A stretch of DNA of 32,000 bases from contig NZ_CP040006.1 of the NCBI RefSeq assembly GCF_005696695.1, positions 1,380,001 through 1,412,000 of the forward strand, written 5' to 3'. Shown in pieces: positions 1 through 32,000 of the stretch (positions are counted from its first letter, which is position 1; each line of letters begins with the position of its first letter). Under the pieces are notes generated by a model that was not told where the DNA came from, searched no databases, and saw only the letters and a list, made by a program, of their open reading frames with translations. The stretch comes from Schaalia odontolytica (lineage in GTDB: Bacteria; Actinomycetota; Actinomycetes; Actinomycetales; Actinomycetaceae). The position numbers and the translations under genes are program-made.

Positions 1-1
1 C

Positions 2-94
2 GCGGATGGTTCGCCTGTGGAGCTTCCCGCTGAGGATGAGCGCCGCGACGGCTCGGGTGTACCGATCACCTTTGCGATCGCATCGATCGGCTGA
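2..94 (+). CDS. 3' end of an unidentified CDS running in from the window edge
   Basis: Frame 2 is open from the window edge to TGA at 92-94 (...GVPITFAIASIG*). The strong hairpin at 113-152 follows it. No recognisable motif. Confidence 0.25.
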   Translation, partial: ADGSPVELPAEDERRDGSGVPITFAIASIG

Positions 95-112
95 CGCGTC
101 CTTCTAGTCATA

Positions 113-152
113 ACGGTGGGGTGGCCGGGAATTCTCCCGGCCACCCCACCGT
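113..152. terminator. Perfect 18-bp stem / 4-nt loop hairpin between convergent genes (probable bidirectional terminator)
   Basis: ACGGTGGGGTGGCCGGGA-attc-TCCCGGCCACCCCACCGT read directly. It lies between the stop at 92-94 (+) and the stop of the minus-strand kinase at 235. The flanking U-tracts are weak. Confidence 0.65.
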
Positions 153-234
153 TGTCTCTGTCATCGTGCAGATATGACTGTGGGCCCAGCCAATCGGCCG
201 GGCCCACACCCATCAGTTGAGGAACGCTCCCCCG

Positions 235-1185
235 TCAGCCTCGCAGCGTCGGGTCGGCGGCCAGAATGCCGGCAACCTCCTCGCGCGTGGGCGAGTACGC
301 GCCCTGGTGCAAGATGGTGATGCCGGAGGTGATGATGCCTCGGTGAATGGCGGGCAGGATCTGGTCCCACGAGGCCTCGCGCAGACGCTGCTTCGCCTCG
401 CCGGAACCCAGGAGTCCCGCGTCCACGAGGCCGGAGATGAGGCCGGCCATGAGCGAGTCGCCCGCGCCCACGGTGTCCACCAGCTCAACGTCCAGCGGGT
501 CGACAACCATCATGTCGCGCTCGGCGGCAGCCTTGATGTAGACGCCCCAGGGGCCGCGCGTGCACAGGATCAGCGACGGGCCGGACTGCGCCCACTCGCG
601 GATGACGTCCTCGACGGGACGGCCCGGGTAGAGCCACTCGAGATCCTCGTCGGATGCCTTCACGACGTCCGCGAGGGCCACGATCGCCTCGATGTGCGGG
701 CGGGCCTCGTCGGGCGTACCCAGGAGAGCGGGGCGAATGTTCGGGTCGTAGGACACGGTGCCGCGGATGGCTTGGCGCTTGACAGCGGCCAGGACCTTGT
801 CGGCGCCGGGCTCGACGACGACCACGTAGGAGCCGGTGTGGACGTGCCCAACGGTGTCCGGGTCCTCGACGGCGGGAACGTCCCACGAGAGGTCGAACTC
901 GTAGGTGGCGTGCCCCTTCTCGTCGACGGCGGCGTGGGCCACCGTGGTGAATTCGGCGCCGTCACTGCCGGGCGTCAGGGTGACACCGGCGGCCTCGGCG
1001 TGAGCGCGCACCTTATCGCCGCGAGCGTCACGGGCGAACCACGTCGCCAGCTCGGATTCGTGGCCGAGCCGGGTCAGGCCGGCTGCGACGTTGAGCATCG
1101 ATCCCCCGACAACTTCGACGGGTTCACTGTTTGGGCGGGTGATCTCGTCGATGAGAGCTTCCCCGATGTTCACGATCCTAGTCAT
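235..1185 (-). CDS. PfkB-family carbohydrate kinase (fructokinase-like)
   Basis: 316-aa ORF. N-terminal GGSMLNVA and C-terminal DTVGAGDSLMAGL (PfkB GAGD motif). Its start overlaps the stop of the upstream sugar porter by 8 nt, which suggests an operon. Confidence 0.85.
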   Translation of the reverse strand: MTRIVNIGEALIDEITRPNSEPVEVVGGSMLNVAAGLTRLGHESELATWFARDARGDKVRAHAEAAGVTLTPGSDGAEFTTVAHAAVDEKGHATYEFDLSWDVPAVEDPDTVGHVHTGSYVVVVEPGADKVLAAVKRQAIRGTVSYDPNIRPALLGTPDEARPHIEAIVALADVVKASDEDLEWLYPGRPVEDVIREWAQSGPSLILCTRGPWGVYIKAAAERDMMVVDPLDVELVDTVGAGDSLMAGLISGLVDAGLLGSGEAKQRLREASWDQILPAIHRGIITSGITILHQGAYSPTREEVAGILAADPTLRG

Positions 1186-2643
1186 TGGTCAACCCCAGCT
1201 TCTCTTCCATTTCTTCGAGCGGAATGCCCTTCGTTTCGGGCATGACCTTCAGCACCCAGAATAGCTGACCAACCATCGCGAGGAAGAAGATTCCAAAAGC
1301 GTAGCCACCACCGAGTTTATCGGTGAGCACAGGGAAGGCGTAGGTGGTAATGAAGGCGAACACCCAGTGCGTGAGCGAGCCCAGGGACTGGCCGCGGGCG
1401 CGCACGCGGTTGGGGAAAATTCCGAGATGAACACCCAGATGACGGAACCCTGGCCGAAGGCGTGCGAGGCGATGAAGCCGAGCAATCCGAGGAGGATCAG
1501 CCAGACGGGAGCGGCACTGCCCTCCTCGAAGTAGCCGCCCTCGTAGGCGAACATCATGCCCGCCAGGAAGCCGAGCGAGATCAGGTAGCCGATCGAGCCA
1601 ACGATCATGAGCTGGCGGCGGCCGATGCGGTCGATGACGGTGAGGGCGGCCATCGTAGCGACCAGGTTCATGAGACCGACGATGACGGATCCGATGTAGG
1701 GGAAGGCGTCTCCCAGGACTGCGGCACCGCCCGCGAGCTTCATGACCTTAGGCGCGTAGTAGAGGATCGCGTTGATGCCCGATAGCTGGTTGAACATCGC
1801 GATACAGAAGGCCATGAGGATGACCTTGCGGTAGCGGCGCGTGAAGAAGGGAACCTTGCCACCTGCCGCGTCCTCGGCGATCTGTGCCTTCATTTCGCCG
1901 ATCTGTTCATCGCATTCGGCCTGAGAGGCAGTCAGGTGTTCAGAAATCTTCACGGCGAGTTCTTCACGGCCGTGGGCGAGCAGCCAGCGCGGTGTCTCGG
2001 GGACGGTGGCCAGGAAGATCAGGAAGAACACGGCGGGCACGGCCATGACGCCGAGCATCCAGCGCCAGGCGGTGTCTTCGTGCGCAATTTCGCGGATGAT
2101 CGCGTTCGAGGCGTAGGCCAGGAGGATACCGAAGACGATATTGAACTGGACGAGGCCGACCAGGCGTCCGCGCACACGCGCGGGCGCGATCTCGGCGGTG
2201 TAGATGGGCGCCACCACAGAGGACAGGCCCACGCCGACGCCGCCGAGGAAGCGGAAGATCATGAAGAAGGTGATCGGGAACGCGGACGAGGCCGACACCG
2301 TTCCATCCGCTGCGCTCACCAGTGAGGGCAGCGGGGCGAGGGCGGTAGCGAGTGCTCCGAGGCCAAACAGAATGCCGATCCAGAAGAGGACGGGCTTACG
2401 GCCGAAGCGATCAGCCAGATTGCCGGCGATGATGGCGCCGACAATCGTGCCGATCGTCGCGATCGCGACGAGCATACCCTCGCCCGTGGAGGACAGGGCA
2501 TAAAGCTCGGTAAGTTTTTCTTCCGCACCGGAGATGACGGCGGTATCAAAACCGAAGAGCAAGCCGCCGAGAGAGGCGACGATGGCACTTCGAATGACCA
2601 GGGGCGGAATGGATCGAGATGGTGCTGACGACTGAGATGTCAT
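1178..2643 (-). pseudogene. MFS sugar-porter family transporter, interrupted by a -1 frameshift near 1417-1424
   Basis: Sugar-porter motifs are present: LADRFGRKPVL, PETPRWL, and C-terminal PETKGIPLEEME. The 475-aa ORF leaves the frame after ...VIWVFISE. The conserved continuation (I)FPNRVRARGQSLGSLTHW... is in the 1178-1405 ORF. The minus-strand text TCGGAATTTTCCCC reads as TCG GAA (A)TT TTC CCC with one base missing. I place the start at MTSQSS (ATG at 2643). Confidence 0.75.
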
Positions 2644-2861
2644 GCTGGCTCCGCACTGTGGGGAGGGGACGCGCATGGCGCCGAGGCCGTTTCTGCCTCT
2701 GTCGCGAGCCTAAGAATTTAATTGGTCGGACAATTAGGACTTAGGAAGCGGTTAGATGAAAACTGAACAGAATACGGGAGGAAATGATCCCATCTGAGAG
2801 AAAAAAGTAACGACGGTAACACAAGAGGATGTGCGGAAACATCCACCATGCGAAACGACGA

Positions 2862-3884
2862 TCAAATTTCGATCGCGTAGAGCCTCGTCTGGCCGACCGT
2901 ACGGAAGCCGAGGTAGTCGTAGATGGCGAGAGCGCCCGTGTGGTTCGCGGACCCCACGCCCGTGCCCGCGCGATCCATGCCGTCGCGCTTCTGCGCCCAC
3001 ATCGACGCCAGGATCAGCGCGTCAGCAACGCGGCTCTCGCGCCACTGAGACAGGACGCCCAGCTGGTCGATGTACCCCTCGCGCCAGCCCAGAGCCGCCC
3101 AGTCCTGCTCGTAACGCGATGCCAGCAGGAAACCGGCAACGCGGGGGCGATCCCCCCTCCGGTCGACGGCGACGAAAGACCATTCGGGAGCAAAGGCCGT
3201 GCGCCCCTGCATCCACTGCTCCTGGGTGAGCGGGGGCCGGCCCCACTCGGACTCGTTGAGGCGGTTCGCCGCGCGCAGGGCGGGTTCCTCCCACTGGGGA
3301 CCCCAGGCCTCGATGCTCATGTACGAGCCCAAGTCGGGAACCGGCGGAAGACCCTCCAAGGACGCGCGCAGCTCGTAGTAGGTGCGCGTCCAGCGGAAAC
3401 CGTGCACCTTCAGCTGCGCCTCGAGATCGTCCTGGCCGGTCTCGACGTGACAGGTGATCTGAGCGGGAGCGTCACCCTCGACCTCAGCCAGCATCTGTCG
3501 GGCAGTGCCCTCCTGCCAGTCGACGATCGCATTGCCGAGGCCGATGCGCCGAAAGTCGGGGTCCACTCCGCCGACGCACACGCACTCCACACGCCCCGGG
3601 AAACGCAGGACCACCTGAGCGAAGGCGACGATGCGACCCGCTGCGATACCCCTACGGGCAATCCCGACAAGGCCTCGCCACTGCGAGGCACCCGAAAGCA
3701 TCTCCTCGACCTCGTCCGGGCTGGTGCGATACGGGGGGTTATCGCGAGCCTCCATGCGGGCGAAAAGCGCGGACAGGCCATCGTGGTGGGCGGCCGTCAG
3801 CGACTCCCATTCAATCCCGTGATGTTCGCCCGGGAAGGGGACGAACTCGGGGGCATTTGCTCGCTGCGCGAGAGGAATGCTCAT
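2862..3884 (-). CDS. Two-domain GNAT-family N-acetyltransferase (paralog 1)
   Basis: 340 aa. Two acetyl-CoA-binding-like segments: DPDFRRIGLGNAIV, and QWRESRVADALI...YDYLGFRTV. GGAGG lies 6 nt upstream of the ATG. Confidence 0.75.
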   Translation of the reverse strand: MSIPLAQRANAPEFVPFPGEHHGIEWESLTAAHHDGLSALFARMEARDNPPYRTSPDEVEEMLSGASQWRGLVGIARRGIAAGRIVAFAQVVLRFPGRVECVCVGGVDPDFRRIGLGNAIVDWQEGTARQMLAEVEGDAPAQITCHVETGQDDLEAQLKVHGFRWTRTYYELRASLEGLPPVPDLGSYMSIEAWGPQWEEPALRAANRLNESEWGRPPLTQEQWMQGRTAFAPEWSFVAVDRRGDRPRVAGFLLASRYEQDWAALGWREGYIDQLGVLSQWRESRVADALILASMWAQKRDGMDRAGTGVGSANHTGALAIYDYLGFRTVGQTRLYAIEI

Positions 3885-3902
3885 GCTCGCCTCCTTCCGT
3901 CT

Positions 3903-4922
3903 CTACTGGTCGATCGTGTAGTAAACCTCAGCGGCTTCATCCACGAAGCCCAGATGTTCGTAAATCTTATGCGCTCCGTCCGGGCTCGACATGTCAACGT
4001 CGAGGCCAATGCGCGACGCGCCAGACGCGGACGCTGCGGCGACGGCGTGCCCGACGAGGGCGCTTGCAATGGAGCGTCCGCGGTGCGCCTCGGCGACGCC
4101 GAGCAGGTAGATGTAGGCCTCCGGACGGCCCGTAGCCACCCAGCGCTGCGCGGGACGTCCAGTGATCGCGTAGCCAACGACCTCACCCTGAGCATCCACG
4201 GCCACGAACGACCAACGCGGGTCGAAGTGGTTCATCGCGTCGTCCCACCACAGCGCGCGCAGCGGCGAACGGAACGACTGCTGGAAGGCCTCCATATGGA
4301 TGGCGCGAACCTGGTCCTGCGGAACCTCGTTCCACGGCAGGATGCGGTATCCGTGACGCGCGGGCACGGGCACCTCGCCGCCGGCCAGGTCGCGGTACAT
4401 GACTTGGTACGTGCGCTTAGCGAAGAAGCCGGCCGCAATGTAGAGGCGGCGACGATCGGTCATGTGCGCGTCGACGAGGTTCGAAATCGAGGCAGGAACC
4501 TCAGAATCGGCTCCAAATTCCTCGACGAGCATCTGTCGGGCGCGCCCGTCCTGCCAGTAGAGCAGAGCCCGGCCCACGCCTCGGCCACGCCAGTGCGGGT
4601 GAATGAAGGCGCTGACGACGGCGGTGGCGGCCTCGTGAATGCCGCGCAGCACGCGCACGGACGCCACGGCGCAGATGTTTCGCTTCGCGTCCAGGCCGAC
4701 GATCGTGTCCACCCAGTCGCGCCCGTTCTCGCCCTCCATCATGTCCGCGATGTCGTCGACAGAGGTGCGTCGAATGGCGTTGTCGTCGTCTTCGATCAGG
4801 GAGATAAGCGCGTACACGGCGGGGGCATCGCGGCCGATCATGGGCCGCCAGCGCAACCCGAGGTGATTGCCCGGGTACGGGACGGACCCGGGCGGCGTGA
4901 GTCGCTGCGCAAGTCCTGTCAT
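3903..4922 (-). CDS. Two-domain GNAT-family N-acetyltransferase (paralog 2)
   Basis: 339 aa, collinear with the neighbouring GNAT. Shared blocks include P(F/Y)PG.H.G..W, RTS.D(E/D)..(E/D)M, P.WSFVAVD and Y..LGF. Contains HPHWRGRGVGRAL and AHRGRSIASAL motifs. Confidence 0.75.
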   Translation of the reverse strand: MTGLAQRLTPPGSVPYPGNHLGLRWRPMIGRDAPAVYALISLIEDDDNAIRRTSVDDIADMMEGENGRDWVDTIVGLDAKRNICAVASVRVLRGIHEAATAVVSAFIHPHWRGRGVGRALLYWQDGRARQMLVEEFGADSEVPASISNLVDAHMTDRRRLYIAAGFFAKRTYQVMYRDLAGGEVPVPARHGYRILPWNEVPQDQVRAIHMEAFQQSFRSPLRALWWDDAMNHFDPRWSFVAVDAQGEVVGYAITGRPAQRWVATGRPEAYIYLLGVAEAHRGRSIASALVGHAVAAASASGASRIGLDVDMSSPDGAHKIYEHLGFVDEAAEVYYTIDQ

Positions 4923-5026
4923 GGCAGATATCCTACCGGCTATTCGGGCCTTTAGTCACACTGGCGCTTGACATATGGTCAACGCGCGTGAACGTTTGTG
5001 CAGCGCGCGGGGATTTTTGCGCGTGA

Positions 5027-7147
5027 TTACGCGTCGATACGCGTACGATCCAGCCCCGCGGATTCCTCGACGATAAACTCCTTGCGCGGGCCCACGGTCG
5101 AGCCCATGAGCAGCTCAAACACGTCCTCCGCCTGACGCAGGGCTTCCTCGTCGGCCAGCGTGATGCGACGCAGCGAGCGGTGAGCCCGGTCCATCGTGGT
5201 CTCAGCCAGCTGGTCGGCATCCATCTCGCCCAGGCCCTTGTACCGCTGGATGGGTTCCTTCCACGTGCGGCCCGAGCGACGCAGGGCGGCGAGCTTACGA
5301 TGCAGCTCGTCCTCGGAGTAGGTGTAGATGTACTCGCGCTTCTTGCGTCCCTTGCCTGCAACCTCGATGCGATGCAGGGGCGGGACGGCGGCGTAGATGC
5401 GGCCAGCCTCGACCATGGGGCGCATATAGCGGAAGAACAGGGTGAGCAGCAGGGTACGGATGTGCGCGCCGTCGACGTCGGCGTCGGTCATGAGGATGAC
5501 CTTGCCGTAGCGAGCCTGGGACAGGTCGAAGGTACGGCCCGAGCCCGCGCCGATCACCTGGATGATGTTGGCACACTCGGCGTTGGCCAGCATGTCCGCG
5601 GTCGAGGCCTTCTGCACGTTGAGGATCTTTCCTCGAATCGGGAACAGGGCCTGGTAGTGGGAGTTGCGCGCGGCCTTGGCCGTGCCCAGGGCGGAGTCGC
5701 CCTCGACGATGAAGAGCTCGGTCTCCTCGACGTCCTCGAGGCGGCAGTCCGCGAGCTTGGCGGGCAGCGAGGAGGTTTCCAGCGCGTTCTTCTTACGCGA
5801 GATCTCCTTGTGCAGGCGCGCGGAGACGCGGGCCTTCATCTCGCCGACGACCTTCTCCATGAGGAGGGAGGTCTGCTGCTTGTCGTCGCGCTTGGAGGAG
5901 GCGAACTTGGCCTTCAGCCAGTCGGAGACCACACGGTTGACGACGGTGCGAATCTGGGGAGTGCCCAGCGTTTCCTTGGTCTGTCCCTCGAACTGAGGCT
6001 CGGGGAAGCGCACGGTGATGACGGCCGTCATGCCGGCCTGGACGTCGTCTTTTTCGGGGCGCCCGTCCTTCGCGCCGACCTTGAGCTTGCGCGCATTCTT
6101 GTCGATCGCGGCACGCAGGGTCTTGAGGACTGCCTGCTCGAAGCCGGTGACGTGGGTGCCGCCCTTGGGGGTGGCGATGATGTTGACGAAGGACTGGACG
6201 GTCGTGTCGTAGCCGATGCCCCAGCGCAGCGCGATGTCGACCTCGCAGGTGCGCTCGACCTCGGTGGCGCGCAGGTGCCCGGTCTCGGAGTCCAGAGCCT
6301 GCACGGTCTCGTTGTAGGTACCCGCACCCGTGATGTGCCACGTGTCGGTGACGGGGCCGTCGGAGGCCAGCCAGTTCGCGAAGTCGACGACGCCGCCGTC
6401 GAAGCGGAAGCTCTCGTGAAGTTCCTCTTCGCCGCGCTCGTCGTAGCAGTTGATGGTCAGGCCGGGCACGAGGAACGCGGTCTGGCGGGCGCGCGCCAGC
6501 AGGTTCTCCCACGAGAACCCCTCGGTCGACGGGAAGATCTGGAAGTCCGCCCAGAAGCGCACGCGCGTGCCGGTCTGGGATTTCTTCACCTTGCCGACGG
6601 TCTTGAGCGTCGAGCCATCCACGAACGGCTTGAACGGCGAGTTGGGGGTGCGCTGCTTGGAGTCGTCGAATTCGCCGGGTTCGCCGCGGCGGAAGCACAT
6701 CTCGTGGGTCTTGCCGCCGCGGTCGACCTGCACGTCGAGGCGGGCCGACAGGGCGTTCACGACGGAGGCGCCGACGCCGTGGAGGCCGCCCGAGGCCGCG
6801 TAGGAGCCGCCGCCGAACTTACCGCCGGCGTGGAGCTTAGTGTAGACGACCTCGACGCCCGTCAGGCCCTGTCCGGGCACGATGTCGACGGGGATTCCTC
6901 GGCCGTTGTCGGCGACGGAGGCGGAGTGATCGGGGTGCAGGCGCACGTCGATCGTGTCGCAGTGGCCTTCCAGGGCCTCGTCGACCGCGTTGTCGATGAT
7001 CTCCCAGAGGCAGTGCATGAGGCCCCGATGGTCGGTGGAGCCGATGTACATGCCGGGGCGCTTGCGCACGGCTTCGAGCCCCTCGAGGACCGAGAGGTGC
7101 CGTGCGTTGTAGTCGGATGCGTCGGTAGGAGTCACGATGTGCATCAT
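5027..7147 (-). CDS. parE: Type IIA DNA topoisomerase subunit B (topoisomerase IV ParE / GyrB paralog)
   Basis: Motifs: VRKRPGMYIGS, GLHGVGASVVNALS, Toprim EGDSA, PIRGKILNV, DADVDGAHI. No adjacent A subunit in the window, hence parE-like rather than gyrB. Start trimmed to MMHIVTP (7147). The ORF-track extension to 7291 has no homology-like content. Confidence 0.85.
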   Translation of the reverse strand: MMHIVTPTDASDYNARHLSVLEGLEAVRKRPGMYIGSTDHRGLMHCLWEIIDNAVDEALEGHCDTIDVRLHPDHSASVADNGRGIPVDIVPGQGLTGVEVVYTKLHAGGKFGGGSYAASGGLHGVGASVVNALSARLDVQVDRGGKTHEMCFRRGEPGEFDDSKQRTPNSPFKPFVDGSTLKTVGKVKKSQTGTRVRFWADFQIFPSTEGFSWENLLARARQTAFLVPGLTINCYDERGEEELHESFRFDGGVVDFANWLASDGPVTDTWHITGAGTYNETVQALDSETGHLRATEVERTCEVDIALRWGIGYDTTVQSFVNIIATPKGGTHVTGFEQAVLKTLRAAIDKNARKLKVGAKDGRPEKDDVQAGMTAVITVRFPEPQFEGQTKETLGTPQIRTVVNRVVSDWLKAKFASSKRDDKQQTSLLMEKVVGEMKARVSARLHKEISRKKNALETSSLPAKLADCRLEDVEETELFIVEGDSALGTAKAARNSHYQALFPIRGKILNVQKASTADMLANAECANIIQVIGAGSGRTFDLSQARYGKVILMTDADVDGAHIRTLLLTLFFRYMRPMVEAGRIYAAVPPLHRIEVAGKGRKKREYIYTYSEDELHRKLAALRRSGRTWKEPIQRYKGLGEMDADQLAETTMDRAHRSLRRITLADEEALRQAEDVFELLMGSTVGPRKEFIVEESAGLDRTRIDA

Positions 7148-7383
7148 ATGTGGGTCAACGCTCGTTTGTGGCCAACGGTGCGCGTGGCGCGGGTTCTGGG
7201 ATGCTTTCCACGATTGACGAGGCCGGGGCCAGATCGCGCTGGGGGCGTACCGTTTCGGGGATGTTGGGGCTGTCGTTGGAGCGATTTCCACTCCCCCGTT
7301 TCATTGTGTCGGCGTGCGGGCGATCGATTGCGCCCCGGGTGAACAGGGGTGCGCGGGGCGGGGTGATGGTGTGTGATGGAAGC

Positions 7384-7599
7384 ATGAACGCACAGACTCT
7401 TGAACGCCCCGTACTGGACGAGCCGCAGCTCAGCGCGGCTAATCGTTGCGACGCCTGCGGCGCTCGCGCCTGGGTTCGTGCGACGATGCCTTCGGGTGGC
7501 CAGCTCTACTTCTGCGGCCACCACGCAAACGAGCACCTGCCCTCGCTGGTGGGCGCCGGCGCACAGATCCTGGACGAGCGTCATTTCATGAACGACTGA
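7384..7599 (+). CDS. Small Cys/His-rich conserved hypothetical protein (zinc-ribbon-like), divergent from parE
   Basis: 71 aa starting at MNAQTLERP. Contains CDACGARAW...YFCGHHANEH. A strong intrinsic terminator follows it. From memory it resembles the small actinobacterial proteins annotated DUF7455; not verifiable here. Confidence 0.55.
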   Translation: MNAQTLERPVLDEPQLSAANRCDACGARAWVRATMPSGGQLYFCGHHANEHLPSLVGAGAQILDERHFMND

Positions 7600-7640
7600 G
7601 AGCGAGCCTCCCGCAGCGGCGGGACGCACGGCTTGCAGGC

Positions 7641-7679
7641 GCGGGCGGGGACCGAGGGGTCCCCGCCCGCGTTTTTCTT
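7641..7679 (+). terminator. Rho-independent terminator
   Basis: GCGGGCGGGGACC-gagg-GGTCCCCGCCCGC is a 13-bp perfect stem. It is followed by GTTTTTCTT. Confidence 0.85.
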
Positions 7680-7854
7680 GCGCACATCGGTGTTGTACCC
7701 ATTTGCGATGCCTGCGTCACGAAACCGCTCCTGACCCGCACTTTTGATCCTCTCCCCCGCGCGCCTGTCAAAGAGCGCGTGGTACAGTTGCGAGCCGCTT
7801 TCGGGCACAAAAGGTGGCGAACTGACACACTGTCGCCCGCATTGGAGCAAAGCC

Positions 7855-8955
7855 ATGAAAATAGCGTGGAACGAAATTACATATCAACCAAAGAAGTTCG
7901 TTCTCATCGAGTTCCTGATCGCCACGCTCATGTTCATGGTCGTGTTCCTCTCGGGTCTCACCAACGGCCTCGGAGCCTCCGTGTCCGCGCAGATCACGAA
8001 CTACGGTCCCCTCACCTACGTCCTGTCGACGGACTCTGAGGGTGTCATCCCCTATTCGTCGGTGACCTCCGACGACATCGAGGCCCTCGAAGCGGCCGGC
8101 ATGCGCGACTACGCGAGCCTCGTCATCCAGCGCGCGACCATCACTCAGAACGACGACTCGAACACCCTGGACATCACGTACTTCGCGACGGATCACAACG
8201 ACGGTAACGTTCTCCAGCCGACCCTCATCGACTCCGACCTGACGATCTCCGATCTGGGAGACGACGAGGTCATCCTCGACAGCGCATTTGAGAACGAGGG
8301 CATCCACGTCGGGGATCGGGTGATCGACAAGATCTCGGAGCAGGAGCTCACGGTCGTCGCCTTCGCCTCGCGAGCCAACTACGGCTACAGCGACATCGGT
8401 TTCGTCAGCTCGCAGACCTACGCGGGTATGCGCACGGTGACCGTTCCGAACTACGAGTGGCAGGCCCAGACGGTCGTCACGTCGGATGAGATCGCGGAGG
8501 ACGCTCTTCCTGCTCATCTGATGACCGCGGACCGCCAGCAGGTCATCGATAAGATCCCCGGCTACAAGGCCCAGAACCTCACGCTGAAGATGATCACCTG
8601 GGTGCTCCTCGTGGCCTCGTCCGCGATCCTGGGTGTCTTCTTCTACATCCTCACCCTGCAGAAGCTGCGCCAGTTCGGCGTCCTCAAGGCGATCGGCATG
8701 CCGATGCGCACCATTACCTACATTCAGATCTCCCAGCTGACGATCATCTCGATCATCGGCGTCACGATCGGTCTCGGCCTCGCCGCCGCCATGGCGCCGT
8801 TCCTACCGAGCACGGTCCCTTCCATCATGACGCTCGCGGACAACGTCACCGTCGCGATCAGCTTCGTCGTGACCTCGATCCTGTGCGGTGCGCTGTCGCT
8901 GCTGAAGATCAAGAAGGTGGATCCCATCGAAGTCATCGGCGGAAACGGAGAATAA
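7855..8955 (+). CDS. ABC transporter permease, FtsX/MacB-like (N-terminal TM, large extracytoplasmic domain, C-terminal 3-TM FtsX domain)
   Basis: ATG at 7855 (MKIAWNEITYQPKKF...). One N-terminal TM helix, a roughly 230-aa hydrophilic domain, then a hydrophobic C-terminal bundle (LVASSAILGVFFYIL...GVLKAIGM...). The partner ATPase follows immediately. Confidence 0.8.
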   Translation: MKIAWNEITYQPKKFVLIEFLIATLMFMVVFLSGLTNGLGASVSAQITNYGPLTYVLSTDSEGVIPYSSVTSDDIEALEAAGMRDYASLVIQRATITQNDDSNTLDITYFATDHNDGNVLQPTLIDSDLTISDLGDDEVILDSAFENEGIHVGDRVIDKISEQELTVVAFASRANYGYSDIGFVSSQTYAGMRTVTVPNYEWQAQTVVTSDEIAEDALPAHLMTADRQQVIDKIPGYKAQNLTLKMITWVLLVASSAILGVFFYILTLQKLRQFGVLKAIGMPMRTITYIQISQLTIISIIGVTIGLGLAAAMAPFLPSTVPSIMTLADNVTVAISFVVTSILCGALSLLKIKKVDPIEVIGGNGE

Positions 8956-8956
8956 A

Positions 8957-9640
8957 GTGGCAATCATCGAACTGGATTCGATCGGAAAGTCCTACGCCGA
9001 CGGCGACCAGACGCACCGCGTGCTGAGTGGCCTCAGCCTGAGCGTCGACCCCGGCGAGTTCGTGGCAATCCTGGGGCCGTCCGGTTCCGGAAAGTCAACG
9101 CTCCTGTCCATCGCAGGCCTACTCCTGTCGGCCGACGAGGGGTGCATCTCCATCGCCGGCCAGGACCTGACCCAGCTCAGCCAGAAGCAGTGGACGCGCA
9201 AGCGCCTGGAGCTCCTGGGCTTCATCTTCCAGGACCACCAGCTGCTCCCCTACATGCGCATCGGCGATCAGCTCGAGCTCGTCGCCAAGCTCAAGGGGCA
9301 GAAGGACAAGGCCGCACGTCAGGCCGAGGTCCGCGCTCTCATGGAGGACCTGGGGATCGAGGCCTCCTACGCCAAGTACCCGCGCCAGATGTCGGGCGGC
9401 CAGAAGCAGCGCGCAGCGATCGCTCGTGCCTTCATCGGAAACCCGCAGCTGATCCTCGCCGACGAGCCGACCGCGAGCCTGGACCCGGATCGTGGCCAGG
9501 AGATCGCCCAGCTGATCTGCAAGGAAGTGAAGTCGAAGAATAAGAGCGCCATCATGGTGACGCATGATCGCTCGATCCTGCCCTACGTGGACACGATCTA
9601 CGAGCTCACGCACGGCACGCTGACCAGGCTCGAGGCCTGA
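8957..9640 (+). CDS. ABC transporter ATP-binding protein (MacB/LolD-type)
   Basis: Walker [11 protein letters not shown]-loop, signature MSGGQKQR, Walker [10 protein letters not shown]-loop MVTHD. The GTG start is 1 nt after the permease stop. Confidence 0.9.
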
Positions 9641-9722
9641 GAGCGGCGAGCGTTCCAGGCGCATAGCAGCAACGGCACCGGTGGGGATCTCCTGAGAAGA
9701 CACACAGGGGGTCCCCACTGCT

Positions 9723-10010
9723 TTATGCCTTCAGTGCTAGCAGGCCGTCAGAAATGAAACGACGCACAAGCTCACTGCGGGTTTGTCCGAGTTCCCCGGC
9801 AGCCTCGTCGAGCTCTCGAACTAGGGATTCGGGCAGGCGCGTGCCGACCGGCATCGTGTCCTCGCCGAAGAGCTGCGGACGACCCGGCAGGACCTTCCAC
9901 GATCCGTCGCATTCGCCCGCTTCGAAGCGCTGAGCATCTGCTTCAAGGTCAGCGTCGGTAACGGTGATCCCTCCCGCGAGACGGTAGGTCCCCTCTTGTT
10001 TCTTGCTCAT
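9723..10010 (-). CDS. Ribbon-helix-helix (CopG/BrnA-like) putative antitoxin
   Basis: 95 aa. The C-terminal segment VGTRLPESLVRELDEAAGELGQTRSELVRRFISDGL fits a beta-strand/helix/helix RHH pattern. It overlaps the upstream ORF by 4 nt (ATGA). Confidence 0.6.
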   Translation of the reverse strand: MSKKQEGTYRLAGGITVTDADLEADAQRFEAGECDGSWKVLPGRPQLFGEDTMPVGTRLPESLVRELDEAAGELGQTRSELVRRFISDGLLALKA

Positions 10011-10291
10011 TGCCCTCTCCTCTCAGGTCCAAATACTTCGGTCATCATTTTCTTTGAAGGCGGTGTCATCGCGTGATAGATGAGAATCGTGCCATCTTCT
10101 TGCAGAGCAGCAAGGAGTTCTAACAGCCGCCCGTTCCTGTCGTATCCCAGCGCAGCGTATGCGGGCCAGTACGGTGAGTCCACGCGTTCGGCGCACTCGA
10201 CTGCATACACCCATGCGTGAATCGCATCTTCGTCGGCGATCTCAGGATGTCGCGCGCTCACGCGCGGATGGACAACAACCGGCACGTCCAT
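10007..10291 (-). CDS. Small putative toxin partner (BrnT/DUF4258-like organisation; family uncertain)
   Basis: 94 aa, with GGAGGTGA upstream of the ATG. The layout HP.I...D..HAW...G.D.NGRLLE......DGT.LIYHAM recalls small RelE/BrnT-fold toxins. It is translationally coupled to the RHH gene. Family assignment is from memory only. Confidence 0.45.
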   Translation of the reverse strand: MDVPVVVHPRVSARHPEIADEDAIHAWVYAVECAERVDSPYWPAYAALGYDRNGRLLELLAALQEDGTILIYHAMTPPSKKMMTEVFGPERRGQ

Positions 10292-10322
10292 CGGCGCCTC
10301 ACCTCCCCTGCGACCATGCCAG

Positions 10323-10342
10323 GAATTTCGTTAACAAAATTC
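10323..10342 (-). promoter_or_regulatory. 20-bp near-perfect palindrome overlapping a -10-like TAGAAT: candidate operator of the toxin/antitoxin operon
   Basis: GAATTTCGTTAACAAAATTC has one mismatched pair. It lies 32-51 nt upstream of the toxin ATG. On the minus strand it overlaps TAGAAT (10339-10344). The patch is locally AT-rich in a GC-rich background. Confidence 0.45.
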
Positions 10343-10431
10343 TAACGCTGTCCTCACGGGCGTGCTGGTCAATGCAATCAATGGTCGATCGAAGCCAGGA
10401 ACGGTGACCATCGCCCGAGAAAGCCGCTCCC

Positions 10432-10619
10432 CTAGTCTGCGAGGCGCTGGGAGACCACCGTCGTGACGCCGTCGCGCATCGTGACGCCATAGAGGGCATC
10501 CGCGATCTCCATCGTGCGCTTCTGGTGCGTGATGACAATCAGCTGCGAGGTCTCCTGCAGCTCCTTGAAAATCGCCAGCAGGCGCGTCAGGTTCATGTCG
10601 TCCAGGGCGGCCTCGACCT
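10432..10619 (-). pseudogene. Truncated extra copy of the smc 3' end (last ~62 codons plus stop)
   Basis: Gap-free alignment to 14936-15123. I count 7 mismatches in 188 nt, 6 of them synonymous in the smc frame. It encodes ...[61 protein letters not shown]. Confidence 0.9.
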
Positions 10620-10833
10620 GGACTCCGATCCTCAGACTGGACCCGTATGGAACTCAAGAAATCACCCGGATGATCTGCAAGCAGGTGAAGTCCAAGAACA
10701 AGAGCGCCAGCATCGTGACGCACGATCGCCCGATCCTGCCCTAGGTGGACACGATCTACGAGCTCACGCACGGCACGCGCACCAAGCTCGAGGCCTGCGC
10801 GCGGCGAGCGCTCCATGCACAGGGAAGCTACGA
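10617..10833 (+). pseudogene. Truncated, decayed extra copy of the ABC-ATPase 3' end
   Basis: 10637-10798 aligns gap-free to 9479-9640, with 24 mismatches in 162 nt by my count. Tyr TAC has become TAG at 10742-10744, and the stop TGA has become TGC at 10796-10798. Similarity continues about 35 nt past the stop. 10620-10636 is an imperfect re-copy of the breakpoint sequence. Confidence 0.85.
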
Positions 10834-11021
10834 CATTGGAAAGAACCGATGCCGCCGCGACACCTATCTAGTGAGCGATGACGCCCCTTCGAACACCCCA
10901 AGAGCGCGGGAAACAACAATCAGATCAGATGCTCTAACGCTCCACGACCGCACCGCATAGCCATGTTGAATGGAACAAAGTCCACACGCCAACTTGTATT
11001 TGAAGCAAACCTGCAGGATGT

Positions 11022-11048
11022 TTGACAGTTACGGCGCATCCGTACACT
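11022..11048 (+). promoter_or_regulatory. Candidate promoter of the island operon
   Basis: TTGACA (11022-11027), a 15-nt spacer, then TACACT (11043-11048), about 45 nt upstream of the ATG at 11094. The spacing is short for sigma-70, so this is weakly supported. Confidence 0.3.
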
Positions 11049-11093
11049 AAAAGTGCTACGGTTCAGAAAAGTTCACCGACGAACGGAACGACC

Positions 11094-13115
11094 ATGAAAC
11101 TAAAATCCGTGCGGATACAGGGATACAGAGCCCACAAAGACACAACAGTAACGCTTGACAACGACCTTACCGTCATAGTCGGACGTAACAATACCGGAAA
11201 AACATCATTCATCGAAATCATCGATAAGTTCATCGGCGCAAATAAGAGAAACGGTATTCACGCGACGGACTTTTCTGCAGACCAACGCACTCAACTATTT
11301 AAATACGTACACAACAGAAGTAAGAAAACGAAAACGGAACAACTCATTCCAACAATCACTTTGACACTCAGTATCGACTACAGCCTCCAAGAAGATTCCG
11401 CTGAAGACATTGCCACCATCGCTCCATACTTCACCACTCTCGACACCACGTGCACAACGCTCGAAATTGTATGTAGATACGCACCTTCTAATGAAGAGTC
11501 TATAAAACGCGCGCTATCCGAAGTGCGAACAATGAGAGACAGGGATAAAGAAGATAAAATCTTGAGCCTCATTGAAAACTACGGAGAATACAAGACCACA
11601 TACAGCGCTCAATCAACCTTTGACGATCCCGAATTAGAAAAGCCAAACGAAGCTTGGGTCCTCACCAAAGAAGAAGTGCGAGCTATCGTGAATACTGAGT
11701 ACATCTACGCTCAGATCAACCTCGACGATACATCCACAGACAACAGTCACCATTTATCGTCCGCATTTGAACGCTTTTACAAAGAAGTCGCAGAAGATAC
11801 CGAGCTACGACAAAGTCTAGATGATCGTATAGATGACATGCAGTCCACGCTATCAACAGCATATACTAACTTTTTCGAAGAAGCTCTCGACCAAATCCAA
11901 CGCTTTACAAGCGTTACGAGCGCAGGATCATTGACACTCAAAGTTGAATCAGAGTTGAACACTTCACGAATGATTAACTCGACGACACGAGTAAAATATA
12001 CCGATAATGCATCGAGCCAAACCTACCCCGAGTCTCACAACGGCTTGGGATACTCAAGACTGACGTACACGATCCTGCAAATCCTCGCCTTCAAGGAACG
12101 TTGGAAGCACGCACAACGATTAACACCGATCAACATACTTTTTATTGAAGAACCCGAGGCACACCTCCATCCGCAGATGCAGGAGGTCTTCATTCGCCTT
12201 GTAAGCAACCTCCTCGACAGAGGCAGCCAACTTATCGTCACCACGCACTCTTCACACGTGCTGAGCGAACGCAATCTCAAGAGTCTACGCTACTTTAAAC
12301 GCATCAACACCAGTGTTACATGCAACGATATCTCAAAATGGGCAGTCAAATTAAAAAAGGACGACATCAAAGCTTACACCACGGTTTCGAACTACGTTCA
12401 ACTAAGAATCTCTGACCTATTTTTTGCAGACTGCGCGATCCTAGTCGAAGGCGCAGCGGAACGACTATTACTTCCTAAGGCGATTCAAACCAGCTGCCCT
12501 ATTCTCCGCTCGATCCACTACACAATTATTGAAGTTGGCGGAACCTACGCGCGACATATCATTCCTTTATTGGAAGAGATCGGCCTCCCGTCGATCGTTA
12601 TTACGGACATTGACAGCGTCGAAGACAAGCAACATGGAAAGAAAGTCGAACCACACCCATCAGCCAAACAGCGATGTGGAAATCCAACCATCACTCGTTA
12701 TTTACCCAACCGTTCGATCAAGGAACTTCTGACTCTCAACACAGTAGATAAAGTACACAATGGACTTATACGCATATGCTACCAAGCCGAACCAGATAGT
12801 TACAAATCGCCACGAAAATACGCACGCACATTAGAAGATGCCTTGATATACGCGAATGCCCAGCTGTTCACATCGACAGGCTTTCAAGACCATTTTGAAG
12901 AGCCAGTAATGAAGGAGAAGCTAAAAGAACAACATAACGCAAAAGGAATAGCTAAGGAAGCCTATAGCATTGTGACAGACGACCGCTTCCAAAAAACGAC
13001 ATTCGCTATCGATTGCAGCCTAATGGACGATCTCACGATTCCCCCTTACATCAAAGAGGGACTGACATGGCTTGAAGAAGTGTTAACAATCACTCCGTTA
13101 ACGCTCAATGACTAA
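11094..13115 (+). CDS. gajA: OLD-family ATP-dependent endonuclease (ABC-type ATPase + C-terminal Toprim), GajA-like
   Basis: 673 aa from MKLKSVRIQGY. Walker A GRNNTGKTS (aa 30-38), Walker B ILFIEEPEAHLHP (aa ~348-360), H-loop VTTHSSH. Toprim Glu in AILVEGAAERLLLP (aa ~449-461), DxD in VITDIDS (aa ~502-508), and a later RTLEDAL. The ORF-track start at 11022 falls in the promoter-like TTGACA and is rejected. Confidence 0.8.
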   Translation: MKLKSVRIQGYRAHKDTTVTLDNDLTVIVGRNNTGKTSFIEIIDKFIGANKRNGIHATDFSADQRTQLFKYVHNRSKKTKTEQLIPTITLTLSIDYSLQEDSAEDIATIAPYFTTLDTTCTTLEIVCRYAPSNEESIKRALSEVRTMRDRDKEDKILSLIENYGEYKTTYSAQSTFDDPELEKPNEAWVLTKEEVRAIVNTEYIYAQINLDDTSTDNSHHLSSAFERFYKEVAEDTELRQSLDDRIDDMQSTLSTAYTNFFEEALDQIQRFTSVTSAGSLTLKVESELNTSRMINSTTRVKYTDNASSQTYPESHNGLGYSRLTYTILQILAFKERWKHAQRLTPINILFIEEPEAHLHPQMQEVFIRLVSNLLDRGSQLIVTTHSSHVLSERNLKSLRYFKRINTSVTCNDISKWAVKLKKDDIKAYTTVSNYVQLRISDLFFADCAILVEGAAERLLLPKAIQTSCPILRSIHYTIIEVGGTYARHIIPLLEEIGLPSIVITDIDSVEDKQHGKKVEPHPSAKQRCGNPTITRYLPNRSIKELLTLNTVDKVHNGLIRICYQAEPDSYKSPRKYARTLEDALIYANAQLFTSTGFQDHFEEPVMKEKLKEQHNAKGIAKEAYSIVTDDRFQKTTFAIDCSLMDDLTIPPYIKEGLTWLEEVLTITPLTLND

Positions 13116-14871
13116 CGAAGATACCAATATGAATAGCGAAATATTTGCATCAATTCGGTGCGGCAAGAATTTTATTTTCGAAGCGGGGCCAGGCTCCGGA
13201 AAGACAACCTCACTCATTCAAACGCTACGAAAGATACTTGACCAACCCGGCGACACCATCAACACGCAGAAACAGAAGATCGCTTGCATTACGTTTACGA
13301 ATGTTGCTGCCAACGAAATCATCGAGCGCCTCGATGACGATTCTAACGTCGTTCAGGTGTCGACGATTCACAGCTTCCTCTGGAATCAGATTAAGCCCTA
13401 TCAATCAGAGCTATGTGACATCATCACCAGCATAAACAATGATCCGAACAGGCCCGCGAAAAAGATCATCTCAAACCTCGATCTCAACGGCATCGAGATT
13501 CGATACGTCGACGGATACGCCGATCTAACAAAAGGCGAAATTTCCCACGATGATGTGCTGGAAATTGCATATCACATGTTCAAACATCACCCGGTCCTGG
13601 GTCACGTTACCAGGTGCCGATATCCAATCGTATTCTTAGACGAATATCAAGACACTCAGCCAATTGTTATCGACACGCTAAAACATATCCTTACGCTCGA
13701 ACCAAGAGCAGACTTCGGATACGCGCGATTCTTAGTCGGACTGTTTGGCGATTCCATGCAGAGTATTTACAACACCGGAATCGGAAGCGTGCAGCCCACC
13801 GACCTAAACGCGGTCACAATCACCAAAACTGACAACCATCGTTCAACAGACACAATCGTTAACTTGATTAATGCGGTTCGCGCAAGGAGCAAGGAAGCAA
13901 TGCCTGTGATCCAAACCGCAACAAGACCCGATCAGCCCTCTAGTTCCAGATGTTCCCTATATTACACAACCGACAACGTCGAGGTGACTCATTCGACGCT
14001 TGAATCCATTTCTAGACATTTCGGCTGGATACTCGGCATGGATACCAAGATACTCGAGCTGACCCATTCAGCAATTTCACGCACAGCCGGCTGGAATAGT
14101 CTTCACAGCGCAATAAACGATCGCAGTCGTTACGCATTGGACGACTTTCGAAAAGGAGACGACATTTATTCCAGTATTTTTTCTTTTTTAACTAGGTTAT
14201 ACAGAGCCTGGTCTGCCGATGACGGCTTCGAAGCACTCAACTTACTTAGATTCCATTCACCCGGATCACTGAGAGAAAGGACGTTGTTCGGTTCGAGTGA
14301 CGAAATGCAGCACTGGTCCTCACTTCTCGACGAATTCACAACGCGTTGTTCATCACGCGATCTTACACAATGTTCCATTTCGTCGATTCTCAACTTTGCC
14401 TGGGATAACGATATTTGCAAACAGGATTTTCGAATTGCACAATATCTGGAACGAACGGACTTTCAGAACGAGGAACATAAGGTACGGCGCGACAACTTCA
14501 TCCACGCTCTTGATTCTATTCCTTTTTCGGAATTACTCAAGTTTTCCGAATACCTGGATAAGACAAGCCCTTTTTCCACTGAGCATGGCACAAAGGGAGC
14601 AGAATATGACAACGTGATTCTCATCATTGATGATAAGACTTGGAAACACCAGTACAGGGTCTCAGCTCTATTTGGTTCAGACGACCATATTGATGCTCGT
14701 AAAGAAAGAACACTGAGACTATTTTATGTTGCAATTTCACGCGCACGGAACAATCTTGTCGTCGTTTACAAGAATCCTACAGCTGATAGTATTGCCGGCG
14801 CCGAGGAACTATTTGGCACAAACAACGTCCAGCCACTTGAGGAGATCTTGCCCGACATCGCTATTTCTTAG
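13108..14871 (+). CDS. gajB: UvrD/PcrA/Rep-like superfamily 1 helicase, GajB-like
   Basis: 587 aa. Motif I EAGPGSGKTT, Ia ITFTNVAANEI, STIHSFLW, II VFLDEYQDT, III LFGDSMQSIY, IV DNHRST, and C-terminal HGTKGAEYDNV and LFYVAISRARNNLVVV. The ATG overlaps the gajA-like stop by 8 nt. An alternative ATG is at 13129. Confidence 0.8.
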   Translation: MTNEDTNMNSEIFASIRCGKNFIFEAGPGSGKTTSLIQTLRKILDQPGDTINTQKQKIACITFTNVAANEIIERLDDDSNVVQVSTIHSFLWNQIKPYQSELCDIITSINNDPNRPAKKIISNLDLNGIEIRYVDGYADLTKGEISHDDVLEIAYHMFKHHPVLGHVTRCRYPIVFLDEYQDTQPIVIDTLKHILTLEPRADFGYARFLVGLFGDSMQSIYNTGIGSVQPTDLNAVTITKTDNHRSTDTIVNLINAVRARSKEAMPVIQTATRPDQPSSSRCSLYYTTDNVEVTHSTLESISRHFGWILGMDTKILELTHSAISRTAGWNSLHSAINDRSRYALDDFRKGDDIYSSIFSFLTRLYRAWSADDGFEALNLLRFHSPGSLRERTLFGSSDEMQHWSSLLDEFTTRCSSRDLTQCSISSILNFAWDNDICKQDFRIAQYLERTDFQNEEHKVRRDNFIHALDSIPFSELLKFSEYLDKTSPFSTEHGTKGAEYDNVILIIDDKTWKHQYRVSALFGSDDHIDARKERTLRLFYVAISRARNNLVVVYKNPTADSIAGAEELFGTNNVQPLEEILPDIAIS

Positions 14872-14935
14872 GCGATTGTTAATAGTGGCTTCTGTATAAC
14901 TGGCTCGTTTCCTTTTGCGTCCTTAATGAAGTTTC

Positions 14936-17900
14936 CTAGTCCGCGAAGCGCTGGGACACCACCGTCGTGACGCCGTCGCGCATCGTGACGCCGTAGAGGG
15001 CATCCGCGATCTCCATCGTGCGCTTCTGGTGCGTGATGACGATGAGCTGCGAGGTCTCCTGCAACTCCTTGAAAATCGCCAGCAGGCGCGTCAGGTTCAT
15101 GTCGTCCAGGGCGGCCTCGACCTCGTCCATGACGTAGAACGGGGACGGGCGCGCCTTGAAGATCGCGACCAGGAACGCGATCGCGGCCAGGGAACGCTCG
15201 CCGCCCGACAGCAGGGACAGGCGCTTGACCTTCTTGCCCGCGGGGCGAGCCTCGATCTCGATGCCGGTCGAGAGCATGTCGTCCGGGTCGGTGAGCACCA
15301 GGTCGCCCTGGCCGCCCGGGAACAGCACGCCGAACACGTGCTCGAACTGCTCGCGCGTCTCGGCGAAGGCCGACGCGAAGGCCTCCTCCACCAGGCGATC
15401 CACGTCCTGCACGATGCGAAGCAGGTCCGCCTTCGAAGCTTTGAGGTCCTGGACCTGGTCCACCAGGAACTTGTGTCGCGAGGCCAGCGCCTCGTGCTCC
15501 TCGAGCGCCAGGGGGTTCACGCGCCCCAGCTTCTCCAAGTCCTTCTGTGCCTTGGCGAGCGCTCGTTCCTGCTCGGCGCGCACGTAGGCGCTCGGCTCGG
15601 CGGCTGCGGCCTTCTCAACCTGGTCGGGGTCGAGCGGCAGCATCGGCACCAGCATCTGCGGCCCGAACTCGGCGAGCAGCTGCTCGGGCTCGAGAGACAG
15701 TTCTTCGAGGGCGCGCCGTTGCAGATCCTCGACACGCAGGCGCGTCTGTTCGGCGGCTATCTGCCCCTGGTGGGCCGAGGCCGTGGCCTCCGACAGCTCG
15801 GCGCTCAGCCGGTCCAGGGCGCGGCGTGCGTCCGAGACCTCCTGGGAGACCTGGGAGCGTCGCTCACTCAGGCGGTCGCGCTCGGCGGCAGCCTGAGCCA
15901 GGGCGCGCTCGGCGGCCTCGAGGGCGACGCGGGCTGCGGCCTCCACGTCCGAGGCCGTGGCCAGCTCCGTCTTGCGCGCGGCCTCGCGCCGGGCGTAGCG
16001 GGCGCGCTCCTCGCGCTCGGCGGCGGCTGCTTGGCGCAGGGAGCGGGCGCGGGAGGCGGCGCGCCGCGATTGCTCTTCGAGGGCTCGCAGGCTCAGGCGC
16101 GCCTCGTTTTCGGCCTCGCGGGCCTCGCGTGCCGCCCGTGAGGCGGCATCCGCGCGGGCCTGGGCGTCTTCGAGGGACTCGGGCGGGCCGACGGTGTCGG
16201 CACCGTCGAGGCGTGCGCGCGCAGCCACGTCCTGCTCGCGGGCCCAGGTCACTTGCTCGTCGGCGCGGCGTGCCACATCGTGGGCGCGCTCTGCTTCGGC
16301 TCGGGCGGCCTGCGCGGCCGACTGGGCGCGGGCCAGCTCCTGGGCTTCCTTGGCGCGCTGCGCGTCTTCCTCGCGCAGGGCCTTCAGGGCGTCGTTTGCC
16401 TCGCGGATGCAGCGGTCCAGGTGGGCGTTTGCCTCGCTGAGCTGCTCGGAGACCTCGGCCATGCGGGCCCGAGCGGCCTCGGCCAGCGCGTAGGCCTCCT
16501 CGTAGTCTGCGCGCACGGAGAGCACGGAGGAGGCCTGGCGGCCACCCTCCACCGACCAGGAGCGCAGCACGTCGCCGCCCGACGTGACGACGGCGCGCAC
16601 GCCTGGCATGTCCAGCACGTCAGCGGCGGCCTCAAGCGAGCACGCGACAACCCCGTCCAGCAGGGACGCGAGCGGAGCTGCGGCCCCCTCGCAGACGACG
16701 ACGTCGGACAGCCACGTCGCACCCTCGGGCAGATCGGCACGGACGGCCCCGATGGTCCCCTCTGCGGGACCATCAGAAGGACCGGAAGAATCAGATGCCA
16801 CGACCAACCGCAGCGAGCGCCCGGCCGCGCGGGCGGCGTCCAGCTCGCCCAGGCCTCGGGCGAGGGAGTCGACGACGACGGCGTCGGCGAAGGGAGCCAG
16901 CGCCGCGGCGACGGCGTCCTCGAAACCGGGGGTGACGTGCAGGAGGGGCGCGACCTGGCCGAGCACGCCGGGGCGTCCCAGCAGCTCGGCGGTGCCGTCC
17001 TCGGGGGCGAGCAGCTGCTCAAGCGCGTCGCGGCGCGCCTCCCAGCGCGCGCGGTCGGCCCGCGCCTCGCGTTCGATGCCGAGCAGCTCGTCCACGCGGG
17101 CACGCGCGGCGTCGCGGCGGGCGGAGGCCTCGGCGTGTGCGCGGGCCGCTCCCCCGCTGGCTTCTTCCTCGGACGAGGCCCCCTCAGCAACATCAACAGA
17201 GCCCACAGACGACGCGGGCACTGCCTTCTCGGCAGCCTCGGCGCGCTCCTGGGCCGCGCGGTAGGCGCCCCACGCGCGGTCGGCCTCGGCGATGGCGGCC
17301 TCTAAGCGAGACGCGGCCGTGGAGGCGTCGCCCGTCAGGCGCGCGACCTTCTCGCGGTGGTCGGCAATGACGCGGTTGACGCGGGCCAGCTCGCGCGACG
17401 CGGAATCGTCGGCATCCTCCGCGGCCTCGCGCGCACGAGTCGCGGACGTCAGTGCGGAGCGTGCGGCTTCGACCTGGCCGGCCAGGGCCGCATCCTCGGC
17501 GCCGGCGATGCGGGCGCGCTCGTCAAGCACGTCGGGGTCCTCGCCGCCCGGGGGCAGCTCGGGGGTCGCCCGCAGCGAGACCTTCTGGGTCGCAGCCATC
17601 AGCGTGCCGCGCAGGCGCTCGGTGATCGTGGTCAGCGCCTGCCAGTCGGAGGATGCCTGCTCGAGCGCCGGCGAGGAGGCACGCTCAGCGTCCTCCAGGC
17701 GCGCTAGCTCGGCGCGCGCGGCTGCAATCTGTTCCTCGAGCGAGGCCCGGCGGGCGGCGGCCGACTCGTCCGATGCCTCGAGCACGGATAGCTTCGACAG
17801 CGCAGACGCCAGGTCATCGGCGAGCAGGCGGGCCTTCGCGTCGCGCACGCGCGCCTGAATGAGGGACGCGCGACGAGCAACCCGCGCCTGGCGAGCCAGG

Positions 17901-18511
17901 GGCCCCAGCTGGCGGTGAATCTCGTTCGTCAGGTCCAGGACGCGCACGAGGTTCGCGTCCATGTCGGCCAGCTTCTTGAGCGCGCGCTCCTTGCGCCGGC
18001 GATGCTTGAGGACGCCCGCGGCCTCTTCGATGAATCCGCGACGCTCCTCGGGCGTAGAGGACAGAATCGCGTCGAGCTGCCCCTGGCCGACGATGACGTG
18101 CATCTGACGGCCCATGCCCGTGTCGGAGAGGAGCTCCTGCACGTCCAGCAGCCTCGCCGGAGTGCCGTTAATGGAGTATTCGGAGCCGCCCCCACGGAAC
18201 AGGGTACGGCTGATCGTGACCTCGGAATACTCGATGTCGAGCAACCCGTCGGTGTTGTCAATCGTCAGGTCCACCTGGGCGCGCCCCAACGCCGCGCGCC
18301 CAGATGTCCCCGCGAAAATCACGTCCGCCATTTGCCCGCCGCGCAGCGCGCGGGCACCCTGCTCGCCCATGACCCAGGCGAGAGCGTCGACGACGTTGGA
18401 TTTACCCGACCCGTTGGGGCCGACGACGCACGTGATGCCCGGTTGGAGGGCGAGCGTGGTCGCACTGGCGAAGGACTTAAAGCCCCGCAGCGTCAGGTTT
18501 TTGAGGTACAC
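14936..18511 (-). CDS. smc: Chromosome segregation protein SMC
   Basis: 1191 aa. N-terminal MYLKNLTLRGFKSF...GPNGSGKSN, a long Ala/Arg/Glu coiled coil with a central hinge, and C-terminal LSGGERSL and FYVMDEVEAALD. Confidence 0.95.
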   Translation of the reverse strand: MYLKNLTLRGFKSFASATTLALQPGITCVVGPNGSGKSNVVDALAWVMGEQGARALRGGQMADVIFAGTSGRAALGRAQVDLTIDNTDGLLDIEYSEVTISRTLFRGGGSEYSINGTPARLLDVQELLSDTGMGRQMHVIVGQGQLDAILSSTPEERRGFIEEAAGVLKHRRRKERALKKLADMDANLVRVLDLTNEIHRQLGPLARQARVARRASLIQARVRDAKARLLADDLASALSKLSVLEASDESAAARRASLEEQIAAARAELARLEDAERASSPALEQASSDWQALTTITERLRGTLMAATQKVSLRATPELPPGGEDPDVLDERARIAGAEDAALAGQVEAARSALTSATRAREAAEDADDSASRELARVNRVIADHREKVARLTGDASTAASRLEAAIAEADRAWGAYRAAQERAEAAEKAVPASSVGSVDVAEGASSEEEASGGAARAHAEASARRDAARARVDELLGIEREARADRARWEARRDALEQLLAPEDGTAELLGRPGVLGQVAPLLHVTPGFEDAVAAALAPFADAVVVDSLARGLGELDAARAAGRSLRLVVASDSSGPSDGPAEGTIGAVRADLPEGATWLSDVVVCEGAAAPLASLLDGVVACSLEAAADVLDMPGVRAVVTSGGDVLRSWSVEGGRQASSVLSVRADYEEAYALAEAARARMAEVSEQLSEANAHLDRCIREANDALKALREEDAQRAKEAQELARAQSAAQAARAEAERAHDVARRADEQVTWAREQDVAARARLDGADTVGPPESLEDAQARADAASRAAREAREAENEARLSLRALEEQSRRAASRARSLRQAAAAEREERARYARREAARKTELATASDVEAAARVALEAAERALAQAAAERDRLSERRSQVSQEVSDARRALDRLSAELSEATASAHQGQIAAEQTRLRVEDLQRRALEELSLEPEQLLAEFGPQMLVPMLPLDPDQVEKAAAAEPSAYVRAEQERALAKAQKDLEKLGRVNPLALEEHEALASRHKFLVDQVQDLKASKADLLRIVQDVDRLVEEAFASAFAETREQFEHVFGVLFPGGQGDLVLTDPDDMLSTGIEIEARPAGKKVKRLSLLSGGERSLAAIAFLVAIFKARPSPFYVMDEVEAALDDMNLTRLLAIFKELQETSQLIVITHQKRTMEIADALYGVTMRDGVTTVVSQRFAD

Positions 18512-18531
18512 CCTTGCAGGTTAGCCGTGTC

Positions 18532-19002
18532 TCAGTAAATCTCCGGGAACCACAGGGAGATTTCGCGCGTTGCGTTGTCCACAGAGTCCGAGCCGTGGAT
18601 CAGGTTCTCCATGTGGGGGCTGTTCCACGCGCGACCCAGGTCGCCGCGGATCGTGCCCGCGGGGGCCGTCGTCGGGTCGGTCGAGCCCATGAGGACGCGC
18701 ATGCCCTCGACGACGCGCTGGCCTTCGACGATGATGGCGACGACCGGGCCGGAGCTCATGAACTCCAGGAGGCCCTCGAAGAAGGGCTTGTCCTTGTGGT
18801 CGGCGTAGTGCTCGGCGAGCAGCTCGCGGGAGGCGATCATGAGCTTGAGGCCCTTGATCGTGTAGCCCTTTGCCTCGATGCGGCGCAGGATCTCACCGGT
18901 CAGGCCGCGCGCGTAGCCGTCGGGCTTCACGACGATGAGGGTGTGCTCCAGGGTGGGGTCGAGAAGGTGCTGGGGCTCCAGCAGAACACTCTTAGCGCTC
19001 AC
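18532..19002 (-). CDS. ndk: Nucleoside-diphosphate kinase
   Basis: TLIVVKPDG, GLLEFMSSGPVVA, GSTDP, NLIHGSDS (active-site His). Start placed at GTG 19002, preceded by AAAGGAG. It overlaps the dhaM stop as GTGA. The ORF-track extension to 19275 overlaps dhaM and is rejected. Confidence 0.85.
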   Translation of the reverse strand: MSAKSVLLEPQHLLDPTLEHTLIVVKPDGYARGLTGEILRRIEAKGYTIKGLKLMIASRELLAEHYADHKDKPFFEGLLEFMSSGPVVAIIVEGQRVVEGMRVLMGSTDPTTAPAGTIRGDLGRAWNSPHMENLIHGSDSVDNATREISLWFPEIY

Positions 19003-19757
19003 GTTGTCTCCTTTGATTCTGGCGTTTGTGGTGTTGCGCTTTCCAGCATATCTGTCAGGGCCGCGACCGCCGCTGTGGCGTCTGCCCCATTGGCCTCGAT
19101 ATGGACGCTCTGACCTTGGGTAATACCCAGGGCCATGAGCTCCAGGACCGACCCACCGTCCGCCCCGTTGACGGTGACCTCGGCGTCGAAGGTGCCCGCC
19201 AGGCGCACGAAGGCGGCGGCGGGTCGCGCGTGCAGGCCGACGGGGTCTGCGACGACCGCATCCCCCTGCGCCCACGTCGACGAGGCCTGGGCCCCTCCCC
19301 CTGCCCCGCTGGGATTCGCGGGAGCGGGGCTGGGTGCCTCCTGGGCGGGCACGTCGTCCACGCGGGGGGCCAGGGCGGCTGCGACGTCGGCGACCTGGTC
19401 GAGGTCTTCGCCGAGCTGGGCCCGTACGGAGGAGGCGACGGCCCCTTCGACGAGGCAGGTGTCGACGAAGCGCACGCGTTCAGGCTCGTCGCTCATGTCG
19501 ATGACGGATTCGACGGTCATCGTGGCCGAGCCGAGGTCGGTCAGGATGATGACGCCGCTTCCCTCACCGTCCACGGCAGCAAGGGCGGCCTCGAGGGCCG
19601 TCTCCACGAGGTCGTAGGAGGTGCCGATGCGGCCATCGTCCGTGCCCCCGGCGGCCTCGAAGTGCACGTCGGGGGCCATCTGGGCGGCCAGCTCGCAGAC
19701 TCCGTTGGCCAGGGAGGCCGAGTGGGAGACGATGACGAAGGAGACGCGCACGCTCAT
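18999..19757 (-). CDS. dhaM: PTS-dependent dihydroxyacetone kinase phosphotransferase subunit DhaM (EIIA-Man-like + HPr-like domains)
   Basis: N-terminal VSFVIVSHSASLANG (EIIA-Man type), a Pro/Ala linker, and C-terminal HPr-like GLHARPAAAFV. Its 4-nt overlap with dhaL indicates an operon. Confidence 0.85.
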   Translation of the reverse strand: MSVRVSFVIVSHSASLANGVCELAAQMAPDVHFEAAGGTDDGRIGTSYDLVETALEAALAAVDGEGSGVIILTDLGSATMTVESVIDMSDEPERVRFVDTCLVEGAVASSVRAQLGEDLDQVADVAAALAPRVDDVPAQEAPSPAPANPSGAGGGAQASSTWAQGDAVVADPVGLHARPAAAFVRLAGTFDAEVTVNGADGGSVLELMALGITQGQSVHIEANGADATAAVAALTDMLESATPQTPESKETT

Positions 19758-20395
19758 GCCGCGCCGGCCTCGCCCGCTGCTCGCACGGCGGCGCGCAGGA
19801 TGAGGGAGGTGGACACAGCACCCGGGTCGAGGTGTCCGATGGAGCGTTCGCCCAGGTAGGAGGCGCGTCCCTTCGTGGCCCGCATGGGTTCCGTCGCTGC
19901 GGCTCCGGCCTCTGCGGCGGTGGCGGCGGCCTCAAGGACGGCCACGGGATCGCTACCGGCCTCGGCGGCCGCGCGGGCGGCCTCAAGGGCCGGCGTCCAC
20001 GCGTCCACCATGGTCTTTTCACCCGTGGTGGCCTTGCCTCGGGCCTGGATTCCGTCGAGCGCGCCCGCGATCACCGCTGCCACGCCCGCGCTGTCGAGCT
20101 CGCCGTCACCGGCGGCCTTCGATGCGCGCAGGAATGCCGTCCCGTACAGGGGCCCGGCGGCGCCGCCGACCGTGGACATGAGGGTCTTGGCGACCGTCTT
20201 GAGGACCTCGGCGATGCTGCCCGGCTGGGCTTGGCCGAGGGCCTCGACGGCGGCCTTGAATCCGCGGTCCATGTTTTCGCCGTGGTCGCCATCCCCGATG
20301 GCTCGGTCCAGGTCCACCAGGTAGTCGCGCTGCTCAGCGACCTGCGCCGCCGCCAGGTCGATCCACCGGCGTGCCCACGCTGCATCTAGGCTCAT
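19754..20395 (-). CDS. dhaL: Dihydroxyacetone kinase ADP-binding subunit DhaL
   Basis: 213 aa. Contains DLDRAIGDGDHGENM and GGAAGPLYGT motifs. AAGGAGAAAC lies upstream of the ATG. Confidence 0.9.
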   Translation of the reverse strand: MSLDAAWARRWIDLAAAQVAEQRDYLVDLDRAIGDGDHGENMDRGFKAAVEALGQAQPGSIAEVLKTVAKTLMSTVGGAAGPLYGTAFLRASKAAGDGELDSAGVAAVIAGALDGIQARGKATTGEKTMVDAWTPALEAARAAAEAGSDPVAVLEAAATAAEAGAAATEPMRATKGRASYLGERSIGHLDPGAVSTSLILRAAVRAAGEAGAA

Positions 20396-20423
20396 CGTGT
20401 TTCTCCTTGTCCTGCCTCGTTGC

Positions 20424-21416
20424 TTACTTCCAGGCGACCGTGTTCACGGGTGCGTCGAAGAGCTCGAGGAGCTCCTCGTCGGCGCGCATGAGGGTCACGG
20501 AGACGCCGGGCATCTCCAGGCTGGTGACGTAGTTGCCGACCATCTGGCGGGCGATCTCGATGCCATCCTTCTTGAGGAGGGCGGCAAGGGCGCGGAAGCA
20601 GATGTAGAGCTCGGAGACGGGGGTTCCGCCCATGCCGTTGACGAGGGCCACGACGCGCTGGCCTTCGGTGAGGCCGAGGTCTTCGCGCACGCGCTCGTAG
20701 AGTTCGGCAACGAGGCTGTCGGCGGTCTCCATGGCACCGCGGCGGTATCCGGGTTCGCCGTGGATGCCGATACCCAGCTCAATCTCGTCCTCGCCCAGGT
20801 CGAAGGAGGGCTTGCCGGCGTGGGGCACGGTGCAGGGGCCCAGGGCCAGGCCCATGGAACGGGTCTGGTCGTTGACCTTGGTCGCGATGCGGGTGACTTC
20901 CTCGAGGGAGTCGCCGCGCTCGGCGGCCGCGCCCGCGATCTTCTCCACGAAGATCGTTCCGGCGACGCCGCGACGCCCCGCCGTGTAGAGGGAGTCCTCG
21001 ACGGCGACATCATCATTGACGACGACCGACGAGACCTTGATGTCCTCCATGTCGGCCAGCTCGGCAGCGGTCTCAAAGTTGAGGACGTCGCCCGTGTAGT
21101 TCTTGACGATATGCAGGACACCCGCGCCGTGGTCGGCAGCCTTCGTGGCCTCCAGGATCGGGTCGGGGGTGGGCGAGGTGAAGACCGCGCCGGGCACGGC
21201 CGCATCCAGCATGCCTTCACCGACGAAGCCCGCGTGCAGGGGCTCGTGTCCGGATCCACCACCGGAGACGAGGCCGACCTTGCCCTCAGCCTTGGGGGCG
21301 TGACGGGTCACGAAGTCGGGCGAGTAATGGACATCGACGAGGTCGGGGTGGGCCAGGGCGAAACCTTCGAGGGTTTCGCGGACGACGGCGTGGACGTCAT
21401 TGACGAGCTTCTTCAT
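20424..21416 (-). CDS. dhaK: Dihydroxyacetone kinase substrate-binding subunit DhaK
   Basis: MKKLVNDV..., SGGGSGHEP, NYTGDVLNF, GIHGEPG. Start trimmed to the ATG at 21416, which is preceded by AAGGAGG. Confidence 0.9.
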   Translation of the reverse strand: MKKLVNDVHAVVRETLEGFALAHPDLVDVHYSPDFVTRHAPKAEGKVGLVSGGGSGHEPLHAGFVGEGMLDAAVPGAVFTSPTPDPILEATKAADHGAGVLHIVKNYTGDVLNFETAAELADMEDIKVSSVVVNDDVAVEDSLYTAGRRGVAGTIFVEKIAGAAAERGDSLEEVTRIATKVNDQTRSMGLALGPCTVPHAGKPSFDLGEDEIELGIGIHGEPGYRRGAMETADSLVAELYERVREDLGLTEGQRVVALVNGMGGTPVSELYICFRALAALLKKDGIEIARQMVGNYVTSLEMPGVSVTLMRADEELLELFDAPVNTVAWK

Positions 21417-21489
21417 GATGCCTCCTTGCACATTGCTCATCTGTACTTGTACGCGTGATCAATCGTGCCACCTTTGAGCACGAAATCCC

Positions 21490-21525
21490 AACCGTGGCGG
21501 CCGCCACGATGCGGCCGCTCTGGTT
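21490..21525 (-). terminator. Hairpin downstream of folC (possible terminator)
   Basis: Minus-strand AACC-AGA-GCGGCCGC-aucgug-GCGGCCGC-CAC-GGUU, followed by GGGAUUUCG. The stem has internal mismatches. Confidence 0.4.
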
Positions 21526-21535
21526 GGGTTCCATC

Positions 21536-23206
21536 CTAGCGGGGGCTGTGACCGGCGAGGGCCAGCATTTCCCCGGCCAGCATGACCGAGCCAAACACGA
21601 GAACTCCGCTGCGATCCGCAGGCTCAGCCCCGGCCTCGGCGATCTCGGCTGCACGATCGACCGCGTCAGCCAGCGACTCGCGCACGTCTACCCGGTCAGG
21701 ACCGAAGACCTCCTCGGCAATCTCGGCCAGGCGCGCGATGTCAGCCGCGCGTTCGCCCGGCATCTGCGTGACGACGAGGTGATCGATGAAGGGTTCGACC
21801 TCGGACAGGACGCCCTCGACGTCCTTGTCCCCCATCGCCGCGTACACGCCCGCGATGCGCGCGAACCCAAAGGAGGATTCCACGGCCTCGCGCAGGGTGG
21901 CCGCACCCGCGGGGTTGTGCGCGGCGTCCACGATGATCGTGGGCGAATGACGCACGACCTGCATGCGTCCCGGGCTGGAGGCGTTCATGAGGCCCTGCTC
22001 GACGATGCGACCGTCCAGGCCGCGCCCACCCATGAAAGCCTCGACGGCGACGAGGGCCGCCGCCGCGTTGTGGGCCTGATACTGCCCGAACAGCGGGACG
22101 AACACGTCCTCGTAGACCGCGGAAGGCGTGCGGATCGTGACCATCTGGCCGCCGACCCCCATCTGACGATCCACGACCTCGAAGTCACGGCCCTCGACGC
22201 GGGCGATCGCGTCAACGGAGCGCGCCTGCTCGAGCAGGATGTCGAGGACTTCCTCCTCCTGAGCCATGATGACGACGACCTGGCCTGGCTTAATGATGCC
22301 CGCCTTTTCGCGCGCGATCTCCTCGATCGTGGAGCCGAGCCACTTCGTGTGATCCAGGGCGATCGGCGTGATGACGGAGACGCCGGAGTCGATGACGTTC
22401 GTGGCGTCCCAGCGCCCGCCCATGCCGACCTCGACGACGGCGGCGTCGACCGGGTAGTCGGCGAAGGCCGCGTACGCCATGATCGTGAACACCTCGAAGA
22501 AGGACAGCCGGGGGCCGCCCTCCTGCGAGCTGCGCTCGTCCACCATGCCGACGTAGGGCTCGATGTCCTCCCATGCGCGCACGAAGCCCTCGCGCGTGAT
22601 CGGGTGGCCCTCCAGCGAGATGCGCTCGCGCACGTCGAGCAGATGCGGGCTCGTGAAGCGGCCCGTCTTCATGCCGAAAGCCGTGAGGAGCGAATCGATC
22701 ATGCGCGACGTGGAGGTCTTGCCGTTCGTGCCCGTGATGTGGATCGACGGGTAGGAGTTCTGCGGGTCGCCCAGGATGTCCAAGGCGAGCTTCATGCGAT
22801 CGAGCGTGGGGTCGATGTCGTGCTCGGGTGCGCGCGCGACGATGGACTGGTAGATCTCCTGCACGCGGGCATCCAGGGCGACGTCCTGCTCAGCCTTCGC
22901 GAGTGCGGCCTCGTGGGAGGCGCGCTCGTCGCGTGCCTCGGCGGCATCGTCGGCGAAGTCCTCGTCCACCTCGCCCTCGATCTCGGCGAGGACGGAGGGG
23001 TCGGGGCCCAGCAGCAGCGAGTGTTCGACGAGTGCGCGCAGCGCGGCCTCGCGTTCGCTCTCCTCGGCCTGAGGGTCGGTGCCCTCCCCCGCCTCGGTGT
23101 CCTCGACCTCGTCGGCCGCTTCCAGGTACGGGATCAGGTCGGCCGGGATGCCGCCCTGCTGATCCTCGTGGGTGGGGTCTTGCCCGAAGAACGATTCGCC
23201 TGCCAT
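21536..23206 (-). CDS. folC: Folylpolyglutamate synthase / dihydrofolate synthase with a long acidic N-terminal extension
   Basis: The Mur-ligase P-loop ITGTNGKTS sits at about aa 157-165. Also TSPHLLDVRERI and VEVGMGGRWDATNV. GGAGGA lies 4 nt upstream of the ATG at 23206. Confidence 0.85.
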   Translation of the reverse strand: MAGESFFGQDPTHEDQQGGIPADLIPYLEAADEVEDTEAGEGTDPQAEESEREAALRALVEHSLLLGPDPSVLAEIEGEVDEDFADDAAEARDERASHEAALAKAEQDVALDARVQEIYQSIVARAPEHDIDPTLDRMKLALDILGDPQNSYPSIHITGTNGKTSTSRMIDSLLTAFGMKTGRFTSPHLLDVRERISLEGHPITREGFVRAWEDIEPYVGMVDERSSQEGGPRLSFFEVFTIMAYAAFADYPVDAAVVEVGMGGRWDATNVIDSGVSVITPIALDHTKWLGSTIEEIAREKAGIIKPGQVVVIMAQEEEVLDILLEQARSVDAIARVEGRDFEVVDRQMGVGGQMVTIRTPSAVYEDVFVPLFGQYQAHNAAAALVAVEAFMGGRGLDGRIVEQGLMNASSPGRMQVVRHSPTIIVDAAHNPAGAATLREAVESSFGFARIAGVYAAMGDKDVEGVLSEVEPFIDHLVVTQMPGERAADIARLAEIAEEVFGPDRVDVRESLADAVDRAAEIAEAGAEPADRSGVLVFGSVMLAGEMLALAGHSPR

Positions 23207-23437
23207 GTTTCCTCCGCTGCTCGCAGTGTCTTCGCTATTTTACCGGGCCGGGCGCGGCGGGCGGCTTGTTTCGCCGGTCACGGCGCGTTGTCGCGCACAG
23301 TCCGCGCGTCGTCATCGACGAGGCCGGGGCGGGGTTCCCCGAACCCCCACATTCGCCGCGGCGAGCCCGTCGTCACCGCGCCGGCGCAGACAGATAGGAT
23401 GAAAGCCTTCACGATGATCTATTTCAGGAGGCGACAC

Positions 23438-23599
23438 GTGGGTAAGTGGTTTGGTCAAGCCAGCGAAATCGAAGAGCTGAGCGCCGTCGAACTCCAGATG
23501 ATCGCCGAGGGCAGGGTCCTCAACGCCGTCAAGGCCTACCGGGATCGCACCAGCGTCGGCCTGAAGACGGCAAAGGCGGCAATCGACGCGGCCCGCTGA
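23438..23599 (+). CDS. 53-aa protein resembling the ribosomal protein L7/L12 C-terminal domain
   Basis: GTG at 23438 is preceded by CAGGAGG. The sequence ...VLNAVKAYRDRTSVGLKTAKAAIDAAR parallels the L7/L12 CTD pattern (K.I.VIK.VR..TGLGLKEAK.LV). It is the only part of the 21455-23599 antisense ORF that looks coding. Confidence 0.5.
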   Translation: MGKWFGQASEIEELSAVELQMIAEGRVLNAVKAYRDRTSVGLKTAKAAIDAAR

Positions 23600-23672
23600 T
23601 CACCCGGGTATCTTTGATAAGATGCCGCACACAGCGCGGCATCGCGCATCGTGTCAACGCGAAGGAATCGAC

Positions 23673-24161
23673 ATGCTACTCGTTGGTCAACACGAGGAAG
23701 ATGGCTGGATTCGCTCCACCTTTAACCTGACCTACCGCGTCGCGTGGGAGCAACTACTGCTTGCCGTATACGGGGCTTACCGGTATTTTTCCGATCCCGA
23801 GGTTCTGGTGGACGGCGAGCCCGTCGACATCGCCGACCCCACGGATATCCTCTCTATCGCCGAGGACCGCAACATCATGCTGCGGGGCATCTCGACGGTC
23901 ATCACCGCGCCCCTGATGATCACCTTCTACAACCAGGTGCATTTCGTCAACGTGTCCGTGGGTGCCGTCAACGACGAGTTCCGCGACACCGACTACGAGA
24001 AGTTCAACAAGTCGATGTGCCAGCTCATGGACTCCATGGAGATCATGATGCACATGCCCGCACCCACCGTCGAGGAAAAGTCCTCCGGTGAGGACAGCGG
24101 CGCCGGCGAGGCCCAGCCCAGCGCGGCGGCAGAACCCGCAATCCCCCCGCCGCCCGCCTGA
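23673..24161 (+). CDS. Hypothetical protein (162 aa) with an acidic/Pro-rich tail
   Basis: ATG at 23673 is preceded by GAAGGA. Codon usage matches the host and a hairpin follows it. No motif I recognise. Confidence 0.5.
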   Translation: MLLVGQHEEDGWIRSTFNLTYRVAWEQLLLAVYGAYRYFSDPEVLVDGEPVDIADPTDILSIAEDRNIMLRGISTVITAPLMITFYNQVHFVNVSVGAVNDEFRDTDYEKFNKSMCQLMDSMEIMMHMPAPTVEEKSSGEDSGAGEAQPSAAAEPAIPPPPA

Positions 24162-24185
24162 TCCTCAGGAGCTCATGCTGTTGAT

Positions 24186-24216
24186 ACTCGCCCTGTCGCC
24201 GCGCGACAGGGCGAGT
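24186..24216 (+). terminator. 13-bp perfect hairpin after the hypothetical gene
   Basis: ACTCGCCCTGTCG-ccgcg-CGACAGGGCGAGT. The downstream T-tract is poor (ACTTGTGT). Confidence 0.5.
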
Positions 24217-24258
24217 ACTTGTGTCGCCCCGCAACGCGATCGCACCCCTCTACGCAGG

Positions 24259-24290
24259 CGGGCGGGCCGCGCTTTCGCGCAGCCCGCCCG
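24259..24290 (-). terminator. GC-rich hairpin just downstream of the ileS stop
   Basis: CGGGCGGGC pairs with GCCCGCCCG, with an inner GCGC-tttc-GCGC. There is no U-tract. Confidence 0.4.
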
Positions 24291-24305
24291 TCTCAGCAAC
24301 AGCAC

Positions 24306-27300
24306 TCAGTGCTTGGCGACGCTCACCGCGAGCTTGTCGCCGGCCTCGACCTCAAGCGACAGAGCAAGGGTCTCGGCGGCGATCATGTCGCGCCAGGTCT
24401 CCACGTCGGCCACGTGATCGGAAGGCACCGTCAGCGACAGGTCGATGCGGTCCGCGATGTGCAGGCCGGCGTTCTTACGCTCGTCCTGAACGGCACGCAC
24501 GACGTCGCGGGCGTAGCCCTCGGCCTCGAGCTCGGGGGTCAGCTCCGTATCGAGCACGACGAAGGTGCCCGACGCCAGAACGTCCGCGACCTGGCCCTCG
24601 GCGGCGTCCACGGAGGTGGACACGGAGAACATGTCGCCCGTGAGCACCAGCGGCGCCCCATCCAGCTCGACGGAGGCGAAACGGCACTCGCCGTCCACGA
24701 CCTCCCACTCACCGGACTTCTGAGCCTTGAACAGCTGGCTCGTCAGCTTACGGACAGCCGGATCGAAGGCGCGCGGGTTCAGCGCCAGCTCGGTGCGGAC
24801 GCTCAGGCCCGAGTCCTGCGGTGCAGAGAACACCACAGACTTCACGTTCACCTCGGAGGCGATCAGGTCCGCGAAGGGCTCCAGTGCAGCGAAGTTCTCC
24901 GACACGACCAGCAGCGAGGCCAGCGGCTGGCGCACGCGCAGCTGATGCGTCTTGCGCAGCGCGTGGGCTGCCGACACGATCGAACGAACCTCGTCCATCG
25001 CGGCGACCAGCTCGGGGGCGTCCACGGCCTCGTCAATGACGGGGAAGTCAACGAGGTGCACGGACTCGCCACCCGTCAGGCCGCGCCAGATCTCCTCGCT
25101 CAGCAGCGGCAGCAGGGGCGCCGCCAGCTCCATGAGCGTCACGAGAGCCGTGTACAGCGTGTCGAACGCGGCGCCGTCCTCGTCCCAGAAGCGCTGACGC
25201 TGGGTACGCACGTACCAGTTCGTCAGAACATCCAGGAAGTCGCGGATCGCCTCGCACGCGCCGGCCACGTCGTAGCCGTCGAGCGCGCCGCGCACATCCT
25301 CGGCGAGGGTGCGGGTGTGAGCCAGCAGGTAGCGATCCATCTGCGCCAGCGCGGCCACGGCCTCGGGCGAAGACAGATCGATGCGCTTGGCCTCGTAACC
25401 CTCGCCCTTGTTGCACGCACCCGCGTACAGCGTGAAGAAGTAGTACGTGTTCCAGATGGGCAGCAGCACCTGACGGACGGTGTCGCGGATCGACTCCTCC
25501 TTGACGATCAGGTTGCCGCCGCGCACGACCGGGCTCGACATGAGGAACCAACGCATCGCGTCGGAACCGTACTTGTTGAACACCTCGGCCACGTCCGGAT
25601 AGTTACGCAGCGACTTACTCATCTTCAGGCCGTCGTCGCCCAGGACGATGCCGTGGGAAACGCAGGAGCGGAACGCCGGGCGATCGAAGAGCGCGGTCGC
25701 CAGGACGTGCAGCGTGTAGAACCAGCCGCGCGTCTGACCGATGTACTCGACGATGAAGTCGCCCGGGTAGTGGTTCTCGAACCACTCCTGGTTCTCAAAC
25801 GGGTAGTGCACCTGCGCGAAGGGCATCGAGCCGGACTCGAACCAGCAGTCGAACACGTCGGAGATGCGACGCATCGTCGACTTGCCCGTCGGGTCGTCCG
25901 GGTTCGGGCGCGTCAGGGAGTCGATGAAGGGACGGTGGAAGTCCGTGACCTTCACGCCGAAGTCGGCCTCGAGCTCCGCGATGGAGCCGTAGACGTCGGT
26001 GCGCGGGTAGGCCGGATCGTCCGAGACCCACACGGGAATCGGCGCGCCCCAGAAGCGGTTACGCGAGATCGACCAGTCGCGGGCACCCTCCAGCCACTTG
26101 CCGAAGATGCCGTCCTTGGTGTGCGCGGGGGTCCAGGTGATCTCCTGGTTGAGCTCCACCATGCGGTCGCGGATCTCGGTGACGCGGACGAACCACGAGG
26201 ACACGGCCTTGTACATGAGGGGCTTGCGGCAGCGCCAGCAGTGCGGGTACGAGTGCACGTAGGACTTCTCGCGCACCAGCACGGCGCGGATCGCGGGGGC
26301 ACGGCGCGCGATCGGGCCACCCTGCTCGCGCAGGTCGGCGACCACGTAGCGGTTCGCGTCGAAGATCTGCATGCCCTCGTAGTCGCTCACCTCGGAGGTG
26401 AAGACGCCGCCCTCGTCGACGGGCAGAACGACGCCGATGCCGTACTCCATGCACGTCCACATGTCGTCCTCACCGAAGGCGGGGGCCTGGTGGACGAGGC
26501 CGGTGCCGTCCGTGGTCGTCACGTAGTCAGCGGCGATGATCGACCAGCCGTTGGGGCCGGGGGCAGCGCCTTCAGCGCGGCGCTCGGGGGTGTCGAAGTA
26601 GTCGTAGATCGGGTGGTAGTGGATGCCCACCAGCTCCGAGCCCTTGTAGGTGGCCACGACGGTGGGTTCCTCGCCGAGCTCCTTGGCGTAGGCGGGGATC
26701 AGGTCGGTGGCGATGAGGACGCGCTCGCCCGCGAGGACACCCTCGTGGTCGGCGGCAACCTCGACGAGGGAGTATTCGATCTCCGGGCCCACGGCGACGG
26801 CCGAGTTCGAGGGCAGCGTCCAGGGCGTGGTCGTCCAGATGAGGGCCAGCTCGGGGCGCGCCGAGTCTTCGCGCAGCTTCGTCTCGAGGCGCAGGCCCAC
26901 CGTCACCGTGTTGTCGGTGCGGTCCTGGTACACATCGTCGTCCATCTTGAGCTCGTGATTGCTCAGAGGCGTGCGGTCGTTCCAGCAGTAGGGCAGGACG
27001 CGGTGGCCCTGGTAGGCCAGGCCCTTGTCGTAGAGCTGCTTGAACGCCCAGATCACGGACTCGGTGTAGGACATGTCGAGCGTCTTGTAGTCGTGCTCGA
27101 AGTCCACCCAGCGGGCCTGGCGGGTGACGTACTCTTCCCATTCCTTCGTGTAGCGCAGGACGGAAGAGCGGCAGGCGGCGTTGAACGCCTCGATGCCGAC
27201 GCCACCCTCACGGGTGATCTCGGTGACGTCCTCGATGCCGAGCTGGCGCTGAGCCTCGAGCTCGGCGGGCAGGCCGTGCGTGTCCCAGCCGAAGCGGCGC

Positions 27301-27581
27301 TCGACGCGGTGGCCCTTCATGGTCTGGTAGCGGCCCACGACGTCCTTGACATAGCCGGTCAGGAGGTGACCGTAGTGGGGCAGGCCGTTGGCGAAAGGCG
27401 GGCCATCGTAGAACACGAACTCGTTGGAGCCATTCTCGCCGGCGTCGCGCATCTCAATGGACTTGCGGAAGGTGTCGTTGCTGGCCCAGAACGCCAGGGT
27501 GCCCTCTTCCATCGTGGGGAAGGAAGGGCTGGGGTCCACCTCGTCTTGCCGGTGGCGGGGGTAGAAGCCGTGCTTCGTCAT
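24306..27581 (-). CDS. ileS: Isoleucine--tRNA ligase
   Basis: 1091 aa from [14 protein letters not shown]-type PHYGHLL, KMSKS ([12 protein letters not shown]), and a CP1 editing region. The ORF-track extension to 27665 runs into the T-box leader and is rejected. Confidence 0.95.
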
Positions 27582-27583
27582 GA

Positions 27584-27830
27584 GTGTCCTCGTCTCGCGC
27601 CTATACAGGGACGAGGACCGGCGTCGCCGGAACCCGCGGTACCACCCCGCTTGCCGTTCCCTCACCGGGCGCGGCCGCTTCGTTGGGGCTATGTCGGGCC
27701 CTCCCGTCCGGTTCTACTGGAGGGGACGAGGCCGTTGCCGGCTTTCGCGTTCCTCTTTCTTCCGGATGCTCCCCGGTGATACCCCGCTGAAGCGGGCCGG
27801 ATCGTAGCGAAAAACCAGTGTAGCGAAGAA
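27584..27830 (-). promoter_or_regulatory. T-box riboswitch leader of ileS with an SD-sequestering helix (translational type)
   Basis: The minus strand carries the T-box core GGGGUGGUACCGCGGG (plus-strand 27633-27648). Downstream is the hairpin GUCCUCGUC-15 nt-GACGAGGAC (27586-27618). Its 3' arm contains the GAGGA Shine-Dalgarno, 5 nt before the AUG. AUC triplets occur upstream (for example 27780-27778). The 5' boundary and the specifier assignment are approximate. Confidence 0.8.
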
Positions 27831-27975
27831 ACTCCGGCGCGCCCACTGGGCGGAGCGTCTGTCTGCACACAGCGCACCTGTGAGCGCTCGTTGTTGCGTG
27901 CGTAGACGCCGGCCTGGTGGGCCGTGGTCGGCGAGTGTTCGGAGGGGCATGGGCCTCCTGTCCTAGAGTTGTGGG

Positions 27976-28986
27976 GTGAATGTAGTGGAGACGAAACGAC
28001 CTGCGCGTCCCTGGGGTGCGCTTATCGGCGCGCTTGTGCTGGTGGCGCTGGTTGCCGTGTGGGCCATGCAGGGAACCCTGGCTGGATCGGGCCTGCCTGT
28101 TGGTCGCGCGGCGACGATAGCCGTGGGCATGACCCTGCAGGCGATTCCCTTCCTGCTTCTGGGCGTGTTCGTCGCAGAACTCATCGAGGCCTTCGTCTCC
28201 CCCGCCCTGATCGCGCGCGTTTTTCCGACGAACCCGGTGGCGTCCGTGTTGACCGCTCTCGTCGCTGCTTTCCTTCTTCCCGTGTGTGATTGTTCGGCGG
28301 TGCCGATCTTCCGTTCGCTGCTGCGCAAGGGCGTTCCCCTGTCGGCGGCGACCACTCTCATGCTGGCATCCCCCGCGATCAATCCCCTGGTGATCGCGTC
28401 AACGTATTACGCGTTCGGCTCGTGGGCGATTGTGGGTGCGCGTATCGGGCTGAGCATCACCGTCGCGCTGTCGGTGGGCCTGTCGATGCTGGCTTCTCCT
28501 CCGAGCGCCCTGCGCGAGGAAGCCCACGTCCACGACGGGGACTCGTGCGGATGCGACGGCGGCTGCGAGACGCCGGATCGCTCGTTCTCTGGCGTCCTTG
28601 GCGCGACCGGTCATTCTTTCGGGCGGATCCTGCCCTACCTGCTGGGCGGCGTGGCCGCCTCGACAGCAGCGCAGGTGTTCTGGCCGGTGTCTTCCCTGCT
28701 CGCGGGCCTGCCCGCTCCCAGCGCGCTGGCACTCATGATGGCGGCCGGCTTCGCCCTGTCGCTGTGCTCCTCGTCGGACGCGGTGATCGCGCGTTCGCTG
28801 GCCTCCCTCGCGCCGCAGGGCGCGCTCATGGGATTCATGGTCTACGGCCCGATGATGGACGTGAAGAACGTGGCACTGCTGTCCTCACAGTTCCGCGGCG
28901 CGTTCGTGCTTCGCCTGTTTGCGACCGTCACGTGCATCGCCGCCGCCGTCATTGGTGGCGCCTGGTGGATGGGGGTCCTCGCGTGA
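27976..28986 (+). CDS. Predicted permease (ArsP_1/DUF318-like) of a two-component membrane permease pair
   Basis: 336 aa and polytopic. Membrane-embedded LLPVCDCSAVPIF motif, a His/Cys-rich loop HVHDGDSCGCDGGCETPD, and a second LCSSSDAV segment. GTG start. Confidence 0.75.
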   Translation: MNVVETKRPARPWGALIGALVLVALVAVWAMQGTLAGSGLPVGRAATIAVGMTLQAIPFLLLGVFVAELIEAFVSPALIARVFPTNPVASVLTALVAAFLLPVCDCSAVPIFRSLLRKGVPLSAATTLMLASPAINPLVIASTYYAFGSWAIVGARIGLSITVALSVGLSMLASPPSALREEAHVHDGDSCGCDGGCETPDRSFSGVLGATGHSFGRILPYLLGGVAASTAAQVFWPVSSLLAGLPAPSALALMMAAGFALSLCSSSDAVIARSLASLAPQGALMGFMVYGPMMDVKNVALLSSQFRGAFVLRLFATVTCIAAAVIGGAWWMGVLA

Positions 28987-29846
28987 AGCTCATCGACCGC
29001 ATTGCCCCCGTCCTCGAGTCGCTCTCTCTCGCATCCCTCGGCGGCGTGCTGCTGTGGCTCGCCATGTCTGGCCGCTACGCATCCTTTGTGCCCCCGTCGG
29101 CACGCTTGGGCATCATCGCGTCCAGCATCGGCTTGTTCGCCTGCGCGCTCGCACTCTCCGCGCGCATCGACGCCGGCGAACACAAGAGCACGGACAGAGC
29201 CACCTCCTACCGGGCCACGACGCGCAGCCTCGTCGCCCTCCTAGCTGCCGCCCTGCTCATCCTCCCCTTCCGCGTCTCTCCCTCCGAGCTGGCCGCGGGC
29301 GCGATTGGCGCACGCCCCACCTCTGGCGGATCCACCATCGACGCGGACACCGACGATTCGACCGAGGACACCCCCGGGGCATCCAACGACGCAGCAAACG
29401 GGGGCGCGAACCCCGCCACCGGCAGTGGCAGCCAGAACGCGGGCGCGGGGCAGGTCTCGTCGAGCGGGAAGCTGGAGCTGACGACCGACAACTTCTACTC
29501 CCAGGTGGAGGAGATGATCGCCAACGGACGCGCGCACGACGGTCAGCGCGTCGAGCTGACGGGCTTCGTCCTCAGTGCCGAGGCCGCGAGCGCCCAGGCT
29601 TCGATTCCGCGCGTGACGGATGAGGAGAGCTTTGCGGTGGCGCGCATGGCTATTTGGTGTTGTGCGGCGGATGCGTATCCGGTTGGTTTTGCGGTGCGGT
29701 GGGCTGGGCCTGCTCCTGCGGCGGATAGCTGGGTGCATGTGAGCGGTACGTTACGTGTGCGCGGTGGGAAGGCGCTGGTCATTGAGGCTGATTCGGTGAC
29801 GCCGGCGGAGACGCCGAATCCGGAGTTCGTGGTTCAAACACGCTAA
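28983..29846 (+). CDS. TIGR03943/DUF1980-like membrane protein, partner of the permease
   Basis: The GTG overlaps the upstream stop as GTGA. Two N-terminal TM helices, a low-complexity linker, and a C-terminal domain with MAIWCCAADAYPVGF. Family name is from memory. Confidence 0.65.
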   Translation: MKLIDRIAPVLESLSLASLGGVLLWLAMSGRYASFVPPSARLGIIASSIGLFACALALSARIDAGEHKSTDRATSYRATTRSLVALLAAALLILPFRVSPSELAAGAIGARPTSGGSTIDADTDDSTEDTPGASNDAANGGANPATGSGSQNAGAGQVSSSGKLELTTDNFYSQVEEMIANGRAHDGQRVELTGFVLSAEAASAQASIPRVTDEESFAVARMAIWCCAADAYPVGFAVRWAGPAPAADSWVHVSGTLRVRGGKALVIEADSVTPAETPNPEFVVQTR

Positions 29847-29860
29847 ATACACACATTTTA

Positions 29861-29874
29861 GTGATCTAGTTCAC
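29861..29874. promoter_or_regulatory. 14-bp imperfect palindrome in the AT-rich region upstream of the MFS/sulfatase genes
   Basis: GTGATCTAGTTCAC has one mismatched pair. It lies about 107 nt upstream of the ATG at 29981. Confidence 0.2.
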
Positions 29875-29980
29875 CATGGCTGTTTATGTCCGTTACTTCG
29901 GACACAAAATTGCGCGCGTACGGTGAATGAAGCGCACACGGCAGGCGCGGGCGCATCACCACACCTTCAAGGATGAAGAC

Positions 29981-31429
29981 ATGTCATCGACAACCACACT
30001 CACACCCCGCGAGAAGCAAGCGAGGCGCTACGCAACGACTCTCGCTCTCATCGCCACCCTCGGCCCCTTCTTCTACGGATTCGAGGGCATGGTCCTCAAC
30101 GCCGCCATCAAGGCCGTGGGATCCACCTTCGAGCTCGGCGCACTACTTCAGGGCGTTGCGGGCGCGGCAGGTGTCATCGGCGGCCTGATCGGCGCCCTCG
30201 CCGCGGGACGCATCTCCGACAAGATCGGCCGCAAGACCACTCTCATGTGGGTCGGTCCCTTCCTGCTTTTTGAGGCCCTCCTCGGCCCCATCTCTCCCCT
30301 CCTGGGTAGTCTCGGCTATCCCTTCCTGCTCCTGACCCGCATCGTTGGCGGTATCGGCTTCGGCGCGGCGACCACGGTTGCCCCCGGCTACGTCGCGGAG
30401 ATTGCCCCCGCAGACATCCGCGGGCGTCTCATCGGTTTCCGCCAGCTCGCGATCATCCTGGGCCTGTTCTTCGCCGGCCTCATCAACACGGCGGTCGTCT
30501 CGATCACGGGCGGCGCCGCTAAGCCTGCGTTCGGCGGCCTCATGACCTGGCAGGTCCTCTTCGCCTGCCTCATCATCCCGGCCCTCCTCTTCGTCATCTT
30601 CACGGCGAAGATTCCCGAGTCTCCCCGCTACCTCGTCTCCGTGGGCCGCACCAAGGAGGCCGAGGAGATCCTAGCCAAGCTGTCCGGCGAGGAAGACCCC
30701 GCAGACCGCGTCGAAGCCATCGCCCAGTCCCTGACAATCACGGGCGGCGCGAAACTGTCGATCGGGCAGATCCTGTCCTCGCAGTGGCGCGGCCTCGTGT
30801 TTGTCGGCATGGCGATCGCCGCGTTCCAGCAGCTCACCGGCATCAACGGCGTCTTCTTCTACTCCAACTCCCTGTTCGCCGCCGTCGGCTTCACCGAGTC
30901 GATGGCCCTTGCCCAGACCCTGCTCATCACCGCCTTCAAGATCGTCGGCGTCCTGTCGGGCATCATGCTGGTGGACCGCGTGGGCCGCAAGCGCATGCTG
31001 ATCTACGGCGGCACCCTCATCTTCGTGTCGCTGGGCATCGTGGCCACGGTCTTCACGGTCGCCCCCACCGTCGACGGCAAGCCGGACGTCGCAGACTCCC
31101 CCGTCCTGGCGTTCCTGGCGGTCGCGGCCTTGTGCACCTTCCTGCTCGGCTTCACCTCTTCGTGGGGCCCCATCTTCTCCATCGTCATGGGCGAGATGTT
31201 CCCCAACTCGATCCGTGGTGGCGCTATGTCGCTCGCATCGGGCGCCGACTTCCTCGTCAACTTCCTGGTTGTCCTCCTCTTCCCCTTCCTCATCGGCTGG
31301 TCACCCGCTGGCACCTACTGGATCTACTGCGCCTTCGGCGTCCTCGCGGTCATCTTCACGGCGAAATTCCTCACCGAGACCAGCGGCGCTGAGCTTGAGG
31401 ACATGGACAAGGTCGTCACCCAGAAGTGA
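29981..31429 (+). CDS. MFS transporter, sugar-porter family
   Basis: SDKIGRKTTLM, PESPRYL, QQLTGINGVFFYS, VDRVGRKRML, GEMFPNSIRG, and C-terminal TETSGAELEDM. Start placed at MSSTTT (ATG 29981), preceded by AAGGA. Confidence 0.85.
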   Translation: MSSTTTLTPREKQARRYATTLALIATLGPFFYGFEGMVLNAAIKAVGSTFELGALLQGVAGAAGVIGGLIGALAAGRISDKIGRKTTLMWVGPFLLFEALLGPISPLLGSLGYPFLLLTRIVGGIGFGAATTVAPGYVAEIAPADIRGRLIGFRQLAIILGLFFAGLINTAVVSITGGAAKPAFGGLMTWQVLFACLIIPALLFVIFTAKIPESPRYLVSVGRTKEAEEILAKLSGEEDPADRVEAIAQSLTITGGAKLSIGQILSSQWRGLVFVGMAIAAFQQLTGINGVFFYSNSLFAAVGFTESMALAQTLLITAFKIVGVLSGIMLVDRVGRKRMLIYGGTLIFVSLGIVATVFTVAPTVDGKPDVADSPVLAFLAVAALCTFLLGFTSSWGPIFSIVMGEMFPNSIRGGAMSLASGADFLVNFLVVLLFPFLIGWSPAGTYWIYCAFGVLAVIFTAKFLTETSGAELEDMDKVVTQK

Positions 31430-31469
31430 GCGCTCTCCCCTCCTATTTCAACGACGAAAAGGCACTGCA

Positions 31470-32000
31470 ATGACTGATACGACTCGGGATATTCCCGACA
31501 ACGTGCGCAACGTCCTGGTCATCATGACCGACCAGCATCGCACCGACACGATCGGCTGCCTGGGCAACCCCCATGCGCGCACCCCCGTCATCGATGCGAT
31601 GGGCGAATCCGGATTTGCCTTCACCCACTGCTTCACCCCCACAGCTATCTGCACGCCGGCGCGCGCCTCGCTGCTCACCGGCAAGCGCCCAGGTAAGCAC
31701 CAGGTGCTGGCCAACCCCGAGTGGAATATCGCCTACCAGGTCTCGATCCCCGAGGGAACGTGGACATACACGCAGGAGCTGCGCGACGCCGGTTACAACG
31801 TCGGCATCGTCGGTAAGTACCACTGCGGCTACAACCTGCCCGACAAGTTCGGCGCGGACGACGACACCTACTGGGGTGCCGAAAATCCCGTGGCTAACGA
31901 GAAGTACGTCGCCTGGCTCGAGGCCAACAACCTCCCGCCGGTGCGCGCGCACGACCTGTGGCGAGGCAAGCTGCCCGGCGGGCGCGACGGCCACATCATC
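31470..32000 (+). CDS. Sulfatase-family enzyme (Cys-type), 5' part; continues past the window end
   Basis: Absent from the ORF track because it has no stop. The ATG at 31470 opens a 177-codon frame to the window edge. It reads MTDTTRDIPDNVRNVLVIMTDQHR...CTPARASLLTGKRP, with the N-terminal metal-binding DQ and the C-x-P-x-R formylglycine motif. Confidence 0.8.
   Translation, partial: MTDTTRDIPDNVRNVLVIMTDQHRTDTIGCLGNPHARTPVIDAMGESGFAFTHCFTPTAICTPARASLLTGKRPGKHQVLANPEWNIAYQVSIPEGTWTYTQELRDAGYNVGIVGKYHCGYNLPDKFGADDDTYWGAENPVANEKYVAWLEANNLPPVRAHDLWRGKLPGGRDGHII

Follow-up and report, generated by a model that had tools for sequence, protein, structure and literature searches.

The window, by which we mean the whole 32,000-nucleotide stretch of Schaalia odontolytica DNA that was analysed, contains two gene cargos between a full-length ABC ATPase gene and the full-length chromosomal smc, and the two cargos are separated by truncated copies of the 3′-ends of both flanking genes (Table 1). 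The first cargo, in slot 1, is a putative toxin-antitoxin-like (TA) pair in which orf94 and RHH95 overlap by 4 nt; orf94 has no Pfam or PADLOC match, and the pair as a whole has no PADLOC match. The second cargo, in slot 2, is a predicted Gabija anti-phage system, consisting of an OLD-family ATPase with a TOPRIM domain (GajA) and a UvrD-like GajB encoded downstream, with 8 nt shared by the two genes. The GC content of the Gabija genes is 45.6% (~45% for gajA), as compared with 64% for the window. Gene callers place the start of gajA at 11094. The synteny of smc with ndk and the dha genes is kept in all loci compared, which are numbered here with the prefix L.

Table 1. Features of the smc-gyrB interval, with positions given in window coordinates
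Feature	Position	Strand	Description
gyrB/parE-like gene	5027-7291	-	
FtsX/MacB-type permease	7744-8955	+	Pfam FtsX, MacB_PCD; upstream of hotspot
Full-length ABC ATPase	8957-9640	+	Pfam ABC_tran, 1.8e-32
ABC 3′-end	9467-9677	+	Parent-type copy of the ABC-tail repeat; slot-1 left homology arm
TA-like pair, orf94 + RHH95	9723-10291	-	Slot-1 cargo
RHH95	9723-10010	-	Ribbon-helix-helix, 95 aa; Pfam RHH_1, 6e-07
orf94	10007-10291	-	Slot-1 cargo
Native spacer, smc stop to orf94	10292-10430	-	Continuous with the relic, as in TA-only genomes
smc 3′-end relic (s′)	10431-10619	-	Last 62 codons and stop; left copy of 189-bp direct repeat
Junction (J)	10617-10636		CCT microhomology and 17-nt filler partly re-copying the ABC breakpoint
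ABC-ATPase 3′-end relic (B3)	10637-10798	+	Pseudogene; slot-2 left homology arm
Post-stop ABC homology (to ~10835), then Gabija-linked upstream region	10799-11021	+	Collinear with L012 and L121
gajA	11022-13115	+	Slot-2 cargo (predicted); PADLOC GajA 4.7e-142, full length; Pfam AAA_15, OLD-like_TOPRIM
gajB	13108-14871	+	Slot-2 cargo (predicted), UvrD-like helicase; PADLOC GajB 1.6e-124; Pfam UvrD-helicase, UvrD_C
Functional smc 3′-end	14935-15123	-	Right copy of 189-bp direct repeat
Full-length chromosomal smc	14936-18511	-	1191 aa; Pfam SMC_N 1e-68, SMC_hinge; hotspot right flank
ndk			Beyond smc in the gene order

A self-repeat search of the window returned an ungapped match of 189 nt (96% identity) between 10431-10619 and 14935-15123, the two copies of the smc 3′-end, and an ungapped match of 211 nt (82% identity) between 10625-10835 and 9467-9677, the two copies of the ABC 3′-end. 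With BLAST E-values of 3e-85 and 6e-48, respectively, both repeats proposed in the first-pass annotation are significant, and its mismatch counts were reproduced exactly: the smc tails differ at 7 of 188 nt, six of the differences being synonymous and the seventh an F/L change, and the ABC tails (10637-10798 versus 9479-9640) differ at 24 of 162 nt, with a Tyr codon changed from TAC to TAG at 10742-10744 and the stop codon changed from TGA to TGC at 10796-10798. The similarity that had been described as reaching about 35 nt past the ABC stop decays over ~35-40 nt, to ~10835. The order full ABC, cargo 1, smc tail, ABC tail, cargo 2, full smc, with the two tails joined head-to-tail at a microhomology, was also correctly read at that stage. 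Short-read Logan contigs are expected to break at repeats of this kind.

The two relics meet at a CCT trinucleotide (10617-10619) that is common to the smc and ABC parents and is followed by a 17-nt filler (10620-10636). This filler had been interpreted as an imperfect re-copy of the ABC breakpoint, and the alignment bears this out. The CCT together with the start of the filler, CCTGGACTCCGAT, matches the ABC breakpoint at 9478-9490 at 11 of 13 positions (shuffle p ~0.0004), and a second copy of that breakpoint, ACTGGACCCGTAT, is present 19 nt after CCTGGACTCCGAT; the first 10 nt of the filler thus continue the ABC breakpoint, and the ABC sequence restarts 7 bases further on. The earlier statement that both breaks fall within D-loop codons is approximately true. 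The ABC break is at the L of SLD, and the smc break is at the Walker-B Glu codon, immediately 5′ of the VEAALD D-loop.

The source strain is the cultured isolate S. odontolytica XH001, and the window is 100% identical to LLVT01000003.1 from the XH001 draft genome. XH001 (Actinomyces/Schaalia odontolytica), an oral bacterium, is the host of the Saccharibacteria epibiont TM7x (PMC4742689). The junction is not confined to this isolate. It is identical in 16 other contigs that originate from several projects, including one PromethION long-read assembly; 12 of the 16 are metagenome contigs identified by exact matches to a 37-mer that spans the junction. An independent metagenome scaffold (L093) aligns to the window with 97.1% identity over 9.2 kb, with the scar inside that single alignment, and the junction is base-identical in L093 and in three JGI contigs (L121-L123), among them one from an HMP sample. 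The long-read contig L128 (BNJV01001055.1), assembled with Flye from PromethION reads averaging 13 kb (PMC7782811), carries FtsX, ABC, TA, relic, junction, ABC tail, Gabija and smc, the same order as in the window. The junction, for which the first-pass annotation had sought support from spanning reads, is thus common to the genome of an isolate, to short-read assemblies made independently and to one PromethION/Flye contig.

Alleles with a single cargo, predicted on the basis of the window, were identified for both cargos. In nine TA-only loci (L111-L119, of which L113 is the complete genome CP102197.1) the alignment with the window runs unbroken through 5028-10619 or 9249-10619 and then resumes at 14935, so that one 189-nt stretch serves both smc-tail positions of the window; identity to the window is 85% for CP102197.1 and 91-97% for contigs of the same species. 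On these alignments, the window is a TA-only allele to which 4,504 bp have been added, and this extra segment, which the 189-bp smc repeat delimits, consists of the filler, the ABC tail, gajA/gajB and an smc tail. The TA pair in TA-only alleles is directly downstream of smc, and alignment with L112 identifies the relic, together with the spacer outside it, as the native junction between smc and the TA pair. Two loci (L094 and L097) are Gabija-only. Their ABC fragment is resident-like up to ~9530 and from there identical to the relic, including the TAG and the TGC, and they appear to have the structure expected of a crossover between a full ABC gene and the relic that would delete the TA pair and the smc relic. 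The ABC tail is also Gabija-linked in L012, L094 and L121.

Variation at the locus extends beyond the cargos. The FtsX permease is an accessory component, absent in S. meyeri and S. cardiffensis (L011, L014) and deleted in several alleles in which window position 7675 is joined to ~9249. In S. cardiffensis gyrB lies ~660 bp after smc, and in S. meyeri the smc-gyrB gap is ~2 kb and lacks FtsX-ABC; the whole smc-gyrB interval is, on this evidence, a variable hotspot.

The same junction lies between different cargos on both sides, and so has a single old origin and is not a recent event private to the window genome. The cargo on the left side of the relic is the TA pair in the window and five other loci (L093, L125, L128, L132, L133) and a different pair, X126/X103, in ten (L121, L122, L124, L126, L127, L129-L131, L134, L135). 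To the right of the ABC tail, the Gabija version of the window recurs in L093 and L128, a second version with ~53% aa identity is present in L121-L126, L129 and L135, and a third with ~73% aa identity in L127 and L131. Three further loci have other cargos in this position: an NsnA-like GmrSD protein and a HEPN RiboL-PSP protein in L133, a ParA-like ATPase with ISL3 transposase remnants in L130, and the TA pair itself in L134. The ABC relic of L134 starts with the diverged segment described below, changes to resident type and continues into the native ABC-TA spacer; the TA pair, accompanied by its own flanks, can therefore occupy either of the two slots. L125 is 98-100% window-like from the junction to +400 and from there 92-98% like the ~53% Gabija version, and L131 equals L121 up to +200 and then switches. 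The switches in these three loci place the breakpoints inside or just after the ABC relic and imply that left cargo, linker and right cargo assort independently. These exchanges are deduced by comparing contigs, a large share of which are metagenomic and short (5-15 kb). The Gabija versions, at 53-73% identity, are too diverged to recombine with each other, and swaps would then plausibly occur through the short flanks. The later exchanges probably took place by homologous recombination following DNA uptake. Identity in the linker core is 91.5-100% versus 87-98% in the relic; strong conservation of the core was considered as a sign of recent spread, and this was dropped as the difference between core and arm is modest and would also suit old vertical inheritance combined with local replacement.

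Six of the seven differences between the window smc relic and the functional smc are alleles of functional smc genes elsewhere, and the differences between the two smc tails of the window are accordingly allelic. The stop-proximal alleles of the functional smc (C, A, C) are those of the Gabija-linked type, as in L094, and those of the relic (T, G, G) are of the type found in other functional smc genes. To this extent the suggestion that the extra tail is a second allele from a related genome holds; its corollary, that this copy is not decaying, is to be qualified by the comparison across lineages. Among the loci with the junction, private changes in the smc relics are 16 non-synonymous to 8 synonymous, versus 7 to 46 in functional smc tails (Fisher p = 5e-6), and the relics of L123, L125 and L132 have indels. 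The smc relics decay neutrally across lineages. The ABC tail B3, with 14 non-synonymous and 5 synonymous codon changes, is a pseudogene.

The changes in the ABC relic are distributed as 13 mismatches in the 54 nt next to the junction (10637-10690, designated w) and 11 in the distal 108 nt (10691-10798). All 13 changes in w are fixed in every locus with the junction and differ from every ABC allele compared. They alter 7 of the 16 residues of a motif that is otherwise near-invariant, also in streptococcal homologues; the w motif is absent from all of the 120 best full-length ABC homologues, nearly all of which keep the resident motif, a few being single-residue variants. A search for the donor of w with the 54-aa translation of the relic matched only junction-spanning ORFs. 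On the smc side, the 59 nt closest to the junction have no fixed change, and the divergence of w is therefore not decay that followed the join. We infer that the donor fragment carried this divergence beforehand or that the joining itself introduced it, and in both cases a straightforward tandem copying of functional resident genes becomes less likely.

Two other junctions occur at this locus. In L012 (Actinomyces sp. ICM47 MAG), which has the same left flank as L121, a relic of ~39 nt is followed by ~45 nt of filler, an ABC pseudogene that starts from the Walker-A region and then the ~53% Gabija version. In the L002-L009 clade a relic of ~122 nt is joined to AT-rich DNA with two genes (495 and 465 aa), and the last ~10 nt of the functional smc, including the stop codon, cannot be aligned with the window smc. 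Judged from these sequences, similar events have occurred at the locus at least three times, each with different breakpoints. As the L012 and L002-type junctions break at other positions, the D-loop coincidence at the window junction is unlikely to be mechanistic.

These observations are best accommodated, with a probability that we put at about 0.75, if the segment 10431-10835 is the inherited scar of one illegitimate join, functioning as an arm-duplicating linker that converted the locus into a two-slot hotspot. The ancestral locus would have had a single cargo, in the order FtsX-ABC, TA, smc. The donor piece would have come from the same locus in another strain and contained an ABC tail, Gabija and an smc 3′-end; the insert does have donor-type flanks, namely the Gabija-linked ABC tail and the Gabija-linked stop-proximal smc alleles. 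Entry would have required a single crossover by homology within smc, together with a single illegitimate join, with microhomology and partly templated filler, that connected a 5′-truncated smc 3′ fragment to the 5′-truncated and already diverged 3′ fragment of the ABC-ATPase gene. This could have occurred by Campbell-type insertion of a circularised fragment, one of the two routes put forward in the first-pass annotation, or by homology-facilitated illegitimate recombination (HFIR) of a linear fragment. The smc-tail alleles do not discriminate between the Campbell and HFIR routes, the inner four variable sites being alike in both candidate parent types. By either route, the new cargo would be added, the old one kept and the displaced smc tail left behind.

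The smc tail, junction and ABC tail would then constitute a linker that doubles both homology arms of the hotspot, giving two slots, each of which has an ABC tail as its left border and an smc tail as its right border. Each slot could be refilled from any allele in the population that has a single slot, by ordinary homologous recombination, and recombination between the repeats could pop out one cargo: s′ with smc would yield a TA-only locus through loss of 4,504 bp, and ABC with B3 a Gabija-only locus through loss of ~1.16 kb. With smc homology on both sides, the linker-plus-cargo unit would be portable and could enter naive genomes through its smc arms.

The alternative with the best claim against this origin, although still unlikely, is the other route that had been proposed, a microhomology-mediated tandem duplication; in the version considered here, an unequal exchange between sister chromosomes duplicates the resident interval, and homologous recombination later replaces one cargo copy by Gabija. 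It would yield an identical topology, microhomology and filler at the join fit an illegitimate exchange, and later replacement of cargos through the arms is documented above. It would also predict equal decay on the two sides of the join, whereas the 54 nt of w carry 13 fixed changes and the adjacent 59 nt of the smc relic none, and kilobase-long identical repeats, when fresh, would presumably be lost quickly. Of the two routes offered earlier, Campbell-type insertion thus stays a candidate, beside HFIR, and simple duplication within the genome is disfavoured.

It is less probable still that the linker has been kept for a function of its own, for example as a TA promoter within the smc tail or through the product of an ORF that spans the junction. 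The smc 3′-end is immediately upstream of orf94 in TA-only alleles, loci with a shorter relic (the L002 type and L012) have a partly deleted or degenerate TA pair, and a join-crossing ORF of 49-67 aa (P0001-P0003) is called in several lineages. The substitutions in the relics are nevertheless near-random and accompanied by the indels noted above, no promoter-like site was found in 9600-11100, the junction ORF of the window is cut at the TAG, and there was no Rfam match above noise, the mir-933 match scoring 21.8 bits against a gathering score of 100.

Direct repeats of a gene 3′-end around foreign low-GC DNA are the classic signature of site-specific integration, and the Gabija genes with their ABC tail could, on that model, be a degenerate element directed to the smc 3′-end and bringing a replacement smc end, with the 189-bp repeats as attL and attR and an integrase acting in trans. 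We consider this very improbable, and reject integrase-mediated insertion. No recombinase or integrase was found in the insert or within ±10 kb of it, in any locus or allele compared; on its left, the supposed element ends in a piece of the allelic neighbour gene of Gabija, attached by a microhomology-plus-filler join; relics from independent events, at 189, ~122 and ~39 nt, have different inner ends and so no fixed core; and the cargo to the left of the relic varies too. An integron-like cassette array was also dismissed, there being no integrase, and the repeated elements being gene fragments rather than attC sites. That the scar is an assembly chimera of mixed strains has a negligible probability and is excluded: XH001 short-read Logan contigs are interrupted at the repeats, with L010 ending at 10322 and L096 and L092 starting at 10749 and 11013, respectively, but the DNA came from a cultured isolate and the junction recurs in the 3%-diverged strain L093 and 15 more contigs from different assemblers and projects, with the matching gene order in the long-read Flye contig L128.

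The inherited scar resembles products of HFIR and insertion-duplication, processes reportedly studied as laboratory transformation events. In the summary of this work given in PMC5361080 (de Vries & Wackernagel 2002; Prudhomme et al. 2002; Meier & Wackernagel 2003), HFIR shares with the present case a homologous anchor, here smc, an illegitimate join at a short GC-rich microhomology and the addition of foreign DNA without any mobile-element enzyme, and Campbell-type insertion-duplication shares the duplicated target segment. Unlike the laboratory HFIR events summarised there, the scar represents a natural allele of long standing, one that has been maintained, has spread and now serves as a substrate for further exchange. 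A homologous anchor combined with an illegitimate join has also been described for T6SS effector-immunity displacement arrays and for Rhs/CDI orphan arrays, in which older modules are displaced, truncated fragments are left and the arrays move by homologous recombination (Kirchberger et al. 2017, PMC5361080). The addition of modules, displacement of older ones and retention of truncated gene fragments are common to those arrays and this locus. The T6SS/Rhs/CDI arrays, which hold immunity genes, are anchored in the same toxin gene, through its conserved 5′-part, whereas the scar consists of relics of two unrelated convergent flanks, smc and the ABC ATPase, that are arranged head-to-head and double both arms of a defence hotspot.

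Core hotspots, and the distinction between replacement and additive flexible islands, are said to be the subject of work by Hochhauser et al. 2023 and Oliveira et al. 2017. The smc-gyrB interval is like core defence hotspots in having variable, mostly defence-type, low-GC cargo between conserved flanks and no integrase, and in that exchange is ascribed to homologous recombination in the flanks. It also has a feature of integrative elements, which enter a gene at its 3′-end and restore that gene, leaving attL and attR repeats: gene-3′-end direct repeats bracket acquired DNA with the target gene intact. It departs from them in having no integrase and no fixed core, in its microhomology-filler join and in a left end that is a fragment of an allelic neighbour gene. 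Core defence hotspots devoid of mobile-element markers have been described, and their build-up is stated as an open question by Johnson et al. 2023 (PMC10250203), in whose text no word for duplicated, truncated or remnant sequence occurs and which therefore gives no description of duplicated flank fragments inside an island. Compared with such hotspots, the scar reveals the step by which a replacement site, with room for one cargo, turned into an additive site with room for two. The class of event is thus already known, and a linker from both convergent flanks that doubles the arms of a defence hotspot without mobile-element genes appears to be new.

For annotation, short ORFs with SMC_N or ABC_tran matches within islands should be treated with caution, as they can be flank relics that record the history of the island. 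XH001 is a cultured and genetically tractable strain with a saturated transposon library (PMC12369343), and this makes slot replacement and the two pop-outs directly testable. More generally, and tentatively, relics of both flanks placed head-to-head may convert a site of the replacement kind into an additive array with several slots, each refilled independently of the others by plain homologous recombination, a possible general route by which defence islands could be built and shuffled without mobile elements. The locus provides a sequence-resolved case of island build-up in which a single illegitimate join would have doubled the recombination arms, and natural strains display, on both sides of the join, the combinatorial cargo expected of doubled arms.

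In some of the related loci from other genomes or metagenomes (L numbers, see table), the left slot of the hotspot, between the full-length ABC gene and the smc relic, holds a divergent gene pair, X126 and X103 (cargo X), in place of the TA-like pair orf94-RHH95. X126 has a weak Sigma70_r4-like HTH. Towards its C-terminus (about residues 56-103), X103 is 50-70% identical to the N-terminal part of RHH95, so cargo X is possibly a diverged relative of the TA-like pair.

Cargo also varies in the right slot, between the ABC-tail relic and the functional smc. The GmrSD_N-HEPN gene cluster of L133 has a GC content of 43%, and the transposase remnants in L130 adjoin genes for a ParA-like (AAA_31) ATPase and a 222-aa unknown protein. 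In a sister clade (L002 to L009), two AT-rich genes occupy the position of Gabija; no Pfam family was found for them, PADLOC returned only faint matches (about 1e-4 to 1e-5), to LmuA plus an MBL-type model, and they may constitute an undescribed defence pair. These strains also have orf94 deleted, and the last ~10 nt of their functional smc, stop codon included, show no alignment to those of the window. Within the window, GC rises to 75-79% in the coiled-coil part of smc (15700-17700) and is about 65% at its head-domain ends. Downstream of ndk, GC-rich coding sequence contains a 33-nt direct repeat, 85% identical, with a spacing of 51 nt (19905-19988).

The ORF that crosses the junction of the two relics is called a hypothetical protein by gene callers. 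It encodes 49 aa in the window versus 67 aa in L121, and is probably spurious.

Positions of hotspot features in the window and in related loci
Feature	Position	Strand	Remarks
FtsX-ABC pair	window 7744-9640; L136 3896-5690		
Deletion junction	window 7675/~9249		carriers L112, L115-L119, L094, L097
Junction-crossing ORF (P0001-P0003)	window 10595-10744	+	ATG start; antisense strand of smc relic into ABC-tail frame
Cargo X (X126, X103)	L121 89-815; L126 1066-3618		left slot
GmrSD_N (DUF262) protein, NsnA-like, then HEPN RiboL-PSP protein	L133 3688-5891		right slot; PADLOC 2.3e-71 for NsnA-like protein
ISL3-family transposase remnants	L130 3334-6457; L134 6756-8333		inside right slot
AT-rich genes (495 and 465 aa)	L002 11608-14552		also L003-L009

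In an allele that recurs among the loci, FtsX is missing together with the 5' end of the ABC gene (~100 codons), and the deletion endpoints agree within about 11 nt (BLAST) across TA-only and Gabija-only backgrounds. The FtsX-ABC pair is also absent from the smc-gyrB interval of Schaalia meyeri and S. cardiffensis. The full-length ABC ATPase has 82-84% protein identity to proteins named Streptococcus parasanguinis, Streptococcus australis or Streptococcus sp. by NCBI. Together with this protein identity, a nucleotide identity of 70% and the GC contents of the two copies, in the window and in L136 (61.6% versus 46.4%), each matching its own host, suggest an old transfer of FtsX-ABC between oral Actinomycetota and Streptococcus.

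Follow-up and report, generated by a model that had tools for sequence, protein, structure and literature searches.

The AT-rich two-gene cassette of this Schaalia odontolytica chromosome is, with a probability of about 0.87, an intact Gabija system (GajA/GajB, class 2 OLD) of a widespread long-form subfamily, carried as an accessory element at an smc-side locus. It is a further Gabija of an already-profiled type, not a new system or architecture, and by homology it would be expected to have defence activity. The window analysed, a stretch of 32,000 nucleotides, contains the following features at and around the cassette:

10431–10619, no strand assigned: left direct repeat; 189 nt duplicating the 3′ end of smc, non-functional and antisense to the smc coding strand
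10625–10835, plus strand: 3′-end pseudogene fragment of an ABC-transporter ATPase gene, at the left edge of the inserted segment
10964–11093, plus strand: conserved AT-rich gajA leader, a putative promoter/operator or translational control region
11094–13115, plus strand: gajA, class 2 OLD nuclease of 673 aa (ABC ATPase with insertion, Toprim, C-terminal helical domain)
13129–14871, plus strand: gajB, SF1A UvrD/PcrA-like helicase of 580 aa, from the conserved start
14935–15123, minus strand: right direct repeat, the 3′ end of the intact smc
14936–18511, minus strand: smc, intact

GajA is encoded from an ATG; a TTG at 11022 would offer a longer frame, and the homologues begin at the ATG. The ATPase contains the whole motif set of a class 2 OLD protein: Walker A GRNNTGKTS (residues 30–38), the Q-loop with Q207, the signature NGLGYS (316–321), Walker B ILFIEEPEAHLHP (348–360) and the H-loop VTTHSSH (382–388). 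The Toprim domain likewise contains the invariant residues of the class, E452 in LVEGAAER, E456 four residues on, and the DxD pair D505/D507 in ITDIDS. In 77 genomes, K36, Q207, E352, E353, H385, E452, E456, D505, D507, E581 and K634 are each kept in at least 95%. Among 37 sequences, K36, Q207, N316–G319, E352/E353 and H385 are invariant, N316 in that set only. The interval between Walker A and Walker B was initially annotated as a helical insertion of about 310 residues; the length is right (~312 residues), but the AlphaFold2 model places eight β-strands there besides the helices, which indicates an ABC lobe plus dimerisation helices. Following the Toprim domain is a predicted helical region (580–666) with T579-L-E581 at its start (consensus S/T-x-E, E581 invariant) and the invariant K634. 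This region shows no significant sequence match to the chains of BpOLD or BcGajA, and the equivalence of T579, E581 and K634 to residues of the solved proteins is therefore suggested by their pattern and invariance.

GajA matches the PADLOC profile PDLC00063 nearly end to end (E 4.2e-142, residues 1–662 on positions 1–661 of 679), and 22 of the 25 best PADLOC profiles listed are GajA. Pfam assigns AAA_15 (E 1.5e-50) and OLD-like_TOPRIM (E 3.4e-16), and the best PDB sequence matches are to B. cereus GajA (8e-15). The AlphaFold2 model (pLDDT 78.6) has its best Foldseek matches in the GajA chains of 8x5i, 8u7i and 8sm3 (E 2e-22).

The longest gajB frame, 13108–14871 on the plus strand, encodes 587 aa and, as had been annotated, shares 8 nt with gajA. 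Twelve of the 15 closest clusters begin with MNSE/MND, corresponding to position 13129 of the window, and the closest allele with context (L081) has ATC in place of the ATG at 13108. The conserved start thus gives a protein of 580 aa and a 13-nt spacer, and the overlap depends on use of the ATG at 13108. The helicase motifs are GPGSGKT (27–33), DEYQD (178–182), GD..QSIY (214–221), NHRS (243–246), TKGAEYD (495–501) and YVAISRA (540–546). Residues K32, DEYQD 178–182, G214/D215/Q218, R245, H493/K496/G497/E499 and Y540/V541/S544/R545 are invariant in 38 sequences. Motifs I–VI and the UvrD-type 1A/1B/2A/2B fold are all present. Both open reading frames are intact, and every motif listed in the initial annotation is in place.

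GajB matches PADLOC PDLC00135 with E 1.6e-124, PDLC00113 covers residues 5–578 of 587, Pfam assigns UvrD-helicase and UvrD_C, and the best PDB sequence match is GajB (4e-6). In the single-chain AlphaFold2 model (pLDDT 86.2), Foldseek places GajB nearest to UvrD/PcrA/Rep (E ~1e-21, probability 1.0, TMq 0.52–0.55) and then to BcGajB (3e-15, TMq 0.34); the profile search gives PcrA 2e-27 versus BcGajB 4e-17. A large all-helical region of the model, residues 320–486, is presumably a full 2B domain. The helicase accessory regions had been proposed as a possible site of novelty; instead, the extra length gives GajB a more canonical UvrD/PcrA-like appearance.

This likeness, together with weak N-terminal matches of GajA to Rad50/RecF/SMC and the position of the cassette next to smc, might suggest that the cassette only looks like Gabija and is in fact a DNA-repair pair with a housekeeping role, a UvrD/PcrA paralogue plus an SMC/RecF-like ATPase. 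Such a reading is very hard to sustain. The NCBIfam uvrD/pcrA/rep scores of GajB are far under the curated cut-offs (65 versus 911 bits, etc.), GajA has an OLD-type Toprim nuclease, both proteins match GajA/GajB profiles over their full length, codon composition is foreign, and close relatives, including a complete genome, live without the cassette. The adjacency to smc can be accounted for by recombination into the smc 3′ end.

Gabija is defined in PADLOC and DefenseFinder by a GajA profile match with an adjacent GajB profile match, and both are present here. A GajB-like frame lies immediately downstream of gajA on the same strand in 82 of 83 related loci, and in the single exception the locus stops ~100 nt past gajA. 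PADLOC, Pfam, PDB and Foldseek comparisons and the gene pairing thus agree with the initial assignment to class 2 OLD/Gabija and with its view that no new architecture is involved. The description as divergent and enlarged is accurate for size, but the enlargement is typical of a large cross-phylum subfamily (648–750 aa). The PADLOC profiles of 670–736 positions for GajA and 579–603 positions for GajB cover both proteins from end to end; for the long groups PDLC00063/65/93 and PDLC00135/113 the E-values are 1e-134 to 1e-142 and 1e-97 to 1e-125, respectively. The same long form, always with GajB downstream, is found in Streptomyces, Catellatospora, Cedecea, Escherichia whittamii, Burkholderia and many others, and beyond the oral Actinomyces clade the closest named genomes are only 29–34% identical. 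No extra domain was found in either protein, and in an alignment of GajA from 77 genomes all segments are shared across the family apart from approximately residues 601–620. The suggestion that the additional sequence might hide something undescribed is not borne out by this coverage and alignment. The literature searched contained no experimentally characterised member of the long-form group.

The cassette is compositionally foreign, as first noted. GC content is 0.43–0.48 across positions 11001–15000 of the window versus 0.58–0.76 on both sides, gajA and gajB have 45–46% GC, and their GC3 values of 0.49 and 0.50 compare with 0.88 for smc and 0.85–0.89 for the ABC transporter genes. In the alignment to a Gabija-less relative (L094), whose flanks are 96% identical, window position 10619 is followed directly by 14935, and the two aligned parts overlap by 189 nt on the subject side. 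This defines an insertion of 4,504 bp between 189-bp direct repeats that consist of smc 3′-end sequence. The left repeat is 96% identical to 14935–15123, and both copies align to the same 189 nt in Gabija-less relatives. The pseudogene fragment at 10625–10835 contains an in-frame stop and shares 82% identity with the intact copy at 9467–9677; against the ABC ATPase gene, or its remnant, that lies directly 5′ of gajA in seven related loci (L001, L002, L081, L084, L086–L088), identity is 82–85%. The 4.5-kb insert contains no further open reading frame and no third gene, and no Rfam family matches in 7000–16000. A site-specific integrative island was considered and rejected, as 10431–15123 contains no integrase-size frame and no tRNA was found in the window. 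Both the make-up of the repeats, 189 bp of target-gene DNA, and the presence in the insert of a piece of the gene adjacent in the donor fit homologous or illegitimate recombination.

In this chromosome, of oral Actinomyces/Schaalia type, the cassette is accessory DNA at a variable locus bordered by the ABC-transporter operon and smc. All eight places that carry the identical antitoxin have the order smc, toxin-antitoxin, ABC transporter without Gabija, including the complete genome CP102197.1, and the donor-type order ABC-gajAB-smc is present in L086 and L081. As reconstructed from these present-day haplotypes, a donor segment made of the ABC-ATPase 3′ fragment, leader, gajAB and smc 3′ end may have recombined into a Gabija-less haplotype of ABC transporter, toxin-antitoxin pair and smc, either as a circularised fragment by one crossover or through a homologous smc anchor and an illegitimate join, and would have left the 189-bp direct repeats. 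The acquisition had been called recent. This applies to the strain lineage, as seen from the empty site with its 96% identical flanks and from two strains that share a ~99.9% identical cassette despite a dS of 0.13 between their smc genes, which suggests recent spread. It does not apply to the cassette lineage, which is an old resident of the smc-side locus within the clade, where alleles of 52–100% identity, every one AT-rich, occupy the same locus.

Both genes are under purifying selection, with dN/dS of 0.06–0.17 even between alleles with saturated dS. This bears on the alternative of a silent or decaying relic that was acquired horizontally, is possibly silenced and plays no part in the defence of its host. 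AT-rich DNA in a high-GC actinobacterium, the smc and ABC pseudogene debris around the cassette and the lack of a consensus promoter above chance would all suit a relic. It is nevertheless an improbable one: both frames are intact with all catalytic residues retained, the selection just described acts on them, the cassette is found identical in strains with diverged smc, and the leader is conserved far beyond the adjacent pseudogene tail.

The leader contains TTGACA (11022–11027) and TACACT (11043–11048) separated by a 15-nt spacer, and an invariant block AAAAGTTCACCGACGAACGG at 11067–11086 with a GTTC-N6-GAAC palindrome. It is 83–90% identical in five of six comparisons, even where the alleles share only ~65% identity in their coding DNA; L084 stands apart, with 70%, and has an indel that breaks every reading frame, indicating that the leader is non-coding. 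The motif is present in all ten Actinomyces Gabija loci and absent from the 87 other loci, and the window contains a single copy. To judge from its sequence, the leader might act as a promoter/operator or in translational control.

In B. cereus, GajA and GajB form a 4:4 complex, with E379 and D432/D434 in GajA (PMC10781630), class 2 OLD nucleases use a two-metal site (PMC6755086), and Gabija senses nucleotides (PMC8136825). RecBCD-free DNA ends and a repressive native upstream region have also been described (PMC12407980). By homology to the B. cereus and P. aeruginosa systems, GajA would oligomerise via its ATPase insertion and dock GajB to form the GajAB complex, in which the Toprim site (E452, E456, D505, D507, probably with T579/E581 and K634) would cut DNA by two-metal catalysis. 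Normal nucleotide levels, host end-processing enzymes that occupy DNA ends, or both would restrain cutting in a healthy cell. Upon infection, GajB would engage DNA ends and hydrolyse (d)NTPs or translocate, and the complex would destroy phage DNA or block its circularisation and replication.

GajA shares its ABC ATPase core with P2 Old/TsOLD, the retron-Eco8 OLD, PARIS AriA/AriB and Septu PtuA, and its Toprim nuclease with the OLD proteins among them (P2 Old/TsOLD of class 1, retron-Eco8 of class 3); profiles of TsOLD (6P74), retron Eco8, PtuA and AriA match it as well. PARIS was rejected, as the AriA profile covers only residues 1–389 (E 8e-52), the partner is a helicase, and the Toprim domain is fused to the ATPase, while in PARIS it resides on the separate AriB (Toprim/DUF4435). 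Class 3 OLD/retron-Eco8 was rejected for lack of a reverse transcriptase or ncRNA and a NCBIfam retron_eff_Eco8 score of 58 bits against a cut-off of 250. Class 1 was rejected on account of the conserved helicase partner, although the profile is about as near to TsOLD as to BcGajA, and Septu since no HNH PtuB is present.

The class 2 OLD proteins of Burkholderia pseudomallei and Xanthomonas campestris (6NK8, 6NJV; PMC6755086) also have a UvrD-like helicase in tandem. Their Toprim domain aligns over residues 432–512 of GajA (chain residues 8–90, E 9e-6; profile 2e-11). E452/E456 correspond to E400/E404 of the Bp enzyme in an E-x-x-x-E pattern, DxD is present in both, and T579-L-E581, where the C-terminal helical region begins, would be the counterpart of the Bp metal-B ligands T506/E508, with K634 as the putative equivalent of the conserved lysine. 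BpOLD and XccOLD are 594–595 aa long compared with 673 aa here, and the spacing between DxD and TxE is ~72 residues versus 49 in BpOLD.

Gabija of B. cereus VD045 (8SM3, 8U7I, 8JQ9, 8J4T, 8TK0; PMC10781630, PMC10822852, PMC8136825) has the same two-gene operon in the same order, an OLD-type ABC ATPase-Toprim nuclease followed by a UvrD-like SF1 helicase. It is the best PDB sequence match for both proteins and the best fold match for GajA. E379 and D432/D434 of BcGajA align to E452 and D505/D507, and the Walker A lysine, Walker B and H-loop also align. Identity to this pair, the only one structurally characterised, is ~15–17% in the Foldseek alignments, and at such divergence the interface residues K94/R97 of BcGajA and V147/Q150 of BcGajB cannot be mapped. 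The solved chains contain 578 and 494 aa, which bears out the early estimate that both proteins are about 90 aa longer than the Bacillus pair: GajA has 95 more residues (~60 within 62–230, ~20 in 230–520 and ~14 at the C-terminus), and GajB 86–93 more, and is more UvrD/PcrA-like.

These differences raise the possibility, an unlikely one on balance, that the Gabija architecture here belongs to a mechanistically distinct long-form variant, with activation or targets (e.g. plasmids and conjugative elements as well as phages) unlike those of B. cereus. GajB would then be a true PcrA-like unwinding or translocating motor with a full 2B domain, as its model and profile would suggest, and GajA, with its enlarged ABC lobe, would resemble BpOLD as a non-specific nuclease that hydrolyses ATP. 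The ~60 extra residues at 62–230, from Walker A to just beyond the Q-loop, are consistent with this, as is an invariant acidic motif, D211/D212/D216, in a low-confidence loop of the GajA model. Biochemistry already differs among characterised class 2 OLDs (PMC10568477), and LsGajA is non-specific and acts on plasmids (PMC13304284). Yet every defining feature of Gabija is present, the PADLOC profiles already cover the subfamily, there is neither an extra domain nor a third gene, and the gaps in fold score may come only from how the domains are oriented and from BcGajB having a reduced 2B domain. Somewhat more doubtful still is the combined proposal that the long form works unlike B. cereus Gabija and persists as ancient trans-species alleles, AT-rich and with a conserved leader/operator, at one smc-adjacent hotspot of oral Actinomyces. 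If true, a PcrA-like GajB with a full 2B domain might genuinely unwind DNA, coupled to a nuclease that hydrolyses ATP and has an enlarged ABC lobe and the acidic loop, and GTTC-N6-GAAC beside the start codon would indicate dedicated expression control of a self-toxic system.

The cassette is thus best placed as a long-form Gabija. Its GajA subfamily profile is about equally close to class 1 TsOLD (1e-20) and to BcGajA (8e-19), and its GajB is nearer to PcrA, so that the details of its mechanism may differ from the B. cereus paradigm.

The cassette consists of two intact genes, gajA and gajB, which encode an OLD-family nuclease and a UvrD-like helicase.

11094–13115, plus strand: gajA, intact open reading frame, 673 aa from ATG
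GajA residues 30–38: Walker A, GRNNTGKTS
GajA residues 348–360: Walker B, ILFIEEPEAHLHP
GajA residues 382–388: H-loop, VTTHSSH
GajA E452: Toprim glutamate, within LVEGAAER
GajA D505/D507: DxD, within ITDIDS
13108–14871, plus strand: gajB, longest open reading frame, intact, 587 aa
GajB residues 27–33: GPGSGKT
GajB residues 178–182: DEYQD
GajB residues 214–221: GD..QSIY
GajB residues 243–246: NHRS
GajB residues 495–501: TKGAEYD
GajB residues 540–546: YVAISRA

The reading frames and motifs quoted in the initial annotation are thus all found at their expected positions in both proteins. A longer gajA product, starting from TTG at 11022, was rejected: homologues begin with MKL, conservation upstream does not follow codons, and an indel in the divergent allele L084 breaks the frame. 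The GajB start MNSE/MND, corresponding to window position 13129, is shared by 12 of the 15 closest GajB clusters, and in L081, the closest allele with context, the codon at the upstream start is ATC and the spacer is 13 nt. Because 13129 is the start conserved among relatives, GajB is predicted to be a 580-residue protein encoded 13 nt downstream of gajA, as in L081; the 8-nt overlap described initially holds only if ATG 13108 is used. The ~310 residues between Walker A and Walker B, described there as a helical insertion, do contain helices, one of which has 37 residues (236–272), but the AlphaFold2 model of this ~312-residue stretch has eight β-strands too.

The best PADLOC GajA profile matches residues 1–662 to profile positions 1–661 of 679 (E 4e-142), followed by profiles of 670 and 736 positions (E 1e-136 and 5e-134), while GajB is matched at E 1.6e-124 and, by another profile, at 1.3e-96 over residues 5–578. 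Pfam finds AAA_15 and OLD-like_TOPRIM in the first protein and UvrD-helicase and UvrD_C in the second; the NCBIfam models of housekeeping uvrD, pcrA and rep score far under their cut-offs on GajB. The closest solved structures by sequence are B. cereus GajA (E 8e-15) and GajB (E 4e-6). AlphaFold2 models were calculated from alignments of 37 (GajA) and 38 (GajB) sequences, with pLDDT of 78.6 and 86.2, respectively. Foldseek places B. cereus GajA at the top for the GajA model (E 2e-22 to 3e-20), followed by the class 1 enzyme TsOLD and then the retron-Eco8 OLD protein; for the GajB model UvrD, PcrA and Rep are at the top (E ~1e-21, TMq up to 0.55), with B. cereus GajB at E 3e-15.

An OLD nuclease with an adjacent UvrD-like helicase is the defining architecture of class 2 OLD, or Gabija (PMC6755086, PMC10568477). 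A GajB-like open reading frame lies directly downstream on the same strand in 82 of 83 fetched loci with a GajA relative, and in the sole unpaired locus the sequence stops ~100 nt past gajA. This pairing and the PADLOC, Pfam, PDB and Foldseek matches agree with the initial class 2 OLD/Gabija assignment, and the profile searches suggested along with it gave strong GajA and GajB matches. The cassette is a true Gabija system, intact and accessory, from a common long-form subfamily. This type of system is known, standard tools would call the locus, and it contributes little as a system. Gabija ranks with the commonest defense systems. A literature search found no Gabija work specific to Actinomyces or Schaalia.

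The catalytic residues were compared in 37 GajA sequences with 30–85% identity and in a second alignment of 77 genomes across phyla. Invariant in the former are K36, Q207, N316–G319, E352/E353 and H385 of the ATPase, E452, E456, D505 and D507 of the Toprim domain, and R578, E581 and K634 in the C-terminal region; all of these columns other than N316 are at least 95% conserved in the latter. E452 and D505/D507 align directly with E379 and D432/D434 of B. cereus GajA (BcGajA), and the E452/E456 spacing matches E400/E404 of BpOLD, the Burkholderia pseudomallei class 2 enzyme. T579-L-E581 and K634 fit the pattern of T506/E508 and a conserved Lys in BpOLD (PMC6755086), an equivalence that can only be presumed since the C-terminal region has no detectable match to the solved chains. 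The residues of motifs I–VI are invariant in GajB. Purifying selection acts on both genes (dN/dS 0.06–0.17 against alleles at 73–85% identity).

Following the Q-loop, GajA carries the motif DDTSxDxxHxLSxxFE (residues 208–228, window 11715–11777). All 37 sequences have D211, D212 and D216, and D211 also reaches at least 95% conservation in the 77 genomes. The motif sits in the lowest-confidence loop of the model (pLDDT <50).

The sequence analysis shows that the parts, the residues, the gene pairing and the selective constraint are all in place. By homology, GajA would oligomerize and bind GajB (PMC10781630), its two-metal Toprim site would cut DNA (PMC6755086), and GajB would respond to DNA termini (bioRxiv 10.1101/2023.05.02.539174). 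Restraint might likewise come from nucleotides (PMC8136825) and/or from host end-processing enzymes acting at DNA ends (PMC12407980).

The chromosomal backbone is syntenic with two oral Actinomyces assemblies, those of an uncultured Actinomyces sp. and of Actinomyces sp. ICM47, with flanks 84–93% identical. The surroundings of the cassette include the following features.

7744–8955 and 8957–9640: permease and ATPase of a MacB/FtsX-type ABC transporter, intact in the window, L086 and L090/L092
9723–10291, minus strand: toxin-antitoxin-like pair, a 95-aa RHH (CopG-type) protein and an overlapping 94-aa protein
10431–10619: copy of the 3′-terminal 189 nt of smc, direct repeat of 14935–15123, 96% identity
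10625–10835: ABC ATPase 3′ fragment, 211 nt, decayed, with in-frame stop, 82% identical to intact 9467–9677

Contigs with the exact antitoxin of the window have the Gabija-free order smc, toxin, RHH antitoxin, ABC ATPase, permease, DUF7455, gyrB, and Gabija is absent in all eight places shown with this antitoxin, the complete genome CP102197.1 included. The alignment with L094, a related contig with flanks 96% identical, breaks off at window position 10619 and continues from 14935, the two parts overlapping by 189 nt in L094. This jump defines a 4,504-bp insertion (10620–15123) in the window, with 189-bp direct repeats on its flanks. The donor-type order, ABC permease, ABC ATPase, gajA, gajB, smc, is seen in the related locus L086 and, with the ABC gene decayed, in L081 and L088. 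Because both orders occur in relatives, the window is regarded as composite. A donor segment made of the ABC 3′ fragment, the leader, gajAB and the smc 3′ end would have entered a haplotype bearing the toxin-antitoxin pair and lacking Gabija, either through a single crossover of a circularized fragment or through a homologous anchor in smc combined with an illegitimate join. The joint between the smc copy and the ABC fragment (10619/10620) has a CCTCG microhomology and falls within the stretch that encodes Walker B in both genes. The ABC fragment is either donor-derived or freely decaying, since it shares 82–85% identity with its counterpart in each of the relatives compared, against 89–91% for the intact copy.

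No integrase open reading frame is present at the cassette locus and no tRNA was found; in blastn searches with the cassette, a set of 72,556 plasmids yielded no more than Walker-B matches of ~58 nt, and a set of 50,697 phages no match. A mobile-element carrier was ruled out on these grounds. Gabija is not what sets the window apart from every relative: against L081 and L001, the latter being the closest named relative, the additional DNA consists of the ABC transporter, the toxin-antitoxin pair and the smc fragment, and the cassette appears as an insertion only against the haplotype that bears the toxin-antitoxin pair and lacks Gabija. Since L001, L002 and L084 also have smc fragments, of 32–35 nt, ahead of the ABC remnant, similar events appear to be either old or recurrent. 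The empty site in relatives, the duplicated 189 bp of target and the piece of donor gene bordering the insert make the locus a clean natural case of a defense cassette moving between related chromosomes without mobile-element machinery.

Neither Pfam nor PADLOC gives a match for the 94-aa partner of the RHH protein. The RHH protein itself appears, in identical form, in 862 blocks of a public collection and directly adjoins smc in relatives, and a toxin-antitoxin remnant lies between gajB and smc in L086. In L001 the place of the ABC transporter is taken (8130–8701) by a HicA-like toxin with a partner gene, another sign that toxin-antitoxin modules accumulate at the gyrB–smc locus. The transporter (window 7676–9348 compared with L081, L088, L091, L094 and L095) is partly deleted or pseudogenized in several close relatives; as it is intact in some and broken in others, the whole gyrB–smc interval is variable.

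The description of the cassette as recently acquired stands for this strain lineage, as it is ~99.9% identical in the related loci L082/L083 (dS 0–0.005; adjoining smc 0.127), but the cassette lineage is old in the clade. Alleles with GajA identity of 85, 73 and 52–54% all occupy one gyrB–smc locus, and against the 73% allele dS is saturated for the cassette (2.5–3.3) and 0.62 for smc. The foreign composition noted initially is confirmed: GC is 0.43–0.48 over 11001–15000 and 0.58–0.76 on both sides, and the two genes have GC3 of 0.49 and 0.50, versus 0.88 for smc and 0.85–0.89 for the ABC transporter genes. However, since every allele has GC3 of 0.42–0.50, low GC is a standing trait of the cassette family in high-GC hosts and no signature of fresh import.

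At least four deeply divergent allele lineages (GajA 52–56% identical between lineages) are present at this one locus in L001, L002, L081, L084, L086, L088 and the window; across divergent alleles cassette dS is saturated and smc dS is 0.35–0.62. The pattern fits long-lived alleles swapped via flanking homology, with no visible amelioration toward host GC. One Actinomyces-type allele with 54% identity, L004 (CAUSYJ010000252.1, 2.7 kb), is binned as “uncultured Alloprevotella sp.”, which probably reflects misbinning and not transfer across phyla.

The gajA leader, the 130 nt upstream of the gene (10964–11093), is 83–90% identical in five of six allele comparisons (70% against L084), including comparisons with alleles that share only ~65% identity in coding DNA; identity drops to 37–77% in the pseudogene tail beyond it. 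It contains the following elements.

11022–11027: TTGACA
11043–11048: TACACT, after a 15-nt spacer
11067–11086: AAAAGTTCACCGACGAACGG, invariant; its GTTC-N6-GAAC palindrome ends 8 nt before the ATG

The last motif occurs in 10 of 10 Actinomyces Gabija loci, in 0 of 87 other loci and once in the window, and may be a putative operator or translational control site. A structured RNA is unsupported: RNAalifold on the leader gave −6.3 kcal/mol with an unfavorable covariation term and one compensated pair, and Rfam over 7000–16000 no match. A consensus promoter and terminator scan gave counts not above shuffles and no site within the leader, although it excludes a 15-nt spacer and hence the TTGACA/TACACT pair. 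The native upstream region of a P. aeruginosa Gabija is reported to be repressive (PMC12407980), and by analogy a regulatory role of the leader is plausible. With deeply divergent alleles that share one locus, one AT-rich composition and one conserved leader, Actinobacteria offer a setting in which the control of Gabija expression can be tested.

The solved B. cereus chains have 578 (GajA) and 494 (GajB) residues, and the ~90 extra residues initially estimated amount to 95 for GajA and 86–93 for GajB. The extra length is a family trait. At E ≤ 1e-10, GajA has over 6,000 protein matches, typically 663–720 aa long; their sources are Streptomyces and further actinomycetes, numerous Proteobacteria, and members of other phyla. 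PADLOC profiles span 570–750 (GajA) and 540–685 (GajB) positions, with the B. cereus pair at the short end. In the 77-genome alignment every 20-residue block of GajA is found in at least 76% of homologues, except ~601–620 and the last 13 residues. With profiles this long and blocks shared across the family, the earlier idea that the extra sequence could hide something undescribed finds no evidence.

Searching the PDB with GajA residues 551–673 (the C-terminal helical region) or 60–230 (the extra ATPase segment) alone gave only chance-level matches (E 0.06–1.3), too weak to place the extra sequence residue by residue on BcGajA or BpOLD. In local alignments, GajA has, compared with BcGajA, ~60 more residues between 62 and 230, from Walker A to just beyond the Q-loop, ~20 more in 230–520 and ~14 more at the C-terminus. 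Class 2 OLDs are defined by a helical domain, and the region after the Toprim domain is this domain (PMC6755086). The extra length of GajB is located in a large all-helical region (~320–486) and increases its likeness to UvrD/PcrA, with family-profile matches of 2e-27 to PcrA versus 4e-17 to B. cereus GajB. The locus thus documents a very large, uncharacterized long-form branch of Gabija, whose helicase looks nearer to PcrA/UvrD than to the studied GajB.
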